This document shows, one piece after another, positions 1 to 64,000 of a stretch of DNA of 64,000 nucleotides (position 1 is the stretch's first letter; every line of letters starts with the position of its first letter). Under the pieces are notes generated by a model. That model saw only the letters and a list, made by a program, of their open reading frames with translations. It made no database searches and was not told the DNA's origin. Both the position numbers and the translations under genes were made by a program. Location: sequence record OQ689735.1. The stretch is one strand, 5' to 3'. The DNA comes from Escherichia phage 4E10.

Positions 1-11
1 AATTTTCCTTA

Positions 12-2189
12 TTAGGCCGCAAGGGCCTTCATAGTTTTAGCGATTTGGGAGACTTCATCATCGCTTAAAGAGCTGCGATAACCGATGAAGTCGGAAACAA
101 TACGGAATTTCTTGGTAAACTCAGCAACCATTTTATCACTGTTTTTTGAAGCATTATTTGATAATACATCAAAAAGATTAGTTACTGTCCAGATGTCATG
201 ACCGATGGTATCTTTTCCACCATTAAAATATACACCGCGCAATGAACTAACTATATTAGCGAGCCGTGTATATTCTTCAGAAACTTCATCTGTACTGAAG
301 TACTTCATCATAAAATCTAATTCAGGATGCTTGATAATTTTATCAATATATCGTTGAGCTGAACTTGAATAACCTACATACTTATCATAATCTACATCAT
401 CAAAAGCATCTACATATAAATCACGCAAAGCTTCAAAAATACATTGGCACTGACCGAGTTCTTTTACCTTTTTCTGTAAAAGCGGACGAATAACATAAAA
501 TTCATTAATGCCAATAAGATTAGCCATACGAATCAAAATATTCATAGATGGATGACAAAGCGATGTAGTACCATCCATAGAGAAAATATCAGAACGATGC
601 ATATACGCTACATAACCAGTAATTTCATCTGCTTCTGATGTGAGCGTAAATAGTTCCTCTTTTTCCCATCGCCCGTCTTTAATTTCAAACTTAAATGCTG
701 TAGCAGCTTTAGGACGAGGAGCTTTACTTTTAACTACCTTTGGAATATAACTTTTAACCAAAGCTTCAATTTCTGACAAATAATGAATGTTAACTTCATC
801 ACTTTCAAACATTGCCATAATATCAGGTAGTAAATCAATCTGCGATTCTACTTCCGGATTAATAAACAGAAGACGCTCATTGTGATGAATATTTAAAGTG
901 TTATTAAATTCACTATCATCTAATGCACGTGCTAATCCACGGACAATATTAACACGATTTTTAATATTATCAATAACAATATTAATTTTTGTCGTATTAA
1001 TACCAAACAGACGATAACTTGATGCAACGGCTGAAGTTTCATGACTTTGTTTAATGCGTTTCAGTCGAGGGTCAAGATTTACTTCATACACAACTCCTGC
1101 ATTGCATAACTTACTGTCAGGTTCAAACATGCTCTGCATCTTCTTATATGACAGATTTTTAGTCGTGAATTTGACTGAATTACTAATCATATAATCTCGA
1201 GCAGAATACCCCATCTTCATCAATTCACGATATGTATGACGAGGAGATGTAGATTCTTTAAATCGTTTTACATCTTCATTAAATGCTTTCTCACTGAGTT
1301 CTTTAACTCGTTCAATAATATTTTTACGAGTGCGATCATCTAGTGAAAGAGCCTCACGAGATGGAGCAATATCAAGTGAACCCATTGGAAACTTAATGTA
1401 ATTCACTTCATTGCGGATGCTTAACCAGTTACGGTCTCTAATAACACCATCGATAGGATAAACAATACCGCCATAGATAGCATATAATCCGCCGCGATCT
1501 GGCCAGTATCTTTCTGGATTTACACCGTAATAGTCATCAAAATCCGGAAAATAATCAATTTCGCGATCAAGACCATTAATAATAGCCAAATCTTTGAACG
1601 GTCGCATGATATAAGAAACTTCATAAGCAAAGTTTCTAAAGTCTTTTTCTTCAACTGGAACTACGATTTCAATACCAGTTTTATCATCTGGACCCATTTC
1701 TTTTACGAATGTAGGTTTAATTTGTGGACCATCGCCATCCATGTAAGCTACATAACCACGAATTTCACCTTTATGATACGAAGTAATACTAAATGTATCA
1801 GTATAACTAAACGGAGATTTAGAACCTAAACCAAATCCGCCAATGAAATCGTTAGATTCAGCCTTAGATGAACTGAAATATGAATTATACAAACCAGGAG
1901 AATTATCATCACCTTGAATATCAAAATCACTCATACCCGGACCAAAATCTCGACAAACAAATCGTGGATCTAAACGTCCAGGAACTTGTATGATAAATTT
2001 TTCAGGATTTCCATTGAGTGCATGGGCATCAATCATGTTGGTAATCAATTCACGGACTACTGCGCGAATCTTGTTTGTATACAAATCAGACGACAGAATT
2101 TTAAATACTTTAGGAGATGCTGTGATGCTAAATGCTTTTGATTTAGAACCATTACCAAGAATTGTTTCTTTTTCAGTGGTGATAATCAT
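12..2189 (-). CDS. rIIA: rIIA protein (rapid-lysis / exclusion locus)
   Basis: 725-aa ORF; length, position at map start and sequence match T-even rIIA. Confidence 0.9.
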
Positions 2190-2199
2190 AATTTCCTCA

Positions 2200-2403
2200 T
2201 TAATTCATATTACGCTTAATAACTTCAGCAACTTCTAGTAGTTCATCTTTAGTTGCGGTGTCGGATTGAATTTTATCTCTAATATCTTTAAAGCGGTTTT
2301 TAAATTCTTCGGCTTCTCCCATATCGAAAAAGCGTTGAATGATTCTATATTCTCGATGAACTGCTTTATCAAAAAGTTCTAAATTTACTTTATATGATTT
2401 CAT
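2200..2403 (-). CDS. small hypothetical protein (T4 rIIA.1 position)
   Basis: 67-aa ORF directly upstream of rIIA, same strand. Confidence 0.6.
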
Positions 2404-2428
2404 TCCAATATCCTCATTTGCCCAATTA

Positions 2429-2458
2429 ATTATACCACATCCTTGTGGTAAAGTAAAC
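2429..2458 (-). promoter_or_regulatory. T4-type early promoter
   Basis: Minus strand reads GTTTAC, 18-bp spacer, TATAAT; spacer holds ACCACA/TGTGGT inverted repeat. Confidence 0.6.
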
Positions 2459-4278
2459 TACTGGCTCATCCATTCTTTACGAAGGTCAGCATTATCTCCC
2501 ATGAGCATTTCAAAAAGCTCTTTCCAGTTCTGAGGAAGTTTAACAACATCATATACTGGATTTTGAATCATCTCACGATATTCAGATTTTTCCAAAGAGC
2601 CAAGTCCCTTAATATAACGGATGCTATGTTTAGGTAGAGCATCTTTAGCACTCTCATATTCAGCGACTGTATAAAACCATTCTTGTTTTTTACCGACCTG
2701 AGCGATGATTACGGGAGTTTTGACAAAGCGAATTCTTCCTTGTTCAAACAGTTCTGGCCAATTACTAAAAAATCCGAGCAGAGAAGGATAAATGCTTCCT
2801 AAACCATCATGGTCAGCATCGGTCATAATAGCAATATTATGATAATTCAAGTTTTCAGCTTTTTCACCAAGAACTAATCCAGTGATTGCGCAAATATCAA
2901 ATAGTTCTTTGTTTTTAAGCATATCAGCATATGACATACCCCAACTGTTGAGAACTTTACCACGCAATGGATAACCACCATGAAGTTCTTTATCACGAAC
3001 ATCAATAAGATATCCGATAGCAGAATCACCCTCAGTCAAGAAAAGAGTAGTGTCAGCATCTTTACCGCAAAGATTCGCTTTGATATGTTTATGAACCTTA
3101 GCTTTAGAAGCCTTTTTAGCTGCTTTAGTTTCTGCTGCTTTTTCTGCTGCCAATTTACGTGCTAAAGCAGCTTCAATAATCGGCATTAAAATTGCTTCAT
3201 TATTTAGAATAGCGCGTGAAATCTTTTTAGCATCAAGTTGAATATGACTACGAATTTCACCAAAAGGAGAAGTAAGTCGTTCTTTAGTTTGAGAATCAAA
3301 TCGCATGTTTTTCATATCACGGACAAACATAACGATAGTCAAACATTCTTTGACACGCGCTTTAGTTACATCAATTTTGAACTTACGTTTGATTTGTGGA
3401 ATAAGGTCTTCACAAATATCATCCATAACACAGTCAATGTGATGGCCACCATTCTTAGTGTGAATGTTATTCACATAAGTTAATTGACGAAAACCATCCG
3501 GTGAACGACCAACCGCAATAGAACAATTTTCTTGTTCTTGAACAATAGCATGTTCATCATACTGTCGTGCATATTTCTTAAAATTGCCCTGAACCTTTTT
3601 ACCATTAAAAGTAAATTGAATATCAGGATAAACAACAGCAAGTGTCTGGAGACGATCTAGTGTAATGTCAAGATAAACTTGGGACAGCTCATTAGTTTCA
3701 AATGACATAAAATCAGGAATGAAAGTAACACGGGTTCCTTTCCATTTTCCTGGAATAGTTTCCCAGGATTTATTTTCCATGCCATTTGAACAACGAACTA
3801 CAATATTATTTTGACCATCGCCAGTTTCACCGACAAACATCACAGAAAAAATGTTAGTTAAACTAGAACCAACACCATTCATACCACCGGTGACGCGTTC
3901 TTTATCATCACCGAAGTTACCACCTGCTTTTGGAATAGTCCAGGCAGCAACAGGACCAGGAATTTCTTCACCAGTAGGTGTTTTAACCATCGCTTGTGGA
4001 ATACCGCGACCGTTATCTTCAACTGTTACTTGATTATTTTTGATAGTAACATTAATTTTATTTGCGAATTTAAACTTAGTACGAATACCTTCATCTACTG
4101 AGTTATCGATAATTTCATCAATAAGCTTAACAAGACCAGGTACATACTGAACACTTTCCCATTTACCAAACAGAAAGCGCTCATGCATTTCATTAGCAGA
4201 AGAGCCAATATACATGCCGCTACGCTTTTTGATATGTTCAATATCGCTCAGAATTTTAATTTCATTCTTAATCATCAC
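2458..4278 (-). CDS. 39: DNA topoisomerase II large subunit, fused gp39+gp60 type
   Basis: 606-aa ORF; GHKL ATPase motif (EDNGRGIP), TOPRIM-like LTEGDSA and IMTDADHDG; single uninterrupted ORF; likely true start is the ATG one codon in. Confidence 0.9.
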   Translation of the reverse strand: MMIKNEIKILSDIEHIKKRSGMYIGSSANEMHERFLFGKWESVQYVPGLVKLIDEIIDNSVDEGIRTKFKFANKINVTIKNNQVTVEDNGRGIPQAMVKTPTGEEIPGPVAAWTIPKAGGNFGDDKERVTGGMNGVGSSLTNIFSVMFVGETGDGQNNIVVRCSNGMENKSWETIPGKWKGTRVTFIPDFMSFETNELSQVYLDITLDRLQTLAVVYPDIQFTFNGKKVQGNFKKYARQYDEHAIVQEQENCSIAVGRSPDGFRQLTYVNNIHTKNGGHHIDCVMDDICEDLIPQIKRKFKIDVTKARVKECLTIVMFVRDMKNMRFDSQTKERLTSPFGEIRSHIQLDAKKISRAILNNEAILMPIIEAALARKLAAEKAAETKAAKKASKAKVHKHIKANLCGKDADTTLFLTEGDSAIGYLIDVRDKELHGGYPLRGKVLNSWGMSYADMLKNKELFDICAITGLVLGEKAENLNYHNIAIMTDADHDGLGSIYPSLLGFFSNWPELFEQGRIRFVKTPVIIAQVGKKQEWFYTVAEYESAKDALPKHSIRYIKGLGSLEKSEYREMIQNPVYDVVKLPQNWKELFEMLMGDNADLRKEWMSQ

Positions 4279-4302
4279 TTATCCTCGTTTGGTTTCGGGA
4301 AT

Positions 4303-4329
4303 ATTATACTCCGGCAATCATAAAGCTAA
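4303..4329 (-). promoter_or_regulatory. candidate MotA-dependent middle promoter for gene 39
   Basis: Minus strand TATAAT with a MotA-box-like TTTAGCTTTA about 12 bp upstream (one mismatch to TGCTT). Confidence 0.35.
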
Positions 4330-4345
4330 AGGCCCGAAGGCCTTT
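4328..4345 (-). terminator. hairpin terminator (AAAGGCC-CGAA-GGCCTTT)
   Basis: Perfect 7-bp stem with tetraloop directly after the stop of the 4345..4614 ORF. Confidence 0.5.
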
Positions 4346-4614
4346 TATTTAAAACGAATAGTTGAATCCTTAAAGAACAACCCAGAACATACTGTTCCTT
4401 CTACTTTCTGCCCGGTAGGTCCAACAGCACGAAATCCAGTATGTTGGAAATCATTTTCAGAGCAACCGAACCAGTTATATCCAGTGATTTCAATATTCGT
4501 AAAACCACTTGATGATAAAATTTTAGTTGCATTATCAGCATCAGTACATCCTACTAAAGATACTGCTAATACTAATGCTGCGATAGAACGATTAACATAT
4601 TTCATAATTTTCAC
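4345..4614 (-). CDS. putative lipoprotein
   Basis: 89-aa ORF; N-terminal signal peptide with lipobox-like LVGC. Confidence 0.55.
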   Translation of the reverse strand: MKIMKYVNRSIAALVLAVSLVGCTDADNATKILSSSGFTNIEITGYNWFGCSENDFQHTGFRAVGPTGQKVEGTVCSGLFFKDSTIRFK

Positions 4615-4991
4615 TTAAATTTAATGGCTTGAAGGAGACTAATAATTCTCAAACGGCTTCTTTCATCTTTAACTGTAAAAGAAAGAGGGTCGCCAGATTT
4701 CATAGTGATAGTGCATTCAAAATCAAAATCTTCAGGAACTTCTTCGAAGAAGTCAAATTCTTCATCATAAATTAGAACTTCACTCCGCAGACTGTGAAGA
4801 ATTTTTCCAGCATTTCTGCTAGTTGCTGTACTAATCATTGTAACATTATGACCTTTCATATCTTCAACGATAAATTCGCTTGTAGATATTACGGCATTAA
4901 TAGAACCATTCCTATTACTAGCAGAAAGTAGATATTTCTTTTCTTCACCTTCGCGAACACGATATTTCTTACCGATTTTAAACATAATCAC
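4611..4991 (-). CDS. hypothetical protein
   Basis: 126-aa ORF; start overlaps upstream stop. Confidence 0.55.
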   Translation of the reverse strand: MIMFKIGKKYRVREGEEKKYLLSASNRNGSINAVISTSEFIVEDMKGHNVTMISTATSRNAGKILHSLRSEVLIYDEEFDFFEEVPEDFDFECTITMKSGDPLSFTVKDERSRLRIISLLQAIKFK

Positions 4992-5164
4992 CCTTTAATT
5001 AAATCGTAAAAACCGCCATTCACATGCTTAGGAGCAGAAGGCCGACGAGTAGACAAACAATGACATTTAGGGCAAACATCATTTTCTCGTTCAGAAATCT
5101 TTTTAATTTTTTCATATTCATGCCCGCAATCTTCGGATTGGCATTTATAATCATACATTGGCAT
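4988..5164 (-). CDS. small zinc-ribbon protein (CxxC...CxxC)
   Basis: 58-aa ORF below the track cutoff: MPMYDYKCQSEDCGHEY...CPKCHC; fills the gap between flanking ORFs. Confidence 0.45.
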   Translation of the reverse strand: MPMYDYKCQSEDCGHEYEKIKKISERENDVCPKCHCLSTRRPSAPKHVNGGFYDLIKG

Positions 5165-5166
5165 AA

Positions 5167-5604
5167 TTATTCCTTAAAGTGTGCTTTCAACATCTGATAC
5201 AAAGACCATGCCTGTTCATTATTTTCAATAGTAACTTTCATGACCGGGAATTCTGTGAAATCTTCTATTTGTTCTTGCTCTTCCTGCTCTTGTTCTTCAG
5301 CAGCCTGGTAGGGATTTTTAACTTCATCAAAGAACACAGCTTCACTCGTTGAAAGCCAGATAAAATCTTCATCCAAAATATCTTTACCAGAAGATAACGC
5401 CAATTTTCCACTAGATGTCACAAGTTTAGTAGGACGACCAAGATAGTCAATATCTGTAACTCTAAAAGGTTCCATACCAAGACGTCGTGCATAAATTCCG
5501 TTTTCAGTATGGTCCTTGATAAAATCTTCTTGAGCTTGTTTATTTTTAAATTGATACCATTTATTAACTTCAAATTTAATAGCCATTAATAAGTTTCCTT
5601 CCAA
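5167..5604 (-). CDS. hypothetical protein (T4 goF position); start may be at 5586
   Basis: 145-aa ORF with acidic EQEQEEQEQ stretch; assignment by synteny only. Confidence 0.45.
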
Positions 5605-5801
5605 TAAGTTGTACCATCTTCAGTAATTTCGCGAAACACACCATAAATTGGTTGTTTATCACCAACTTTTTCGTACACATAAACCGAAGTCAAGTGAGTA
5701 AACTTATTAGTATGTTCCTTTTGAACTACTACAAGATTTGGATCAAATAATACATCTTCAAATTCGTCATTAGTGCAATTCTGAACAATTTTACGTTTCA
5801 T
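5586..5801 (-). CDS. hypothetical small protein (T4 cef position)
   Basis: Track ORF 5586..5858 trimmed to the internal ATG (MKRKIVQNC...), giving 71 aa. Confidence 0.4.
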
Positions 5802-5814
5802 TACAATTTCCTCA

Positions 5815-6084
5815 TTAATTGAACAGTGGAGCGATGCGTTTAAGAAGAGTAGCAGCACCTTTAGCGAATTTTACATCATGAAAAACAGTTTCTTCTTCCG
5901 TTACAACACGAGCTTTAATGTTTTCACAATCCCAATTTTTGCGAACAATCTTCAAAAGCTGCAGTAAATCTTTACATTCAGCAATATCGATAACACATCC
6001 ACGAGAATCTTCCATTATCGCACGATAACCGTAAGCCATACCATAATCGTTGAAAGATTGCTCGATGATAATTAAGTTTTCCAT
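5815..6084 (-). CDS. hypothetical protein
   Basis: Track ORF 5815..6096 begins MENKM via a TTG; ATG at 6084 follows GGAGAA and is the likely start. Confidence 0.5.
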   Translation of the reverse strand: MENLIIIEQSFNDYGMAYGYRAIMEDSRGCVIDIAECKDLLQLLKIVRKNWDCENIKARVVTEEETVFHDVKFAKGAATLLKRIAPLFN

Positions 6085-6108
6085 TTTATTCTCCAAGTTA
6101 TTTTCTGT

Positions 6109-6151
6109 ATCAGTAGTTGATATTGATATAGTACCATAATCAACTACTGAT
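6109..6151. repeat. 13-bp perfect inverted repeat (ATCAGTAGTTGAT / ATCAACTACTGAT), 17-nt loop
   Basis: Read directly from sequence; lies in the 5-prime leader of the 5815..6084 gene. Confidence 0.6.
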
Positions 6152-6152
6152 G

Positions 6153-6180
6153 TATATAGTTTTATGAAAAAATTTTAAAC
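6153..6180 (-). promoter_or_regulatory. candidate early promoter (GTTTAA, 16 bp, TATATA)
   Basis: Minus-strand -35/-10-like hexamers right after the motB stop. Confidence 0.35.
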
Positions 6181-6181
6181 T

Positions 6182-6673
6182 TTATGCATAGCGAGCTTTG
6201 CTATAGTGTTTAATCCAACTTTCAGGAATGACTTTGTATGTTCCTAAAAATACCGCGTTGTATAACTTAACGCCATCTTCTACCCATTGATCAGTAATGT
6301 ATGCACACATAGCGCGAGTACGGTTAACAACACCTTCCTCACCTTCAGTAAATTCAAACTCATAAGGAGCAACGAACTTAATAGCTTGACCGAGTTTCCA
6401 CTTAAAGTCTACACCTACATGCGAAGTATCAATCGTTTCAATTCCTTTAGCAGGAACAGCTTTCAAAAACGCAGACTCAAGAAATTTCCATCGAACATAA
6501 CCAAACTGAGGTTTAGACATTCCATCTTTAGGAATGATACGCACTTTTACTTCAGAATCTTCATCTTTAACACCATGTTTAAGCTGAATGCTTACGACTT
6601 CAACCAATTTTCCTGCTGCTTTAGAACGGGATTTATCAGATACACGAGCAATTTCACCGATATTAATATTCAT
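6182..6673 (-). CDS. motB: MotB-like protein
   Basis: 163-aa ORF at the T4 motB position; size matches. Confidence 0.5.
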   Translation of the reverse strand: MNINIGEIARVSDKSRSKAAGKLVEVVSIQLKHGVKDEDSEVKVRIIPKDGMSKPQFGYVRWKFLESAFLKAVPAKGIETIDTSHVGVDFKWKLGQAIKFVAPYEFEFTEGEEGVVNRTRAMCAYITDQWVEDGVKLYNAVFLGTYKVIPESWIKHYSKARYA

Positions 6674-6717
6674 AATTATCTCTCACTTGTTAAAAAGATT
6701 TTATACTCCGCAGGACC

Positions 6718-6747
6718 ATTATACTCTGGTCCCAAGAGTTTGTAAAC
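6718..6747 (-). promoter_or_regulatory. T4-type early promoter
   Basis: GTTTAC, 18 bp, TATAAT on minus strand; GGACCA/TGGTCC inverted repeat brackets the -10. Confidence 0.6.
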
Positions 6748-7247
6748 TAGCTTACACGAACATTAATCACTGCGCTGCGAGGAACTACAGAGTACTCTCC
6801 AGCATGAACTACGTTCAGAAGTTCAACGCCATCTTCAATCCACTGGTCAGTTACCCAACCGCCAATCGGATTCGCGAATGGACGACGAATATAAACTGCC
6901 TTACACAACAAATCAGTCGGGTCTTCAATTTTTTCAACTGGTGTTACATACATAGAAACTAAATCCATATCAATATGGGATTTTTCTTGTTCTTCTTTTT
7001 CAATTTCTGTCAATAAATTGAAATCTTCTTCATAGATGATGAATGATGATACCCTTCCATAATAGTTTCTAATTTCCATGTACACTGTACCAATGAGAAT
7101 TCCGCTATTAACACTAATAACAGTAAAAGGATATCCGCCAGTTGTACCAAGAAGTTCCCAAAACTTGCTATCAGTCGTATTCGACATTGTCTGGAAATCA
7201 ATTTCAGATGGTTTTTTCATTTGATACGTAGTATTAATTTTAATCAT
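6747..7247 (-). CDS. hypothetical protein, MotB paralog by C-terminal domain
   Basis: 166-aa ORF; C-terminus GWVTDQWIEDGVELLNVV resembles MotB AYITDQWVEDGVKLYNAV. Confidence 0.55.
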   Translation of the reverse strand: MIKINTTYQMKKPSEIDFQTMSNTTDSKFWELLGTTGGYPFTVISVNSGILIGTVYMEIRNYYGRVSSFIIYEEDFNLLTEIEKEEQEKSHIDMDLVSMYVTPVEKIEDPTDLLCKAVYIRRPFANPIGGWVTDQWIEDGVELLNVVHAGEYSVVPRSAVINVRVS

Positions 7248-7256
7248 AATTTTCCT

Positions 7257-7769
7257 TTAATCTAAGGTAATAAAGCCTTTTAATTCGGCATGCGATTTGC
7301 GAAACATTACTTGATGCCCACCAATGATAACTTGATCATCTGGCACTTCATAAATCGCAATGTACATTCCACGATCTTTTAAGTCTTCACGCTCTTCTCG
7401 AGTAAACCATCTCATTATATCATATTCACTAGCAAAAGCAAAATGATATAATGCAATAAACCACAATGGAATATAATTTTCAATTCGTGAATAATCTTTA
7501 TTCCATTTAGTTTTAATAGCATCATTAGCATTTTCAACTAATAACTTATCATCGTGTGGAATAGGAATACTTTCATGACTTTCATAATCATTGCTATGAT
7601 GATGAAATGATGATGAATTAATACCGCAAAATTTTAGCCAAGTTCGAGTTTTCATAGAATCAAATCCACGATAAGGAGTTGATTGAACACATAACTCTTG
7701 CCTAATTTTCATTATACCACTATCATCATTTAATGCGCTAAACGATGATTCAACACGATAAATTTTCAT
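7257..7769 (-). CDS. hypothetical protein
   Basis: Track ORF 7257..7808 trimmed to ATG preceded by GAGGA (MKIYRVESS...). Confidence 0.5.
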   Translation of the reverse strand: MKIYRVESSFSALNDDSGIMKIRQELCVQSTPYRGFDSMKTRTWLKFCGINSSSFHHHSNDYESHESIPIPHDDKLLVENANDAIKTKWNKDYSRIENYIPLWFIALYHFAFASEYDIMRWFTREEREDLKDRGMYIAIYEVPDDQVIIGGHQVMFRKSHAELKGFITLD

Positions 7770-7796
7770 TTTATTATCCTCAGTAGCTATGGTGTT

Positions 7797-7826
7797 ATAA
7801 TACCGCAACTAACCGAGGAAATAAAC
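7797..7826 (-). promoter_or_regulatory. candidate early promoter (GTTTAT, 18 bp, TATTAT)
   Basis: Minus-strand hexamers upstream of the 7257..7769 gene. Confidence 0.4.
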
Positions 7827-7832
7827 AACTTT

Positions 7833-8516
7833 TTATCGTTTAGTTGGAAGAGATAGAGGATCGCATTCTTCCTCTGATGGAGCGTCTTCAAGACCCATAG
7901 CATAGCGCAAAGCATACTTCATCATCAGGATGTCTTTCGCACAGTCATGAATAGAATCATGTGCAACGAATCCATCTAAAGTTCCCTTTGGAAGAGGACA
8001 TGTGGTCATATCACGAACAAGTAGAAGTGCTTCAATTCTGGTACGAATATCACGCTGATTCCAGAATTTACACGGTTCTAACTTAAATGTATCAAGCTCA
8101 TTCTCGGAAACGCCATTAAGACGTTGAATATCGCGAATGAGATCGACTAAAATTGGAAAATCAAACGACATTCCACGGCACCAGCCTTGAGATTTCCAAG
8201 GATCGATATTATGTGCATTGATGTAATCGTTGAATTTTGCAATACCATCAATGGTGCTTACATCTTCATCGGATGGTGCAATATTTTTTCGAGCTTCAGG
8301 AGACTGATTTTTCCACCATTCGATAGTGCTTTTAGTAAAAAGACGATGTCCTTTTTGGCTTTTTAAATCAAATTTGATTTTAATGCCACGTGAAACTAAT
8401 TCATCAAATGTTTCAACAACTTCTGGGTTAGGGTCAAAGGCAATAACAGCCAAATCAATAACAGCTGCTTTTTCACCACTTCCCATCGTTTCAAAATCTA
8501 TAATAAAATCAAACAT
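7833..8516 (-). CDS. dexA: exonuclease A (3-prime to 5-prime DEDD-type exonuclease)
   Basis: 227-aa ORF; matches T4 DexA in length and sequence; acidic exonuclease motifs. Confidence 0.85.
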   Translation of the reverse strand: MFDFIIDFETMGSGEKAAVIDLAVIAFDPNPEVVETFDELVSRGIKIKFDLKSQKGHRLFTKSTIEWWKNQSPEARKNIAPSDEDVSTIDGIAKFNDYINAHNIDPWKSQGWCRGMSFDFPILVDLIRDIQRLNGVSENELDTFKLEPCKFWNQRDIRTRIEALLLVRDMTTCPLPKGTLDGFVAHDSIHDCAKDILMMKYALRYAMGLEDAPSEEECDPLSLPTKR

Positions 8517-8773
8517 TAAACTTTCCTCGCTAAATCGCGAATTTGACCTACAGTATAATCTTGGATATAAACTTTATTAATGGGCTCATCAATAAATTTT
8601 GCCATAGATTCAATATCTTTTTGCATCTCTTCAAGACTGTATACTATCTTTGAAGCTTTTTCACGAATAGTTACATTTTCAGGTCCTGGATTTTCTTCAA
8701 TGACAGCTTTAACATTTGTCATAAGAGATTTAAACTGGTACCAACTTAATTCAATCATTAATAATCGCCTCAT
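8516..8773 (-). CDS. hypothetical protein (dexA.1 position)
   Basis: 85-aa ORF; resembles the next ORF (tandem paralogs). Confidence 0.5.
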   Translation of the reverse strand: MRRLLMIELSWYQFKSLMTNVKAVIEENPGPENVTIREKASKIVYSLEEMQKDIESMAKFIDEPINKVYIQDYTVGQIRDLARKV

Positions 8774-9011
8774 AAAGATAGCTAATTTCGCCTAAAACGT
8801 AATCATTGATTGTAACAGTTTTCACTTCACCACAAAAGAATTCTAACGCAATTAAATCTCGTTCAATTTCTTCTAATTGAAGCATCAACTTACTAGATTC
8901 AATTTTTATAGTTTCACGATTTTTACCATGAGCAATTTCATAAATTTCGCTCACTTTATCTTGAAGCAGATAAAACTGGTCTTTAGTTATTTCCACGAAT
9001 AGCTTCCTCAA
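8751..9011 (-). CDS. hypothetical protein (dexA.2 position)
   Basis: 86-aa ORF; paralog-like to 8516..8773 (INDYVLGEI vs IQDYTVGQI). Confidence 0.5.
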   Translation of the reverse strand: MRKLFVEITKDQFYLLQDKVSEIYEIAHGKNRETIKIESSKLMLQLEEIERDLIALEFFCGEVKTVTINDYVLGEISYLYEAIIND

Positions 9012-9243
9012 ATTTAATTAGTAATTTACAGACACTTTCATCTAGTGTAATTACCGTATCTGTATTACTGTGATATGATTGTTTTTCAATTCGTTTAATT
9101 GCTAATATAGTATCACTTATAAGATAAAGCTTATGAAGGAGCTCAGCTCCTGTTACCATAACATCGAGATTATCTTGCTTATTAGTATGCTTCCTTATAC
9201 CATCTATTAGACGATTTAAATATTTTGAATTGATGTTAATCAT
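8983..9243 (-). CDS. hypothetical protein
   Basis: 86-aa ORF just downstream of dda. Confidence 0.45.
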   Translation of the reverse strand: MININSKYLNRLIDGIRKHTNKQDNLDVMVTGAELLHKLYLISDTILAIKRIEKQSYHSNTDTVITLDESVCKLLIKFEEAIRGNN

Positions 9244-9249
9244 ATAGCC

Positions 9250-10569
9250 TCACACATAAAACACATCATAACGACCACGGGTGACACCAACATAAAGAAG
9301 TTGTTGAGCCAATTCAGCATCTGCATAATGAATACAAGGCGTATAGATGAAAGCACGGTCTACAGACATACCCTGAGCTTTATGGAATGTTGATGCAGGA
9401 AGTGCTTTCACTTTACTAAACTGTGATTTAGCATCCCAAAAATCACTCCACGGAGCTTTTCCGCCTTTGTTCCAATTTTTATAAGTTTCTGCGGTTTTAC
9501 CTAAAAATAGGTTAAACTTATACAATTCTTCATCGGATGAAATTATTTTAATCTTTTCACGATAATATTCATCATCGCCGTAAGTTTCTACTGTTAAATC
9601 CCAATGACGAATTAAGTATTCTCCAGGAACACCACGAGCTTTAACAAACGTTGATGTATACTCTGCTTCTATAATACGAACTAACTGTCCGTTATTAAAA
9701 ATAATTTCTGACACAGGCTTTCCATCAATTTTATATGTTTTAATTAATGGTTCCTGCATTACAATAATTTCACCGACAATAAAATCTTTATCAGTTTCAA
9801 AAATCTTTTTACGAATAATGCTATTTAACTTATCAACAGATTTATTCGTAAATGCCATCACACGATTTTCAAACAAATCATCTAATGATTTAACAATTGA
9901 AAAATAATTTACCATAAAATCACGTAAAGCGGTATCACCAGTAAATCCACGTACTCCATGCCCGTCAACAACTTTATCATAAATCCACTTACCGTTACGA
10001 ACGTCAGTAGCTACATCAATAATAGGAGCATTACTGCGTTTAACTTCAGTGAGTTCACACTGATAAAAATCTTTATGTGTAAAGAATGGACTGATATAAG
10101 CAGTATTTTCTCCTGGGTCAACAGGTCTAATTTGCTTATTATCACCTATTCCAATTATAGTACACCAAGGTGGAATAGTTGAAAGCAAAATTTTAAATAG
10201 CTTTCTATCATACATTGACACTTCGTCGCAGATTAATACCCTGCATTTAGCTAAATCTGGTACTTCCTTCTGTTCAAAAAGAACGTTTTCTTCATACGTA
10301 ACTGGGTTAATTTTAAGAATACTGTGAATAGTACTCGCTTCTTTCCCCGACAGTTTTGAAAGAATCTTTTTAGCTGCATGTGTAGGAGCTGCCAAAATGA
10401 TACCAGTTTCGCCTGTTGATATTAAAGCTTCAATGATGAACTTAGTAAGAGTAGTCTTACCAGTACCAGCAGGTCCATTAATAGTTACATGGTGTTTCTT
10501 TTCTTTAATAGCCCTCATAACGATGTTAAAGGCATTTTTCTGGCCTTCTGTCAAATCATCAAATGTCAT
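9250..10569 (-). CDS. dda: Dda DNA helicase (SF1B)
   Basis: 439-aa ORF; Walker A GPAGTGKT; near-identical to T4 Dda as I recall it. Confidence 0.95.
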   Translation of the reverse strand: MTFDDLTEGQKNAFNIVMRAIKEKKHHVTINGPAGTGKTTLTKFIIEALISTGETGIILAAPTHAAKKILSKLSGKEASTIHSILKINPVTYEENVLFEQKEVPDLAKCRVLICDEVSMYDRKLFKILLSTIPPWCTIIGIGDNKQIRPVDPGENTAYISPFFTHKDFYQCELTEVKRSNAPIIDVATDVRNGKWIYDKVVDGHGVRGFTGDTALRDFMVNYFSIVKSLDDLFENRVMAFTNKSVDKLNSIIRKKIFETDKDFIVGEIIVMQEPLIKTYKIDGKPVSEIIFNNGQLVRIIEAEYTSTFVKARGVPGEYLIRHWDLTVETYGDDEYYREKIKIISSDEELYKFNLFLGKTAETYKNWNKGGKAPWSDFWDAKSQFSKVKALPASTFHKAQGMSVDRAFIYTPCIHYADAELAQQLLYVGVTRGRYDVFYV

Positions 10570-10877
10570 CGGAAAGTCCCTGCAATTGGAATACTAACAA
10601 TACGCCCAGTATCTAGAATTCGTTGATATAATCTTTGTGTATCTACATCAGGCTTAACATGTTTAACTTCTATTTTATTAAACCAAAACTTGCGTGGAGT
10701 CTCAACTAGTCTTGGAATTCCCATACCTAAAGCTAGTTTATATTGGTCTTTGAGAGTAGTAAAAACTCTATCAGCAATCTCTCTTTCAAAAAATACAGCA
10801 GGACGATGTTCATCAAGCGGAACTGGCGCCGTAAATCCGTCTTTGTCTCGGTAAACTATCGCATATACATAAACCAT
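10566..10877 (-). CDS. hypothetical protein (dda.1 position)
   Basis: 103-aa ORF overlapping dda start. Confidence 0.5.
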   Translation of the reverse strand: MVYVYAIVYRDKDGFTAPVPLDEHRPAVFFEREIADRVFTTLKDQYKLALGMGIPRLVETPRKFWFNKIEVKHVKPDVDTQRLYQRILDTGRIVSIPIAGTFR

Positions 10878-10878
10878 A

Positions 10879-11625
10879 TTATCCTCGGATAAGTTTAAAA
10901 ATTGAACAATTTAGCGGATATCCTCTTTTCAGTTTAAGTTTATCAATAAAAGACAAGTTTTGATACCGCTCTACACCTTGAATAATTTTATCACACATAT
11001 CATATTGCATTTCTGCTTCTGACAACTTTTTCACAATTTTCCAATCCGAGCCTTTAAGAAGAACGTTCAGTTTAACAACTTCAGCGCCTTCTGCTATGCG
11101 AGAACCATCAATACGAGCTTTAAGCGCTATAATTCTTAGCTTAATGTCAGAGGTCTGTTTTGATTTAGAAAGCTGAGAAATGTGTTCAATTCGGTTTTCA
11201 CGTTTTTTCTGTATAGCTTTAATTTGATTATAAGTCTTTTTGATTTTAGCCCATTTCTTTTCATCTAAATTTAGTTTATGAACTTTTTTCGCAGATGAAC
11301 GACCAATTCGCAGAGCAAATAAATCACGCTTTTCAATCAACTCTTCTAAAGTATAATCAGAACGAAATGTATTATACTTTTTCTTTACTGCAATAACATT
11401 CCCTTTAATGTATCCAACGTTATTATCAAAACGTTCTAATGATAATTTCTCTCCTTCAATACGATTATCAAAAGGTTCTCCTGAATAGGCACAAACTTTT
11501 TGATCTAAAATATTCTTAATGTAATTGAAGTCTAAGTTAAAATCTTTAGAACGTCTTTTTGCAGATGCCTGAGTATGCTCTAGACGACGTTTAATTTTAC
11601 GAATTTGATTATTAGACAGCTTCAT
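10879..11625 (-). CDS. srd: Srd-like protein
   Basis: 248-aa basic ORF at the T4 srd position; synteny and size only. Confidence 0.5.
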   Translation of the reverse strand: MKLSNNQIRKIKRRLEHTQASAKRRSKDFNLDFNYIKNILDQKVCAYSGEPFDNRIEGEKLSLERFDNNVGYIKGNVIAVKKKYNTFRSDYTLEELIEKRDLFALRIGRSSAKKVHKLNLDEKKWAKIKKTYNQIKAIQKKRENRIEHISQLSKSKQTSDIKLRIIALKARIDGSRIAEGAEVVKLNVLLKGSDWKIVKKLSEAEMQYDMCDKIIQGVERYQNLSFIDKLKLKRGYPLNCSIFKLIRG

Positions 11626-11661
11626 ATTTTTCTCACATCTTACGGATGGTTAACTACTTAT

Positions 11662-11690
11662 ACTATAACATTTTACTTCAGCTTGTAAAC
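11662..11690 (-). promoter_or_regulatory. T4-type early promoter
   Basis: GTTTAC, 17 bp, TATAGT on minus strand upstream of srd. Confidence 0.5.
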
Positions 11691-11702
11691 AACTTTATGA
11701 AA

Positions 11703-11729
11703 AATGCTTTAAAACTTTCATGGTATAAT
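11703..11729 (+). promoter_or_regulatory. candidate MotA-dependent middle promoter on the plus strand
   Basis: Plus strand reads AAATGCTTTA, 12 bp, TATAAT; perfect middle-promoter geometry pointing into the 3-prime end of modA. Confidence 0.35.
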
Positions 11730-11746
11730 GAATCTAAGTCCTTCCA

Positions 11747-12349
11747 TTATAGATTAAATCCTTCAAAATCAAGAGTATAGACAGTGTATGTTGAATACTT
11801 TTTATACTCGTATCTATCCGCAATTCTAAATACACTTCCAGCTGGTATCATTACTTCTTGTTCATCTGAAACTAATTCCATATTACGATAACGGTGGCTA
11901 TCTGGAAACTTAAAACTTGGGCTATATTCTTTACAACGTAAAGCTTTTATAGCATACTCCTGGAAATTAAATACCATAGGAGCTTTGAATTCAAAAATAA
12001 CTTGTGTATTGTATTCTAATCCAGAAGCAAAATGTAGAGCTATATTTTTATCATATGAAGCTGATACTACTTTATCAAATGTAATAATATCAATTCCTTG
12101 ATTTAACACCTGTTTAGTCTCAACTGGAACACCTCTCCAAAGAGGTTTATCGTTTGGAACCAAACGAGATTTGATTATTTCATTTAACCAAGAATGATCG
12201 TCTGGCTTATTAGTAATACAATGAATTAAAAGTTCAATTTCGGATAAATTAAATCCTTCAGAAAGTAATTCTTCACGAATAGAAGCACGCACAGATGCAT
12301 CCATTGATTTGATTTTAAAATCTTTTAATTGCATTGCTGAATATTTCAT
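11747..12349 (-). CDS. modA: ADP-ribosyltransferase ModA
   Basis: 200-aa ORF; ART-like R / S-x-S / E-x-E elements; size and order match T4 modA. Confidence 0.7.
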   Translation of the reverse strand: MKYSAMQLKDFKIKSMDASVRASIREELLSEGFNLSEIELLIHCITNKPDDHSWLNEIIKSRLVPNDKPLWRGVPVETKQVLNQGIDIITFDKVVSASYDKNIALHFASGLEYNTQVIFEFKAPMVFNFQEYAIKALRCKEYSPSFKFPDSHRYRNMELVSDEQEVMIPAGSVFRIADRYEYKKYSTYTVYTLDFEGFNL

Positions 12350-12969
12350 TCAACTACCTCAATATCATACACTTTAAATGTTCCAAATGAATCGTGTAAT
12401 TTTTCTTTTGAAATAGAAGTTATTTTATACTTTCCAATTGGAATCATCCATTCTTGTTCATGTGCAATCATCATTAAGTTATCAGTACGTTCTGAATCTA
12501 ATCCATCAGTATCTTCATATGTATACTTAAACTCAGTATTAGGAGAAGAAAGTATAATATCGCTGATATGGTCAGAGTAATTAAAAGCTTTATCAGTTTT
12601 TAAGCGAAGTATTGTGTCAGTGAAATATTCAGCATAAGAAAAAGAACACGCTGTATGCAAACTAGTAGTAAATGAATCTACCCTGTTCGTTGAAAACACA
12701 TCTCCAACCTGTAAATTTTCTATTATTTCTTTTGTTGTTTTTGATATACCACGATATAATTGATAAGGCGATTTAGTTAAATGCTTTTTAATGATTTTAT
12801 TCAACTGTCTGTGAAGAGCTTCATTCTTTTTGGCTTCCATACATTGCCAAAGAATTGATTGTTCAAAATCAGTAAACTTTTCACAAACCTTTTTATACAT
12901 ATCATGTTGAAAATCAACGCTTTCAGCTTTTATAGATAACTGTTCAACATCTGCAAGATTAATAATCAT
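12346..12969 (-). CDS. modB: ADP-ribosyltransferase ModB
   Basis: 207-aa ORF, paralog of adjacent modA (YRGIS, HEQEWMIP). Confidence 0.7.
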   Translation of the reverse strand: MIINLADVEQLSIKAESVDFQHDMYKKVCEKFTDFEQSILWQCMEAKKNEALHRQLNKIIKKHLTKSPYQLYRGISKTTKEIIENLQVGDVFSTNRVDSFTTSLHTACSFSYAEYFTDTILRLKTDKAFNYSDHISDIILSSPNTEFKYTYEDTDGLDSERTDNLMMIAHEQEWMIPIGKYKITSISKEKLHDSFGTFKVYDIEVVE

Positions 12970-13036
12970 GATAGCCTCCGTATACTTCAGAAGCTATCAT
13001 ATCATTGTTAGAAAGGAAAGTAAACAACTTTTTGAA

Positions 13037-13219
13037 TTATTTTGCCCAGGGAGCCCAAGGCGGAGGGTCAAGATGGTATGAAGCCAGTTCTTCTAGAAGA
13101 GCATCTGGGGCTTCAATTCCATAATTCTGTAATACTATACGGTATTCTTTCTTATAATCACTAGAATCATTCTGGATATTCGTAGAATGATTATCTTCTA
13201 ACATCTCAAATAAATCCAT
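13037..13219 (-). CDS. hypothetical protein
   Basis: 60-aa ORF. Confidence 0.45.
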   Translation of the reverse strand: MDLFEMLEDNHSTNIQNDSSDYKKEYRIVLQNYGIEAPDALLEELASYHLDPPPWAPWAK

Positions 13220-13227
13220 ACTAATTC

Positions 13228-13698
13228 CTAGCGATAAAAACCAAATTGACGATTAGCTTCAATAATCTTTCTTTCTTCTTCGGACATTCTCCAGCGTAGT
13301 CCAACATCAAAATGAGCCCAGACCATCTTAACAAATGCATTTATATCTTTAATATCTTCAATAATGAATGTTTTACTTTTAGAAGGTTGACTCGCTAATT
13401 TAACTTTATCGTCTTCAAACATGTCAAAAAGACCATATTCATGAGCTCTTTTATAGCCTTTAATAGTTAAAGCTTCGGAAGAAGAAAACGGTGAATCAGT
13501 ATTCTGCAAAATATCTTCAGTATGCTTTATAATTAGAATAACATTTTCTGGATATTTTCTTTCTTTTATATCTTTAATTAAACTATCTGGATTTTCTGCT
13601 AAAGGAATAATTAATGAGCATTTTTTATCAAGTGTATTTACTGATTTACCTTCTTTAGACATAAATTCTATTGAATAATGTTTTGCTACTTCAATCAT
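13228..13698 (-). CDS. hypothetical protein
   Basis: 156-aa ORF. Confidence 0.5.
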
Positions 13699-13855
13699 GT
13701 GATTTCCTTTTGCCTACTAATGGACCGTCAGGAACTTTGTTTTCCTGAATGTATTTCTCATTTTCTTCCATCATTTTACTGCCAATTTTAAGAAGCAAAT
13801 CTAAGGCTTCATTTGCTTTAGCCTTTGCCTCTTCTAACGTCATATCTTTGGTCAT
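13691..13855 (-). CDS. small hypothetical protein
   Basis: 54-aa ORF below track cutoff ([21 protein letters not shown]...); start and stop overlap neighbours. Confidence 0.4.
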
Positions 13856-14055
13856 GATTTATCACCATAGATGTCTCTCATCAATTTAAGCGCTGAGCGT
13901 TCTAATTTCTTTTCTTTCTCGGCACTAATCATTGATTTCATCCATTCTTCTGATTCGTTCTGCATTTCTTTATTTGCCTGTTCAACCCAACCATCGTCAA
14001 TATACATTGAGTTTGGTCTATTGAACCATTCAAGAATCTTCTTGAGAGCTTTCAT
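13852..14055 (-). CDS. small hypothetical protein (T4 srh position)
   Basis: 67-aa ORF. Confidence 0.45.
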
Positions 14056-14527
14056 TTATTTTACCTAAAACAATAGTATGGACACCGTCAAATTTATGAA
14101 TTTTTAGCAAATTAGGATTTAAATTATTCCATAAAGAGGTAATAAAATATGATAGCGCACTTTCGTCCGTAATTATAAATTTATTTCCCTTATCAATTTT
14201 CCAGTCATATATTGAATCATATGAATAGAAGGATAACGGTTTATTATTATAGTATGCTTCAGCAACATCAATATAGTTAGATTTAGTAAATGCTTGAATT
14301 GACATAAATGGAGAATTTTGTACAGTTTCAATAATTCCGATCTTTTTGAGTTTTATTTCAACATCTTCTGGAACTGGCATTGAAATAAAATCTTCTACTA
14401 GATACATGTTATTGTCATATCTTTTATCAATCATTACTGCTACGGTAATTGGAACATCCTTGACAAACGCCATACTAATACTATTGATAGACATTTCAAA
14501 CAAAATTGCTTCCATAATTTTCCTCAA
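14030..14527 (-). CDS. hypothetical protein (T4 mrh region)
   Basis: 165-aa ORF. Confidence 0.45.
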
Positions 14528-14865
14528 TCACAAGATGTAGATGAACAACTAGAATCACAAGAACTTCCACATGAATCACCTGCCCATACATGAACAGGAA
14601 CATTAGTATCATATGAATCAGAACTAGACTGTGTATTCTGTGCATTAGATGATGTAGTAGGTACTGGCCAGCGCCAAGGATTTTTATAATATTCTTGGGC
14701 TTCTTCATAAGTCATAGTAACTGCTTCTACTGTTCCATCTCCCATATAAACATACTCAACTACAGTTAAAGGAAGGTAGTCATTTGAAATAGGAACTACG
14801 CCTTCTCCGGGAGTTGTAGAGAAAAAATCTGTAAAGAAATTTTTAAACCAATTAAAGATAAACAT
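14524..14865 (-). CDS. hypothetical protein with Cys/Ser-rich C-terminal tail
   Basis: 113-aa ORF; hydrophobic N-terminus; tail [16 protein letters not shown]. Confidence 0.5.
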
Positions 14866-15071
14866 TACAAAAAGCCTCTTTTGAATTCGACCTGCTTCTC
14901 ACCATAATCATATCGAATCTCTGCGTTAAATTCAACAGAACCATCTGCGTACATCATAAATGAATGCACAACAACTTCTGTAGACCATGGTTGCAATTCA
15001 TATTTCTTCATTACATGCCGTGAAATGATAATATCTAAATCTTCATTTGGTTTAATCCAACGATTTAACAT
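14865..15071 (-). CDS. small hypothetical protein
   Basis: 68-aa ORF with GGAG before the ATG. Confidence 0.5.
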   Translation of the reverse strand: MLNRWIKPNEDLDIIISRHVMKKYELQPWSTEVVVHSFMMYADGSVEFNAEIRYDYGEKQVEFKRGFL

Positions 15072-15097
15072 AGTGCTCTCCTCTATAAGATAATTCT

Positions 15098-15127
15098 ATT
15101 ATACCATACTCATTTTGGAAAGTAAAC
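15098..15127 (-). promoter_or_regulatory. T4-type early promoter
   Basis: GTTTAC, 18 bp, TATAAT on minus strand, just downstream of the soc terminator. Confidence 0.55.
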
Positions 15128-15141
15128 CGGTAAAATGAAAA

Positions 15142-15163
15142 AAGGACTCCCGAAGGAGTCCTT
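15142..15163 (-). terminator. hairpin terminator (AAGGACTCC-CGAA-GGAGTCCTT)
   Basis: Perfect 9-bp stem with tetraloop after soc stop. Confidence 0.55.
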
Positions 15164-15169
15164 GAATTA

Positions 15170-15406
15170 TTAACCACCTATTTCTGTGGGCGTAAACATC
15201 GCAGCATTCTTAGTTTTCCAGTCAGCTGCATCAGAAACTACAGTAGAATATGCCGCCTTTTCAGAAGGAAAGGTCTGATAATGAGAATCTGCAATACGAT
15301 GCTCGTTAGAATAAATTTCAAACGGAACAGAAACTTCCATACCTTTAACTTCTTTGCCTTCACCTGCTGGATGAGTAAAGGTCTTGATGTTAACGAAACC
15401 ACCCAT
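15170..15406 (-). CDS. soc: small outer capsid protein Soc
   Basis: 78-aa ORF; matches T4-like Soc (VNIKTF...HYQTFPSEKAAYSTV). Confidence 0.8.
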   Translation of the reverse strand: MGGFVNIKTFTHPAGEGKEVKGMEVSVPFEIYSNEHRIADSHYQTFPSEKAAYSTVVSDAADWKTKNAAMFTPTEIGG

Positions 15407-15447
15407 AATAAACTCCTTTATTGTTTAATTACAAGTGTATTTATAAC

Positions 15448-15588
15448 TTACAATTTAGCGGCTTTCCAGAGTTGTTCAATAATCTCTTGGTCTATTTCTT
15501 TAGTTATTTCATTACGTAATAAAGCAGTAAGGGCTTTCGCCCTTTTCTTATTCAACTTTTTGAGTTGACGCTTATTTAAACGAGCCAT
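15448..15588 (-). CDS. small basic hypothetical protein
   Basis: 46-aa ORF below cutoff (MARLNKRQLKKLNKKRAKAL...); ATG overlaps gene 56 stop (TAATG). Confidence 0.4.
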   Translation of the reverse strand: MARLNKRQLKKLNKKRAKALTALLRNEITKEIDQEIIEQLWKAAKL

Positions 15589-16106
15589 TAATAACCTCGG
15601 TCTTGACGAGCGAAATTTTCAGCATTTTTCAAGTAATAAAGTTTAAAGATTTCTTCAGCTGTAAGACCAAGACCCTGGAACATATTCAGAACGAAATGAA
15701 GAATATCAATCATTTCAAATTTAATTTCTAACTGGTCTTGCGGAGACAAATCAGTAATCAGAGTTTCACGACGTTCACCATGCTGCGACTTCCAAGGTTT
15801 CCATACAGCAGATGCGTCTTTTTCACCATTACTCATACCACCAAGAGAAGTCAGAAGTTCACGGAATTCATCATCAATATAATCTTTCTGATTGCGTAGC
15901 CAATCAACAACTTCACCGGCAGTAGCCAAGTCATCAGGATGACGATTATATTCAGGTTTATCTTTAGCTAAACGAATCTGCAGAGATTTCTGCATGTCAA
16001 GCATTACCTGCAGCGGGTCTTTTTCATCACCGAGAATATCCCAGTATTCATTTTGAGCTTTATCAGCGCCTTCGATCAGTTGACTACATTCGTTGAAATG
16101 CGGCAT
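15588..16106 (-). CDS. 56: dCTP pyrophosphatase (MazG-like)
   Basis: 172-aa ORF; matches T4 gp56 in size, position and sequence. Confidence 0.85.
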   Translation of the reverse strand: MPHFNECSQLIEGADKAQNEYWDILGDEKDPLQVMLDMQKSLQIRLAKDKPEYNRHPDDLATAGEVVDWLRNQKDYIDDEFRELLTSLGGMSNGEKDASAVWKPWKSQHGERRETLITDLSPQDQLEIKFEMIDILHFVLNMFQGLGLTAEEIFKLYYLKNAENFARQDRGY

Positions 16107-16179
16107 GTTATTTTTCCTTTCAATTCATGGGTTAGTAGATTAATTATACAATAAATATATAAAGCAATAAGGAGGACAT

Positions 16180-16236
16180 ATGGTACAAAAATTAATGGCA
16201 CTTGTTAATGCCATCAAAAGTAATAAAAACGTATAG
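16180..16236 (+). CDS. plus-strand mini-ORF (18 aa) with strong RBS
   Basis: AAGGAGG 5 nt before ATG; MVQKLMALVNAIKSNKNV. Confidence 0.3.
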   Translation: MVQKLMALVNAIKSNKNV

Positions 16237-16253
16237 CTTTTACTATTTCTGCT

Positions 16254-16379
16254 ATGGTAGGAATTTTACTCTGGAACTTTATTTTATCACCAATTGCAAT
16301 TGCACATGGTGTTAATATTCCAGTAGTTACTCTTGATACATTTGTAGATTTAGCATTTGCTTTAGTTGGGTTAATTTAA
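16254..16379 (+). CDS. plus-strand mini-ORF (41 aa), hydrophobic peptide
   Basis: MVGILLWNFILSPIAIAHGVNIPVVTLDTFVDLAFALVGLI; stop overlaps gene 61 stop convergently. Confidence 0.3.
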   Translation: MVGILLWNFILSPIAIAHGVNIPVVTLDTFVDLAFALVGLI

Positions 16380-17404
16380 ATCTTAGCATATTTAGATAGC
16401 CGCATTTTAGCCATTAACCCCTGGGCAATATTATTTTTCATATATTCCATAATTTGTTCAGGGGTTGCACCTTCCTTTCTAATCATATCATTAACATCTT
16501 TTGATTTCCAGGGAGATTTATCCCAAAACATAACCCTTTCTCCTGCATCAACTAATTTAGTCATTCGCTTGATAGTGTCAGGGTGACGAGGTTCATTATC
16601 TAAAACCCACACTCGTCTATCTTTAAATGGAACAACTTCTAGGTCTAATTGACCACCCGTAATAGCTATACCATTTTCAATGAAAAGGGAATCGATAGGT
16701 CCTTCTAGAACATATACATCGCCATCTTTAACTCGTTCAACTCCATAGATTTTTGTTGCCTCAGGATAAGCTTTAATGGTGATATATTTTTGAGGAGCAT
16801 CTTTCTTTAATGCGCGTCCTTGAAAAGACTCAGCCTTTCCATTAGCATTATAAATTGGAATAACAAGACGAGGCTCAGAAATTTCCTTTTTGTATGTTCC
16901 CGGTGCGATGCTATTAACTAATTTAGGCCATTCGGTTGTAAACCAAAGATATTTCCATTTATCCTTTGGAATACAACGAGCTTTTACATATTTTATAATT
17001 GGATGGTCTTCCGCCAGTTTATCTAATCTAACACATGACGGAAGAGATTTAATTATTTTCTTCTCAGGTTGTTTAGGAAGTTCTTTAGGTTTTTCTACTG
17101 GACGACTTTTACCTTTTTCTTTTCTTATTTCAAAGATATACTCACGATATAAATCAGGTTCAAACTCCTTTAAATATATTCCGATTGGTGCATGATAGTT
17201 ACAGTTATAACAATGAATATTTCCTTCATTATTATCACCATAATACCATCCACGAGCTTTATTCTGGTCGGTTTTTGAATCTCCGCAAACAGGGCATCTA
17301 AACCGCAATTTAAAAGTTGAACTATTATTTACTTGTGTGAATTTAGGTAAATGAGCCAATGCACGATACGCAAACTCATTATCAATCCAAGGTATTGATG
17401 ACAT
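16376..17404 (-). CDS. 61: DNA primase
   Basis: 342-aa ORF; zinc ribbon CPVCGD...CYNC plus TOPRIM region; matches T4 gp61. Confidence 0.9.
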   Translation of the reverse strand: MSSIPWIDNEFAYRALAHLPKFTQVNNSSTFKLRFRCPVCGDSKTDQNKARGWYYGDNNEGNIHCYNCNYHAPIGIYLKEFEPDLYREYIFEIRKEKGKSRPVEKPKELPKQPEKKIIKSLPSCVRLDKLAEDHPIIKYVKARCIPKDKWKYLWFTTEWPKLVNSIAPGTYKKEISEPRLVIPIYNANGKAESFQGRALKKDAPQKYITIKAYPEATKIYGVERVKDGDVYVLEGPIDSLFIENGIAITGGQLDLEVVPFKDRRVWVLDNEPRHPDTIKRMTKLVDAGERVMFWDKSPWKSKDVNDMIRKEGATPEQIMEYMKNNIAQGLMAKMRLSKYAKI

Positions 17405-17406
17405 TT

Positions 17407-17571
17407 TTACTCTTCTTTTTCTTTAGATTCCTCTTTTTTCTTTTTAGGAATCTGTTCAGGACCTTTATTTACTACAGCACCTGACGTTGTTCCAGTAGAG
17501 ATATTTTCAGGACTACTACCTGAATCTCCAGCGACCATATCTTCTTTGATAAATTCTTTATATGTTTTCAT
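17407..17571 (-). CDS. mini-ORF with internal-protein-like N-terminus
   Basis: 54-aa ORF below cutoff; N-terminus MKTYKEFIKED resembles the IP capsid-targeting sequence MKTYQEFIAE; low-complexity tail. Confidence 0.4.
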   Translation of the reverse strand: MKTYKEFIKEDMVAGDSGSSPENISTGTTSGAVVNKGPEQIPKKKKEESKEKEE

Positions 17572-17614
17572 ATTAACCTCTATTCATAAAAGCATTAAAA
17601 ATTTGGTCATCAAT
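17569..17614. repeat. 46-bp direct repeat, copy 1
   Basis: 43/46 identical to 17927..17972; spans the 61.1 stop and next-gene RBS/ATG. Confidence 0.7.
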
Positions 17615-17929
17615 CGATGGAATAGCAACTTTTTCTGCATCATTTAGCAAATCATTAATTTCATCAGATAGCATAACACATGTACCTTTATTTCCTGTAA
17701 TTGTTACTGCACAATTACGAACGTTTTCTTTATTAAATTTTAGGTTAATATTTTCGTAATGAAAATCCTTTAATGCTGAATATATTTTTAAAATAAAATT
17801 GTCTTTTACTACAATAAACCCAACCTCACTATTAAAACATGGTTCATGGAAACTGTAATAAACCTTTTCATCTATAAAATCGTATGAAATTTTTTCCATT
17901 TTTAAATATGAAAATTCAGAACTATACAT
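17573..17929 (-). CDS. hypothetical protein (T4 61.1 position)
   Basis: 118-aa ORF; C-terminal tail SIDDQIFNAFMNRG shared with next gene. Confidence 0.55.
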   Translation of the reverse strand: MYSSEFSYLKMEKISYDFIDEKVYYSFHEPCFNSEVGFIVVKDNFILKIYSALKDFHYENINLKFNKENVRNCAVTITGNKGTCVMLSDEINDLLNDAEKVAIPSIDDQIFNAFMNRG

Positions 17930-17972
17930 ATTAACCTTTATTCATAAAAGCATTAAAAATTTGATCGTCAAT
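17927..17972. repeat. 46-bp direct repeat, copy 2
   Basis: Near-identical to 17569..17614. Confidence 0.7.
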
Positions 17973-18572
17973 AGAAACTTTTACTTTAGGCTGTTCTTCA
18001 AACGGTAATTCATATCCACATATTACAATTTTGTGATCGATACCAAAATACACAGAAGCAATATGATTAATATTATTTTCAGTGAAATCTAAATCAACAT
18101 CAATATCTTTTTGACTAACGCTCAAAGGATAATTAATACGAATAATTCGATTATCTTTAACAAAGATTCCACCGACATACTCTGTGTTGCGTTTAAAGTT
18201 TACACGTTTCCTAAATGAAAAATATTCAGGTTCTTTATGAGCCCGACTCATAGGACATAATGAATAGCTAGAATAAGAGATGTCAAATCCTACACCTTCA
18301 ATATGAACCAACGCGTCATGATTAAACCAATTATAATCATATGCCAAATCCATTATATTGTAATATGTGAAAGGCACCGGATTAACATCATATATTGTAC
18401 CTTTAAAATCTGCCCAGGCAACGATTTCATTATCTTTAACAATTACAAAAATTGTGCCAATAAGATATCCACGGTTATTTTCATCAGGCGTTATATTATA
18501 ACATTGTGCATCAGGAAATTTACCGTATTTAAACGGTGGATTTTTGTGCATATAATAAATCATATTATTCAC
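17931..18572 (-). CDS. hypothetical protein (T4 61.2 position; possible AdfA-like)
   Basis: 213-aa ORF; positional equivalent of T4 61.2. Confidence 0.5.
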   Translation of the reverse strand: MNNMIYYMHKNPPFKYGKFPDAQCYNITPDENNRGYLIGTIFVIVKDNEIVAWADFKGTIYDVNPVPFTYYNIMDLAYDYNWFNHDALVHIEGVGFDISYSSYSLCPMSRAHKEPEYFSFRKRVNFKRNTEYVGGIFVKDNRIIRINYPLSVSQKDIDVDLDFTENNINHIASVYFGIDHKIVICGYELPFEEQPKVKVSIDDQIFNAFMNKG

Positions 18573-18858
18573 CTGTGATTTCGGTTACGATATCTTTGTT
18601 ATCAAAATTAGGGTCACAATACAGAACATAATTATACTGCATTACACCACCAGACTTAAGCTGTTTTTGTACTTCAGCTTTCATTTCAGGACGATCGCGC
18701 TCAACGATATTCATAATATCCGCTTCAATTTGAGTTTCAACTTCAGTCTGATCTGCAGTCATAGACCATTCACATAAATCTTTATCATAACCTGCCATAG
18801 CAGGCTGAGCAGCACAAGAAGCTAAAGCAAAAATTGTAGCAAAGATAAATTTTTTCAT
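18565..18858 (-). CDS. sp: Spackle periplasmic protein
   Basis: 97-aa ORF with signal peptide; matches T4 Sp in size and position. Confidence 0.75.
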   Translation of the reverse strand: MKKFIFATIFALASCAAQPAMAGYDKDLCEWSMTADQTEVETQIEADIMNIVERDRPEMKAEVQKQLKSGGVMQYNYVLYCDPNFDNKDIVTEITGE

Positions 18859-18886
18859 GATAATCTCCTCAGTAGTTTATGTTTAT

Positions 18887-18916
18887 ATAGTATCTCAATT
18901 TCCAACAAAAGTAAAC
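18887..18916 (-). promoter_or_regulatory. T4-type early promoter
   Basis: GTTTAC, 18 bp, TACTAT on minus strand, then GGAG and the sp ATG. Confidence 0.5.
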
Positions 18917-18918
18917 AG

Positions 18919-19176
18919 TTATTTTAAAACTTCTGCGTAATCACATGTTACAAACTGTTTCTCTAACTTGTCGATTTTACGAAAATACCTTTTACACTGA
19001 CGAATCTGTCGCTTCGTAGGACGTACAGCAAACTTAATAAATTCCACTCGACCAAATGGAGGACTTTCTTCTGCTGGAATATCTAGCACCAATTCCCACG
19101 TATCTGCAATAAGTGCTTTGAATTGAGTATTTTTCCTGACGTTATACGGAGTAGGTTTAAATAAAACAATATGCAT
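18919..19176 (-). CDS. hypothetical protein (T4 61.4 position)
   Basis: 85-aa ORF. Confidence 0.5.
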   Translation of the reverse strand: MHIVLFKPTPYNVRKNTQFKALIADTWELVLDIPAEESPPFGRVEFIKFAVRPTKRQIRQCKRYFRKIDKLEKQFVTCDYAEVLK

Positions 19177-19177
19177 A

Positions 19178-19360
19178 TTATCCTCGGCAATCTACTTCAC
19201 ATACTTTCTTGTCATCAATGAAAGCTTTAACTAATGCTTTATTAACTTCAGCATATTGAGTAGTAGCCCATTGAACGTCATCTTTCATCATTGTGATTTC
19301 TTTAGTAAACATACTTTCATTCTTAAACCACCCCATAAAAACTACCTTTACCAATTCCAT
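19178..19360 (-). CDS. dmd: Dmd antitoxin
   Basis: 60-aa ORF; matches T4 Dmd in size, position and sequence. Confidence 0.8.
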   Translation of the reverse strand: MELVKVVFMGWFKNESMFTKEITMMKDDVQWATTQYAEVNKALVKAFIDDKKVCEVDCRG

Positions 19361-19389
19361 AACAATCTCCTCATTTAACCAACAAGACT

Positions 19390-19419
19390 ACTATACCATA
19401 GTCTTGTCAGCTTGTAAAC
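19390..19419 (-). promoter_or_regulatory. T4-type early promoter
   Basis: GTTTAC, 18 bp, TATAGT; ACAAGAC/GTCTTGT inverted repeat brackets the -10. Confidence 0.5.
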
Positions 19420-20846
19420 TAAAATTTTAATTCATTTGCCAAAGCATCTAACTGAGCTCGAGCTGATTCGTTTCTTTGATAGCGATTCTGTTCAGCCTGA
19501 ATCTGTTGTGAACCTGCTACTTCACTCAATTCGGTTGGAGTAGAATCTTGTTCAATTTCTACCCATTTTTGATTTCCTTTTTGAACACCCATCAAAAACT
19601 TATTCCACTTATTCTTATCACCATATCGTGATTTGATTTGCTTAATGAGTTGTTGTTCAGCAGCTGCTAGCTCCTCGGTTTCAATGACCGCAAGCATAAA
19701 ATCAGCTGTTGCTGGAAGACCAGCAGATTCTGCAATATCGCTCATGTTAACATCGGAAGAGTCCCAAGCTTGTTTACCAACCTGTGCTGCAGTCCAAAGA
19801 ACAGTTTCGGTTTCAACAGCCAGAGCACGCAATTCCTCTGCGATAGCTTTAACAGTTGTGTAACTATTTTCTGAATAAACTCGGATGCGACAAGATTTAC
19901 AAATACCCAGATAGTCGACAATAATGATTGTTGGAACAAAATTCTTTTTGAGCTTCAATTCATTCAAGAGAGACCTGAATGTGTTAGCGTCTGCTCCACC
20001 AGTAGGATACTGTTTAACGATTAAACGCCCAAGAGTAGATTTCTCACGCCATTTTTCCATTTTTCCTTTATACTCAGCGTAAGAAATATGTCCATCATCA
20101 ATATCGTCAAGAGAAACATCGAGCATATTAGCGTCAATACGTTTAGCACAGACTTCTTCTGCCATTTCCATGGAGATATAAAGAACATTATGTCCGAGCT
20201 GTAAATAATCTGCCGCTAATGAACACAATCCTAATGACTTACCAACGTTAACGCCAGCCATTAAAACGTTCAGTGTTCCGGTCTCAGCTCCGCCTTTAGT
20301 AATTTTGTTTAGAATTCTGAGTTTAAATGGAACTTTACGAGCTTTATTCATATAAGATAGCCAGCGTGCTTCGTAGTCATCCATCCAATCATGACCAACG
20401 TAGCTATCAAATGAAATTGATAATGCTTGTCGCATGATGTCAGGAATAGCACCTACATCTGGCATTTTCTTATTTCGTTTTTCCGGAGGAAGCTCAGCAT
20501 TAGTTTGAATTTCAATTATTTTAGACGTAGCATTAAACATCGCCCTTTGCTGAACATATTTTTCTGTTTCTTTTACTAACCAGCTGTGGTCTTCTGGAGA
20601 ATCAGCCAGTTTTGAAATAAGTGTTTTTACACCAGAATATTCTGTTTCAGTAAATGAACTATTTTCTAATGCAACATTTAACGCATTAATAGATGGAACG
20701 CTATGGTACTCATTAACATGAGATTTAATTAATTTGAATGTATTTTTAGCTGGACCACTTTCAAAATATTCTGAATCCATATATGGCCAAACTTTTGAAA
20801 AATAAGCTTGATCAAATATAAGATGAGAAAGAATAATTTCTACCAC
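19419..20846 (-). CDS. 41: replicative DNA helicase (DnaB family)
   Basis: 475-aa ORF; Walker A GVNVGKS; matches T4 gp41 length. Confidence 0.9.
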   Translation of the reverse strand: MVEIILSHLIFDQAYFSKVWPYMDSEYFESGPAKNTFKLIKSHVNEYHSVPSINALNVALENSSFTETEYSGVKTLISKLADSPEDHSWLVKETEKYVQQRAMFNATSKIIEIQTNAELPPEKRNKKMPDVGAIPDIMRQALSISFDSYVGHDWMDDYEARWLSYMNKARKVPFKLRILNKITKGGAETGTLNVLMAGVNVGKSLGLCSLAADYLQLGHNVLYISMEMAEEVCAKRIDANMLDVSLDDIDDGHISYAEYKGKMEKWREKSTLGRLIVKQYPTGGADANTFRSLLNELKLKKNFVPTIIIVDYLGICKSCRIRVYSENSYTTVKAIAEELRALAVETETVLWTAAQVGKQAWDSSDVNMSDIAESAGLPATADFMLAVIETEELAAAEQQLIKQIKSRYGDKNKWNKFLMGVQKGNQKWVEIEQDSTPTELSEVAGSQQIQAEQNRYQRNESARAQLDALANELKF

Positions 20847-20855
20847 ACTTACTCC

Positions 20856-21218
20856 TTAAAAGAATTTAAATTTTTTCTTTGACCTTTTATTAAATGCATC
20901 TTGTAGTTGCATTGTAATACATTTTTCTACATGAGGAGCTAACTCAGCTTTTCTTTCTTGGTCAAGAACAGCAAAGTCCATTACAACCTTTCCATCAACC
21001 CAATCTAATTTTGTCACATACACAATGTGTGTAGAACCATCTTCTAGTTTAATGACAATCTCCTGGATAACATTTTCCATGGCAGATTTAATTATCTTAA
21101 GAGATTCATTAAAAAGACGTTCTTTTCTTTCTTCTTCCCCCTCCGAAGAGGGGGATTCATCGATAATTTCTAGATCTAAATCTAAATCATCTTTATTCAT
21201 TAAATTCTTCCATATCAC
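20856..21218 (-). CDS. 40: hypothetical protein at the T4 gene 40 position
   Basis: 120-aa ORF between 41 and uvsX; acidic N-terminus; synteny only. Confidence 0.55.
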   Translation of the reverse strand: MIWKNLMNKDDLDLDLEIIDESPSSEGEEERKERLFNESLKIIKSAMENVIQEIVIKLEDGSTHIVYVTKLDWVDGKVVMDFAVLDQERKAELAPHVEKCITMQLQDAFNKRSKKKFKFF

Positions 21219-22374
21219 TTAACTGCTCGAGGTCAGTTTCTAAATCAGCAGCTGATTTACTTTTACTTTCTGGAGATTTAAATTTTTCAACCTTTGAGTT
21301 AATCAATTCATCAACTTCAGCTTCAACAATTTCATTACTATCAATAGCACCTAACTGATAAGCACGTTTAATAGCATCTCGGAATGGTTGATGCTTAAAT
21401 AAAGGACCCCAGAATGTAGTGCAGTTAGTATCTTTTGCACGCCAAGATTTTTCTTCGCGAATCATCTCACCGGTTTCTTCGTCAAGAAATTCACGAGCAT
21501 ACCAACCATTCTTAGGTTTTACCACGAATCCTAATTCTAGAGCCATATCTAACAATCCAGAATAAGGATCGATACCACCGTCAAATTTAACATCAATAAA
21601 GAATTTACTTTTTTCTTTAACGGTACGAGATTTTTCTACATTTAGAACAAATTGATACCCCTGAAGATCAGAACCATCTTTAATCTGACGTTTACCGATA
21701 ATGAATACAGTATCAGCCGAATACATTACGCCTGTACCACCTGTCATCACGGTTTTACTAAACATTTCAATTGTTTCAATTGTATGGTTAACCGCAACGC
21801 ATGGAATATTTTTAATGCTAAAGTAAGGAGTAACAATACGGAATAATGACTTCAGCGATTTAGCACGAGTCATATCTGCCACAGATTTTTCATTCAAGGC
21901 ATCTTCCGTTTCTTTCTTAGAAGCCATATTACCGATTGAGTCGATGAATACAATAACTTTTTCACCGCGTTCAATAGCTTCAAGCTGGTTCACCATATCA
22001 ATTTTCAGCTGTTCAACTGACTGGATTGGCGTATGAATTACTCGTTCCGGGTCAACTCCCATGGATCGCAAATAAGCTGGAGTAATACCAAATTCACTAT
22101 CATAGAATAGACAAACCGCGTCAGGATATTTGTTCAAATACGCCGCAACCATAGTCAAAGACATATTTGATTTAAAGTGTTTAGAAGGCCCTGCGAAAAT
22201 AGTTAAACCAGACTGCATACCGCCATCAATCGCACCAGAAATAGCGATATTAAGCATTGGAATTTTTGTACGGATTACATCTTTTTCATTAAAGAATTTA
22301 GATGTAGTCAGTTCAGCAGTCATTTTAGAAGTGGAAGCTTTAATCAAACGGGATTTTAAATCTGCGATAGACAT
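21193..22374 (-). CDS. uvsX: UvsX recombinase (RecA-like)
   Basis: 393-aa ORF; Walker A GPSKHFKS; strong match to T4 UvsX. Confidence 0.9.
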   Translation of the reverse strand: MSIADLKSRLIKASTSKMTAELTTSKFFNEKDVIRTKIPMLNIAISGAIDGGMQSGLTIFAGPSKHFKSNMSLTMVAAYLNKYPDAVCLFYDSEFGITPAYLRSMGVDPERVIHTPIQSVEQLKIDMVNQLEAIERGEKVIVFIDSIGNMASKKETEDALNEKSVADMTRAKSLKSLFRIVTPYFSIKNIPCVAVNHTIETIEMFSKTVMTGGTGVMYSADTVFIIGKRQIKDGSDLQGYQFVLNVEKSRTVKEKSKFFIDVKFDGGIDPYSGLLDMALELGFVVKPKNGWYAREFLDEETGEMIREEKSWRAKDTNCTTFWGPLFKHQPFRDAIKRAYQLGAIDSNEIVEAEVDELINSKVEKFKSPESKSKSAADLETDLEQLSDMEEFNE

Positions 22375-22451
22375 TCATTTTTTCCATAGGCATCATTATA
22401 TTTTCCTCACTGGTTAAAGATAAAGTAATTATAACACAATAAATTTAGGCA

Positions 22452-23300
22452 TTAATCAACTTCTATCGGATGAATAGCATTAAACTTATGAAATGCTTCT
22501 GATTTTTCTTTACGTGAAACACACATGCGAAGAACCTTTAATGGCTCATCTTCTTCACCCAACGATTTTCGTTTTTCAATATTCGATGTTTTCCAACGAG
22601 CTTGTTCTGGAAACTCTCTATTGATTTGCTCAAGCGCTCTATTATGTTTAGAATTACTACGAATTGAACTGCACCCGCCAGGAGCTTGTGCTTTTCCAGA
22701 TACAACCAGATATTTGAACAAGGCCAAATGCGGATAACCTTGATTAATTAAATTGAGAAATGCATACATATCTTCGCACAAATCAATTTTTCCATACCCA
22801 ATTTGTTCTGTCGTAAGTTTTCCGAGGTCATACCATGTATTCGTGAATCCATATGAATTTTCACGATAATTACCCCAAGATGAAGTAATTTTAAAAATAG
22901 GTAGACGAGCATGACCATGATAATACCCGCAATCCATGGCATCCTCAACATATTGAATCAATTCATAGAACTGTTCACGAGTTAATTGATTAATTTTATC
23001 TACACAACGACGATCATCTCTTTTTCGCATTGAACTCATACGAATAGTAGTATCATCGTCAATCATCCAGATTCGTTGACCTGCATACATATCAGTAATT
23101 GCTTTACGAGTACCGGCAATTCCGTTTACATCATCAGGAATAGTTATAATTTTAGCTCTAGACCCATAAGCGTCATGATAAGCTTTTTCTTCATGTTCAC
23201 GCACTACAATATGGGGTTCATAATCAGTCGGAAACATATCAAGGGCAGAAACTGCCCCGACACGCTGATAACTTGGAATTACGAATTGAATCATTTCCAC
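22452..23300 (-). CDS. putative GT-A fold glycosyltransferase at the beta-gt locus
   Basis: 282-aa ORF between uvsX and 42; DxD-like motif IWMIDDDTT; not T4 beta-gt as I recall it. Confidence 0.55.
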   Translation of the reverse strand: MEMIQFVIPSYQRVGAVSALDMFPTDYEPHIVVREHEEKAYHDAYGSRAKIITIPDDVNGIAGTRKAITDMYAGQRIWMIDDDTTIRMSSMRKRDDRRCVDKINQLTREQFYELIQYVEDAMDCGYYHGHARLPIFKITSSWGNYRENSYGFTNTWYDLGKLTTEQIGYGKIDLCEDMYAFLNLINQGYPHLALFKYLVVSGKAQAPGGCSSIRSNSKHNRALEQINREFPEQARWKTSNIEKRKSLGEEDEPLKVLRMCVSRKEKSEAFHKFNAIHPIEVD

Positions 23301-24031
23301 TCACCTTTATAGTCTTTTTTCACAATATGAGTTTCGCCAGTATTCCACCAATGATCAACCAAGTAAAAATGACGAGAATATACATGAAGACTTCCGACAT
23401 TCCATATAATAGAACCTGCTTTATACTGACGAATTGAATCGCCGGCATTCAAATCAGATACTAATTTATCTAATACGTATTTTTGCCATGCATAATCATT
23501 ACGGAATCCGAAGACCACGTCATTTGAGCGCATGCTTACTACTGCATTGACTTTCTTATCACGAATCAGGTACTGTACTGTATTAGTACACATGAAATCT
23601 GACATACCATCTTTATTGTAGTCAAATTGCATGGATGGACGAGTATAAATCATGATACCACGTCGAGAATCAGGGTTTTGACCAAGTTCAGCTAAACACA
23701 TATCATACTGGGCGTAGTTATCTTCTGACCAAATAGCCCAACCATAATTCGAGTTAATTTCGCCTTTAGAAGATGCTACCTGCTGCCAAATCTTTGGTGT
23801 TTCGCCTGGAATATCTTTAACAAACAAGCTCTTAGATTTATACCATTCAAGTTCACGCTGAATGTATTCATCATTAAGAGCGCCAAAAATAAACGGTTCA
23901 TCTGCTACAAATGATGCGCCAATAATTTCAATAGTTTTAACACCGGTTTTATCAACTACGAAATCTTTTTCTTTTAATGCAAGCCCCAAATGAAGACGGA
24001 TTTCTTCAACTGTCATAGAGTCACTAATCAT
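23291..24031 (-). CDS. 42: dCMP hydroxymethylase
   Basis: 246-aa ORF; matches T4 gp42 in length and position. Confidence 0.85.
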   Translation of the reverse strand: MISDSMTVEEIRLHLGLALKEKDFVVDKTGVKTIEIIGASFVADEPFIFGALNDEYIQRELEWYKSKSLFVKDIPGETPKIWQQVASSKGEINSNYGWAIWSEDNYAQYDMCLAELGQNPDSRRGIMIYTRPSMQFDYNKDGMSDFMCTNTVQYLIRDKKVNAVVSMRSNDVVFGFRNDYAWQKYVLDKLVSDLNAGDSIRQYKAGSIIWNVGSLHVYSRHFYLVDHWWNTGETHIVKKDYKGEWK

Positions 24032-24184
24032 TTAAACCTCAATTGATACATTCATATTTAACTTGTAACAGTAATAAGCTCCAACCTAAAATAATAGTTG
24101 GAATCATAAGAGGAACCGTTACACTATAGTATATACTTATTATAATCATCAAGATTAAAAGCAACACTGCTATAATTTTGCTTT

Positions 24185-24436
24185 TCATTCCTTCTCTCTG
24201 ATGATAATTACTTGATTTGGCTGTGCAGACTTTTTAGTTTCACCCGCAATTGACCAAATAAATGTAATAAACCAACCAATAATTGACCAGTTAAACAGTA
24301 AAGACGTGAAAAAGATTCCTACTGTCGATTTTGACCCACGCATCAAGGCGATAAACCATGGAAGCATGTATATAATAATAGCCAACACACCTGAAACTAA
24401 AACCATAAAAATTGAACCTGCTACTAAAGTTTCCAT
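24185..24436 (-). CDS. imm: Imm superinfection immunity membrane protein
   Basis: 83-aa ORF with two hydrophobic helices; T4 Imm size and position. Confidence 0.75.
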   Translation of the reverse strand: METLVAGSIFMVLVSGVLAIIIYMLPWFIALMRGSKSTVGIFFTSLLFNWSIIGWFITFIWSIAGETKKSAQPNQVIIIREKE

Positions 24437-24443
24437 GTTTTCC

Positions 24444-24824
24444 TCACTTAGTCAAATTTTTTACACATGAATTATAAGAATTCACTACATACTCCATCGG
24501 AGCATTTTTACCAGTACGCAACTGGTAATTATTAGCCCAATTTGCCCAAAGCACGGCGCAGTAATTTTCAATTTTTTCTTCGTGTGTAATTACATCCGAA
24601 TTACGATATGCTTGAGCAGATTCATCTGGACGAATAGCTTCGTCAAAATTTGCCTGCATTTGTTCTACTGTTTTCTTTGGAGCTTCTTTATAACACTTGA
24701 CATTAGGATTATAAAACTTGCTTGAACAGTTTACAATTTTTCCTACATCAGACTGATTTACTACCGGTCCTTGAGCCACACAACCAGTAAGACCTAATGC
24801 AATAACCAAAATAGCGATTTTCAT
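24444..24824 (-). CDS. putative lipoprotein (T4 imm.1 position)
   Basis: 126-aa ORF; signal peptide with lipobox LTGC. Confidence 0.55.
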   Translation of the reverse strand: MKIAILVIALGLTGCVAQGPVVNQSDVGKIVNCSSKFYNPNVKCYKEAPKKTVEQMQANFDEAIRPDESAQAYRNSDVITHEEKIENYCAVLWANWANNYQLRTGKNAPMEYVVNSYNSCVKNLTK

Positions 24825-24834
24825 AATAATTTCC

Positions 24835-25071
24835 TCAAATGCAAGTAGTAATTACTCCAGTAGTGCTTATGCAGATATTACCCATTTGCACACCTAAAGA
24901 TCCATTTGTATTCACATGAAGATTATCATCAATTTTAACTGATATTTTACCATTAGTGTGAATAACGGTGCTAGATTTAATCACAGGTTGAGTATCATTT
25001 TCAACACTAACAAATGGAACTGCTACTAATGCAACTAAACAAACTGCTAAACACCCCATAACAATTTTCAT
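24835..25071 (-). CDS. small secreted/membrane protein
   Basis: Track ORF 24835..25083 trimmed to ATG after GGAGAA; N-terminal signal-like segment. Confidence 0.5.
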   Translation of the reverse strand: MKIVMGCLAVCLVALVAVPFVSVENDTQPVIKSSTVIHTNGKISVKIDDNLHVNTNGSLGVQMGNICISTTGVITTCI

Positions 25072-25108
25072 TTTATTCTCCAAATCTGTATCAGTAGTTG
25101 ATAGTTGT

Positions 25109-25138
25109 ATAGTACCACAGAAGAACAGTCTTGTAAAC
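25109..25138 (-). promoter_or_regulatory. T4-type early promoter in a repeated cassette
   Basis: GTTTAC, 18 bp, TACTAT; about 50 bp identical to the cassette at 51431..51480. Confidence 0.6.
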
Positions 25139-25224
25139 AGTTTTGTGAAAATTTTTTAGGGAATTCTAAAGGTCTAGAATCATCTGTTTTTCATAAGTAT
25201 AGATTTATATTACTTGTATGAAAA

Positions 25225-25242
25225 AGGGACCCGGAGGTCCCT
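25225..25242 (-). terminator. hairpin terminator (AGGGACC-CGGA-GGTCCCT)
   Basis: Perfect 7-bp stem after gene 43 stop. Confidence 0.5.
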
Positions 25243-25254
25243 AGATTTATTCTA

Positions 25255-27951
25255 TCAGCCAAACAGGAAGTCTAACGAAGCTTTTTCTTCATAGTCCATA
25301 CCAGCCGATTCACACATGCCTGCAAGCGGTTTAACAAACGATTTTTGGAACAAAGTTGAGTAGTCAATCCAAGACAGTACGTCAGAACGAATTTCTTTTG
25401 GAAGTTCTGTACCCGACGGCCAAGCAATGCACTTGTCACCAAATGGATTTCCTTCACGCAATGGAAGAACCATTACTTTATTTCCATCCAAAATTGGAGC
25501 TACACCTAAACCGCTAACAGCTCGACGATAAGTTAGCACACCACGAATATGGAACGGGCATTTAAATCCTGGCCAACCTTTATCATCATATTTCGCTATA
25601 TCGTTCGCAGTTTTTACTTCAGCAATAACTTTATAGTCAAGTTGACGATATTCTTTCTCGAAGTTCTTGTAATATTCTTGGACAGACTCTTCACCTTCCT
25701 GAAGAATACGACGAATACTTTCTTCGAGAGCTTCTTGGACCGCTTTAGGCGTTGAACTCTGCTGAGTTTCCATACCCATGATTTTTAGATGCGGTTCAGC
25801 AAATCGCTTATCTTCCATATCATAAACGTTCAGAGCATAACGCTTTTTCGCTTTCCAAAATCCACCAACGCCCTTTGAACCAAGTGGAGGGCAAGAAATA
25901 GCTTCACGGTCCATATGCATCAGATGCTCGCGGTTATTCATATAATCACATAACTCACGATATGCAACATCAATCATAGGTTCCATCTTTTTCTTACCGA
26001 ACTGATTCATGAATTCAACTAAATCGTTCTGCTCTTTGAATCGGTCAAGACCAACTTTTTCAATAACTTTATCTACACAAACATATACCGAATCAGTATC
26101 ACCTGCTGCGATGAAATCTTCGCCATTAGTTCCACATACTTTATTCAGATACTCATTAATTTTACGAGCAATCCACTGAATACCGACTTGACCAAAAATT
26201 GTAATAGCAGTAGCATTTCGCAAATCATAGTAGCGGAAATGAATATTACCAAGAGCACCGTAAAGGCTGTTAATAAGAATTTTACGGTTCAGCTGATTTG
26301 TATTAGCAAGTGTAGCCGCTTTTTCACATTCTTCAATCAAACTATTGAGAACAGATTCAGTATAATTCGATAGTTCATTTAAGAAATCATCACTGAACTT
26401 AACATATCGTTTAACTTCAGGTTTAGTTGAACAAGACCCTGCGCCTTTCATAATAATCTTTTTAATAGCTTCGGCATTCATTTCTTCAGCGAACATTTTC
26501 TTTTTCCAATCTTTACGCTGGAAAAATACTTTAGCGATTTCCTTTGGAATGATACCTTCTTGATGCTTATCATACATCCATCCATTCGGAGAACAAGAAT
26601 ATTCATCACTCGGTTTAGGAGCTGTTCCTGCGATATATTCATGAATTGGATGAACTTTAAACTGACCACGAATAGTCTCAGGACTAATGTTAACCTGACG
26701 AATAATGCTAGGATACAGAGACGTCAAGTCAAAACTCATAATATATCGACGAGCAATTGGTTTAGGTTCAAACACAAATGCACCCGGAAAACTTTGTTTA
26801 ACGTGCGAACCTTGTTGAGGAATAACCTTATGTTCACCTTTCAATGAGTTAAAAATAATAGCATCCCAAGTTTTAATAGGACTCATTACACCGGAAAAAG
26901 GCATTTTAGCGTAATAAGACATACTTAAAACTAGATCGATAAACCCGCGAATTTTATCAATTGCTTGAACTGATTCTACGTCAATGATGTTATAACTGAT
27001 ATATCGTTGATGATTAGTCTCACGAAGTTTATTAATAGGACCATCGTACGGTAATTTACCTTTTTTGGTTTCATGCTGAGCAACTGATTCCAAAGAGAAT
27101 GACGGCAAATTAGTAAATGCGAATTTCTTATACAAATCTAAATAATCAAGAATAGATACGCCATCAATAGAATAAATTTCTTTGCTACCGTACATATTTT
27201 GAATTAGTTTAGATTTTACCCGACCGATTGGAGAGAAGCGTTTCATACTGCGTTCACCGAGAACCATTTTAACACGATTCATGATATACGGAACGTCAAA
27301 TCCCTCAATATTCCAACCAGTAAAAATAGCAGGTCGTTTCTGTTCCCAAAGATTAATATATTCCATGAGCATATCACGCTCATTATCGAATGGCATATAA
27401 ATTACTCGGTCAAGAATTTCTTGAGGAACTTCATCACCACCTTCACAGTCAAGCTTAGCAGCTAACTTTGCATCCCATTTTGATACTGAACCGTACATTG
27501 AATTCAACAAATCAAAGACGTAAAAACGATCGTCAATTGAATCATAATGAGTGATAGCATCAATTTCATATTCTGCTTTCATTGGGTCAGGAAATTTATC
27601 ACCAGTAACCTCAATGTCACAGTTAGCTACACGAACAAATTTTCGGTCATAAACAATTTCTGAACCGTATGTATCACTGATATAAGCGAGTTTAAAATCG
27701 TTCATACCGAGAGCTTCGAGACCGATGTCTTCCATTCGTTTCATCCAATCTCGAGCATCTTTCATTGATGGAAATTTTTGAGGAGCACAGTTTTTACCAT
27801 AGATGTCTTTATATTTTGACTCTTCCTTACAATGCCTAAACATAGTTGGAAGATATTCTACTTCACGAGTACGTTCCTTTCCGTTTTCATCAATATAACG
27901 TTCAACAATGTTATTTCCGACTGTTTCGATAGAGATATAAAATTCTTTCAT
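25255..27951 (-). CDS. 43: DNA polymerase (family B)
   Basis: 898-aa ORF; exo motif CDIEV, pol motifs DLTSLYPS and GDTDS; T4 gp43 length. Confidence 0.95.
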   Translation of the reverse strand: MKEFYISIETVGNNIVERYIDENGKERTREVEYLPTMFRHCKEESKYKDIYGKNCAPQKFPSMKDARDWMKRMEDIGLEALGMNDFKLAYISDTYGSEIVYDRKFVRVANCDIEVTGDKFPDPMKAEYEIDAITHYDSIDDRFYVFDLLNSMYGSVSKWDAKLAAKLDCEGGDEVPQEILDRVIYMPFDNERDMLMEYINLWEQKRPAIFTGWNIEGFDVPYIMNRVKMVLGERSMKRFSPIGRVKSKLIQNMYGSKEIYSIDGVSILDYLDLYKKFAFTNLPSFSLESVAQHETKKGKLPYDGPINKLRETNHQRYISYNIIDVESVQAIDKIRGFIDLVLSMSYYAKMPFSGVMSPIKTWDAIIFNSLKGEHKVIPQQGSHVKQSFPGAFVFEPKPIARRYIMSFDLTSLYPSIIRQVNISPETIRGQFKVHPIHEYIAGTAPKPSDEYSCSPNGWMYDKHQEGIIPKEIAKVFFQRKDWKKKMFAEEMNAEAIKKIIMKGAGSCSTKPEVKRYVKFSDDFLNELSNYTESVLNSLIEECEKAATLANTNQLNRKILINSLYGALGNIHFRYYDLRNATAITIFGQVGIQWIARKINEYLNKVCGTNGEDFIAAGDTDSVYVCVDKVIEKVGLDRFKEQNDLVEFMNQFGKKKMEPMIDVAYRELCDYMNNREHLMHMDREAISCPPLGSKGVGGFWKAKKRYALNVYDMEDKRFAEPHLKIMGMETQQSSTPKAVQEALEESIRRILQEGEESVQEYYKNFEKEYRQLDYKVIAEVKTANDIAKYDDKGWPGFKCPFHIRGVLTYRRAVSGLGVAPILDGNKVMVLPLREGNPFGDKCIAWPSGTELPKEIRSDVLSWIDYSTLFQKSFVKPLAGMCESAGMDYEEKASLDFLFG

Positions 27952-28009
27952 AGATATTCCTTAGTTTATAGCCCGAGTTATTAGGCTCTTGATATATTAT
28001 ACTCCAATT

Positions 28010-28027
28010 AAGGGGCCGAAGCCCCTT
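28010..28027 (-). terminator. hairpin terminator (AAGGGGC-CGAA-GCCCCTT)
   Basis: Stem-loop after the stop of the 28030..28251 ORF. Confidence 0.5.
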
Positions 28028-28029
28028 GC

Positions 28030-28251
28030 TTAAATTAGTACTATTTGCCGGGTGAAAATTGTCAATCCATCTGCATTAATTGACTTAACGAATGCTGTAA
28101 AATGTTTTTGTTCTGGATGAACTAGTTTTTGAAATTCTACTTGAAATTTTAGTTGGAGGTTTTCTGGTAAATCAAAAAGTGTTTCTGTTGCAGAAAGATT
28201 ATATTTTTCTTTAAGAGACGCCATGTATTCTTGTGGAGTTATAGCAGTCAT
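28030..28251 (-). CDS. hypothetical protein
   Basis: Track ORF 28030..28293 trimmed to internal ATG (MTAITPQEY...) adjacent to regA stop. Confidence 0.45.
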   Translation of the reverse strand: MTAITPQEYMASLKEKYNLSATETLFDLPENLQLKFQVEFQKLVHPEQKHFTAFVKSINADGLTIFTRQIVLI

Positions 28252-28252
28252 A

Positions 28253-28621
28253 TTAATTACCAATCGTATATTTAGGAACGAGTTTCCATTCATGTTTTTG
28301 TTTAAAAGAAATAACTCGGAAGTTATTAGTTAAATCTTTCATAAAAGTTCTTTGTCCAGGAACGATTTCAATCAATCCCCAATCTTCTAACAACCATGCA
28401 ATCGAATCACGACGAACTTCATCTTCTTCTGTCATTTCAACTTGACGACCATCCATACGAAGCATTTCTTTAAAATGAACGATATAGTATAGTCCTTTTT
28501 TCTGAAGAATATGACAGGACTGATACAGAACTTTATCTTTATTATTAGCAATTCCCATACGAGTCAAAGTTTCTTTTACTTTCAGAAAATCTTCAGGTTT
28601 TTTAAGAGTAATTTCAATCAT
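28253..28621 (-). CDS. regA: translational repressor RegA
   Basis: 122-aa ORF; matches T4 RegA. Confidence 0.9.
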   Translation of the reverse strand: MIEITLKKPEDFLKVKETLTRMGIANNKDKVLYQSCHILQKKGLYYIVHFKEMLRMDGRQVEMTEEDEVRRDSIAWLLEDWGLIEIVPGQRTFMKDLTNNFRVISFKQKHEWKLVPKYTIGN

Positions 28622-28622
28622 T

Positions 28623-29186
28623 TTACCATTCCAATGCTAGTTTTTTGAGTTGTTTCTGTTCTTTTACGTTCTTAGTCACTTCTTTCAAAAAATCATCCGT
28701 GACTAAACCTTTTAGTTCTTTTAATACTAAAGGAAGTTTTCCATTTTTAGTAAGAATTGATTTATAGTTAATTGCATCATTTGTATTAACTTGATACCGC
28801 TTAGCAAGTAACTTAATAATCAATACTTCGGTGGAATCTTCAACCAGTTTTGCCCATTTACCATATCTTTTACCACGAGGAACAGCAGCCATTAGATAAT
28901 TAAAATGGGCTTCATCACTTAAGCCTGATCCAATTAAATTCATAGCATATACAGCTGGCATGCACTCTGGAAATTGTGATAATGCATTTTCAACCATGAA
29001 TTTTGAATAATCTTTTTGAGCAATAGAGCATTTAGTTTTATTATTAATAGCTCCAATTATTTCAAAAAACTCATTTTCAGCTTTTTCTTTAAAAGAATCA
29101 GCAGCGGATTGGACAGCTGTCCAATCTTTTGAATACCAAGCAACTTGATGCTCGTTTAATTGAATATCATCTTCAAATAAGCTCAT
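28623..29186 (-). CDS. 62: clamp loader small subunit
   Basis: Track ORF trimmed to MSLFEDD start, giving 187 aa as in T4 gp62. Confidence 0.85.
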
Positions 29187-29187
29187 A

Positions 29188-30147
29188 TCACTTCCACTGC
29201 ATTTCACATGCTAACTGAATGAAAAGATAAGCTAAATGCAATTCAGTATTAGCTGCAATACCATGATACTGATTATTTTCGCCGACAATTTCGTACATAC
29301 GAATAATACTCTGTGGAGTTACACGTGAATAGATTTCTTCGGCAAGTTTACCCACGAACCACGAATAATCGGCTGCATATTTTGGTGCTAAAGCTCTGAG
29401 TTGTTTAACATCTTTATTTTTGAGAGACTCAAGAACATCATCAATAGCACCACGATCGTTAGTAACCAGTGATAAAATACCAGCATCCAAAACACCTTTA
29501 GATGAATAACTATCGAGCTCACCAATAGTTTTACGAAAATCAGGAAAATTCTTTTTAACCAAAGCTGCTACAACTTTCATATCAGCTATAGCAATTCCTT
29601 CATGCTTGCAGATTTCAGTCAATCGACGAATCATCTGCTTCATCATTTCAATTTTATCTTCATCAGTTGGTTGACCGAATGTAATAACTCGGCAACGTGA
29701 CTGAAGTGGTTTAATAATACCATCAATATTGTTAGCAGTAATAATAATACTACAGTTTGAACTATAAGCTTCCATAAAGGAACGAAGATGTCGCTGAGAC
29801 TCTGCTAGCCCTGAACGGTCAAATTCATCAATAACGATTACTTTTTGACGACCATCAAATGAAGCTGCACTAGCAAAATTAGTCAAAGGACCGCGAACGA
29901 AATCAATTTTACAATCTGACCCATTCACAAACATCATATCAGCATTTACATCATGACACAATGCTTTTGCTACAGTTGTTTTACCTGTTCCTGGAGAAGG
30001 AGAATGAAGAATAATATGTGGAATCTTACCTTTACTTGTAATAGATTTAAAGGTTTCTTTATCAAAGGCGGGAAGAATACATTCATCGATAGTAGATGGA
30101 CGATATTTCTGTTCAAGAATGTGTTCTTTTTCATTTACGGTAATCAT
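29188..30147 (-). CDS. 44: clamp loader ATPase subunit (AAA+)
   Basis: Trimmed to MITVNEK start, 319 aa; Walker [11 protein letters not shown]. Confidence 0.9.
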
Positions 30148-30181
30148 AATTTCCTCATTCAAGTTTTAGTGTAAATTATAA

Positions 30182-30195
30182 AGGGCCGAAGCCCT
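30182..30195 (-). terminator. hairpin terminator (AGGGC-CGAA-GCCCT)
   Basis: Stem-loop after gene 45 stop. Confidence 0.45.
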
Positions 30196-30198
30196 CTA

Positions 30199-30885
30199 TT
30201 AAAAATCGTGGGTAGAATCAGCTTCAAGAGCTACTACATAATTCGCGTGTTCACCTTCAAATTTAGCAGCACCTTGTTTACCTTTTGCCCAGAGTAAAAG
30301 TTTATAATTTCCTGGTTGCATTTTCATATTTGCCATATTGATAATGAAATTAAATGTATTTTCACCATCATAATCACCAAGAGTCAAAGAATATTTAACA
30401 CGGGTAAGAGCAGAATCTTCTACTTTATTAAAACCGTTAATTACGATTTTACCTTCTTTTACTGTGATAGCAATTGTATCAATCTGCAGACCACGAGATA
30501 CACGCAACAGTTGTTGAAGGTCTTCAGCTTTAATTTCAGTAACAACAGATGCTACCGGGAATGGAATTGGTTTATTAGGAGCAACTACTGTGCTCGGATC
30601 AGCTGCTGGCCAAAAAATTGTTGAACGAGCATCAGCAATTTTAATATTTCCATCTTCTGACTGGGAAATTTCTGCATCGTCATTAACTAGGGACAGAATA
30701 CCGAGAAAACCGTTCAAATCGTAAATTGCTACATCAAAATCAATAGTGTCAGAAATATTTGCTTCCGCATAAGTTGTACCATTAACTGCACGAGTCATAA
30801 TAAATTGACCAGATTTAAGCATAATGCCAGAGTTAATAGTAGCGAAATTTTTAAGCAGAGCAGTAGTATCTTTAGACAGTTTCAT
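30199..30885 (-). CDS. 45: sliding clamp
   Basis: 228-aa ORF; matches T4 gp45. Confidence 0.9.
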   Translation of the reverse strand: MKLSKDTTALLKNFATINSGIMLKSGQFIMTRAVNGTTYAEANISDTIDFDVAIYDLNGFLGILSLVNDDAEISQSEDGNIKIADARSTIFWPAADPSTVVAPNKPIPFPVASVVTEIKAEDLQQLLRVSRGLQIDTIAITVKEGKIVINGFNKVEDSALTRVKYSLTLGDYDGENTFNFIINMANMKMQPGNYKLLLWAKGKQGAAKFEGEHANYVVALEADSTHDF

Positions 30886-30940
30886 GTAATTTCCTTCAAT
30901 TCAAATGAGATTTAATTTTATAACTAATTTAATAAAGCAA

Positions 30941-31330
30941 TTAACGATTAAAATCGGCAGCAATTGTTTCCGCAACAAGTTGAGCAGCAACAATTAGACG
31001 TTCATCTGCATTACCACAATAATCATCTTCAAGACGTTCACCGCATGAAGTCATAATAAATTTAGCACCGGCGTTTAGGGATTCTGTAGTATGTTTGCGC
31101 ATTAGTTCAATCCATTTATTACTTACTTCACGATCGATAGCTTCATAATACGCATGACGAGCAGGTGCAGATTTAATTTTGTTCTGAATAACTTCCATTG
31201 CGTTATCAGAAAGAGACAAAACCCATGCTCGACGAATTTTATTTTGGTTTTGTGGATTTGATTCAGAACGCACGTGTTTTGGCTGAATATCTTTTACATC
31301 AACAGTATAATTCACAGTAATTTTAGTCAT
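30941..31330 (-). CDS. rpbA: RNA polymerase-binding protein RpbA
   Basis: 129-aa ORF directly downstream of 45; T4 RpbA size and position. Confidence 0.65.
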
Positions 31331-31339
31331 AATACACCT

Positions 31340-31528
31340 TTAGTCATAATAATCAGTAACAGTCCAAGCTTCATTTCTATTGGACATTATTTTTGTATAT
31401 TCTGCTTTAAATGCATTCCTAAGCATAGATTCAGTAACTATATGCTCTTCATTAGAAAAATTATTTCTCAGAATATATCGTTTTATTTCAGGAATAGTTA
31501 ATAGATGTTGTCCAGTTGAATATTCCAT
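31340..31528 (-). CDS. small hypothetical protein (45.2 position)
   Basis: 62-aa ORF. Confidence 0.5.
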   Translation of the reverse strand: MEYSTGQHLLTIPEIKRYILRNNFSNEEHIVTESMLRNAFKAEYTKIMSNRNEAWTVTDYYD

Positions 31529-31583
31529 GTTTTTCCTCCACAGAGATTATACTCTAATAAATTAAAGCATAATCTCTTATAAA

Positions 31584-33266
31584 TTAAACCATTACAGTAA
31601 ATCGACCAACTTTCTTCATTTGAAGGTGCTGACCATATGCTTGTGGGTCATGGTCTCTATGCGAAATAACAAAAACATTAGTATTTTTTAAACTATCTAA
31701 AATAGTTGAAATAGCTTTTACACCTTCAACATCGGTCGCTGAATCAAAAACTTCATCAAGAATTAGTGTGTTTATTTTAACACCTGAAACTTTTTCAGCA
31801 ATATCACGCCAAGTAAATAAAAGAGCAATATCAATTCGTGCTTTTTCACCTTGACTGAATGAAGCATAACTAAAATCTTCACGACCACGGGATTTAATTG
31901 TCTCATTAAATTCTTCATCTAATGTAAACACATAATCCGCTTCCATTATTTTAAGATAATGGTTAATCTGCTTATTAAATAATGGAATGTACTTTTTAAT
32001 AATAGCACCTTTAATACCAGAATCTTTGAGCATATCAGTCAAAATTCCTCGGTGGTATTTTTCCATTACTAAATTAGTTTTTGTCTTAACAATTTTATCA
32101 AGTTCTTCTTGAAGCAGTGCTATTTCATCAGCATGGTCAATAAACTCAGAAGATGCTTTTTCTATAGCCGCTTTAACCTTTTTAGCTTTATCTACTGTCG
32201 TGATTAGAGATTGCTTTTTATTGCGAATATCATTTGCCAACGACTGCTGGGTTTTAATATTATCTCGGTATTCATCAACAAGAACTTTTAAATTATCACG
32301 GTGTGTTGAAAGCTGTTCAAACGAATGCGTGCATTCAGAAACTTTATCTTTAATTTTAGAAACAACTTTATCACCGGAACTCAATTGTGACAAACAGGTT
32401 GGACATAATCCACCTTCGTGATACATATTAATGACTTTATTATACGAGTCAATTTTTGATTTAATTAAAACTGCTTCTTGACCGATTTTATTAAATGCAT
32501 CAGTCGGGTCTTCGTCTAAAACAATATTAACTAATCTTTCGTTAGCTTCTTCTATTTCCGATTTTAGCGTTCTAGCTTCTTTTGCCAAATCATCATACAT
32601 ATTTTGCAGACGAGTAAGGTTGTCACCCGTTAATTTTTTCTGGCGTTCAACGTTATCATTATATATTTTAATTTGTTGGATAATACTATCTTTTTTAACA
32701 TCAAGCACTTGGTTTTGTGAATTTAATTCACGTATTAGTGCTTTATTAAGCTTATCCATTTCAGCTAATGTTCCTACCTCAAGCAGGTCTTCCACAAGCT
32801 TTCTTCGTGCAGGGGTCGACAAACCCATGAAAGGGGTATACCCTGCTGTACCAAGGACAACAATCTGCTTGAAACTGGCATATGACATTCCGATAAGCTG
32901 TTCAAATTCTGCTTGGAAATCTTTACTGCTGGCAGATTCATTAAGACGTGTACCGTTAACGGTGATTTCGAAAACGTTTGGTTTTTGTCCTCTTTTGATA
33001 TAGTACTTTTTCTCATCATATTCCATCCACAGTTCAACTAAAAGTTCTTTCTTATTTGTGCTGTTTATTAATTGACCTTTCTTTACATCACGAAATGGCT
33101 TACCAAAAAGCCCAAATGTGATGGCTTCTAACATAGTAGACTTACCACCGCCATTTCGTCCAGTAATAAGAGTTTTTTGAACCTTATCTAATTGAATGTC
33201 AATAGGATTTCCACCTACTGACATTATATTTTGATACCTAACTCGGTTTAGTTTAAAATTCTTCAC
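31584..33266 (-). CDS. 46: recombination nuclease ATPase subunit (Rad50/SbcC-like)
   Basis: 560-aa ORF; Walker A GRNGGGKST, Walker B LDEVFD, central coiled coil. Confidence 0.9.
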   Translation of the reverse strand: MKNFKLNRVRYQNIMSVGGNPIDIQLDKVQKTLITGRNGGGKSTMLEAITFGLFGKPFRDVKKGQLINSTNKKELLVELWMEYDEKKYYIKRGQKPNVFEITVNGTRLNESASSKDFQAEFEQLIGMSYASFKQIVVLGTAGYTPFMGLSTPARRKLVEDLLEVGTLAEMDKLNKALIRELNSQNQVLDVKKDSIIQQIKIYNDNVERQKKLTGDNLTRLQNMYDDLAKEARTLKSEIEEANERLVNIVLDEDPTDAFNKIGQEAVLIKSKIDSYNKVINMYHEGGLCPTCLSQLSSGDKVVSKIKDKVSECTHSFEQLSTHRDNLKVLVDEYRDNIKTQQSLANDIRNKKQSLITTVDKAKKVKAAIEKASSEFIDHADEIALLQEELDKIVKTKTNLVMEKYHRGILTDMLKDSGIKGAIIKKYIPLFNKQINHYLKIMEADYVFTLDEEFNETIKSRGREDFSYASFSQGEKARIDIALLFTWRDIAEKVSGVKINTLILDEVFDSATDVEGVKAISTILDSLKNTNVFVISHRDHDPQAYGQHLQMKKVGRFTVMV

Positions 33267-33526
33267 AAAAGATTCCTTTTAATGTATCTTTTAGACCATT
33301 CTATCATATCATCATAATCTAAAAAGTATTCATCAAATTCAGCCATACAAACAACACCTTGTGCTGCTTTTGATGTGATATAAATTATTCCAACATATCT
33401 AGAATCTTCTTCGGTATAATCAATATTTGCTATGAATTCATCATTAATGTCAAATGTCGAAAACTTCACAGTATGCATCCTTAATACAAGATACAGCCAT
33501 ATCTTGTAATGATTTAGGTGTGTCAT
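33263..33526 (-). CDS. small hypothetical protein (46.1 position)
   Basis: 87-aa ORF; start uncertain, overlaps next ORF in another frame. Confidence 0.4.
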   Translation of the reverse strand: MTHLNHYKIWLYLVLRMHTVKFSTFDINDEFIANIDYTEEDSRYVGIIYITSKAAQGVVCMAEFDEYFLDYDDMIEWSKRYIKRNLL

Positions 33527-33713
33527 TATCTAAAATGTTGAAGTTAAAAGATACAGCCCAGTCAGTGCAGACTGTAACCTTTTTAATACAATTATCTTCA
33601 ACCTCTAACGGTTCAAACCAATATTCAATAATTTCTTTATGCCCAATATCATCTTTTACTTCGCATTCAAAATGCTGACTCATCATAACATTTTTAAATT
33701 CATCAAAAGTCAT
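33450..33713 (-). CDS. small hypothetical protein (46.2 position)
   Basis: 87-aa ORF between 47 and 46. Confidence 0.45.
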   Translation of the reverse strand: MTFDEFKNVMMSQHFECEVKDDIGHKEIIEYWFEPLEVEDNCIKKVTVCTDWAVSFNFNILDNDTPKSLQDMAVSCIKDAYCEVFDI

Positions 33714-34729
33714 TGTGTTGCCTCTACATATAGCTGGTTTGCATATTGAATAAGTGCTTCACGGTCAGAATCAGTGATGTCTGGAATTGCATTAATGTAT
33801 TCTTCCATCAACGTCTGAAGAGATTGAACTTCAACTTCTTCACTGTCATCTGACTCGACAGAGTTATCAATTTTTGACACAACTCGTAATGAATGCACAA
33901 CTTTTTCTAGTTCAGATTCGAACTTCGTTAGATTTTTGTCTACTTCAGTTACTATAACACGTACTGATAGATTTGTAAAATCTTTATAGTCAATTTTTCC
34001 TTTAAATGGATAATGAATTCTACGATGCCAGGTAGTGTTGTTTGGAATAAATTCCATTCGTTCTGTTTCTGTATCAAACATCCAGAACCCACGAGGGTCA
34101 TTCTCGTCACCTGCAGTTAGTGTCCATGGTGTCCCAATATATCTGACGTTAGCAGCCTCAGAGATAGTATGGAAGTGACCAGACCACACTTCTTTATAAG
34201 TCTTAAGGAAATCAGGTTCAAGACCATGAGATTTCATTCCTTTATAAAAATAAAATCCGTTCAGTTCCCAGTGACCAACGCAAAAAGAAGCAGATGAAGT
34301 TTTGATGTGTTCAAGAATTTCACCAGTATTTTCTTCACACATCCAAGGAATTAAATCAATTAAACATCCGTCAAAATCTACTGTAGTAGGCTTATCATAT
34401 ACTTTAACATTAGGATATTTAGCCAAAAGCTCAGTAGAGGCATTTGGAGTTAAAGTATTTTTAAAGTGCATATCATGGTTTCCTACAACAGTATGTAGGG
34501 TAATACCAGCATCATCAAGCATTTGAACTATTTCACGAGCGAACTCCATAGTTTTATGCGTGATTGCTTTTCGCACATCAAAAATATCGCCGTATTGAAT
34601 CCATGTAGTAATTCCATTTTTCTTAGAATATTCTATTGCTTGTTTAATTCCATCCAACTGAATGGATTGAACCCACTCATCATCGGCTTTAACGCCTAAA
34701 TGCCAATCACCTAAATTTAAAATTTTCAT
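33710..34729 (-). CDS. 47: recombination nuclease subunit (Mre11/SbcD-like)
   Basis: 339-aa ORF; phosphoesterase motifs GDWHLG and GNHD. Confidence 0.9.
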   Translation of the reverse strand: MKILNLGDWHLGVKADDEWVQSIQLDGIKQAIEYSKKNGITTWIQYGDIFDVRKAITHKTMEFAREIVQMLDDAGITLHTVVGNHDMHFKNTLTPNASTELLAKYPNVKVYDKPTTVDFDGCLIDLIPWMCEENTGEILEHIKTSSASFCVGHWELNGFYFYKGMKSHGLEPDFLKTYKEVWSGHFHTISEAANVRYIGTPWTLTAGDENDPRGFWMFDTETERMEFIPNNTTWHRRIHYPFKGKIDYKDFTNLSVRVIVTEVDKNLTKFESELEKVVHSLRVVSKIDNSVESDDSEEVEVQSLQTLMEEYINAIPDITDSDREALIQYANQLYVEATQ

Positions 34730-34866
34730 ATATCAAGAACCGTCATTGAAATGCAAAATAAAATTATTGAAATAAACCCATCTGGTGTGCTAAAGAACCC
34801 AATCCAACATGCTCTAGTGAATAGATAAAATGCGAGAAAAAGTATCACATATCCAAGAAATATCAT
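34726..34866 (-). CDS. small hydrophobic peptide (47.1 position)
   Basis: 46-aa ORF below cutoff (MIFLGYVILFLAFYLF...); stop overlaps gene 47 ATG. Confidence 0.4.
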   Translation of the reverse strand: MIFLGYVILFLAFYLFTRACWIGFFSTPDGFISIILFCISMTVLDI

Positions 34867-34890
34867 TATATCAAACTCCGTATAAAGCTA

Positions 34891-34906
34891 AAGGGCCGAA
34901 GCCCTT
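34891..34906 (-). terminator. hairpin terminator (AAGGGC-CGAA-GCCCTT)
   Basis: Stem-loop after alpha-gt stop. Confidence 0.5.
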
Positions 34907-36108
34907 TATTTTGTAATAATGTCAAACTGTTCTTTAAAGCAGAAGCTTGAATCTTGATGCTGATACAAAAATTCATATGCTTTTTCTCGCTCACGGTCAT
35001 AAAGAGCTCGGTCAGATGACAGTTCTTTAATACGCTCAAATGTTGATTCCATATCATTTTCATCAAACCAAATGATACCGCTATCATGCGAGGTCAAAGG
35101 AGTATTATCAACACGGAATTTTAAATTTTCGCCAGTAGATTTCCAGAAAACAGGAATTGTTCCACATGCACCAAGCTCGAGATGAGTATATTCTAAAGAA
35201 CGTTGTAGATATTTTTTATCCAACTTACTCAACTGATAACCAAAACCGGATTTACTCATACGTTCAAGCATTTCGCTATTTACATAACGGTCAAGAATTT
35301 GCGTTGGCAAATTAGGAGCAATTTTAATTTGGTCTACTTGATGAAGACGATAATACTCGTATGGAATTCCTTTTTCTTTAATAGGAATGAACGCTGGAGA
35401 ACGTTCCAGACCTTCCATAATAGTACTTAGTCCTGCAGGTTTAAGATGTTTTTCATGAAAATCAAACATCTGATAAAAACCTTTCCATGTAGTCGTGCGA
35501 CCAATCCAACGGTTGATATTCATGTTAATTTCAGAAACATCTTTCCAGTAGGTTGACCGAACCTTCGCAATATCCATAGGAGGCTGAAAGTTATATACGG
35601 TCGGTGCTTCTTCAATATCATCAAACAGAGAAACAGTTTCTGGATACCATTCTTTCATCAGAACTTTATTAAAATCGCCATTATCAGAATGGCTAAAAAT
35701 AACATCAGCTCGACGAACAGTTTCTTCTAATCCCAAATTTCGACGCAAAGAAAGAGAAGAATGGTCATGTTGATAAACTACAACACGAACAGAAGGTTTA
35801 ATGTTATCAATAATTTTTTTATAGTTATTAATAGTGTCTTCTTCAACCGAAGTAGCAGGAACTGAATTGATAATTAGAATATCACAATCATTTACCAGCT
35901 TAAGTGTTTTATCATATTCTTTTGCCAATAAAACCGGAATTGAAAATGATTTATAATCATGCGCGCAATTACGAGTAAATGATTTATCTTTAGCATAAAC
36001 CAAAGTTACTTCATGACCATTCTTAATAAACCAATCACGTTGCTCAAGAGAAAATTTAGTTACACCACAACCTTCAAGACCTCGAGCCATAAAAATACAT
36101 ACTTTCAT
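34906..36108 (-). CDS. agt: DNA alpha-glucosyltransferase
   Basis: 400-aa ORF; strong match to T4 alpha-gt (MKVCIFMARGLEGCGVTKF...). Confidence 0.9.
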   Translation of the reverse strand: MKVCIFMARGLEGCGVTKFSLEQRDWFIKNGHEVTLVYAKDKSFTRNCAHDYKSFSIPVLLAKEYDKTLKLVNDCDILIINSVPATSVEEDTINNYKKIIDNIKPSVRVVVYQHDHSSLSLRRNLGLEETVRRADVIFSHSDNGDFNKVLMKEWYPETVSLFDDIEEAPTVYNFQPPMDIAKVRSTYWKDVSEINMNINRWIGRTTTWKGFYQMFDFHEKHLKPAGLSTIMEGLERSPAFIPIKEKGIPYEYYRLHQVDQIKIAPNLPTQILDRYVNSEMLERMSKSGFGYQLSKLDKKYLQRSLEYTHLELGACGTIPVFWKSTGENLKFRVDNTPLTSHDSGIIWFDENDMESTFERIKELSSDRALYDREREKAYEFLYQHQDSSFCFKEQFDIITK

Positions 36109-36159
36109 TTAATATCCTCTTTGTTTTGGTTTATTTTACCAAAAATTTATAAAGCAATA

Positions 36160-36177
36160 TAGGAGCCGAAGCTCCTA
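36160..36177 (-). terminator. hairpin terminator (TAGGAGC-CGAA-GCTCCTA)
   Basis: Stem-loop overlapping the stop of the 36175..36348 ORF. Confidence 0.45.
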
Positions 36178-36348
36178 TCCACATAATACGCCATACAGAG
36201 GCTCGTTAGAACTTTTAAATTTTATGCGCTTATATTTTATAGTTCCTTCTGCTTTAGCTTTATCATGAGACTCTTTAAAGCGTCTCATCATTTCCTCTTT
36301 AGAGGAACGAATTTTATTATAATCTATTTCAGAAGTCTGGGTGTTCAT
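36175..36348 (-). CDS. small hypothetical protein
   Basis: 57-aa ORF below cutoff (MNTQTSEIDYNKIRSSKEEMM...). Confidence 0.4.
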   Translation of the reverse strand: MNTQTSEIDYNKIRSSKEEMMRRFKESHDKAKAEGTIKYKRIKFKSSNEPLYGVLCG

Positions 36349-36351
36349 CTT

Positions 36352-36558
36352 TCATAATTGCCACCATTTTTTGACTTGATAAGAATCAACCCACACTTTC
36401 ATATTAGGGTCTGCTCTTACAATAGGAGGATTAACTTCTTTAATTGAACTATCATGGTATTCTTTTTCAGAAATTTTCACACAAAGATGACCATTCAAAG
36501 ATTCAGTAAATCCTGCATTAATTTTAAGACGCTTGAATTTTACGTGTGTAAGCATCAA
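36352..36558 (-). CDS. small hypothetical protein
   Basis: 68-aa ORF. Confidence 0.45.
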   Translation of the reverse strand: MMLTHVKFKRLKINAGFTESLNGHLCVKISEKEYHDSSIKEVNPPIVRADPNMKVWVDSYQVKKWWQL

Positions 36559-36841
36559 TCATATCCTCAATTTGCGATCTAGTAGTCTTCCAAAGAATAC
36601 TGATGAGTTCATCGTTATATGGCTGTTTTAGAATATCCCGACTTTTCTTGATAGCATATTCGTATTGAGCAAAATTATTGTTTTCAGCTGCGATCTGAGC
36701 GTGCTTATAAAGACGATTCAGTTCGCGTTTGTTTTTAGACAATAACTTATTTGCTTTTCTTTCTGCTTCAAGACGGTTCTTTTCTTCAATAGAAGAAATA
36801 AGCTTTTCCACTTCATCATTAATTTCGGGTTTATCAGTCAT
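36524..36841 (-). CDS. hypothetical protein
   Basis: 105-aa ORF, coiled-coil-like. Confidence 0.5.
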   Translation of the reverse strand: MTDKPEINDEVEKLISSIEEKNRLEAERKANKLLSKNKRELNRLYKHAQIAAENNNFAQYEYAIKKSRDILKQPYNDELISILWKTTRSQIEDMIDAYTRKIQAS

Positions 36842-36842
36842 A

Positions 36843-37061
36843 TTATTTCTCTAATATAAAATAAAAATCATCATCTGTTAAATGATACCGATAGTTTAAT
36901 TCTACACCATTAGATTTAAAAGCGGTATCATACGGATTTTCTGGATCAATATCAATGTCAAGAGCTAAAACTTCCCTGAGATACATTTTAAGTAAATAGG
37001 GAATAGCTTCAACTTCAGGTATTTCTTCCAAGAATCCGGAGAGGTTAATCGTTAGCCTCAT
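36843..37061 (-). CDS. small hypothetical protein
   Basis: 72-aa ORF. Confidence 0.5.
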
Positions 37062-37602
37062 ATAAAAAATCCAAACTAGGAGAATCGTCTACAACACTTT
37101 TCTTTTCAGCCCCCGGTGTTCTATAGGTTGATTCTTCGTAATGCGTCATTTTATCGTAGATGTCTTGAATAAAAGTTTCATCTACTAACGCAACCATATC
37201 GTCGTCACGACTGTCATAGACATTGTGAACGAAGTAACTATATTTCTTTGCAACTTCCTTACGTTCTTTTTTAATACGTTGGACGAATGCATTAAAACAA
37301 GCTTGAGTTATATACGCATGTGGGTTTTTATATTTCGTTTCATCAAAATTATGAAGCCCCTTAATAGAAGCTTCTATACCATCTGCAATCATTTCTTGTT
37401 TCCAAGACTGGGTGTATCCTGAAAAGTTGAAACGTTTAGATAAGCCTTCTGCAATAAGCATAATGGCTAATCCGATAGTATCATTCTGACGAACTACTTT
37501 ATTTGGGTCTTTATTATTTGCTAATTCTGTTTTCCAATCAATAATAGCTTGTAAAAGCTCTTTATTGTTTACGTAATTATATTTAGGCTTAGTTTCTGAC
37601 AT
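37045..37602 (-). CDS. 55: late-transcription sigma factor
   Basis: Trimmed to [10 protein letters not shown] start, 185 aa; matches T4 gp55. Confidence 0.9.
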
Positions 37603-37680
37603 TTTCACCTCTTAGCTCAATTCATAGATCTATTATATCATAATATTTGAAGATCTATCTTAAAGCATAGAGGATATCAG

Positions 37681-37950
37681 TTATCTAAGTAAGCAGTATG
37701 CTTGGAACACTTTCTCCATCATCTTTTTAAATTCATGAATATCTATGTAATGATCATTAATATCAGCGCGATATAAAAAGTCTAAAAACTTTTTATGGGT
37801 ATTAGAATATTTACTTCCAGTTAATTCAGAAACATGGCTTTCCCAATATCCAACACCAGTTTTATTTGGGAAAAATGAAATTTTCATGTATTGGTCAACA
37901 TAGAAAATACCAAAATTTTCAATAGCAATAGAAATATTAATTAATTTCAT
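37681..37950 (-). CDS. hypothetical protein
   Basis: 89-aa ORF. Confidence 0.5.
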   Translation of the reverse strand: MKLINISIAIENFGIFYVDQYMKISFFPNKTGVGYWESHVSELTGSKYSNTHKKFLDFLYRADINDHYIDIHEFKKMMEKVFQAYCLLR

Positions 37951-38162
37951 ACATTCATCAACTTAGCCGCTTCAAGAGCTGCATCTAGTGAATCAAACTG
38001 GTCAACGTATTCAATCAATTCGCCATAATTGGCATATAACCACCATTGGCTAAATTCATACTCAAGGATGAATCCGTTTCCTTCAATTTGAGTTAAACCA
38101 ATGCCATTTGTATTTACTTCATACCCAGCAAGACGTAAATCGTTAATAAGAGCTTCGTTCAT
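37947..38162 (-). CDS. hypothetical protein
   Basis: 71-aa acidic ORF. Confidence 0.5.
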   Translation of the reverse strand: MNEALINDLRLAGYEVNTNGIGLTQIEGNGFILEYEFSQWWLYANYGELIEYVDQFDSLDAALEAAKLMNV

Positions 38163-38164
38163 AA

Positions 38165-38491
38165 TTATACCTTAGTAATTTTCAGGTCTGCAAATTTTTT
38201 CTTACGTTGATTTTTCATGCGACGAATAGTTTTATCGGAAATTTCATGCTTTTGATAAGCTTTAGATTCTACACCAAAAGCTTTAACATCAAATTCTGAC
38301 AAGATATATTGAACCAACAATTCACGGACAGTGTTGCGTCCAATCTTCTGATCATTCTGTTTCATCGTCTGATGAAGCTCTTTTTCCCATTTATCCAAAA
38401 TTTGAGGAGTTACAATATCGCCTTTTTCTAACAAAGAAACTACTTTATCATATGCGTAAGAATTGATGGCGTTTTTAATTTGAATAGTCAT
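38165..38491 (-). CDS. hypothetical protein
   Basis: 108-aa ORF. Confidence 0.5.
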   Translation of the reverse strand: MTIQIKNAINSYAYDKVVSLLEKGDIVTPQILDKWEKELHQTMKQNDQKIGRNTVRELLVQYILSEFDVKAFGVESKAYQKHEISDKTIRRMKNQRKKKFADLKITKV

Positions 38492-38529
38492 ACATTATCC
38501 TCAATTACGTTAAAATTTTATTATCCAAA

Positions 38530-38545
38530 AAGGGCCGAAGCCCTT
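38530..38545 (-). terminator. hairpin terminator (AAGGGC-CGAA-GCCCTT)
   Basis: Stem-loop at the stop of the 38544..38744 ORF. Confidence 0.45.
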
Positions 38546-38744
38546 AGCTAAACTTTTTGGCACCCTTCCAGCCTTCATACATCATTGCGGCTGATATTAA
38601 TATTGCTCCTGAGCAACTTGAATATTTGTGATTCCAAAACCAGTTTAGAAAAACTTCGTCATCAATACCTTGGGCTATCATATTTTCAAAGAACTGACGA
38701 CGAGCTTCGGCAATTCGCTGCGATAATTTAGATTCAGGATTCAT
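38544..38744 (-). CDS. small hypothetical protein
   Basis: 66-aa ORF. Confidence 0.45.
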   Translation of the reverse strand: MNPESKLSQRIAEARRQFFENMIAQGIDDEVFLNWFWNHKYSSCSGAILISAAMMYEGWKGAKKFS

Positions 38745-38883
38745 TTAAATTTCCCAATTGCCATTTTCATCAATAAATTTAATCCAGTCATTTACTGACC
38801 ACTTAGTTGTATCACCTTTTGGAGTAACATTTAAAGTGTATAACCCCTGCTTAAAAAGCATTCGTTTGATATTCATATTTTCC

Positions 38884-39177
38884 TCAGCTGTAACGATAAC
38901 ACTCGTTTGATTTACGTTTAGCAACTCGTTGAGATGTATTATAATCTAATTCATCGTCGATGTAAACATCTTTTTTCAACTTTCTCACTTCATTACGTAA
39001 TTGACGATTTAATTCATTCTTAACCTCTGAATCAACACCTCGCATACGTCGCCATTTATCTGAACGAAAAATGTTTTCAACCATATCTTTATGACTTACA
39101 CCATCAGGAGCTTTACGCTTTCCGAAATAGTCATAATCACGTACTTTTAAATCTTTACGACGATACGTTTTACCCAT
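38884..39177 (-). CDS. basic hypothetical protein
   Basis: Track ORF 38884..39222 trimmed to MGKTYRRKDL; Lys/Arg-rich. Confidence 0.45.
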   Translation of the reverse strand: MGKTYRRKDLKVRDYDYFGKRKAPDGVSHKDMVENIFRSDKWRRMRGVDSEVKNELNRQLRNEVRKLKKDVYIDDELDYNTSQRVAKRKSNECYRYS

Positions 39178-39352
39178 GGAGTTTAATTTCCTTAGCAACT
39201 GAACTAAATACAGCACGGTCACAAATCATGTGTTTATGTAACTTAAGTATAATATAGCAAACTTCAAAACTATTTACATGAGTAACACGAACAGCATTAC
39301 CATTAATAAAATAATACTGTCCCTTTTTAATTTCTTTATCAACCACAACCAT
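39170..39352 (-). CDS. small hypothetical protein
   Basis: 60-aa ORF. Confidence 0.4.
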   Translation of the reverse strand: MVVVDKEIKKGQYYFINGNAVRVTHVNSFEVCYIILKLHKHMICDRAVFSSVAKEIKLHG

Positions 39353-39492
39353 ATCAAATCCTCAAAGGCAATTCATATGTTAATAATACCACGGTTTGAA
39401 CTTGTTGTAAACAACTTTGTGAAAATATTTTAGGGAATGACAAGAAGGGAACGATAGCTTAGAATGGTAATATACAGAATGCGAGAAAGAAA

Positions 39493-39505
39493 GGCCCAGA
39501 GGGCC
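39493..39505 (-). terminator. short GC hairpin (GGCCC-AGA-GGGCC)
   Basis: Stem-loop after the nrdH-like ORF stop. Confidence 0.35.
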
Positions 39506-39509
39506 CGTC

Positions 39510-39833
39510 TTAATCTTCTATGATATCTCTATCATATCCAAGTGAAATGAGAGTTTCTTTGAAGTGTTTAATGTTCTTTTGCCTAGAATCATTAATGAAA
39601 ATGACCGGATACCGAATATTAAGAGATGTGAATCCGGCGCGTTTGGCAAGAGATACAATCAGTGGACGATCATACTCAATCTTACCATTATTAGTAAGAA
39701 CTTTATAGAAAGTAAAAGGAGCATTGAGCTCCTTTAGAAGTTTTGTAACTGATTGACATCCAGGACAACGACCTACTTCATCTGGAATTCCATAGACTTC
39801 AATCTTATTCTTTAAGTTCGAGTTTTGTTCCAC
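39510..39833 (-). CDS. nrdH: NrdH-like glutaredoxin/thioredoxin-fold protein
   Basis: CPGC redox motif in GIPDEVGRCPGCQS; track ORF extends to 39962 but that overlaps the upstream gene, so a GTG start near 39833 is likely. Confidence 0.5.
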   Translation of the reverse strand: MEQNSNLKNKIEVYGIPDEVGRCPGCQSVTKLLKELNAPFTFYKVLTNNGKIEYDRPLIVSLAKRAGFTSLNIRYPVIFINDSRQKNIKHFKETLISLGYDRDIIED

Positions 39834-40116
39834 GAGAAATAATTCCTTGGTAAGCCCAATAAGGAGGATTAACAGAATCCTCACCAGAGTTTTCTTCAGG
39901 AAAATAAACCTGGATAACGAAGCCGGATTCATCAAAGGTAAAATAAACCGTAGGCAGTTCACCTAACAAATCGGCACGAGCGTTGATTTCTTCGAGGTCT
40001 TGTTCACGTCCAGCCCAGAAGCTTGGGTTCAGACTACATTCATAGAAATAATAGTCATTACCGAACATATCAAAACCATTCCAACTCTCTACTACATACC
40101 GCTCAAAACTAATCAT
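39805..40116 (-). CDS. hypothetical protein
   Basis: 103-aa ORF with protein-like composition. Confidence 0.5.
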   Translation of the reverse strand: MISFERYVVESWNGFDMFGNDYYFYECSLNPSFWAGREQDLEEINARADLLGELPTVYFTFDESGFVIQVYFPEENSGEDSVNPPYWAYQGIISRGTKLELKE

Positions 40117-40118
40117 AA

Positions 40119-40334
40119 TTAAGCCTTTTTATCAAGAACCGCATTCAGCTTGTTAGTAATTTTATCCAGACGCTCATTGAACTCACTAGAAGATAAGCCC
40201 TTTTCTGGAGAAATTAAACTAATCACGAAAAATACAACAATAAAAGGAATAAGAAAAATAGCTCCAACTGCCATAAACAGAAAGAACGTTACAGTTGTAA
40301 GAAAATCAGCTAAACCTTTACGAAATTTATACAT
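40119..40334 (-). CDS. small membrane protein
   Basis: 71-aa ORF with one long hydrophobic helix. Confidence 0.5.
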   Translation of the reverse strand: MYKFRKGLADFLTTVTFFLFMAVGAIFLIPFIVVFFVISLISPEKGLSSSEFNERLDKITNKLNAVLDKKA

Positions 40335-40449
40335 ATTTTACCCTTAATTGATTAACCAAGCATTGATAAGCACTAAACTATATTGCGAATAAAATTCTGG
40401 ACCAAAATGAAAAATCATATCATTTATAGTGTCCATAATATAATTCAAT

Positions 40450-40920
40450 TTAATCATGTTTCCACACCCCATCGGTATTTGACCAAAGTCGCTGATTATC
40501 TGATCCTCGCCACAGCTTTTTAGTCGGAAGATTTTTCTCATACTTCCCATCAATAATAACATCAACATATTTAAGCATTTCTAGTTGTTTAATATCTTCA
40601 AACTTATATCCTGTCCACAACCAAATGCTTTTATTGGGATAAAGATTTTTAATAGTTTGAACCACAGAGTGAATCACGTCTCTGTTATCAGGATAGAGAG
40701 GGTCACCTCCGGTTATAGTCAATCCTTCTATATAATCATTATTCAAACATTCAATTAATTGTTCTAGTGTTTCACCAGTGAATGGAACACCATTTCTAGC
40801 ATTCCATGTTGATTTATTATAACACCCTTCGCATTTATGCAAACAACCTGTAACGAAAAGAACGGTCCTGCAGCCAGGACCATTAACAAAATCGCAAGGA
40901 TAAAATCTATCATAATTCAT
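40450..40920 (-). CDS. nrdG: anaerobic ribonucleotide reductase activase (radical SAM)
   Basis: 156-aa ORF; CxxxCxxC as CLHKCEGC. Confidence 0.9.
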   Translation of the reverse strand: MNYDRFYPCDFVNGPGCRTVLFVTGCLHKCEGCYNKSTWNARNGVPFTGETLEQLIECLNNDYIEGLTITGGDPLYPDNRDVIHSVVQTIKNLYPNKSIWLWTGYKFEDIKQLEMLKYVDVIIDGKYEKNLPTKKLWRGSDNQRLWSNTDGVWKHD

Positions 40921-42734
40921 TGGTGCTTAACCCTATGCATGATTTCTTTATTTTTGCCGAGATTAAATCCGCGTTCGTTCGGATTTCCCAAATAACCACA
41001 TGTTCTTCTTATTGTGTTCATCTTTTTAGGATCAGTTTCTCCACAAATAGAACAAACAAATCCATTTTCAGTAGGAGTCATTTCATGGGTACTTCCACAT
41101 GTAAAACATTTATCTACTGGCATGTTAACACCAAAATAATCTAAATGTTGTGCAGCATAATCCCATACGGCCTCAAGACCCTTTAAGTTATTTTTCATAT
41201 CAGGAAGTTCAACATAAGAAATGTGACCACCTGTCGCAATGAAATGATATGGCGCTTCACGAGAAATCTTTTCAAACGGAGTAATATTTTCTTCTACTGA
41301 AACATGGAAACTGTTAGTGTACCAACCTTTATCGGTAACATCCTTTACACTTCCATATTTTTCGGTATCAAGTTTACAGAAGCGATAACAAAGGTTTTCA
41401 GCAGGAGTAGAATACAAGCTAAAAGCAAAACCAGTTCTTTCAGTCCACTGCTTAAGACGAGCATTCATTTTAGTTAAAATTTCTTGTCCAATATCACGAC
41501 CGACAAGAATATTCAATTCGTGAATACCAATGTATCCTAAGGACACTGAACTTCTACCGTTTTTAAATAACTCAATTATATCATCATCAGGTTTAAGACG
41601 AACCCCGAATGCACCTTCTTGGTAAAGAATAGGAGCAACAGTAGCTTTAACTCCTTTTAAGGAACTAATTCTACACATCAATGCTTCAAAACATAAATCC
41701 ATTCGTTCATTGAACAATTCGATAAATTTCTGTTCATTGAACTGTGTTCCAATATAAGAATCTAATGCGATACGAGGAAGATTCAGTGTTACAACACCGA
41801 GATTATTACGTCCATCAAGAATTTCATTACCAGTCGAATCTTTCCATACGCTCAAGAAACTACGGCAACCCATTGGAGAAACAGGAATAGATGAGCCGGT
41901 GATAGCTTTATTGTTCTTAGCCGAAATGATGTCAGGATACATTCTTTTGCTTGCGCACTCTAAAGCAAGCTGCTTAATATCATAGTTCGGGTCGTCTTTA
42001 TAAAGATTAACACCTTCTTCAACGAACATAACAAGTTTAGGGAAAATAGGAGTTATCCCATCACGACCAAGACCTTTAATACGATTTTTCAGAATTGCTT
42101 TCTGAATCATTCGTTCAGTCCAGTCAGTTCCCGTACCAAATGTAATTGTTACAAAAGGAGTCTGTCCGTTTGAACTAAAGAGAGTATTTACTTCATATTC
42201 ATAAGCTTGGAATGCATCGTATACGTCTTTTTCTGTTTTAGATTGAGCATAATTCAACGCATCAGCAATTTGCCATTTTTCTGCATCCTCAATATGTTTT
42301 GCATAGGTGCGTTTAACATAAGGAGAAAGTACTTTATCTACATTCGCAAAAGTCGTTCCGCCATATTGATGGGAAGCAACCTGTGCAGTAATTTGTGCCA
42401 TAATTGCAGTAGCAACTCCAATTGATTTAGGAGTTTCAATCTGTGCATTACCTAGCTTAAATCCATTCTCAAGCATTCCTTTTAAATCTACTAAACAACA
42501 ATTAGTAAATGGAAGAGCAGGGGAATAATCAATATCATGGAAATGAATAATTCCGCTTTCATGCGCTTTCATAATAAAAGACGGGACCATATTTTTGGCA
42601 ATGTGTTTAGACACAATACCAGCCATAAGGTCCCGTTGAGTTGGAAAAACACGAGAATCTTTATTAGCATTCTCGTTTAAAAGGTCTTTATTAGTTTTAT
42701 GAATCAATCCTTCAATTTCTTTTTCAATTGTCAT
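40917..42734 (-). CDS. nrdD: anaerobic ribonucleoside-triphosphate reductase
   Basis: 605-aa continuous ORF; C-terminal glycyl-radical motif RRTCGYLG and Zn-ribbon cysteines; no intron interruption. Confidence 0.9.
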   Translation of the reverse strand: MTIEKEIEGLIHKTNKDLLNENANKDSRVFPTQRDLMAGIVSKHIAKNMVPSFIMKAHESGIIHFHDIDYSPALPFTNCCLVDLKGMLENGFKLGNAQIETPKSIGVATAIMAQITAQVASHQYGGTTFANVDKVLSPYVKRTYAKHIEDAEKWQIADALNYAQSKTEKDVYDAFQAYEYEVNTLFSSNGQTPFVTITFGTGTDWTERMIQKAILKNRIKGLGRDGITPIFPKLVMFVEEGVNLYKDDPNYDIKQLALECASKRMYPDIISAKNNKAITGSSIPVSPMGCRSFLSVWKDSTGNEILDGRNNLGVVTLNLPRIALDSYIGTQFNEQKFIELFNERMDLCFEALMCRISSLKGVKATVAPILYQEGAFGVRLKPDDDIIELFKNGRSSVSLGYIGIHELNILVGRDIGQEILTKMNARLKQWTERTGFAFSLYSTPAENLCYRFCKLDTEKYGSVKDVTDKGWYTNSFHVSVEENITPFEKISREAPYHFIATGGHISYVELPDMKNNLKGLEAVWDYAAQHLDYFGVNMPVDKCFTCGSTHEMTPTENGFVCSICGETDPKKMNTIRRTCGYLGNPNERGFNLGKNKEIMHRVKHQ

Positions 42735-43204
42735 TTTAAACTCTTTCTAAGCTGCTTCTTGAATGAAGCTATTAATTGTGTTTTGGTGTCAGATTCATTA
42801 TATTCAAATCCTCTTTGAAGCATCTCGGCCATCATTTCCTCTTTTCCTAAACGAGAAAATTCCTTTGATTTATCTCCAACAAAGTTAGGGTGAATATTAT
42901 TTTGGGTGTAATCGGATTTTAAATAAGTAAGTAAATTTTCTAACCATTCAAGATAATCAACCCCTTGTCCCTTTAAGCCAGAACGATTAAATTTATGCTT
43001 CATTTGACCTTCTGCAGCATTGCAGAGATTACAAAGCAATCCACGTACCTTTCCTGCTTTTGGTCCATTTAATTCATGGTCATGGTCAAGGTGATTAGCT
43101 TGAACATCAGGATTTAATTCTCGTTGGCAAATTAAGCATTTACCATTTTGTGCATCATAAAATTTCTGTTTTTCTTCTTTATATAATTTGCCAGTCAATA
43201 ACAT
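42731..43204 (-). CDS. 49: endonuclease VII (Holliday junction resolvase)
   Basis: 157-aa ORF; matches T4 gp49 with Cys-rich N-terminus. Confidence 0.9.
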   Translation of the reverse strand: MLLTGKLYKEEKQKFYDAQNGKCLICQRELNPDVQANHLDHDHELNGPKAGKVRGLLCNLCNAAEGQMKHKFNRSGLKGQGVDYLEWLENLLTYLKSDYTQNNIHPNFVGDKSKEFSRLGKEEMMAEMLQRGFEYNESDTKTQLIASFKKQLRKSLK

Positions 43205-43245
43205 AATAAACCCTTACCTTAAATAGATAAGGGTATTTATTATTT

Positions 43246-43731
43246 TCAAGTATTGTAAAACATTCGATGCAATCGCTTATATTGCCGAATCTTTTGGTCA
43301 GAAAAAGAAATTTGGGTTTCAAGCCATTCAATATATTCTGCCGCAGCTTGCATCAAATTTCCTTCATAGCCATCGTTATTTTCTTGTGCAGCTAATTTAG
43401 CTAATGCGTATGAAATACGTTCACCTTGAAAATCAGCTTTAGGCTTCTGAACAACTTGATTAGTTCGCTCTACAACTTCTTCAATTTCGCCATTTTCGAC
43501 TGATTCAGTATTCCACAAGCACCAATATGTAATTGGCTTATCGTAGATGTTAATAATCTTTCCATCAGAAAGTTCAATTTCAATAATTCCAGTGTCAGGC
43601 TCTATATCATCTTCACATTCTTTTGCAAGTTCACGAACTTTAAAGACAGTACCTGCACTAAGTTCCGGCCAGTAATTACACAGCCCTGTATCAGCACGAT
43701 TAATTCTAAACCACTTATCTACTGTAATCAT
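43246..43731 (-). CDS. pin: protease inhibitor Pin-like protein
   Basis: Trimmed to MITVDKW start, 161 aa; T4 pin position; synteny and size. Confidence 0.55.
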   Translation of the reverse strand: MITVDKWFRINRADTGLCNYWPELSAGTVFKVRELAKECEDDIEPDTGIIEIELSDGKIINIYDKPITYWCLWNTESVENGEIEEVVERTNQVVQKPKADFQGERISYALAKLAAQENNDGYEGNLMQAAAEYIEWLETQISFSDQKIRQYKRLHRMFYNT

Positions 43732-43853
43732 GTCCCATCTCCATATCAATTAAGTCATTTATCGTTGGTTCATTATATACTGTTTCTTCATCAGTGTAAA
43801 CCGGTTCTTCCGGCTCTGGCTCTACAGTTTCCCATCTAGCCGCCCACCAAGGT

Positions 43854-44048
43854 TTAACCCCGAAGCTTATTAAGTTCTTCATCATCAATCCAGGATTCTA
43901 GTCCTGTTGGCAGGTCACATTCAATTTCCCAAAGAAGTTCTTCAATTTTCTGAAGACGATCTAGTTCTTCGGCTGGAATAGTAACCATTGATGGAGTTCT
44001 TGATACACTAATATCGTAAATCATATTTACCCCAGTTTGACCATGCAA
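43854..44048 (-). CDS. small hypothetical protein
   Basis: 64-aa ORF. Confidence 0.45.
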   Translation of the reverse strand: MHGQTGVNMIYDISVSRTPSMVTIPAEELDRLQKIEELLWEIECDLPTGLESWIDDEELNKLRG

Positions 44049-44242
44049 TCACCGTATTTCCACTTAGAAATAGACTTTTCACCATTAGAATAATAAACTT
44101 CGAGTTTAGCACGATTATTTTTAATTTGAATAACCTTGGCTGTCATCAAAGTTCCATACCCATAATAAACTGCAACTTCATCACCTACATATACCGCGCT
44201 TCCGCGGTAATCATGAATATAGTCAGTTCCTTCGAGCATCAT
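44027..44242 (-). CDS. small hypothetical protein
   Basis: 71-aa ORF. Confidence 0.45.
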   Translation of the reverse strand: MMLEGTDYIHDYRGSAVYVGDEVAVYYGYGTLMTAKVIQIKNNRAKLEVYYSNGEKSISKWKYGDCMVKLG

Positions 44243-44502
44243 TTAAAGTATTCCCGCAATTGGTCAAATCCACCAATATGACTTCCATCAGGAGCAAATA
44301 CTTGAGGCATCGTCAAGCCAATTTGAGTATCACGACCCAATTTAGTCAGAAGCTCAGCAATTTTCTCATCATCAAAAACACCTTTTTCCGGCATAATGTT
44401 GATAAATTCAAACGACTGTTTCTTCACAGTCAAAAGACGTTTTGCATTATCGCAGTACACACATTTGTGGATGTTGCTATCATAACCATATACTTTAAAC
44501 AT
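44239..44502 (-). CDS. nrdC: thioredoxin/glutaredoxin NrdC
   Basis: 87-aa ORF; CVYC active site; matches T4 NrdC. Confidence 0.85.
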   Translation of the reverse strand: MFKVYGYDSNIHKCVYCDNAKRLLTVKKQSFEFINIMPEKGVFDDEKIAELLTKLGRDTQIGLTMPQVFAPDGSHIGGFDQLREYFK

Positions 44503-44503
44503 A

Positions 44504-44746
44504 TTATTCCTTAATTCCTAGTACTTGTTTAAAAGTCTCGTCGTAATCAAGACTTTGGCCCGTTTGTTCTTTATGTTTGTATATAATATCACTTACTTCT
44601 GATAGCATATTTTTATATGAACGAGTTAAAGCAGATTTAAGCACGCTGTATCTATCAGGAAATTTACCATGTTCATTATAATAAGCTATTGCTAATTCAC
44701 GGACTGCCTTTTCAGCAGTCTCCATATATTCTTTACGCTTTGTCAT
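44504..44746 (-). CDS. small hypothetical protein
   Basis: Track ORF 44504..44887 trimmed to internal start [13 protein letters not shown] to avoid frame overlap. Confidence 0.4.
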
Positions 44747-45047
44747 TTTCTTCTCGGTCAAATCGGTGTTTACAATGGCGACATTTATAACGAAGATTAC
44801 TAGTCTGCCAATGGACCAATTGCACCTGTTCAGTTCCACATTCAGGGCAATTAGGAACGTTTTTAGAAGCCCTTTCACGACGTTCAACCATGACCATTAC
44901 AGAATCCCAATTAACAGGAGGGCTATAATCATCACAACCATGAATCTTTCCACGCATTTCCAAATTGTCTTCTTCACCAGCCATAATAATTTTAATTAGA
45001 CTAGAATTACTTGAAGCTGCAATGTCTTCTAATAGACGCTTTTTCAT
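44733..45047 (-). CDS. zinc-ribbon protein
   Basis: 104-aa ORF; CPEC...CRHC four-Cys motif. Confidence 0.5.
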
Positions 45048-46012
45048 TTCAATACCTCAATAGCATTGCGTAAACCATTTGCTTTTGCATTAAGAGCTTT
45101 TAACAATTTGGTGTGTTCTGCAATTTGGGCTTCAACTTCAATCAAACGAGCATTGAGATATTCGCGTTCTTCGCTCAGGTTATCAACCTTTTCTACTTTA
45201 GGTTCTTTTACAACTGGCTTATACGTATTAGGGTTCTTCAGTTTAATTAGAATGCGTGAGCTGTATAACATTGAACCATTATCTTCGGTTTCATCATACA
45301 TTTCCACTACGTCCATAATTTTTAACATCATGCGAAGTTTATAAGACAACGAACGAATAGTTTTGTTGTGCTTATTAATTTCTTTAGCTGTCATGGTGCC
45401 GAGATTACGTGAGTAATAATAAGGAACCTGGATATTAATTAATACTGATGAACCACCTGGCTTGTGTGTTACTTCATCAGCAATAACCCAGTCCTTAACA
45501 TGAACTGTATTTGTACGGTCATCGCCTGCGGTAAATAGTTTACGAGCATGCTTAAAAAGCATATTCACTTGGTCATTGAATTGACAAGCGAATTTATCAG
45601 CAAATTTAGTTTCAGGAATGGTAGATAACCAATCAGCTAAATGGGTCTTTTTAACATCGTTAACAATAGTAAATTCAACCAAATCGGTTATAGATGTCGC
45701 AGATTTAATGAAGCTCGGCTTCATAAAGTTTTTAATGTTATCGCGAGCTACAGTAGAAGATAACATACGAGAACGTTTAAACCATTCAAGCAAATTGCCT
45801 AACGAATGAGAATAAGCATTTTGAGTATCTTTACAGATATGATTTTCCTGGCCAACATATTGAAGGAAATCACGAAGAATATTATTGATTACTGCTCTGT
45901 GTCCTATCTGATAATTACGATGTTTAGTAATAAGACTATCAAAATAATCAATATAATGTTTACGAGTTTTCATGTTCTTCTCACTTGGTTGATGATTTAT
46001 ACTCCGAGCCAT
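45044..46012 (-). CDS. hypothetical protein, coiled-coil family member A
   Basis: 322-aa ORF; C-terminal coiled coil; true start may be the internal ATG at about 45973. Confidence 0.55.
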   Translation of the reverse strand: MARSINHQPSEKNMKTRKHYIDYFDSLITKHRNYQIGHRAVINNILRDFLQYVGQENHICKDTQNAYSHSLGNLLEWFKRSRMLSSTVARDNIKNFMKPSFIKSATSITDLVEFTIVNDVKKTHLADWLSTIPETKFADKFACQFNDQVNMLFKHARKLFTAGDDRTNTVHVKDWVIADEVTHKPGGSSVLINIQVPYYYSRNLGTMTAKEINKHNKTIRSLSYKLRMMLKIMDVVEMYDETEDNGSMLYSSRILIKLKNPNTYKPVVKEPKVEKVDNLSEEREYLNARLIEVEAQIAEHTKLLKALNAKANGLRNAIEVLK

Positions 46013-46025
46013 CCTTGGCTTTAAA

Positions 46026-47027
46026 TTACTTAATTAACTGTAAAGCTTGTTCCAAACGATCCAGGCGATTAACAGATTCTTCCCAAATCCTTTTAGCCTG
46101 CTCATATTCTTTCTGCGCTTTATTAGAAATTTCTAGAGCTTCTTTATAAGCTTTTTCTAATGCAATAACTTCTGGACGAATTTCTACCGATTTAGGCGAA
46201 TCATCAAGATTATCCATTAGTTCCTCAAGTGTAGTTTCTTCTTTAGGAGTATTCACAATTTCTTCACATTTTTGTTGGTAAATTTCTTTATCAGTTAGTG
46301 AATAAGCACACTTTACTTCACGAAGACTAACTACAATTTTATATCCTTCCCAACCGCATATATTCTTAAAAGGATAAGTATGAATATTTTCTACTGTTTC
46401 CATACAAAGTAGTGCAGTCTCTAATTGTCGAGTTATATCACTAGCAATTGAGAAAAATTTATTAATATTCTTTTGGTTAGCGTCTGGTGTAAAAAATTCA
46501 TAATTCACAAAAATAGCTGCTTTATTTTTATCAAGCTCATATTCTTTTATGATAATCATATCAGAAGCCCAAGGATGAATTTGACGATAATCGCCATAGC
46601 ATAATTTAGAAGCTGATTTTAGAATTTGCTTTTTGAAAAGTCTGAAATTACTAATCCAACGACGAGTAAAAATATTCTCAGGGTCTTCTTTAATATTAAG
46701 ATGATAAGAATTAACATCACCGAACCAATTATATCCTACTACATCTTTAGTTCGTTTAATTTCTTTCCCAAAATTACCAAGAATATCCCGATTAACCAAA
46801 TATGAAAGAAGACGAGACTCTTTAAAGGTTTTCTTGATAACATCTTTATCTACACGGCTAGAAATTTTACGAATTTCATGAATAAATTTAGTAGAAGAAA
46901 CAATACTTGCATCAACACTATTGAGCCATTGATTGATAATAGAAAGAACGATATTTTGGCCAAACATCGGTATAGCTTTATCATCAATAACGCTATTGAA
47001 TGATTTGATATATTCGTTACGAGTCAT
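46026..47027 (-). CDS. hypothetical protein, coiled-coil family member B
   Basis: Track ORF trimmed to ATG after GAGGAG (MTRNEYIKSF...); motif WISNFRLFKKQILKSASKL. Confidence 0.55.
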   Translation of the reverse strand: MTRNEYIKSFNSVIDDKAIPMFGQNIVLSIINQWLNSVDASIVSSTKFIHEIRKISSRVDKDVIKKTFKESRLLSYLVNRDILGNFGKEIKRTKDVVGYNWFGDVNSYHLNIKEDPENIFTRRWISNFRLFKKQILKSASKLCYGDYRQIHPWASDMIIIKEYELDKNKAAIFVNYEFFTPDANQKNINKFFSIASDITRQLETALLCMETVENIHTYPFKNICGWEGYKIVVSLREVKCAYSLTDKEIYQQKCEEIVNTPKEETTLEELMDNLDDSPKSVEIRPEVIALEKAYKEALEISNKAQKEYEQAKRIWEESVNRLDRLEQALQLIK

Positions 47028-47055
47028 ATTAATCTCCTCAGTAGAAAGTAAGAAC

Positions 47056-47085
47056 ATTATACCACATCCTTGTGGCAAAGTAAAC
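47056..47085 (-). promoter_or_regulatory. T4-type early promoter
   Basis: GTTTAC, 18 bp, TATAAT with CCACA/TGTGG spacer repeat. Confidence 0.55.
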
Positions 47086-48104
47086 TAGTTCAGTGCATTT
47101 AGTGCATTGTTCAGTTTAGAACGTTGCTTTGTCAGATTTTGAACCCTTGACTGAGCTTGTTCTAACACCTTTTCAGCTTCTAGCACTTCATTGGTCGCTT
47201 TAACGAGTTCATCATCTACTGCCTTAAGAGACTTCTCAATCGCGTCAGCGTGCCATTTTTCTACAGGTTTAAAATTTGAATTTTCAGTAGGAAGAAAACT
47301 CACTTTATTAAGTTTACATGCATCTATATTGCTTGAGTTATACATCCAAAATTTAGGATCGTTTGATAAGTAATTAGATAAATTTAAGTTATCTTGCACT
47401 TCTTGCTTTTTCTCTTGTGGGACTTCGTCCTTTCTCAAAAAATCGTATTTAAATGAAACGACCATATCAAGTTCATACGTTGTTGTGTCTAATTTAAATC
47501 GCTCAAAACGAGGTAAAATCTTAGAATGAACACTAGCAACAACATCCATATACTTAAATGCTTCTGTCAACTGCGATTTAAGGCATTCGCAAATTGAAAG
47601 AGAATTTTTTGTATTAGGTTTAAAGCTAATTCGTGCAGTTCTATTATTTTCTTTTAATGGTCTTACTTCCATCTGAAGAGTATAACCATCAAATTTCAGG
47701 TTCTTTAAGTTAATGTCAGAACCTTTTAATCGACTAGCTGTCGACAAAATTTGCTTTAATTGTTTACGGAATAGAGCAATAAATCTCCATTCAAGACGGT
47801 AATGATTTGGATTAAAAAATCCTGTTGATAAATCAACCTTACTCTGACCAACGCCTTGAACAAATAGAGGATTTTTATAATCAATAGTTTTACAGAAATC
47901 GGTGAGCTGTTCACGAGCAGTCATTTGCGTAATATATCCAGCTTTATCAAAATGTCGCAACCATTCACTGCTATTCATATACTTAAAGTGAATGGAACTA
48001 TTAACTCTATCAGGGTCTAAATTATTTTGGCACAAAAATGTCATAACATTACGGGTATAGCTGGCATTACGAACCATATCTTCAATTTGAGAACGAGTTT
48101 TCAT
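47085..48104 (-). CDS. hypothetical protein, coiled-coil family member C
   Basis: 339-aa ORF; motif WRFIALFRKQLKQILSTASRL; C-terminal coiled coil. Confidence 0.55.
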   Translation of the reverse strand: MKTRSQIEDMVRNASYTRNVMTFLCQNNLDPDRVNSSIHFKYMNSSEWLRHFDKAGYITQMTAREQLTDFCKTIDYKNPLFVQGVGQSKVDLSTGFFNPNHYRLEWRFIALFRKQLKQILSTASRLKGSDINLKNLKFDGYTLQMEVRPLKENNRTARISFKPNTKNSLSICECLKSQLTEAFKYMDVVASVHSKILPRFERFKLDTTTYELDMVVSFKYDFLRKDEVPQEKKQEVQDNLNLSNYLSNDPKFWMYNSSNIDACKLNKVSFLPTENSNFKPVEKWHADAIEKSLKAVDDELVKATNEVLEAEKVLEQAQSRVQNLTKQRSKLNNALNALN

Positions 48105-48112
48105 GGTATTCC

Positions 48113-49000
48113 TTAAGATTTAAGTAAATCAACAATTTTAATTAACTTTTCACGCTCAGATTTAGCTTTACTACTCAATCCAGATAGTCTAAAGATTTCA
48201 TCGTCATATTGTTGAATAGAAATATTCAGCTCTTCAATTTGCTTATTAAAATAATCAATTTGCTCAGAATGTTTTTCGTTACTACGAACTGGTACAGGTT
48301 TTGTAGGCAATTTAGTTGAACTGGATTCATCCGGGCGATAAATTAAAATACAACTTGAACCAATTGGACATTTTGCACCAGATGAATATTCTAATGTTCC
48401 AGATTCTTTTAAAACTTCAAAAGCTAAACAGAGATGATGACCCATATTGACATAATCAGTAGAGCGAGCTCTGATGTAATAATCATCTCCACGAGTACTA
48501 AATTTAAAGCATTTAAGGTCTTCTGTATTATTGGTCTTAAAAATCATTTGTTTATCTAGACCTTTAGCTAATCGAGCGCCTAATGCTAATAATCGTCGTT
48601 GATTTTCCCACAAATCTGCAATCATTTGGTCAAATGATAATTTTGGCATTAGTCGACCATAAAGGTCATATCCTTTATTATAATTACGAAGAATTTCACT
48701 CGCATTAATACGAGACAATGCTCCAATTTTATTAAGGGCTTTCATGATGCGATTAGATAAACTCATTCCAGATCCGTTTGTTCGCTGTAAATGTTTTTCT
48801 AATCCAAATCCAATATCAACTTTAAATTTATCTAAAATTTCAGCATGAACATCTCTGTCAATAACATTCAAATCCAAAGTTGGGTTAAATCTATGAAAAA
48901 ATTTATCTGGCTCTCCACGACGAAGTACAGTCCATTCATTCAATTTTTTATTAACTAAAGATTTAATTACTGTATTGACATTATTAATTACTACTGACAT
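48113..49000 (-). CDS. hypothetical protein, coiled-coil family member D
   Basis: Track ORF trimmed to ATG after GAGGA (MSVVINN...); C-terminal coiled coil. Confidence 0.5.
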   Translation of the reverse strand: MSVVINNVNTVIKSLVNKKLNEWTVLRRGEPDKFFHRFNPTLDLNVIDRDVHAEILDKFKVDIGFGLEKHLQRTNGSGMSLSNRIMKALNKIGALSRINASEILRNYNKGYDLYGRLMPKLSFDQMIADLWENQRRLLALGARLAKGLDKQMIFKTNNTEDLKCFKFSTRGDDYYIRARSTDYVNMGHHLCLAFEVLKESGTLEYSSGAKCPIGSSCILIYRPDESSSTKLPTKPVPVRSNEKHSEQIDYFNKQIEELNISIQQYDDEIFRLSGLSSKAKSEREKLIKIVDLLKS

Positions 49001-49007
49001 ATTTTCC

Positions 49008-49415
49008 TCACTCAATTTCAATTTTACTAAATACACAGAATATGATGGAAAAGACTATATAAGCACCGCATACAGATTGAACTAATACCATTCCAAAGAA
49101 CCAAACAATATTATCAAACCATGTCTGTTTTACGTCGAAAGGACGTAAACTTACAGTAATATTATCACCTTTTTCTATTGAAGAATACATCTCTGGGGAA
49201 ATATATTCACTAAATCTATAACCGTCTTTGAGTTCATATACGGCAATAAACGATAAACTAGACCCCTTTCCTTGAGTTCCTGTAAGGGTATTAACTACAG
49301 TAACATCATAATCTTTATAATGCATATAATCATTAATAGCATAATAACCATATGCAACTACTATACATAAACAACATATCAATAAATTCAATCTTTTAAT
49401 TATCAACTGTTTCAT
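49008..49415 (-). CDS. membrane protein
   Basis: 135-aa ORF with N- and C-terminal hydrophobic helices. Confidence 0.5.
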   Translation of the reverse strand: MKQLIIKRLNLLICCLCIVVAYGYYAINDYMHYKDYDVTVVNTLTGTQGKGSSLSFIAVYELKDGYRFSEYISPEMYSSIEKGDNITVSLRPFDVKQTWFDNIVWFFGMVLVQSVCGAYIVFSIIFCVFSKIEIE

Positions 49416-49470
49416 AATAATCTCAATTAAAAGGGCTTAGAACCATTATACCATCCTTGGTATAAAGCGG

Positions 49471-49998
49471 TTATGCGAGTACCGTCTTTAACCGTTCTTC
49501 AAACTTCCGAAGAGTATTTTGGCGTTCAGCTCTTTGCTTTTTGTAAGTTTCAATACGCTCTGAAATGAGAGTGTATCGTTCATTTACTGATTCTTTCATA
49601 AAATCAGGAATTTCACGAGAAGCTTTAATCTCATCAAATTTATCAATAACAGCTTGCTCTTCAGCAATTAAGTTATCATACATTAAAATATCTTTCTTGA
49701 TGAACTCAATATCTTCTTGAGTTACACGAGATAATTTAGATGCTTTATCCTTTTTGTACTGTTCGTTAGTATCACGAGACCAGTGTAATGTACGATTTTT
49801 ATTCGTATTTTTGTAAATTTCTACAATACCAATTTCATCAATAATAACGATCCAATTCCAACGGGATTTGTAAATTTGTCCTCCATCAACAGTGATTTCA
49901 CCTCCGATTGAGATGTCATTAAAGAACTTGCTTTGTGCTTCAGATTTAAATTTACCATCGTTGTAATTTACCAGGTTGAAAATATCTTTAGCATTCAT
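49471..49998 (-). CDS. hypothetical protein with C-terminal coiled coil
   Basis: Track ORF 49471..50058 trimmed to ATG after GGAGG (MNAKDIF...); the upstream part is promoter leader. Confidence 0.5.
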   Translation of the reverse strand: MNAKDIFNLVNYNDGKFKSEAQSKFFNDISIGGEITVDGGQIYKSRWNWIVIIDEIGIVEIYKNTNKNRTLHWSRDTNEQYKKDKASKLSRVTQEDIEFIKKDILMYDNLIAEEQAVIDKFDEIKASREIPDFMKESVNERYTLISERIETYKKQRAERQNTLRKFEERLKTVLA

Positions 49999-50026
49999 TT
50001 TGTGTTCCTCCGTAGTTGATAGTTGT

Positions 50027-50056
50027 ATAGTACCACAGAGGAACAGTCTTGTAAAC
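50027..50056 (-). promoter_or_regulatory. T4-type early promoter (cassette copy)
   Basis: GTTTAC, 18 bp, TACTAT; shares GTAGTTGATAGTTGTATAGTACCACAG core with 25091..25120. Confidence 0.55.
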
Positions 50057-50058
50057 AA

Positions 50059-50373
50059 CTAAAAGAAACTTCTTTCACAATTTTTTCCACTAAACCATGC
50101 GCTGACCGCTTTCTTAGTCTCAGGAGCAGTGTTATCCATAAACCATTCAAAGGCAGCCTTTTTATGATTCTGGAGGGCTTCTCGGGCTTTAATCTGCTCA
50201 CGGTCTATTAACACTAATATATGAGCCTTTCTTGTCACCAAGGGCTTCTTATGATTCTTGGAGTATTCCCAGTCATTTGTCCAACGCATTGTCGTTGCGA
50301 ACTGATGAACCGCGTCTTTAATTTTAGTTTCATAAATTTCACGAGCCTTTGAGTATAACATCACTACCTCCAT
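50059..50373 (-). CDS. hypothetical protein
   Basis: 104-aa ORF. Confidence 0.5.
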   Translation of the reverse strand: MEVVMLYSKAREIYETKIKDAVHQFATTMRWTNDWEYSKNHKKPLVTRKAHILVLIDREQIKAREALQNHKKAAFEWFMDNTAPETKKAVSAWFSGKNCERSFF

Positions 50374-50462
50374 TCACCAGTTTAATTCTAGTCATCTTTT
50401 TGATGGCAGTCCATATAATCTATTTCTGAACTGCCTTTTTGTCATAGAAGTCCTCTTATGAA

Positions 50463-51431
50463 TTATTTCAGAAGAGTAACCTCAGCGATTTCTTCCCAAC
50501 CGTTTTTGTCGGTCATAATAAAGTCAGCAAGATAAAGAGCAGTACGCAGTGAAACATTGCGTAAACGATTAACATTGACTTTCATCCATGATAATGCTTT
50601 ATAAGTTTCTTCATCAGAAAGACCGCGCTTTTGCATCATGTCAGTTGAAAGAATAACATCTTCAACCCTGACCATAATTTCTTCATTAGTGTGAACACCC
50701 AAATCTAAATAAACTGAGCGGGACACTAATGCTTGTAAATGTGGAGCAAGTTTAGTACCACGGTCTAATTCGCGGTCAATGTCAACGTTTGTGATAAAAA
50801 CAATCGTTCCTTTAAATTCAAACTCACGCTCAATGCCTTTTTCTTCTAAGTAAGAAGATGCAGTGCTCCAGCAGACTTTACGGGTCTCTCCAGTGTCCAG
50901 AGCGGCTTTTAGAAGATTAAGAATATCCATATCAGAGAAAACATCCACATCATCAATCAAAAGGACAGAATTCTCTTCACGATTATTCCAAAGCTGCTCA
51001 TAAAGACCGATACCGGAGATTTTACCGTTAATGCTTTTATATTCAATGTATCCAATATCATTTGCTTTATTTAAAGCTTTATCTAAAGAATACGTTTTAC
51101 CAATACCTGCTGCACCAGAGATAATTAATGAACGAATGTTTCCGTTAATAATACCATTCGTCATCATTCCCATAACATTAAATCTTTTATTAATGCGGGT
51201 TTTCATATCTTCATACGATTCTTTAACTTCTTCAACTTTTACACCATCATATGAAATGTCTGATTTGTAAACCCAAACACCGCGACGTTTACCGTCAATT
51301 TCAACAAAAACTTTACCATCTCCTTGTGCATCTACCGGAGCATTATCTGGGAACCATTCGCCTAAAAGCTCAAAAGTTCCAGAGATTTCTTTACCGAAGT
51401 AGATACCCTTATTGATAGTTACAGTTTTCAT
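50463..51431 (-). CDS. P-loop NTPase
   Basis: Track ORF trimmed to MKTVTINK start; Walker A GAAGIGKT, Walker B LLIDDVD. Confidence 0.6.
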   Translation of the reverse strand: MKTVTINKGIYFGKEISGTFELLGEWFPDNAPVDAQGDGKVFVEIDGKRRGVWVYKSDISYDGVKVEEVKESYEDMKTRINKRFNVMGMMTNGIINGNIRSLIISGAAGIGKTYSLDKALNKANDIGYIEYKSINGKISGIGLYEQLWNNREENSVLLIDDVDVFSDMDILNLLKAALDTGETRKVCWSTASSYLEEKGIEREFEFKGTIVFITNVDIDRELDRGTKLAPHLQALVSRSVYLDLGVHTNEEIMVRVEDVILSTDMMQKRGLSDEETYKALSWMKVNVNRLRNVSLRTALYLADFIMTDKNGWEEIAEVTLLK

Positions 51432-51468
51432 TTTATTCTCCAAATCTGTATCAGTAGTTGATAGTTGT

Positions 51469-51498
51469 ATAGTACCATAAAGCTTTATGATTGTAAAC
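51469..51498 (-). promoter_or_regulatory. T4-type early promoter (cassette copy)
   Basis: GTTTAC, 18 bp, TACTAT; about 50 bp identical to 25071..25120. Confidence 0.6.
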
Positions 51499-51528
51499 CG
51501 TTTTGTGAAAAATTTTTGAAATAAAAAA

Positions 51529-51546
51529 GGGAGCCCGAAGGCTCCC
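51529..51546 (-). terminator. hairpin terminator (GGGAGCC-CGAA-GGCTCCC)
   Basis: Perfect 7-bp stem after the 51549..52562 stop. Confidence 0.5.
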
Positions 51547-51548
51547 TA

Positions 51549-52562
51549 TCATTTATAATAACTTCGGTGGTTTTCAAGATAGACCTTCTCAAGGAAGTCA
51601 TCCCAGAAACTCATGTCTACTGTTTTAGGCATACCGTTCTTAGAAGCTTCAGTAGATGCTGCTTCTACTTGATCGACCACATCTTCTAAAAACTCTTGAA
51701 CCGTTTTAAATGGATGCTTACCCAACTTCACGTCGAGAATAAATGGAGCGTCTTGAAGTGGATAAATCAAGTCGCCAGTTTTGTAAATTTCCAATAGTTG
51801 AAGTCCACCACGACAGGCATGACTCAGAGCTTTCCAGTCAATGCCTTCATTGGCTTCGGCCTTACGAGCACGTTCACCATATTCAGCATCTAATTTGTTC
51901 AGTGACTGCTTAAGCTCAATAAGAGAAAGCGTTGTCTGATATTTACGACCCAATACAGTGTAGAACGTTTGTGGACCTGTTTTCTCATGATTATGGAATA
52001 CCCATTCACAAAATTCGTTCTCTGGAAGACGATGCTTAATATCTTCAACTTTAGTTCGACGCTGCTTAATGGAACCGTCTTCTTGGTAATCAACCCATTG
52101 CTCAGGGATTTGATTAACTACTTTCAATACATCACGTAATGCGGCCAAACGAGAACCCTTAACACCGTATTTAGAAGCTTGCTTGCGAACATATCCTAAA
52201 TAGGATTTCATGTTAGTCGTATAAAAACGAGAACGGTTGTCTTGAATAAACTTCCACACATCAGGCAAATCGGATTTAACCACTAGTTCAGGTGGAGTGT
52301 GAAGCATATCCAATGCTACAGTTTCACCATCTGCTGCTAATTTAAAGAAATACTTAAGACTGTATAGTTCATGGTCAATATCATCTTTAGTGTTTTTAGA
52401 TGATGTGTTGTTAGTGTTTTTACTCATATGCTCTTTAACATTTCCAATAAGAATATCGCGAGCAGGAGGAACAAAGATTTCTTTAAAATCTACATCAGAT
52501 TCTGGAGTAGAAGTTCCATAAAGATGACTACCAAAATAGCTTTTCATTACTGTTTTCATCAT
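51549..52562 (-). CDS. putative nucleotidyltransferase (pol-beta superfamily)
   Basis: 337-aa ORF; N-terminal GS...D-x-D motif as FGSHLYGTSTPESDVDF. Confidence 0.5.
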   Translation of the reverse strand: MMKTVMKSYFGSHLYGTSTPESDVDFKEIFVPPARDILIGNVKEHMSKNTNNTSSKNTKDDIDHELYSLKYFFKLAADGETVALDMLHTPPELVVKSDLPDVWKFIQDNRSRFYTTNMKSYLGYVRKQASKYGVKGSRLAALRDVLKVVNQIPEQWVDYQEDGSIKQRRTKVEDIKHRLPENEFCEWVFHNHEKTGPQTFYTVLGRKYQTTLSLIELKQSLNKLDAEYGERARKAEANEGIDWKALSHACRGGLQLLEIYKTGDLIYPLQDAPFILDVKLGKHPFKTVQEFLEDVVDQVEAASTEASKNGMPKTVDMSFWDDFLEKVYLENHRSYYK

Positions 52563-53020
52563 TCAGCCTTATATTCAATAACAGGACATACTTTAGCTTT
52601 ACGCGCTTTTAAAAATTCGACGATAATAGATTTCTTGGGTTGAATAGGAGGTAAACCTTTATACGCCCTATCAATATTTTCTACATGTAAAGCATAATCC
52701 TTTTTCCATTTATAATCTTTATATTTTTCATGCAGTTGTGCAGGAATAACAAATGAACCGATAATAAGTAAAACAAGCAAAATGGCAAGTATAAATGCCG
52801 ATGGAAGAAGAGTCCATAAACTACCGAAAATAAGCCAACGTTGTAGGCTTTCTGCACAAATAATTGTTAGCCCTACGAGTATAGCACATCCAAAAATAGA
52901 AACGAAAAATGTAGGAATGGCAATAGACCAAAAATATGCGCATAGTGTCTTAGGTCGTTGCCATTCATCGTTAAACAATTTGAATAATTTATAATGCCAA
53001 GAGTTTTCATTAATAATCAT
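52559..53020 (-). CDS. membrane protein
   Basis: 153-aa ORF with several hydrophobic helices. Confidence 0.5.
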   Translation of the reverse strand: MIINENSWHYKLFKLFNDEWQRPKTLCAYFWSIAIPTFFVSIFGCAILVGLTIICAESLQRWLIFGSLWTLLPSAFILAILLVLLIIGSFVIPAQLHEKYKDYKWKKDYALHVENIDRAYKGLPPIQPKKSIIVEFLKARKAKVCPVIEYKAE

Positions 53021-53022
53021 AA

Positions 53023-53544
53023 TTATCCTTTCATTGAAGGCGTAACGGTTGTTAAATACTTAATCATAGCTTCAGCTTCTGATTTTGATAATGAAATTTC
53101 TCCATTGTTTTGACGAATAGAAATAAAATCCGGATGACGGTCACCACCAGCTTTTAAAACACACATATAAGTATCAGTTTCACCTTCAATATTTGAAATG
53201 ATTGAAGCAGTTCCACATGAATGCGGTTTTTGATAAATCAATGCAGCTTTTCTTCCGCCATTTGACTGCTCATAGGCTTTTAATACATCAAGCAAATCAG
53301 TTCTTTTATCAATAGCTAAAATGTTATTTTCATCTTCAATGTTAAATCCTTCGGATACTTCATAAAGTGTTACCCATAAATCACCAATGTCAATAACAGC
53401 ATTTACTTTTCCACGGCTTTCAAGAGTATGACAAATTTTCTTGATTTCGTCATAACTCATTTTAATAATATCATCTCCTTGACTAAGGAAGATGTCATTT
53501 TTAAATTCAACACGAATTAAACCGCTTCCACTTGAAATAAACAT
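53023..53544 (-). CDS. hypothetical protein (paralog pair member)
   Basis: 173-aa ORF; C-terminus EAEAMIKYLTTVTPSM resembles next gene. Confidence 0.5.
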   Translation of the reverse strand: MFISSGSGLIRVEFKNDIFLSQGDDIIKMSYDEIKKICHTLESRGKVNAVIDIGDLWVTLYEVSEGFNIEDENNILAIDKRTDLLDVLKAYEQSNGGRKAALIYQKPHSCGTASIISNIEGETDTYMCVLKAGGDRHPDFISIRQNNGEISLSKSEAEAMIKYLTTVTPSMKG

Positions 53545-53550
53545 ATTTCC

Positions 53551-54093
53551 TCACTTTGAAATCATAGTTGGAATGACAGAATCAAGATAAGTCTTTAGCG
53601 CAATAGCTTCGTCTTTGGTAAATGTGACAATATGTGCTCGAGAATCATCATTTTGGCGAACAAGTACGACATCGCCATCTTCATAAGAAGTCTTGACATC
53701 CAAAGTCGTAGTATAATTTGCAGCTACTGGATTAATAATGCTAGCACCGCGATCTTTAGCCCATTGAAGTTTAGCCTTTTCGGGTGTTTCGACTGTTTCA
53801 GATTCCAAGAATTCTTTCACCTTGGCAACGAATGTTGCCCAATTGTTGATAGAAAGACACGCAAGTTCAGTTTCAATATTACCACCGTGAGTGCCACGAT
53901 AAAAACGAACTTGGAGGTCGTCTGTAATATTAGTTACACAGGTAACTCCTGAGGGAGCATAAGATAAAATCGCAGGCAATTCCATAGGAAGAATAGTAAT
54001 ACTATCGTCTTCCTGCGTCAGAACGTATACATTACCACGTTTTTCGATAACCAGGTCACCGAACAAATCAGTTGTTTCAATTACAGCTTTCAT
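53551..54093 (-). CDS. hypothetical protein (paralog pair member)
   Basis: Track ORF trimmed to MKAVIET; C-terminus EAIALKTYLDSVIPTM. Confidence 0.5.
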   Translation of the reverse strand: MKAVIETTDLFGDLVIEKRGNVYVLTQEDDSITILPMELPAILSYAPSGVTCVTNITDDLQVRFYRGTHGGNIETELACLSINNWATFVAKVKEFLESETVETPEKAKLQWAKDRGASIINPVAANYTTTLDVKTSYEDGDVVLVRQNDDSRAHIVTFTKDEAIALKTYLDSVIPTMISK

Positions 54094-54094
54094 A

Positions 54095-54280
54095 TTATTT
54101 ACCAATTAAAGTTTCAATATAAGAATCAAGATTTACTTTAGCTTCTTCCATAAGAGTTTTGTATTTAATCTTGCTGGCATGTCCAGAAAAAGCTGATTCA
54201 TCAATAATTGTTGACGTATGAACAGCTTTACTATACGTCTCAATTAATTCTCTTAATTTAAAAGCCTGCTCACTTGTCAT
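54095..54280 (-). CDS. small hypothetical protein
   Basis: 61-aa ORF. Confidence 0.45.
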   Translation of the reverse strand: MTSEQAFKLRELIETYSKAVHTSTIIDESAFSGHASKIKYKTLMEEAKVNLDSYIETLIGK

Positions 54281-54412
54281 TACATACTCCTCTGAATCAT
54301 ATCAATAATGTTGTTCACCAGATTATAAGTAAACATTGGGTAATTATATTGAATCATCACATACACAACAAACAAAACTTTCATTCTCTTCTCCTTGGCA
54401 GTTGACAAGATT

Positions 54413-54442
54413 ACTATACCATAACCTTGCCAACTTGTAAAC
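54413..54442 (-). promoter_or_regulatory. T4-type early promoter
   Basis: GTTTAC, 18 bp, TATAGT; imperfect inverted repeat GTTGACAAG/CTTGCCAAC brackets the -10. Confidence 0.5.
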
Positions 54443-54444
54443 CA

Positions 54445-54600
54445 TTAAATGACGTTTTCGATAAAATTCTGAAGCTTTGTATGAGCATCAACCATGATTT
54501 TCAATTCTTCTTTAGCGAAAGCCGTACCTCTTTCCCGAGCAGAATACTCATAGTCAGAAACTGCATTAGCATATTCTTCAATTAGCTTCATTAAAAACAT
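54445..54600 (-). CDS. small hypothetical protein
   Basis: 51-aa ORF below cutoff (MFLMKLIEEYANAVSDYEY...). Confidence 0.4.
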   Translation of the reverse strand: MFLMKLIEEYANAVSDYEYSARERGTAFAKEELKIMVDAHTKLQNFIENVI

Positions 54601-54607
54601 CTGCTTT

Positions 54608-54802
54608 TCAGTTTTCATTATTCCACCTAATCATTTCAAGATATTGAACTAACTTAGCTTTAGATTTATCCAAATCCCTTTTAGCTGATTCTATACCATC
54701 GTATGAATATCCTTCACAATGCTCAACTGCTAATTGGTATGAATCTATTTCAATATCATGCGCTAATTTAATGATTTTTTCAAACTGTTCACGTGTTAGC
54801 AT
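54608..54802 (-). CDS. small hypothetical protein
   Basis: 64-aa ORF. Confidence 0.45.
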   Translation of the reverse strand: MLTREQFEKIIKLAHDIEIDSYQLAVEHCEGYSYDGIESAKRDLDKSKAKLVQYLEMIRWNNEN

Positions 54803-54804
54803 AA

Positions 54805-55008
54805 TTAAACTCTCGTATTATGATCGATAATTTCATCAAGAAACATATCTAACGCTTCTAAAGCATTATCAACTTTAGTTTCAAGTTCATCAATGCCTTT
54901 ATTTGCAATGCCTGATGAAAACCAAGCAAAGTCACTAAGTTCCTCATCTGCTTTACGAATTAAAGCTACCAATTCCTTAATTTTATCCGCTTGTTCGATA
55001 CTAATCAT
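54805..55008 (-). CDS. small hypothetical protein
   Basis: Track ORF 54805..55044 trimmed to MISIEQADK. Confidence 0.4.
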   Translation of the reverse strand: MISIEQADKIKELVALIRKADEELSDFAWFSSGIANKGIDELETKVDNALEALDMFLDEIIDHNTRV

Positions 55009-55196
55009 TATTCCACCACATATGAAAGAGAGAATATTGCACATGCCATGTGAGTTGCAACTTCATCACACATATTATAGCGTTTCTTAAGAAGTTCTAC
55101 AAGTTCTTCACTAGTAACTTCATCCATGTCGACGAAAAAATCACCATTAATGATGACGTAGATATTTCCTTCTTGATTGAGTGCTTCAATTTTCAT
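55008..55196 (-). CDS. small hypothetical protein
   Basis: Track ORF 55008..55343 trimmed to ATG after GAGGAG (MKIEALNQ...); the rest is promoter leader. Confidence 0.45.
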
Positions 55197-55224
55197 GATG
55201 TTCTCCTCTTTATCCGATAGTTGT

Positions 55225-55254
55225 ATAGTACCACAGCTCAAACGGAAAGTAAAC
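55225..55254 (-). promoter_or_regulatory. T4-type early promoter (cassette copy)
   Basis: GTTTAC, 18 bp, TACTAT; upstream flank shared with the soc-proximal promoter. Confidence 0.55.
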
Positions 55255-55269
55255 CGGTAAAATGAAAAA

Positions 55270-55285
55270 GTCTCCCGAAGGAGAC
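55270..55285 (-). terminator. hairpin terminator (GTCTCC-CGAA-GGAGAC)
   Basis: Stem-loop after the 55291..55677 stop, abutting the next promoter. Confidence 0.5.
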
Positions 55286-55290
55286 TAATG

Positions 55291-55677
55291 TTATTCGAGG
55301 GAAAGAAGATACTTACTCTGGTAAAACATTCCAGTAATATCATCTATCGTGCTTTGGATGGCTGGAGGCATTTCTTTATAAATGCTGTTAGATTGGTCTA
55401 GTATGCGATCAATCATTTTAATTGTGTCGGTAGGAAGTTTACTGGCATCTGGAATTGAAGGTGTGTATTTTCTACCAGAATACCCCAAATATTGCTCACC
55501 AAATTTATCAATCAAATCTGGTAACTCGGAGAAAATAAAATCGTATGCTTTGTGTCTAGCATAATTTTTAGTTTCAAAATGTGCAGAATGAAAATAAGCT
55601 TGTGCAGCCATTAATAAACCTAAGTATTCATCTGCCTTTGAAGGTTTTCCACTTTGTGAAAAGTCGCTGAATTTCAT
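55291..55677 (-). CDS. hypothetical protein (T4 rI.-1 position)
   Basis: 128-aa ORF. Confidence 0.5.
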
Positions 55678-55967
55678 TCAGTCTCCAATTTAATGTTCAT
55701 AATTTTAGCGTATGATTGTGCCATCTCCGCGCCTCGTTCTATACATTCAAAATCAGAAGAGCACGGGTCATTTTTATAGGTCGTTCTCATAAAACTATAG
55801 AATTGTTCAGACGATTCTACGCTTTTATTTTCAAAAAGCATATAAACGTGCCTAATACCAGATTCCATAAATTTATCAAAATGAGGATCGACATTCGCTT
55901 CAATCGATGGAGATAAAACAAATGACAATCCTAGCATGGCAAATAGTGCCGTTGCTTTTAAGGCCAT
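55674..55967 (-). CDS. rI: lysis-inhibition regulator rI
   Basis: 97-aa ORF with N-terminal signal-anchor; matches T4 rI in size and position. Confidence 0.7.
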   Translation of the reverse strand: MALKATALFAMLGLSFVLSPSIEANVDPHFDKFMESGIRHVYMLFENKSVESSEQFYSFMRTTYKNDPCSSDFECIERGAEMAQSYAKIMNIKLETE

Positions 55968-55979
55968 AAAGGCCTCCTA

Positions 55980-56192
55980 TCATTTTTGTCCTGTATTTAC
56001 TTTATGCCGATGCACGGCCTTAACTTTATCAAGGTATTTTTCAAAATTTCGCAATCTAGTATAGTCTGCCGGAGATTGGTTGAGTGATACTTCTCGACGC
56101 AAAGCTGAAATGATATTTCCAACTTCCCTACGAATTTCATCTAATTGAAGAACAGTAAGATTGCGAAGTTGCTTTTCAGTTAATTGTAGCAT
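55980..56192 (-). CDS. small hypothetical protein
   Basis: 70-aa ORF. Confidence 0.45.
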
Positions 56193-56234
56193 ATATACCC
56201 CTTTAGTTAGATAAACCTATTTATAACTTTTGCA

Positions 56235-56816
56235 CTAACCGAGCTTTTTAGTTAATTCATTCCAATGTTTTCTGCACAAAGAAACATAAATTTCATCACC
56301 AATACAGATTTGATTACCTTCTTTAACAGGCGTTCCATCTTCCATTAATCGAGCTGTCATAATCGCTTTTTTACCACAATGACAAACTGCCTTTAGTTCA
56401 ATAAGTTTATCTGCAATCGCCAAAAGCTCTTTAGAACCTTCAAATAATTTTCCAGCGAAATCAGTCCTTAGCCCATAAGCCATAACAGGAACATTATATG
56501 TATCAACAATTCGGCTTAATTGATGCACCTGTTCAGTTTTTAAAAACTGAGCTTCATCTACAAATACACAATGAATATCTTTTTGTGCTTCAGCCCATTT
56601 GTAGAACTCAAAAATATCCATATCATCCGTAATAATATTCGCTTCCTGTTTAATTCCAATGCGAGAAACGACTTCACAGACAGAATCGCGAGTATCAATA
56701 GCAGGCTTAAGAACTAATACACCCATTCCGCGTTCTTTATAATTATGCGCAGCAGTCAAAAGAGAAGCAGATTTTCCAGCATTCATTGCCGCATAAGTAA
56801 AAATTAAACTCGCCAT
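56235..56816 (-). CDS. tk: thymidine kinase
   Basis: 193-aa ORF; P-loop AAMNAGKS and C-terminal Zn cysteines; matches T4 Tk. Confidence 0.9.
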   Translation of the reverse strand: MASLIFTYAAMNAGKSASLLTAAHNYKERGMGVLVLKPAIDTRDSVCEVVSRIGIKQEANIITDDMDIFEFYKWAEAQKDIHCVFVDEAQFLKTEQVHQLSRIVDTYNVPVMAYGLRTDFAGKLFEGSKELLAIADKLIELKAVCHCGKKAIMTARLMEDGTPVKEGNQICIGDEIYVSLCRKHWNELTKKLG

Positions 56817-56825
56817 ATCACCTTC

Positions 56826-57011
56826 TTAAAGCGTATTCACATAAGCTATTAATTCGTTTTCTTTCTTATCAAACCGATCAGCAAATTCTTCTTGCTGATC
56901 GGGAGATAGCGGGCCATATTCATCATAAAAGGTGTTTGCTTCTGTATGCTCATCTAGAAGTTCATGGATAAGCTCAAACAATTTATCTTTTTGTTCTTTG
57001 CTTAGGCTCAC
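56826..57011 (-). CDS. small acidic hypothetical protein
   Basis: 61-aa ORF. Confidence 0.45.
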   Translation of the reverse strand: MSLSKEQKDKLFELIHELLDEHTEANTFYDEYGPLSPDQQEEFADRFDKKENELIAYVNTL

Positions 57012-57184
57012 AGTATGTCAATCCCCAAAAGTTTTAAAATGACTCGTTTCTGATTCATAACCGCTACGATTGAATGACCGTTGGGGTCTTTTTGACCTGA
57101 TCCAATTATAAATCCTTTTTGCGCAGAAAGTTCAATCAAAACATCAAGTTCACGTAATAATTGATATTTTAAATCATCATTCAT
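57008..57184 (-). CDS. small hypothetical protein
   Basis: 58-aa ORF below cutoff (MNDDLKYQLLRELDVLIELSAQKG...). Confidence 0.4.
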   Translation of the reverse strand: MNDDLKYQLLRELDVLIELSAQKGFIIGSGQKDPNGHSIVAVMNQKRVILKLLGIDIL

Positions 57185-57408
57185 TTTGGTTTACCTTCTT
57201 TAACGAAATCAGGATAAGGATAAAATCCTGAATAAAATCCTTCACCTTTATGATTGATGCATCCTTTATTAGAACAATAGCACCAATAATCGAAATCACA
57301 AGCCATTTCATCGTTGCATAAAGCAAAAACAACCGGCCACTTACACTTTTCACAGTGGGCATTTTTAAGAATACTAGTTTGGCTCATAACCATGTAACCT
57401 TTAAGCAA
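57181..57408 (-). CDS. Cys-rich small protein (putative zinc binding)
   Basis: 75-aa ORF with 8+ Cys (CEKCKW...CNDEMACDFDYWCYCSNKGCINHKG). Confidence 0.5.
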   Translation of the reverse strand: MLKGYMVMSQTSILKNAHCEKCKWPVVFALCNDEMACDFDYWCYCSNKGCINHKGEGFYSGFYPYPDFVKEGKPK

Positions 57409-57596
57409 TATTCTTCTACATGTTGTTTACGACCTTTCCTATCAATAAAGGTATATTCAACGAATGTTCCAATATAGTCTTTATCTACATCATGTGGACT
57501 ATTAATTGGGCATTTAGTACGGCAAATGCGTTCCCATTGACGAATAATTACTGCTTTGTTTTTAGGATCAAACGGATGCGGGTAATGTACTTTCAT
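57384..57596 (-). CDS. small hypothetical protein
   Basis: 70-aa ORF. Confidence 0.45.
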   Translation of the reverse strand: MKVHYPHPFDPKNKAVIIRQWERICRTKCPINSPHDVDKDYIGTFVEYTFIDRKGRKQHVEEYCLKVTWL

Positions 57597-58047
57597 AATC
57601 CACCACTATTAAATCAATATCAGGAGTAAACATACCGATTAATTTAGAAACCTTATCCCAATCGCCGCCAGCAATACCACAACCTATGCGTGGAATGTAA
57701 ATTACCGGTTTAAACAAAAGGATTTCTGCCTGTAGATTTAATTCTATCATGCAGTTTACTAAAGCACCATAATCAAGATTAGGACCCGGTTCGTATTGCG
57801 TATACAAATTATAGCATATACCAAATCCCGTAGGATTATGTTTAAAAACAATAGACATATCGCCTAATTTATCACGAGAACCGTACTCGGTAGTGGTTTT
57901 ATCTATTTCTAAAATTTTGGGATAGGCTCTTGCTAATTGACCTGCTACGCCAGAGCCCATTGTGTGGAAGCAATTGCACCCGTGCGCAATAATATTACCT
58001 TGAAGAAATAGGGCGACAATATCGCCCTTGATATATTTTACAATCAT
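57568..58047 (-). CDS. macro-domain protein (T4 tk.4 position)
   Basis: 159-aa ORF; macro-like motifs IAHGCNCFHTMGSGVAGQLA and IGCGIAGG. Confidence 0.6.
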   Translation of the reverse strand: MIVKYIKGDIVALFLQGNIIAHGCNCFHTMGSGVAGQLARAYPKILEIDKTTTEYGSRDKLGDMSIVFKHNPTGFGICYNLYTQYEPGPNLDYGALVNCMIELNLQAEILLFKPVIYIPRIGCGIAGGDWDKVSKLIGMFTPDIDLIVVDYESTLPASV

Positions 58048-58385
58048 CTAGTACTCAATCCTCGATTATAAGAATCTACCAAACGGTCAACCATTGAATG
58101 ACAAGCGGCTTTATCTTTCTCCTCCGCAACTGAACATTCTAATGTATTCCACTTTTTAGCATATCGTTTTAATAATGTATCGTTTTTGTATCTGCTTGAT
58201 TTATCTCTTTCTCCGTCTTTATATGCATATATTAATTTCTGTGCAAATTCAGCTTGGCATGCTTTATTTTTCCCACAATAATCTGCCGCAGTGCGGTTTA
58301 CATACTCTCTAATTTCAGTATATGATGTATCTGCTAACGCAGAAAATGAAATTAATCCTATACATAAAACCAAAATTTTAGTCAT
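58044..58385 (-). CDS. secreted hypothetical protein
   Basis: 113-aa ORF with cleavable-looking signal peptide. Confidence 0.45.
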   Translation of the reverse strand: MTKILVLCIGLISFSALADTSYTEIREYVNRTAADYCGKNKACQAEFAQKLIYAYKDGERDKSSRYKNDTLLKRYAKKWNTLECSVAEEKDKAACHSMVDRLVDSYNRGLSTR

Positions 58386-58923
58386 TTACTATTTCCAAAA
58401 GTTTATTATTTTTAAGGTAATTAGCCTTTTCTAGGACTTCAGAAGCATATTTAGAACCTGCTTTAACATTCCATCCCGAATTATAAGAGGATATCGCCTT
58501 TCTTATATCGCCCTTATGTATATTTAACCAATAAGAAAGTTCAATGTACGCCCAGGAAGCTGAATTGGACCGTTTATTCAACATTCTTTTTATTTCAGTA
58601 TCGGTCATATTATAACCAAGTTCCTTAACTCTCGCTCGCATTGTCGGCAAATAATTTTGGAACATTCCATAGGCATGATGCTTTGGTTTAGATTTTAAAT
58701 TAACTCCGGCAGAGCTTTCTTGCCATAAAATAGCAGCCATTATATGACCTAATCCGCTCTTGTGGATATTTTTGTGTGTTTTATATTTTCCATCCTTAGA
58801 AAATTGTTCCCCGAATTGATACGCGTAACGCATGTTATCGAGTTGGACATTACTGAAAGTATGCTCGGAGCTATGTGCCATCATTGAAATGGCCAATAGA
58901 CCAGCGAGTAGTGCTTTTCTCAT
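58378..58923 (-). CDS. putative periplasmic lytic transglycosylase-like protein
   Basis: 181-aa ORF with signal peptide; SLT-like segment GMFQ by weak motif. Confidence 0.45.
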   Translation of the reverse strand: MRKALLAGLLAISMMAHSSEHTFSNVQLDNMRYAYQFGEQFSKDGKYKTHKNIHKSGLGHIMAAILWQESSAGVNLKSKPKHHAYGMFQNYLPTMRARVKELGYNMTDTEIKRMLNKRSNSASWAYIELSYWLNIHKGDIRKAISSYNSGWNVKAGSKYASEVLEKANYLKNNKLLEIVND

Positions 58924-58930
58924 GCTTACC

Positions 58931-59392
58931 TCATTGAGTTTTAATTACTGCTTTAGAAGCCTTTCCTGGTAAACGACGACTGTTGATAATTGCCATTCTA
59001 CATTGAAGTGACGGGTCTTTGAACTTCGCATTAGGTTTACAAACTGTAAATCCAAGCCAAAGATTTCCATCTGTGATTTCTAAACGTCCAGGACGATATT
59101 CAACCCCATCAATAAAATTCTCGTCAATGTCAGGACGCGGAGGCATACTCAGGAATTCATTAACTTCTAAAACATGGTCTTTTATTTTGTGGAATAATTC
59201 AAAAACATATGTCTCATCAATCTCCCGTTGAATTGCACGATCAAGAAGATGCTGAGAATATTTTAGATGAAACGATGAGACCCCTGCTGCTTTTGATGCC
59301 TCACGAATCTCATTGTTAATTTGACGAAACTCCGACTCAAAGTGACGACGAAGCTTATTTCGACGGATAAAAACTTCTGTATTGATAGTCAT
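58931..59392 (-). CDS. regB: RegB endoribonuclease
   Basis: 153-aa ORF; matches T4 RegB. Confidence 0.85.
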   Translation of the reverse strand: MTINTEVFIRRNKLRRHFESEFRQINNEIREASKAAGVSSFHLKYSQHLLDRAIQREIDETYVFELFHKIKDHVLEVNEFLSMPPRPDIDENFIDGVEYRPGRLEITDGNLWLGFTVCKPNAKFKDPSLQCRMAIINSRRLPGKASKAVIKTQ

Positions 59393-59451
59393 GTTATTCT
59401 CCTCTTAACTGATAGAAAAATTATACCACAGTCAAGAGGAAAAGTAAACAG

Positions 59452-59772
59452 TTATTCTTTAAATCTAATCAATTTATTCATAGACTTTGAAACTTCTGCA
59501 CGGACCTCATGTAAGTTTTTAAGCTGTTCAAGACGCTGCTCATAATAAGCAATTTCATCTTCTTCGAGACAGTCCTGTGAATCTTCTTTAAGATAGCGTG
59601 CATAGTCCTGGAAAGCGTTACGGATTACTTCCTGGAAATCATCAAGACTTTGAATTTTCTTAGGAGCAGCAGATACACGACGAGGGGCAGTATAATACTC
59701 ATAACCAAACCCTGCGCTTAATTGAGCCATTAGTATTTTTCCTCTGGTTGGAACACTGCACGACAAGCCCAC
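59452..59772 (-). CDS. hypothetical protein (vs.3 position)
   Basis: 106-aa ORF; start uncertain. Confidence 0.45.
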
Positions 59773-60032
59773 ATACTGGCTTCTTTGAGTTTCGTTTTAG
59801 CAATAGTTAACTGATCGAGGCTTTCAGCATAATTCTTTGCGAATTCATAGTCTTCACAATTATCTAGTGCTTCCCAGAATTCGTCATATAAAGCGTCAAA
59901 GATAAGTCCTAAACGAACTTCAGCATCTTTGATAGCATTCACTTTACCGATTTTCTCTTCAGTATGTGGCTTATAACCCTTAATGTCTTCAATCATATTT
60001 GACTTCCTCACCAGTACATAAATCGTATTCAA
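59730..60032 (-). CDS. hypothetical protein (vs.4 position; possible Acb2-like)
   Basis: 100-aa ORF; start may be internal (MIEDIKG); function by position only. Confidence 0.4.
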
Positions 60033-60210
60033 CTAAACGAATAGGTTCATGAATGCCATATCCCTGAACAGAAATTTCTGTCGTAGGATAAATTCCACTA
60101 ATATCACCCATATTCCACGCTTCATTAAATTGCTGTTCGCCTGAATTACTAAACCATTCTGCGAAAGCATTTAGCACATCTTTAGAACCTTCAATAATTA
60201 TCTTTGCCAT
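59989..60210 (-). CDS. small hypothetical protein
   Basis: 73-aa ORF. Confidence 0.45.
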   Translation of the reverse strand: MAKIIIEGSKDVLNAFAEWFSNSGEQQFNEAWNMGDISGIYPTTEISVQGYGIHEPIRLVEYDLCTGEEVKYD

Positions 60211-60572
60211 TACAGACTCTCAGTAAAGGTACGAGCAATAACGTCGCGCTGCTGTTCCGGAGTCAGAGAGTTAAAGCGAACTGCATAACCGGATACACGG
60301 ATGGTCAGCTGCGGATATTTTTCCGGATGCTTAACTGCATCTTCCAGAGTTTCACGACGCAGAACGTTAACGTTCAGGTGTTGACCACCTTCAATTTTAA
60401 CTGTAGGTTGTGGCTCAATTTCAATTTCACGGGCATGCAAACCATAGAAAATTTCTGGGTCTACAAAAGAGTCCTCTTTAAAGGTTTTAGAGACAATAAT
60501 TCGTGCTTGAATACCATCTTCAAAATAAATAGTACCTTTATGTGTGCCTTCAAGAATTTGATATGCTTTCAT
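60210..60572 (-). CDS. GrcA/YfiD-like autonomous glycyl-radical cofactor
   Basis: 120-aa ORF; C-terminus [25 protein letters not shown] matches the glycyl-radical motif; visibly GC-richer, host-like codon usage. Confidence 0.7.
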
Positions 60573-60579
60573 ATAAACC

Positions 60580-60960
60580 TCAATTAGAAAATAAATTTAT
60601 CCAAGATTGTTCTTTAATTAAAAATGGCTCAGAATCATATGCCATTAAACTTTGCGTAATTAATCCTTTAAAAGGTCCATCAATAAATTCCATGGTAAAA
60701 TATGGAATTTTATTCATTAGCCGTGCATTAGGAGCAGTGCACAAAACTCTGCATCCTTTGAATACGCCTTTTTGTAATTTGTATTGCTTGGGATAAAATT
60801 CGCTCAAAATGTTATTATTTGCCAAAATTTCAAAATGATTTACCAATTTATTTTTAATAGTTTTTGGCGAAAAATAAAGATATTCGAAAAGCTGTGTATC
60901 TGTCATCATTGCATTCCGATTACGAAAAACTGCGGACGAGTAATACCACCAATGCAACAT
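60580..60960 (-). CDS. hypothetical protein
   Basis: 126-aa ORF. Confidence 0.5.
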
Positions 60961-61445
60961 TTACTATTACAGCAGTAGTGTACAGTGTCAATATGGACAC
61001 TATAAATCTTATCCATATCAGGAGATTTGACAGGCTCATCAATTATATACAAAATTCGCGAAAGCGATAAACCTCTGAACTTGCTTCCTTTATTACCAAT
61101 AAAACTGCGCACAGAATCAGTAAATAAACGAAAACGTATATCATCATTAGAATAACGCGAAAATTCCTTTTTGATGTTATTTGCAGAAATTTTAGCGTAA
61201 GCTGAAGTATTAGAAAGAACAATAACTGTTCCGCCATCATACAGCCAATTAGCAGCAAAGTTAGTCACAGCAATTGATTTGCCGGATTGACGTCCACCAT
61301 CTATGCGAAGTGTGCAGTACTGTTTGAGTAAGTCTTCAAATGGCGGGGTATATTCGTTTTTACAAATTTCTTCTACTCTAGCATCAGAATGGTGTGTAAA
61401 AGCATTCATCAGGGATAGATAAGGACCAGTTAAAAATGTTCTCAT
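60906..61445 (-). CDS. P-loop-containing hypothetical protein
   Basis: Track ORF 60906..61493 trimmed to ATG after GAGAGAA (MRTFLTG...); GGRQSGKS P-loop-like. Confidence 0.45.
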   Translation of the reverse strand: MRTFLTGPYLSLMNAFTHHSDARVEEICKNEYTPPFEDLLKQYCTLRIDGGRQSGKSIAVTNFAANWLYDGGTVIVLSNTSAYAKISANNIKKEFSRYSNDDIRFRLFTDSVRSFIGNKGSKFRGLSLSRILYIIDEPVKSPDMDKIYSVHIDTVHYCCNSKCCIGGITRPQFFVIGMQ

Positions 61446-61586
61446 TTTATTCTCTCTAAATTTGGGCCATTCCGTGGCGCATGAATTGTCCATTTCTGTA
61501 TTTACCCATTACCGCACTCAGGCTCGACCTTATTACAGGTTGGCGGGAATCCCTCACAAAATCATGAGGTCCAGGTTGTTCCCATA

Positions 61587-62060
61587 TTATTTGAATGATT
61601 TGACGTACTGAATAGAACCTTTACTATTCACAAAGGCAATTTTACCATTTTTGTTATACATGGTAGCAGTACGCTGATAGCCATAAGTTTGTTTACCAGA
61701 TTGATAACCAACTAATGCAAAATTATCTTCGCCCATTTTATTCTGCTTAGCGCGGATACGTTCATGACCGTGCGCCATAAGAACCTTAGCGTCGCCAGTT
61801 GCAATGGATCTACGAGTTTTTTCATCTTCAACTGTATTAACAAAGTCGTCAAATGAATCAAATTTAGCATGAGATTTATTATACAGTTTTCCATCTACTG
61901 CATAATTATATCCCTGTACATCCATCTCAACTTCTGTACCATCATCCAATACAGCAGTGATTTTTTGACCTTTTTTAAATTTCAAAAGATCAGTAAAAGA
62001 TTCAGCAATAATTTGAGAATTAATAGCTGCTTCAGTAATAAATTCTTGATATGTTTTCAT
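61587..62060 (-). CDS. head internal protein (IP family)
   Basis: 157-aa ORF; N-terminus MKTYQEFITEA is the IP capsid-targeting sequence. Confidence 0.7.
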   Translation of the reverse strand: MKTYQEFITEAAINSQIIAESFTDLLKFKKGQKITAVLDDGTEVEMDVQGYNYAVDGKLYNKSHAKFDSFDDFVNTVEDEKTRRSIATGDAKVLMAHGHERIRAKQNKMGEDNFALVGYQSGKQTYGYQRTATMYNKNGKIAFVNSKGSIQYVKSFK

Positions 62061-62069
62061 ATGTTTCCT

Positions 62070-62486
62070 TTAAATGTAAATATTTTTACCGTAATACTTG
62101 TACCAATGTGGTTTCATTAAAATTTTTTCATCAAGTCGTTGTTGACTCAATTTAATAGCTGATTTGCATGGATTATAATCATTTTTCCATTCTGCTGGAA
62201 TATCGCTGATGTCAGGAACTTCAGTATCTTTTATACTAAACCCGCGTTTTAAGCATTCCGTTATAATGTCTGATTGACGCTTTCGCAAAAATTCTAACTT
62301 ATCGTAAAAGAAAGTAACATGACCAGAACCTAAAATAAACTCGGAAGATATTTTAAAATCTTTAACCCGCTTACCATTTGCCACATGTTTACGAACTATA
62401 CCAAAAACACGCGGCAATTCACGGTATTCTGCGATTAAATGTTGATCAGCAAGTTCAGATACTAAAGTCAAATTAATACGAGTCAT
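62070..62486 (-). CDS. denV: endonuclease V (pyrimidine-dimer DNA glycosylase)
   Basis: 138-aa ORF; matches T4 DenV ([17 protein letters not shown]...). Confidence 0.9.
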
Positions 62487-62545
62487 TTTATCCCTCCAAG
62501 TAACTGTGAATATACTATCACAATTCTAGGAGAAAGTAAACAACT

Positions 62546-63076
<531 letters not shown>

Positions 63077-63532
63077 TTAAAAGAGGTTGTTCATTATTCG
63101 GTAAAGTGAAGGACCCATCACATATTGCCACTGAGTACGAGGAATAAGAGCAAAAGCGTCCATCTCTGGAATCATAACGCCATCTTTATTTTCAAAATAA
63201 GACTCGCAGCGGCAATTTCTAAACATCTCATGCTCTACTGGAATCGTATAGTAAAATAGCTGTAAGTCTTTATTACTAGAATATTTAAATACACCTAGAT
63301 CTTCTAGAAGGTCTGGATTATAATTGCTAAAACCGGTCTCTTCTAAACATTCTCTTCGTGCTGCATCTAATGCGCTTAAATCAGAATTTTCTACACGGCC
63401 CTTTGGAATATCCCAGCGATGTGCCATCATTCCAGGCTTACGAGAACCAGTAACTCGTCCCATAAATAGGTCTTTATCTTCTGTCATAAAGATAATACCA
63501 GCTGATAATGTTTTCATTTTAATTTCCTGCAT
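63077..63532 (-). CDS. nudE: Nudix hydrolase
   Basis: 151-aa ORF; Nudix box GRVENSDLSALDAARRECLEETG; start may be the internal ATG near 63517. Confidence 0.8.
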   Translation of the reverse strand: MQEIKMKTLSAGIIFMTEDKDLFMGRVTGSRKPGMMAHRWDIPKGRVENSDLSALDAARRECLEETGFSNYNPDLLEDLGVFKYSSNKDLQLFYYTIPVEHEMFRNCRCESYFENKDGVMIPEMDAFALIPRTQWQYVMGPSLYRIMNNLF

Positions 63533-63912
63533 TCAGTGATAAAGTTATTTAAATTTTGAGTATATTTCTTTTCATCAAAAATCTTTTGCTGCCTACGTAA
63601 CCGCCATGGCATTTCAATGAACATGTACCATATTCCTGATAGTATTGCTGCTGTAAAAATATTAACAAGTATGGTTAAAAGAGCCCAATCTCCTATTCTA
63701 TCCATTGGATTTTTTATAAAAAAGTAAAACACAAACGATGATATAGGAAGACTAATGATATACCACAGAATCATAATCTTATTTGTAAACCAATCAGCAT
63801 TTGTTAACTTAGCGCGACCGTTTTGAATACATACGAACTTATCATCTGTTATAGTAGATGGCTTAGCTGCTTGATATCCCATTCTAAACTCCCTAATCAA
63901 CAAATTTTTCAT
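63514..63912 (-). CDS. membrane protein (e.2 position)
   Basis: 132-aa ORF with two hydrophobic helices. Confidence 0.5.
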   Translation of the reverse strand: MKNLLIREFRMGYQAAKPSTITDDKFVCIQNGRAKLTNADWFTNKIMILWYIISLPISSFVFYFFIKNPMDRIGDWALLTILVNIFTAAILSGIWYMFIEMPWRLRRQQKIFDEKKYTQNLNNFITECRKLK

Positions 63913-64000
63913 ATCTTCTGAACAACCATTCCAGTCAACTCTATCAACTGAAATGCCATCATCCCCATCATCTAAATCATACCAGCGAGTTTTTAAAATC

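Follow-up and report, generated by a model that had tools for sequence, protein, structure and literature searches.

Escherichia coli grcA DNA as the probable source of the radical-domain half of a T4-type vs.6 gene

How does a gene that ends like Escherichia coli grcA come to lie in a T4-type phage, and how much of it is host DNA? The usual view of T4-type phages is that they have next to no DNA in common with their host. In the 64,000 nt stretch of Escherichia phage 4E10 analysed here (record OQ689735.1; hereafter the window), a preliminary description based on the letters alone had read the ORF at 60210..60572 on the minus strand as a GrcA/YfiD-like glycyl-radical spare part, GC-richer than its neighbours, consistent in this with acquisition from an enterobacterial host, and possibly able to rescue oxygen-damaged PflB or the phage's own NrdD. 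The reading that we favour, at a probability of roughly 85%, is that the ORF is the T4-type vs.6 (Y06I) cofactor and that its 3' half was overwritten from E. coli grcA. The gene and its biochemical function are already known; Y06I and its activity are textbook-level in glycyl-radical enzymology, so the identification as such adds nothing new. What sequence comparison does add is that only the radical-domain half of vs.6 appears to be host DNA.

The ORF has an ATG start, 120 codons and a TAA stop, and encodes a GrcA/YfiD homolog, the phage autonomous glycyl-radical cofactor: a small stand-alone protein of ~14 kDa with a glycyl-radical domain at its end. The 120-residue product is 100% identical to Vs.6 of T4T, the exact protein sequence was found on 187 contigs and the T4 UniRef entry carries the name 'Autonomous glycyl radical cofactor'. 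Pfam Gly_radical matches residues 61–101 (2.8e-18, 66.8 bits, cutoff 22.2), and phmmer aligns the protein significantly with the NMR structure of E. coli GrcA (6OWR; 8.6e-42) and also with the C-terminus of PflB (residues 697–759; 5e-26). The Pfam match, the alignment to 6OWR and the identity to T4 vs.6 bear out the assignment as a GrcA/YfiD-type spare part. The top NCBIfam match is the GrcA equivalog TIGR04365 (IPR011140; residues 20–120), at 153.3 bits against a cutoff of 170; the score falls short because the N-terminal half is diverged and seven residues shorter. The radical-bearing glycine is codon 95 (GGT, 60288..60290, minus strand), equivalent to GrcA G102 and PflB G734, and lies in an RVSGY motif that aligns with GrcA residues 99–103 and with RVSGY of PflB. 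Y06I is presumably the product of vs.6 under its old Swiss-Prot name. The naming of vs.6 as the sole small Gly_radical ORF of T4-like genomes (PMC1524935) is consistent with this equation.

The 2 kb around vs.6 in the window show 97.2% identity to T4 and match Escherichia phage ECO95 1-6-1 at 100%. Its neighbour on the upstream side, in the co-directional cluster, is vs.7 (60580..60909, minus strand; 109 aa from an internal ATG), with phrog_2049 aligning to residues 18–126 of the longer vs.7 ORF. A Shine–Dalgarno GAGG (60578..60581, minus strand; read as TTGAGGTTTATATG) is located 5 nt upstream of the vs.6 ATG and overlaps the vs.7 stop. On the other side, the ATG of vs.5 (59989..60210, minus strand; 73 aa, phrog_1986) overlaps the vs.6 stop in the sequence TAATG, and vs.6 appears to be read within the co-directional denV–regB cluster, with overlapping stop and start. 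A promoter and terminator scan of 59.0–62.7 kb revealed no enrichment (14 promoter-like sites versus 13.4 in shuffles, three terminator-like sites versus 2.3), and since these counts are close to those of the shuffles no dedicated vs.6 promoter or terminator can be claimed. Neither an Rfam search of 58–63 kb nor a tRNA scan of the window gave a match. Between denV and vs.7 the window contains a 157-aa DUF7412 ORF (61587–62060) and a 195-aa ORF (60906–61493), both on the minus strand, at the place where T4T has the single vs.8 (216 aa), a local difference in gene content in an otherwise 97%-identical region.

At its C-terminus, which the preliminary description had matched to the radical motif of E. 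coli GrcA, the protein indeed has the radical domain of host GrcA, the same except for V67I, and the correspondence extends to the DNA. From the second position of codon 60 to the stop (60210..60394, minus strand), covering the structured glycyl-radical domain (GrcA residues 68–127), 179 of 183 nt in the window are identical to E. coli grcA (97.8%). T4T vs.6 has 178 consecutive nucleotides the same as in E. coli grcA, and the window shows two changes within this stretch, at I112 (ATT) and E118 (GAG). Codons 1–59 (60396..60572, minus strand) form a phage-type half, the diverged counterpart of the disordered GrcA residues 1–66, with an identity of ~50% in nucleotides and ~27% in amino acids to any of 81 host grcA genes. 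In a three-way alignment the switch to host identity is abrupt and falls between codon 59 and the second base of codon 60; host identity stops at the vs.6 stop codon. A blastn search of vs.6 against 5,426 complete E. coli genomes found matches to the 3' 185 nt alone, with 98.4% identity and in every case at grcA, while megablast of the whole 64-kb window against the same genomes returned 60206–60394 as the sole match and no other host-like tract. The marks of recent host DNA (near-identity at synonymous sites, host codons and sharp boundaries) are thus found at 60210–60394 and are not found at 60396–60572.

The last 183 nt of T4T vs.6 are most similar to E. coli (0.984), followed by another Escherichia species (0.973), Citrobacter amalonaticus (0.907) and Salmonella (0.825). 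The identity to E. coli pflB is only 78.7%, which points to grcA as the donor. Among codons for the same amino acid, Tequatrovirus and E. coli are identical at 0.95–0.98, against an inter-genus host–host baseline of 0.43–0.72. When the grcA 3' segments of the E. coli genomes are compared with the tract of OES_C-2, 2,419 are at least 99% identical and 3,007 are 95–99% identical, and the phage tract matches the former group. A search for the phage variants as alleles of the E. coli population found the phage GAG at codon 118 in none of the 5,426 genomes.

The N-terminal half taken alone found no NCBIfam model, even at E ≤ 10. An hhalign comparison of the N-halves of T4-like phages with those of host GrcA proteins, on the other hand, gave a probability of 93.4% (E = 2.6e-7) over 46 colinear columns, with the alignment ending at the junction, and two other phage loci (L101 and L105) have N-halves of intermediate character. 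Given this homology between the N-half and the N-terminus of GrcA, vs.6 is better described as an overwritten homolog than as a fusion; the profile alignment and the intermediate N-halves therefore indicate that T4-like phages had a full-length, diverged grcA homolog, the 3' half of which was later replaced. Residues 1–60 of YfiD are disordered, and both the binding of cleaved PFL and the efficient installation of the radical depend on them; residues 61–127 constitute the structured radical domain, equivalent to PFL 693–759 (PMC8683613). The junction in vs.6, at GrcA residue 67/68, lies near this boundary, so that what was replaced amounts essentially to the functional module required to fit host PflB and PflA.

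These observations can be accommodated in a simple scheme. A diverged grcA homolog would long have been present in T4-like phages; in the ancestry of Tequatrovirus and Mosigvirus, its 3' half, from codon 60 to the stop and thus the structured radical domain, would have been overwritten by chromosomal E. coli grcA through homologous recombination or gene conversion. The outcome would be a chimera that joins a phage-specific N-terminal binding and activation region to a radical domain one residue away from that of the host. T4 recombines with homologous sequences on plasmids, and recombination between the phage gene and fragments of the host chromosome could plausibly have proceeded through a prior identity of ~80–85% in the conserved half. 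On these comparisons we infer that the host gene converted the 3' half of a long-established phage grcA homolog, giving rise to vs.6 in its present form. No description of the identity between vs.6 and grcA at the DNA level was found in the searchable literature, a scope that did not extend to the primary T4 papers (Wagner 2001 and the genome review).

A short (GAAATT)n repeat at codons 49–53 (60414..60428, minus strand) encodes EIEIE and precedes the junction by six codons. Phages differ in the length of this repeat, with two additional residues in VIPECOOM02 (L168; EIEIEIETQP) and a deletion of 6 nt in OES_C-2 (L169). This variation looks like slippage in the linker preceding the radical domain.

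A tblastn search detected grcA-like genes in 1,588 phage records, and the tract at an identity of at least 95% is present in 638 phage records, from Tequatrovirus and Mosigvirus. The distribution of tract identity is bimodal, with seven records at 90–95% and 106 at 80–90%, the latter mostly from Klebsiella or Raoultella phages among the matches listed. In the Mosigvirus O157 typing phage 6 the tract is 0.956 identical to E. coli. Comparison of its locus with the window gives identities of 64–71% in the flanks, 88.7% in the N-half and 96.7% in the C-half, and within 5.4 kb the 180 nt most conserved between the window and this Mosigvirus locus start exactly at codon 60. Between Tequatrovirus and Mosigvirus-like phages, 22% of same-amino-acid codons differ in the N-half and 7% in the C-half (individual pairs p = 0.006–0.07), an asymmetry that is not seen between T4 and Jiaodavirus (18/42 and 21/57, respectively). 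T4T, a second phage locus (L085) and a Mosigvirus-like locus (L088) have a 173-nt core without differences from E. coli, and their N-halves are ~10% diverged. These figures hint that the N-halves had split before the tract arose, which could reflect either repeated conversion or later exchange between phages.

Repeated conversion of T-even vs.6 by E. coli grcA, a form of ongoing concerted evolution that would keep resetting the radical-domain half to the host sequence, is a tentative proposal that we consider rather doubtful. T-even phages are strictly lytic and the host DNA is degraded. The proposal draws support from the lower codon difference in the C-half, the unchanged 173-nt cores and the peak of conservation at the tract between the two genera, and also from the C-half of Jiaodavirus, which is apparently separate, older and host-like. 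If recurrent conversion did occur, it would be easier once the segment had become nearly host-identical, and it would keep the phage spare part exactly matched to host PflB and PflA. Three observations count against it: the 5' junction is the same in all tract alleles; different phages have in common certain states that E. coli lacks, GAG at codon 118 among them; and the E. coli-type tract is retained in Tequatroviruses whose isolation host was Hafnia, Salmonella, Citrobacter, Yersinia or Serratia, so that the tract does not track the isolation host on short timescales. The same three observations leave room for a single conversion event followed by recombination among phages.

The Jiaodavirus-type loci (L166, L167 and L171; gene at 2501–2863 or 221–583) deserve separate mention. 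Their C-halves are at most 0.87 identical in nucleotides to any sampled host, and in Klebsiella Jiaodavirus the C-half has the Klebsiella-type LLDAVE in place of the E. coli LEDAVK. At the same junction as in vs.6, GC3 rises from 0.24–0.27 in the N-half to 0.58–0.60 in the C-half. Codon identity to hosts is 0.47–0.70, inside the host–host baseline of 0.43–0.72. This suggests an older or unsampled enterobacterial donor for the C-half, and Jiaodavirus may represent a second host-derived replacement at the junction used in Tequatrovirus. A different arrangement is seen in a 19 kb IMG/VR contig classed as viral (L111), which carries a full-length, 127-aa grcA at ~1501–1884 that is 86% identical in nucleotides to Yersinia grcA in the N-half and 91% in the C-half; here either the entire gene was acquired from a host, or the contig is a prophage or misclassified and contains host DNA.

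As to function, the biochemistry has been published for Y06I and E. coli GrcA, and the present analysis contributes the sequence correspondence. The rescue of PflB proposed in the preliminary description agrees with the published activity of T4 Y06I, a protein identical to that encoded in the window. As relayed in PMC8683613 from Wagner et al. (2001), the PFL-activating enzyme installs a glycyl radical in the ~14-kDa YfiD (GrcA) and T4 Y06I, and O2-cleaved PFL regains activity in vitro through either protein; where PMC8683613 treats spare parts, these two are given as the only experimentally validated ones. In GrcA, the radical on G102 is transferred to PflB C419 (PMC12338860). By analogy, the host activase PflA would put the radical on Gly95 in the RVSGY motif of vs.6, the C-terminal domain would replace the segment that PflB loses on O2 cleavage at G734 and the radical would be handed to PflB Cys419. 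The vs.6 N-half corresponds to the part that is disordered in 6OWR; since in YfiD this half governs binding to cleaved PFL and radical installation, the phage protein may engage PflB with a different timing or in a different manner. In microaerobic, gut-like conditions vs.6 would probably sustain PFL, and a running PFL would yield ATP, acetyl-CoA and formate, the last of which could serve as reductant for the phage class III NrdD. A search for an in vivo phenotype of vs.6 in the searchable literature found none.

The other proposed target was NrdD itself. Domain matches confirm the placement of the anaerobic ribonucleotide reductase genes at 40450..42734, both on the minus strand: the activase nrdG (40450..40920; Fer4_12 and Radical_SAM) and nrdD (40917..42734; NRDD at 1e-171 and Gly_radical). 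The presence of both genes in the phage invites the idea that vs.6, perhaps with NrdG as its activase, replaces the lost part of O2-cleaved NrdD, and PMC8683613 speculates on spare parts for other glycyl-radical enzymes. Genome order also lends it some colour, since a grcA-like gene is embedded in an nrdD–nrdG cluster in five of 85 phage loci from two lineages: in Aeromonas phage PX29 (L165, 359–3947) the order is nrdD–nrdG–vs.6–nrdC–nrdH, with an overlap of 23 nt between vs.6 and nrdG, L130 is arranged likewise and three jumbo phages of 345–357 kb (L107, L109 and L110) show the order nrdD–grcA-like–nrdG. However, vs.6 has no detectable similarity to NrdD, including its C-terminus: the best BLASTP match to the NrdD of the window has E = 2.6 and lies away from the radical site, and T4 NrdD is absent from the PDB matches to vs.6 at E ≤ 1e-3. 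The NrdD radical motif is RRTCGYLG rather than RVSGYAVRF, the vs.6 radical domain is of the PFL type (48/61 residues as in PflB), a host GrcA/PflB-type domain is retained even in the nrd-linked Aeromonas homolog (RVSGYAIRF) and the published activity acts on PFL. Direct repair of NrdD therefore finds no support in the sequence, and we regard it as improbable.

The placement of grcA-like genes in nrdD–nrdG clusters suggests instead a link through formate supply or through NrdG, and activation of the phage GrcA-like protein by NrdG is a possibility. Formate is the reductant for most characterized class III ribonucleotide reductases, and T4 NrdD has been proposed to contain a formate site (PMC4493059). 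As formate is a product of PFL, metabolic coupling, in which a PFL kept alive would provide the reductant for NrdD, would be a reasonable rationale for vs.6. The same rationale might explain why so many enterobacterial phages, among the 1,588 records, carry a grcA-like gene.

The extent of the host contribution can be judged from composition. The preliminary description had called the gene GC-rich and host-like without distinguishing its halves, and had taken this as consistent with acquisition from an enterobacterial host. The deviation is real: vs.6 has a GC content of 0.410 and a GC3 of 0.30, against a window mean GC of 0.345, which places it in the top 2% of 363-nt windows. It is confined entirely to the 3' half, with codons 60 to stop at GC 0.478 and GC3 0.40 (top 0.07% of 186-nt windows) and codons 1–59 at GC 0.339 and GC3 0.19, average values for the phage. 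A codon-usage log-likelihood ratio, with E. coli pflA, pflB and focA as host reference and 49 long ORFs of the window as phage reference, gave +31.9 bits for the C-half (host mean +43.5) and −34.4 bits for the N-half (phage mean −36.9, s.d. 12.3); none of 1,097 phage windows exceeded −4.9. Recent acquisition of the whole gene would account for the GC content and for a C-terminus that is that of host GrcA except for one residue, but codons 1–59 have phage GC3 and phage codon usage, are as distant from the 81 host genes as described above and seven residues shorter, and the same diverged N-half is common to many T4-like genera. Acquisition of the whole gene is accordingly very unlikely, and the earlier proposal of host origin stands for codons 60–120 and fails for codons 1–59, which belong to a diverged GrcA homolog of phage composition.

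Only one other 186-nt window is equally GC-rich (19657–19842; 0.489). It lies within a 453-aa helicase-like ORF (19419–20780, minus strand), the N-terminus of which we take to resemble T4 gp41. Considered as a second host-like tract, it was rejected: it has no E. coli match and represents ordinary coding composition.

Could selection alone have produced the tract, through convergence on the protein and on host-preferred codons without any transfer? The C-terminal domain is extremely conserved as a protein in hosts and phages, and grcA is so strongly codon-biased that unrelated enterobacterial genera already share 43–72% of their codons. Conservation of the protein does not entail conservation of the DNA, however, as the C-halves of two pairs of loci (L094/L095 and L099/L100) are 100% identical to a host in amino acids and only ~83% in nucleotides. 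T4 shares 58/60 codons with E. coli and only 32/58 with Salmonella, the switch is abrupt at one nucleotide position and the T4 and Jiaodavirus C-halves diverge normally at synonymous sites, at the 21/57 codons noted above. Codon identity between the tract and E. coli is far above the level that codon bias would lead one to expect. We consider convergence still less credible than acquisition of the whole gene.

Near-identity by itself gives no direction, and E. coli might in principle have received the 3' half of its grcA from a T-even phage. Against this highly implausible course, the E. coli tract fits the Enterobacteriaceae (0.92 to Citrobacter and 0.84–0.87 to Salmonella, Klebsiella and Enterobacter), agrees in GC3 with the N-half of the same host gene (0.42 and 0.43) and occurs in every one of the 5,426 E. 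coli genomes, whereas in the phage it is a compositional outlier. The direction of transfer is from host to phage. An assembly or contamination artefact, with host reads merged into the phage assembly, is conceivable for so short a tract in phage preparations that contain host DNA, but can be dismissed as next to impossible given the same in-frame junction in 638 independent phage records, T4 references included, and the phage-specific GAG at codon 118, found in no E. coli genome.

If overwriting by the host gene is correct, vs.6 offers a clean natural example of gene conversion from a host to a lytic phage, in which the functional module of one gene would be a near-verbatim copy of host DNA, joined to the phage half near a protein domain boundary.

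Known relatives place the protein in context. GrcA-like genes of the same family and architecture occur in other phages (Jiaodavirus, Karamvirus, Slopekvirus-like, RB43/RB49-like, T5-like Demerecviridae, Aeromonas and jumbo phages), but without a near-identical host tract (at most 0.87 in nucleotides in the host sample). T5-like phages of Salmonella and E. coli (L124–L150 and L162; contigs of 104–122 kb) encode a GrcA-like protein of ~122 aa with ~52% identity to vs.6; in DNA its C-half stays below host-level identity (at most 0.75), and its N-half looks unrelated to the T4 type. The C-terminal domain of PflB (residues 697–759) has the same fold module and motif and the 48 shared residues mentioned above, whereas vs.6 is a stand-alone 14-kDa protein without the catalytic barrel and its DNA is 78.7% identical to pflB against 98% to grcA. 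E. coli GrcA (6OWR) has the same glycine radical motif and the same two-part architecture, an N-terminal region for binding and activation followed by a structured radical domain; vs.6 residues 61–120 are identical to GrcA 68–127, with 98% identity in the DNA, whereas the N-terminal 59 residues are ~27% identical and seven shorter, and GrcA V67 is replaced by Ile. The closest counterpart is T4 Y06I, the vs.6 product, which is identical as a protein and is encoded at the same position between vs.7 and vs.5 in the denV–regB interval; the DNA of the window is that of T4T except for three synonymous changes, all of which lie in the 3' half.

Follow-up and report, generated by a model that had tools for sequence, protein, structure and literature searches.

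The intergenic gap between ip4 and vs.8 in Escherichia phage 4E10 carries, in the sense of the genes, one instance of a widespread non-coding RNA element whose helices covary, as shown by comparing its sequence with those of its homologues. The window analyzed here is the whole 64,000-nt stretch of record OQ689735.1, and all positions refer to it. The fold is nearly unchanged in more than 1,000 genomes across phage families without common neighbours, and strong common selective pressure must therefore act on it. One carrier is T4, the best-studied virulent phage and a genetically tractable one, where the element, ~120 nt long, is directly testable. The island looks like a member of an undescribed family of structured phage RNA; whether it acts as a discrete RNA on a conserved host component we regard as an evenly balanced question.

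Position and architecture of the element

The window is a Tequatrovirus (T4-type) genome whose closest kin are RB14/ime09-type phages; a 451-nt BLAST query spanning the island matched 689 phage records at 80-100% identity. Genes around the island are all on the minus strand, in the order e, denV, ip4, gap 61446-61586, vs.8. The initial annotation had placed the island correctly, as 61446-61586 is the exact gap between the stop codon of ip4 (61587-62060) and the ATG of the 179-aa vs.8 (61445). In addition to its Pfam assignment, the ip4 product matches PHROG 3155 "internal virion protein", and the RB14 homologue of this gene carries the annotation Ip4. Vs.8 is a P-loop-like protein. The genes and the parts of the element are as follows.

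62546-63040, minus strand: e
62070-62486, minus strand: denV
61587-62060, minus strand: ip4, coding for an internal virion protein and next upstream of the element (PF24183, E 6e-96)
61464-61583, minus strand: whole RNA element (5' domain, core, T4-type 3' domain), from conservation against T4 and 72 versions
61545-61583, minus strand: 5' domain, its architecture kept with differing sequences elsewhere
61579-61583 with 61545-61549, minus strand: outer helix GGGAA/UUCCC, around the inner hairpin and an internal loop of 9 nt
61564-61569 with 61552-61557, minus strand: inner hairpin CCUCAU/GUGAGG with loop GAUUUU, from compensatory variants
61499-61550, minus strand: core (closing helix, Pa, CGA, Pb, GGUAA), covariance model R1, 68.7 bits
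61541-61543 with 61506-61508, minus strand: closing helix CCA/UGG bracketing the core junction, from covariation
61527-61540, minus strand: hairpin Pa, ACCU-GUAAUA-AGGU, invariant in pattern-collected copies
61524-61526, minus strand: junction CGA
61514-61523, minus strand: mini-hairpin Pb, 3 bp, GCC-UGA-G(U)GC, with variants at paired positions
61509-61513, minus strand: single-stranded GGUAA leading from Pb to the closing helix, invariant in alignments A2 and A4
61466-61503, minus strand: 3' domain of T4 relatives, ending GCCA-CGGAA-UGGC, conserved in type A and type B
61456-61557, minus strand: 33-codon GTG ORF (MRDSRQPVIRSS...), homologous to T4 Vs.8 codons 1-33, judged not to be a gene
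60906-61445, minus strand: vs.8, 179 aa from MRTFLTG, directly downstream of the element (PHROG 1488)

The element sets in 4 nt past the stop codon of ip4; from its end to the ATG of vs.8 there are ~20 nt. Its extent is fixed by comparison with T4, in which the same element adjoins another upstream gene, denV. The island had been described as much more GC-rich than the rest of the window. Its GC content is indeed raised (45.4%; mean of the window 34.5%, sd over 141-nt windows 4.3%; 0.9% of such windows equally rich), but "much more" is an overstatement because ~9 other sites in the window reach or top this value, for example 50.4% at 60245 inside vs.6. The hairpin CCTCA-N8-TGAGG reported from the initial reading is present at 61552-61569 and forms on the minus strand as CCUCAU/GUGAGG with a U.G pair; the ORF track does enter the island through an upstream ATG, as part of a 195-aa ORF starting at 61493. 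The 19-nt core of the island occurs once in the window against zero expected even when 3 mismatches are allowed. Covariance model R1 scored the island at 68.7 bits (E 3.9e-19), with the next match in the window at 10.6 bits.

Among 19 representatives, the 5' domain always ends 3-5 nt ahead of the core and keeps one architecture built from unrelated helix sequences. The outer helix is replaced elsewhere by GGGAG/CUCCC, GGGG/CCCC, GGAAC/GUUCC, CGGG/CCCG, GUACC/GGUAC, AAAGG/CCUUU, AAAGC/GCUUU or AAAGA/UCUUU. Compensatory variants of the inner hairpin include CCUUAU/AUAAGG (version L073), CACAU/AUGUG (rV5), CUACG/CGUAG (version L052), GGCG/CGUC, CAUG/CAUG and CUUAC/GUAAG. The rV5 5' domain combines GGGG/CCCC with CACAU/AUGUG, and that of a second rV5-like group combines GGAAC/GUUCC with CUACG/CGUAG. 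The inner hairpin also holds the GTG (ATG in T4) that starts a spurious upstream ORF, and the change in L073 removes this start codon.

The closing helix lies 4 nt past the 5' domain in the window copy. It differs between versions L085 (GCGCUA/UA(A)GCGU) and L077 (GCGAUA/UA(A)AUCGU). Over the family as a whole, Pa reads ACCU-GUAAYA-AGGU. A divergent, model-found second copy in Edwardsiella phage PEi20 has Pa as GCCU...AGGC, a compensatory change from A-U to G-C, and Pb as GUC/GAC. Other forms of Pb are GCG/UGC, GCG/CGC, GUC/GAC, GGC/G(U)CC, GGC/G(C)CC and GCA/UGC, and the second copy of L006 has GGCAA in place of GGUAA. The 3' domain ends in a terminal hairpin in which GCCA (61475-61478) pairs with UGGC (61466-61469) around the loop CGGAA. 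This T4-type 3' domain is missing from the rV5-like and other lineages, which bear other 3' hairpins.

Covariation, distribution and genomic context

Three alignments served to assess the fold: one of the core made with MAFFT (35 distinct versions), one made with a covariance model (A4, 50 distinct sequences) and a type B one (A3, 18 T4-relative sequences) covering the whole model including the pseudoknot. Most homologues not found by BLAST were gathered with a pattern requiring the core, in which the covarying positions were left unspecified; because the collecting pattern demanded the core, the invariance of Pa, CGA and GGUAA is partly by construction. A further 34 viral and 32 metagenomic loci came from pattern scans, bringing the number of distinct versions to 72.

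All 35 versions have a standard pair at the flank of the core (AU21/UA5/CG4/UG4/GC1), Pb pair 29-36 is CG28/GC2/UA2, and 88.7% of cells are paired, against at most 47% with slid partners. Alignment A4 (n = 50) gave 89.2% paired cells against at most 46.8% with slid partners. Beside the core, A4 columns 10-44 hold AU28/UG8/UA7/CG5/GC1, and 1 sequence of the 50 is unpaired there; the Pb pair 29-36 of this alignment is CG42/UA3/GC2. Six pairs in A4 are altered on both sides, which 1 of 500 shuffles matches, and the covariation score is 0.187 against 0.076 (0 of 500 shuffles); as the aligned sequences share descent, these shuffle counts are not to be read as probabilities. In the type B alignment (n = 18), 96.1% of cells are paired against at most 47% in slid controls, and the outer-helix pair 8-55 is GC14/CG3/AU1 with no unpaired cells. 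G.U pairs are frequent in the alignments, such as 8 UG at pair 10-44 and 11 UG at pair 61-100. Read from the opposite strand, these would turn into A.C mismatches, and the minus (gene-sense) strand is therefore the functional one. Of the possibilities raised by the initial annotation, a structured RNA, common to its leader and small-RNA options, is thus the one strongly backed by covariation and by conservation across unrelated phages; the comparison with related phages it proposed finds helices that covary on the minus strand.

A predicted pseudoknot joining 5'-loop nucleotides to the 3' tail is modestly supported by sequence comparison in most lineages, including most T4 relatives. Type B pairs 14-110 (CG11/AU4/GC3) and 15-109 (GC11/CG7) have no unpaired cells, and the cross-lineage comparison gave a Fisher p of 0.008 on hand-picked pairings with curated loops. 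An unsupervised search on MFE-derived loops was not significant, and in the window's own type A version the pseudoknot comprises 3 bp and is not supported (shuffle p 0.70). The single-sequence MFE of the window copy was no better than that of shuffled sequences on either strand (z = +0.22), and MFE folds of 23 representatives were mutually inconsistent.

BLAST with the island found 1,001 phage records, and with the 56-nt core alone 1,038. T4 relatives carrying the element are of Tequatrovirus, Mosigvirus, Jiaodavirus, Gelderlandvirus, Roskildevirus and Kanagawavirus type. Vequintavirus phages resembling rV5 have it within unannotated gaps, at 90-95% identity over ~45 nt, and it also occurs in 130-148 kb Vibrio phages, in the 45-kb coliphage Ivi and in metagenomic contigs. 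BLAST against 5,426 E. coli genomes (20,395 records) found no match to the element, and a pattern scan of 185,579 bacterial and archaeal species genomes returned one dubious match, on an 8-kb MAG contig at 28 bits. Given matches throughout phages and this near-absence from bacterial genomes, the element belongs to virulent phages rather than to hosts or prophages.

In every enterobacterial T4-relative genome examined, at least one copy is directly upstream of vs.8. Its onset is no more than 5 nt from the preceding stop codon whichever gene precedes it (denV, ip4 or others), as in T4, where it directly follows denV, and in the window, where it follows ip4. The region upstream is highly plastic, with an order that differs among T4, RB14 and this phage. 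Homologues of vs.8 were found in 1,009 records, all of them enterobacterial T4 relatives. Jiaodavirus bears another copy ahead of an ip gene, so that its two copies flank that gene, and PEi20 has two copies in tandem.

Among the lineages compared outside the T4 relatives, no neighbouring protein family is common to different lineages; the cross-lineage comparison of neighbours included vs.8 and ORF74, which show no similarity. The element is on the same strand as nearby tRNA genes in the rV5-like phages and in versions L049, L069, L087 and L038. It sits ~550-600 nt upstream of a tRNA cluster in both rV5-like groups, inside tRNA clusters in L049 and L069, and ~45 nt past the last tRNA in L087; in Vibrio phage F90 the nearest tRNA is 1.2 kb away. 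A tRNA cluster with 1.3-kb margins makes up a few percent of such genomes, so that chance adjacency is, by this rough reckoning, unlikely. Other copies look like stand-alone units. In version L047 a TTGCGG-17-TATAAT promoter precedes the element by ~15 nt, and it is followed by two intrinsic terminators and no ORF. The L067 copy combines a TATAAT promoter with a downstream gene that is convergent, and the L054 copy terminates in a stem and U-run. In Ivi the element is found between the endolysin terminator and a TTGACA-17-GATACT promoter, and in both rV5 and Ivi a promoter intervenes between the element and the downstream gene. Around the window's island, a scan for sigma-70 promoters and intrinsic terminators found no site inside it and counts equal to the shuffled expectation, and a terminator scan of 60800-62600 found none.

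Candidate roles of the element

The reading in which the island is a copy of a discrete phage RNA is favoured because the junction is near-invariant across families without a common neighbour gene, and because copies recur among tRNA genes or in a transcription unit of their own. In the window phage, the element would be transcribed on the minus strand within an early polycistronic RNA running from ip4 to vs.8. It would then work independently through its own fold, as seems to be so in other phages, and would not control any single gene. Its ~25 near-invariant junction nucleotides would bind a component identical in all hosts, perhaps part of a tRNA or of the translation apparatus. Release of a discrete RNA in T4-type phages is something we purely infer. 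The strict adjacency to vs.8 counts against the discrete-RNA reading, as it fits a cis role at least as well; the folding energy, which does not beat shuffles, and the modest support for the pseudoknot also count against it.

Somewhat more tentatively, the element may represent a new functional RNA class common to unrelated virulent phages of gammaproteobacteria, T4 among them, whether as a binder of a host machine, a ribozyme or an aptamer. If this is true, it would be the first such RNA in T4 since RNAs C and D. As a binder, its near-invariant pseudoknotted junction would contact a universal host machine directly: tRNA, the ribosome, RNase P or RNA polymerase.

A cis-acting leader of vs.8, whose fold would set the output of Vs.8 from the early polycistronic RNA, possibly through a ligand or protein as in a riboswitch or translational operator, is unlikely on balance, even though the strict adjacency in T4 relatives favours it. 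In all enterobacterial members examined, a copy directly precedes vs.8 behind any upstream gene, and the numbers of records with vs.8 homologues and with the element are similar. The T4-type 3' hairpin stops ~20 nt from the vs.8 start, and the element looks like an aptamer in having a pseudoknot and so many invariant nucleotides at the junction. However, there is no visible expression platform, with the 3' hairpin unpaired with the Shine-Dalgarno or start codon, and the same 3' domain precedes the Jiaodavirus ip gene at 40 nt. Outside the T4 relatives, genes downstream of the element are unrelated, absent (L047), convergent (L067) or separated from it by a promoter (rV5, Ivi), and several copies are within tRNA clusters.

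We hold it to be rather unlikely that the element acts in cis at the level of the transcript, as a ribozyme or RNase processing signal, a nuclease-resistant stabilizer, or an antiterminator of the put kind. Its placement agrees with such a role: it is always in the same sense, between genes or tRNAs; it starts no more than 5 nt past the upstream stop in T4 relatives; and its duplicates flank a gene in Jiaodavirus and are in tandem in PEi20. The promoter-element-terminator layout of L047 and L054 is as expected of an antiterminator, and small pseudoknotted junctions rich in invariant nucleotides are, by analogy, typical of ribozymes. Against this, no ribozyme, put or cis-regulatory family of Rfam matches the element, and no cleavage site can be inferred. 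Antitermination is less likely at L067 because the gene downstream is convergent.

The island is very improbable as protein-coding sequence, either as the N-terminus of a longer Vs.8 (219 aa in T4) or as a separate 33-aa protein. The case for coding comes from the T4 record AF158101, which annotates vs.8 as 219 aa from an ATG within the element, so that the first 40 codons of T4 Vs.8 (MRDSRQPVIRSSPSAVMGKYRNGQFMCHGMAQTYRAYREE) are encoded by the island homologue, and from a single frame (..PVIRSS..) that is stop-free across the core in all versions. The start, stop and fusion to vs.8 of this frame are not conserved, however. More than 30 versions lack an ATG, GTG or TTG ahead of the core in this frame, among them all rV5-like phages, Ivi, the Vibrio phage and Jiaodavirus copy 1, and within Tequatrovirus the "start" is ATG, GTG or ATA, set within a helix and without a Shine-Dalgarno sequence. 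The stop ranges in position from +25 to +163, and in versions with Pb 1 nt shorter the frame meets a TAA inside GGUAA. The window's 33-codon ORF closes with TAG, out of frame with vs.8; fusion of the element frame to vs.8 occurs in T4 only, through an 8-nt insertion. Conservation is at the nucleotide level, third positions included, and substitutions are pairwise compensatory. Residues 3-179 of the short Vs.8 match the 177-position profile of PHROG 1488 (E 2e-79), which thus begins at the short form.

The description of the island as non-coding is therefore upheld, as it is a 141-nt intergenic gap and the frame through the core fails as a gene; the alternative that the initial annotation named as its refutation, that the island is simply the coding N-terminus of vs.8, is itself refuted by the frame comparison and the PHROG profile. 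Since the element frame fails as a gene and PHROG 1488 starts at the short form, the 219-aa Vs.8 of T4 is over-extended. Its 40-codon extension would be a by-product: a single frame, by chance, runs through the element without a stop. Starts of vs.8 are inconsistent among relatives, with a third annotated in RB14 (189 aa) and a 179-aa form in Hafnia phage IsaacDaniel; the T4 entry and the deviating starts should be corrected to the 179-aa form.

Inert DNA, whether an acquired host or foreign remnant (as the initial annotation had also proposed) or a recombination scar beside the variable internal-protein cassette, would fit the GC content above the phage background, the position at the edge of a region in which T4, RB14 and this phage differ in gene order, and the Jiaodavirus duplicates flanking an ip gene, but it is highly improbable and largely refuted because unrelated families keep a near-identical core with compensatory changes in helices under purifying selection, and the element has no match in E. 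coli and the single dubious one among 185,579 species genomes.

Comparison with known RNAs

The window copy had no overlapping match at E<=10 to the 4,227 covariance models of Rfam 15, and the rV5, Ivi, Vibrio F90, AM_K4 and Cronus versions had none at E<=5. ARAGORN predicted no tRNA or tmRNA genes in 60000-64000, and at other loci it reported flanking genuine tRNAs only. In the literature, the core sequence matched no paper of the collection searched, T4 reviews and omics papers were silent on the region, and a search on vs.8 and denV returned nothing relevant. No known family therefore fits at the level of RNA families; the element may figure among the 8,495 unnamed candidate structures of a bulk IMG/VR screen (PMC10690425).

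A 2010 review of T4 stated that this phage had yielded no functionally characterized riboswitch or trans-acting small RNA and that what RNAs C and D do was unknown (PMC3014915), and a T4 dual-omics paper mentions RNAC and RNAD only. These two stable RNAs of T4, species 1 and species 2 (rnaC, 139 nt, and rnaD, 119 nt), resemble the element in being phage-encoded, non-coding and ~120-140 nt long, and in lying on the same strand amid tRNA genes, an arrangement that the element shares in rV5-like and Vibrio phages and in several metagenomic ones. They differ from it in sequence: blastn-short of rnaC and rnaD against the element gave only chance words of 8-16 nt, and covariance model R1 found no match in the T4 tRNA/rnaC/rnaD region. 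The element is also far more widely distributed, and in T4 relatives it is ~5-8 kb off the tRNA cluster, between protein genes. Classical surveys of T4 stable RNAs are not known to have recovered anything but the tRNAs and species 1 and 2, which counts against a discrete RNA in T4.

Riboswitch aptamers and the T4 gene 32 pseudoknot operator share with the element a multi-helix junction, many invariant unpaired nucleotides and a pseudoknot. The covarying junction fold with its ~25 near-invariant nucleotides is aptamer-like, and as in structured leaders the element directly precedes one particular gene in T4 relatives. This fixed partner, as expected of a riboswitch, holds within the enterobacterial T4 relatives (vs.8) but fails across lineages, where downstream genes are unrelated, absent or convergent and copies are found within tRNA clusters. 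Unlike in structured leaders, no expression platform is visible in the element, and it has no Rfam match; its 3' hairpin GCCA/UGGC excludes the vs.8 Shine-Dalgarno sequence, and alternative pairings through a duplicated CAACCUG word were seen by eye only.

As candidate leads, the Pa loop GUAAUA equals the hexaloop of 23S rRNA helix 44, and the GUAA and GGUAA of the element may recall T-loop-like motifs. A likeness to the 3' end of 16S rRNA (GUAACAAGGU), a 10-mer with 9 of 10 positions in the window, was chosen post hoc and was rejected (shuffle p 0.23).

The put sites of HK022 are comparable by position only, as the element is just past promoters and ahead of terminators in L047 and L054, and like put it would act without a protein-coding partner. 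Put consists of two simple stem-loops, however, and has no sequence or model match to the element, and the L067 copy faces a convergent gene. Hammerhead, twister, pistol and hatchet ribozymes are of similar size (~50-120 nt) and build, with a junction, a pseudoknot and a highly conserved core, and self-cleaving ribozymes of phages are likewise intergenic, scattered, without a fixed gene partner and sometimes multicopy. The element differs from the four ribozyme classes in lacking their signature core sequences and any model match at E<=10.

PeSLs, reportedly described by Arbiol et al. in 2010, are said to be cassettes of an early promoter and a simple stem-loop in the hyperplastic regions of T4-type genomes, and are reportedly confined to some T4-type phages. 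The element differs from them in having no promoter consensus in the window, in its complex covarying fold and in its presence in unrelated phage families. It resembles them as a repeated non-coding cassette bordering variable genes, as in Jiaodavirus, where two copies flank an ip gene.

Start codon of vs.8 and a GC peak in vs.6

The annotated start codons of vs.8 disagree from genome to genome, with the following forms on record:

T4 (L003, AF158101), 4254-4913: vs.8, annotated as 219 aa
RB14 (L001), 2107-2676: vs.8, annotated as 189 aa
Hafnia phage IsaacDaniel: vs.8, annotated as 179 aa
Window, 60906-61493: vs.8 ORF, mechanical ORF call of 195 aa

The additional residues of the longer forms are drawn from the RNA element. 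Of these starts, the one giving 179 aa is favored by the family profile. In Edwardsiella phage PEi20 (L088), the annotated vs.8 start, at 1447, likewise looks too far upstream. The highest GC peak in the window (50.4%) was observed elsewhere, at 60245-60385 within vs.6 (60210-60572), a gene whose product ends in a glycyl-radical-like motif and is annotated in some records as pyruvate formate-lyase-like.

Duplicated and broken copies of the element

Two genomes were found to carry the element twice. In PEi20, the copies lie in tandem between denV and vs.8 (1225-1446), while in Klebsiella phage UTI-K1 (L006, Jiaodavirus) one copy is located on each side of an internal-protein-like gene:

PEi20, 1273-1324: element core
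PEi20, 1386-1435: element core
UTI-K1, 2024-2075: copy 1, type B
UTI-K1, 2546-2597: copy 2, type A, with GGUAA replaced by GGCAA

Since the UTI-K1 copies bracket the internal-protein-like gene, this arrangement suggests that the element may also provide homology for the shuffling of internal-protein gene cassettes. A further type B copy was observed close to the end of the record of Klebsiella phage vB_Kpn_AM_K4 (L005, 2440-2640), an oversized Straboviridae record of 288,685 bp. The 3' domain of this copy is broken and no vs.8 follows it, and the record may therefore be a chimeric or concatenated assembly.

Sequences flanking the element in other lineages

In group 2 of the rV5-like phages (L052, L051, L064 and L071), a motif of ~25 nt, CCC(U/A)UAGAGGGCUUGA(U/A)AGUGC, flanks the element on both sides, near positions -60 and +55 as counted from the core; in rV5 it is present only upstream. 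It could represent a phage-specific promoter or terminator motif, or else mark the ends of an inserted unit. The tRNA cluster of rV5 (L004) also includes a 99-nt "tRNA-???" at 3582-3680, called by ARAGORN with the four-base anticodon atcc and called at the same position in L019, L059, L065 and L081. Rfam scores this sequence as a weak tRNA (35.5 bits); it could harbor an intron, or else act as a frameshift-suppressor-like tRNA.

L047 and L067, otherwise unrelated contigs of 43 kb and 39 kb, have a further conserved block in common, CUCUAGCYUCGARAUGU.G.A.GU.ACGGC, which lies downstream of the element at +55..+100 relative to the core; the RNA may be longer in these two. In Escherichia phage Ivi (L039, about 2055-2165), a TTGACA-17-GATACT promoter stands immediately past the element, with a strong intrinsic terminator (CCCGGC...GCCGGGAUUUUUUUUU) within about 100 nt of it. 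The only ORF annotated in this region is 38 codons long, and the unit is possibly another small RNA.

Follow-up and report, generated by a model that had tools for sequence, protein, structure and literature searches.

In T4 the internal-protein (IP) genes ipII and ipIII lie between denV and the lysozyme gene e, as the initial annotation of this DNA stated; we confirmed the order vs.8-denV-ipII-ipIII-e on NC_000866. The arrangement differs in the window, the 64,000-nucleotide stretch of Escherichia phage 4E10 (OQ689735.1) analyzed here: the interval between denV and e (62487-62545) is 59 nt long and free of ORFs, and an ORF with an internal-protein N-terminus sits on the other side of denV, next to vs.8 (Table 1). 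We asked which protein this ORF encodes, how it came to occupy this site, and what its product would do for the phage. A 157-residue protein with a capsid-targeting N-terminus had been reported between vs.8 and denV and no IP gene between denV and e, and both statements hold. The description of a single IP gene is right for this locus and does not extend further, since the ipI locus lies beyond the end of the window (T4 ipI is about 9 kb past denV) and the gene 61.1 homologue within the window also starts with a sequence resembling a capsid-targeting sequence (CTS).

Table 1. Features of the ip4 region and the gene 61.1 homologue, in window coordinates
Feature	Position	Strand	Remarks
Ip4 (IpIV) internal head protein gene	61587..62060	-	157 codons + stop; ORF, Pfam, PHROG, T2/K3 identity
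Capsid-targeting sequence MKTYQEFITE, residues 1-10	62031..62060	-	ends in I-x-E motif for prohead protease gp21
Variable linker, predicted disordered, residues 11-20	62001..62030	-	ends I18-A19-E20/S21
Conserved folded core (predicted), residues 21-157	61590..62000	-	basic; AlphaFold2 and alignment
Shared IP-cassette leader with Shine-Dalgarno AAATATTTACATTTAAAGGAAACAT	62061..62088	-	supplies last four codons and stop of denV
Downstream cassette flank, homologue of T4 denV-vs.8 spacer	61494..61586	-	breakpoint at stop codon
vs.8 homologue	60906-61493	-	PHROG 1488
denV (endonuclease V), divergent allele	62070-62486	-	Pfam Pyr_excise, PHROG 1183
T4-early-promoter-like block	62497..62545	-	GTTTAC 62541-62536, TAGTAT 62517-62512; upstream of denV
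Lysozyme e	62546-63040	-	
Two T4 late-promoter motifs TATAAATA	63054..63074	-	upstream of e
nudE	63077-63532	-	
Gene 61.1 homologue	17410-17571	-	54 aa, just upstream of primase gene 61

Identity and abundance of Ip4

Homology searches identify the product of ORF 61587-62060 (translation beginning MKTYQEFITEAAINS..., also given as MKTYQEFITEAAINSQ...) as Ip4 (IpIV), an internal head protein long known from T2-type phages. The Pfam family DUF7412 (PF24183) matches Ip4 over its full length, residues 1-157 against profile positions 1-158 (E 5.7e-96, 319.4 bits against a gathering score of 27), and PHROG 3155, 'internal virion protein', matches with E 6e-102. The protein is 100% identical to T2 IpIV, which carries the UniRef name 'IpIV internal head protein', and 99% identical to UniProt Q38388, 'Ip4 [Enterobacteria phage K3]', the sole structural match in BFVD (TM 0.96). 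K3 Ip4 and the IpIV proteins of T2, RB51, ime09 and Kha5h are one and the same protein, of equal length, 99-100% identical and encoded at the locus adjoining vs.8; T2 differs in lacking denV, so that its Ip4 gene directly follows the e-proximal promoter block, and otherwise shows no substantial difference.

The exact Ip4 sequence occurs on 459 contigs, and a tblastn search was positive in 470 phage records, 290 of them at 99% identity or more, including T2, teqskov and JK1 (annotated Ip4). The window itself belongs to Tequatrovirus (nearest record ECO95 1-6-1, 99.9% over 4.6 kb), and Ip4 is kept from this genus to T4-like phages of Klebsiella, Salmonella and Serratia. Between the window and T2 the gene shows 15 synonymous and no nonsynonymous changes, between the window and teqhal 17 synonymous and none nonsynonymous, and dN/dS against a Klebsiella phage is 0.14; Ip4 is under strong purifying selection. 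The family matches, the number of records and the purely synonymous changes relative to T2 and teqhal together argue that the ORF did not arise by chance.

The literature and hundreds of GenBank records already cover this gene, together with its name, class, gene order and behavior as a cassette. The initial annotation implied novelty, which does not survive comparison, as Ip4/IpIV had been named in K3, T2, RB51 and others; the non-T4 arrangement is not unusual and is in fact the commoner one (Ip4 in 470 records, IpIII in 261 and IpII in 198). The K3 entry comes from Repoila et al. 1994 (EMBO J 13:4181), who reportedly described ten IP ORFs in T-even phages, distributed over two loci of high polymorphism. 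Repoila et al. 1994 is cited for 'at least 10' Ips by Silas et al. 2025 (PMC12373910).

The e-to-vs.8 hotspot and its junctions

The polymorphic IP loci are two, one from e to vs.8 and one beside 57B, and Ip4 belongs to the first. We found this hotspot in at least five forms, in line with the earlier claim that IP loci are plastic: e-ipIII-ipII-denV-vs.8 in T4, e-Ip4-vs.8 without denV in T2, e-denV-Ip4-vs.8 in the window and RB51, e-denV-IP(105 aa)-Ip4-vs.8 in teqhal, and e-denV-vs.8 without any IP in Bas37. The Klebsiella Jiaodavirus FRZ284 carries e-Ip4-IpIII-IP-vs.8, and in both teqhal and FRZ284 CTS-bearing proteins other than Ip4 also occupy the hotspot. Ip4 is one of the interchangeable internal-protein cassettes of the T-even phages, placed here in the e-to-vs.8 hotspot of a T2/RB51-type Tequatrovirus, and denV behaves as a further optional cassette of the same hotspot, absent from T2 and present in Bas37 without any IP. 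Using a 141-nt probe at a coverage of at least 80%, we counted the denV-Ip4 junction in about 151 records, including RB51 (Ip4), ime09 (Ip4), Kha5h (ipIV), teqskov and PhiZZ30. An Ip4 homologue was sought in Bas37 for its HIDEN-SEQ fitness data and is absent there: bas37_0232 is vs.8, followed by a gap of 146 nt and then denV.

Alignment to T4 and T2 places the joints of the cassette. Window positions 59400-61587 match T4 (L002 1249-3443) at 96.6%, and this homology ends exactly at the T4 denV stop codon; positions 62497-64000 match the T4 block preceding ipIII at 94%. Between them, the 60 nt at 62029-62088 match the T4 ipII leader and CTS (L002 4188-4247) at 96.7% and the ipIII counterpart at 95.7%, the leader DNA of Ip4 being identical to that of T4 ipII. 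Compared with T2, the window differs in one respect only: denV stands between promoter block and leader. The denV allele is also the exception in a region that is otherwise 94-97% identical to T4, sharing 77.9% of nucleotides and 107 of 138 residues (77.5%) with T4 denV, whereas the products of e and nudE match at 157 of 164 and 150 of 151 residues. Its end is borrowed as well: AAATATTTACATTTAAAGGAAACAT stands in place of the last four denV codons, and the C-terminus reads YYGKNIYI here and YYGKAIYA in T4. From these alignments the shared leader and CTS evidently served as the recombination joint. The overlap of leader and denV and the breakpoint at the stop codon are new details of the junction, both consistent with cassette shuffling, and the junction offers a clean example of IP cassettes, together with denV, apparently shuffled through a shared leader.

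Two observations concern the annotation of flanking genes. In FRZ284 (vB_KpnM_FRZ284), the gene directly upstream of the Ip4 homologue (L007 2506-3000) is annotated 'putative sulfurtransferase protein' and reads as a homologue of the T4 e lysozyme (MDIFGMLRIDEG...), so the public entry appears to be mis-annotated. At the other end of the hotspot, the annotated N-terminus of T4 vs.8 (MRDSRQPVIRSS...) corresponds to window positions 61445-61557 on the minus strand, where the window has a separate 33-aa ORF with a GTG start (61456-61557), in a different frame from the vs.8 ORF of 195 aa. The vs.8 PHROG profile begins at MRTFLTG, residue 17 of the 195-aa ORF. Either the window is frameshifted here or the start annotated in T4 lies too far upstream.

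Leader, folded core and expression signals

Aligned with T4 IpII, IpIII and gp61.1, the Ip4 leader is invariant at M1, K2, T3, Y4, E6, F7, I8 and E10, and it has both the MKT(Y/F)xEF..E pattern of the family and the (L/I)-x-E site of gp21 (ITE/A). Leader, locus and the shared leader block all place Ip4 in the class of capsid-targeted internal proteins to which it had been assigned at the outset. In GenBank X04567, residues -10 to -1 of T4 IpII and IpIII are annotated as a removed leader, and by analogy the Ip4 leader would be cleaved in the same way. The linker behind it closes with another [LI]xE sequence, I18-A19-E20/S21, whose E20 is invariant in the enteric family; T4 IpI has its sole [LI]xE site at ITE19/A. 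This is a possible second gp21 site, and with two such sites the mature N-terminus of Ip4 may be Ala11 or Ser21.

The remainder of the protein is predicted to fold. A first AlphaFold2 run on 13 close homologues gave a pLDDT of 50 and was discarded; with three remote homologues added, the model reached a pLDDT of 83.8 and a pTM of 0.78, with residues 1-20 disordered and a confident alpha/beta core (pLDDT below 50 at residues 10-18 and about 84-95 over 21-157, with a dip at 121-130). A search with this core returned no solved-structure match. The family is small: a profile search run exhaustively over 1.84 billion representatives yielded only 7 proteins, three of them remote homologues with the variant or degenerate leaders MNFEQFLNE, MNFKDFLNE and MVTFKEIYN; one of the three is encoded on a T4-like contig between 57B/Acb1 and vs. 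Among 13 Ip4 homologues 64 alignment columns are invariant, and the mature protein is basic (pI about 9.1, 22 Lys+Arg in 147 residues). We also considered Ip4 as an enzyme and rejected this reading: H64, H99, D47, E111 and D112 are invariant in the enteric family and not conserved in the remote homologues, and the residues that stay invariant out to the latter are Gly, Lys, Asn, Gln, Tyr and Thr, with no typical catalytic acid or histidine among them.

On its coding strand the gene includes two A6 runs within codons 28-34 (window 61960-61990; AAA TTT AAA AAA GGT CAA AAA ATC). Several complete phage genomes carry 39-aa Ip4 alleles (MKTYQEF...KFKKRSKNHCCIG), which is the product that a frameshift by one extra A in the first A6 run would be expected to give. 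For the ipIV repeat of T2, a 2025 preprint that deals with contingency loci in phages gives a slippage of zero (PMC12633550). The short alleles, and the complete lack of the gene in T4 and Bas37, are indirect evidence that Ip4 is non-essential for growth on laboratory hosts, and it is therefore dispensable.

The gene 61.1 homologue offers a separate observation on leaders of this kind. It begins MKTYKEFIKE/D (MKTFKEFIKE in T4), an almost perfect capsid-targeting leader that includes an I-K-E site; behind this come an acidic peptide rich in Gly and Ser and a tail of Lys and Glu. It is conserved across 1175 phage records, those of Acinetobacter phages among them, and no Pfam family matches it. 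The gene 61.1 product may be an unrecognized internal peptide that is packaged or processed.

Ip4 starts 9 nt after the denV stop codon, which its Shine-Dalgarno sequence overlaps, and a motif search that included this gap found no promoter for Ip4 itself. The early-promoter-like block upstream of denV is homologous to the blocks upstream of T4 ipIII and T2 Ip4, with the homology boundary at window 62497 in both comparisons, and is a putative promoter by its motifs. Within the scanned interval 60500-63950, the pair of TATAAATA motifs before e are the only late motifs upstream of Ip4, and nothing resembling a minus-strand terminator separates them from the gene; these motifs would give read-through transcripts covering e, denV and Ip4. 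In T4 itself, the promoter block upstream of ipII includes an inverted repeat (L002 4256-4291) of 14 nt without mismatch (TCCTAGAATTGTGA / TCACAATTCTAGGA); the repeat surrounds the -10 region and could be an operator or a recombination site. The repeat is absent from the window block before denV (62494-62539), where the counterpart is degenerate.

Type IV restriction and other candidate roles

Each of the four internal proteins characterized so far inhibits a type IV restriction enzyme. IpI* (T4 Ip1) blocks the GmrSD of CT596; GmrSD-ECOR21 is the target of Ip2 and GmrSD-ECOR17 that of Ip3, neither protein protecting against the other's enzyme, and all proteins of both Ip loci have been proposed to target GmrSD variants (Silas et al. 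2025, PMC12373910). In Bas37 the ipI locus encodes Bas37_0260, a CTS protein that inhibits McrBC (HIDEN-SEQ preprint 10.1101/2025.11.20.689424), and Ip3 is active from the cytoplasm without its CTS (Srikant et al. 2022). Ip4 shares with T4 IpII and IpIII the e-to-vs.8 hotspot, the CTS MKTYQEFI-x-E, the upstream leader and Shine-Dalgarno DNA, and a basic mature protein; with the small injected protein IpI*, an N-terminal targeting leader and the I-T-E gp21 motif; and with Bas37_0260, the character of a CTS-bearing Tequatrovirus cassette protein, although Bas37_0260 sits in the other IP locus. The likeness stops at the mature domain: compared with IpI*, IpII and IpIII, the three sequences to which the initial annotation had pointed, mature Ip4 shows no similarity of sequence or fold (best BLASTP E 0.026, in a comparison of just three sequences).

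The two groups also part in activity. Unlike IpII and IpIII, which inhibit GmrSD enzymes, ip4-10 gave no reproducible inhibition when expressed against the GmrSD variants that are active on T-even phages (PMC12373910 section 10, Suppl. Fig. 9), in a panel made up, for ip4, of 8 active GmrSD systems alone (PMC12373910). T2 carries exact Ip4, lacks Ip2 and Ip3, and is restricted by GmrSD-ECOR21 and GmrSD-ECOR17 (PMC12373910). Because the GmrSD panel is negative and the Ip4-carrying T2 is still restricted, an anti-restriction role of Ip4 is an analogy and not a result. The suggestion that the protein is an injected anti-restriction factor therefore fits the pattern of T4 Ip1-3 and Bas37_0260 and has met with partly negative results in these GmrSD data, and the expression in restricting hosts that had been proposed for it is already done in part (Silas et al. 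2025). Our literature search found no functional study of Ip4, ipIV or DUF7412 beyond Silas et al. 2025 and no open-access proteomic report naming Ip4.

We favor the following course of events. Ip4 would have no promoter of its own and would probably be transcribed together with denV from the early-promoter block on the downstream side of e; late transcripts would reach it by read-through that starts at the two late promoters before e, with translation from the conserved IP leader and its Shine-Dalgarno sequence. MKTYQEFITE would then carry the protein into the scaffolding core of the prohead, where gp21 would cut it after Glu10, with possible further trimming after the invariant Glu20, and the basic folded core of about 15-16 kDa would stay in the head with the DNA and be injected together with it. 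In the host, Ip4 would most likely neutralize one specific first-line nuclease directed against DNA with glucosyl-hmC; this would be a type IV restriction enzyme outside the set of GmrSD variants tried so far.

We put the whole chain, from CTS-directed packaging through gp21 processing and injection to inhibition of a modification-dependent nuclease, at about an even chance of being right. In its favor stand the identity with T2 IpIV and K3 Ip4, the CTS positions invariant with IpII and IpIII, the leader removal annotated in X04567, the shared leader DNA, purifying selection, the disordered N-terminus ahead of a confident core in the AlphaFold2 model, a basic character like that of IpII and IpIII, the CTS proteins that fill the hotspot elsewhere, the expression signals, and the four out of four characterized IPs that inhibit type IV enzymes. 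Against the chain count the unrelated mature domain, the negative ip4-10 screen, the restriction of T2, the absence of the gene from T4 and Bas37 and the 39-aa alleles, and Ip4 is near-invariant within Tequatrovirus and 65-70% identical across genera, unlike the usual fast-evolving inhibitor of an arms race.

Other readings keep parts of this chain and replace the rest. Ip4 could be injected and act on a defense other than a type IV enzyme, such as another early-acting system that senses or cuts incoming DNA, or on a host factor; we consider this unlikely, as the IPs whose targets are known so far all hit type IV enzymes and ip4 has been tried on GmrSD systems alone, 8 active ones. A bolder version, in which Ip4 is an injected inhibitor of a defense outside the GmrSD family with a new mechanism, would explain the negative GmrSD screens and builds on the most widespread IP of the hotspot, its conservation across genera and a core without a solved-structure match; it too strikes us as something of a long shot. 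Ip4 might alternatively be mainly structural, a DNA-associated head-core protein serving in charge neutralization, packaging or ejection with no specific host target. Its basicity would suit such a role, as would its rank as the commonest IP of the locus without nonsynonymous change among Tequatrovirus alleles and the contacts of T4 internal-protein lysines with DNA phosphates (review PMC3012670). T4 Ip2 and Ip3 are, however, equally basic and yet specific inhibitors, and the complete lack of Ip4 in T4 and Bas37 and the short alleles in complete genomes mark it as dispensable for head assembly, so that a mainly structural role seems to us improbable.

A vestigial CTS, leaving Ip4 as an early cytoplasmic protein that is never packaged, would agree with its position behind an early-type promoter block without a late promoter of its own. 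T4 ipIII, however, also lacks the late motif TATAAATA within the 95 nt that precede its start, and the CTS and I-x-E site of Ip4 are conserved across genera, persisting as the variant MNFxxFLNE in remote homologues, which makes a vestigial leader very improbable.

As a discovery Ip4 matters little, and anti-restriction is the field's standing hypothesis for all internal proteins. Its interest lies in its being the commonest predicted injected protein of the hotspot, carried by the classic phage T2, with a target that is one of the blanks left in the arms race between T-even phages and type IV restriction; the search for that target is eased by a confident model, a candidate second processing site and a list of enzymes that Ip4 does not block.
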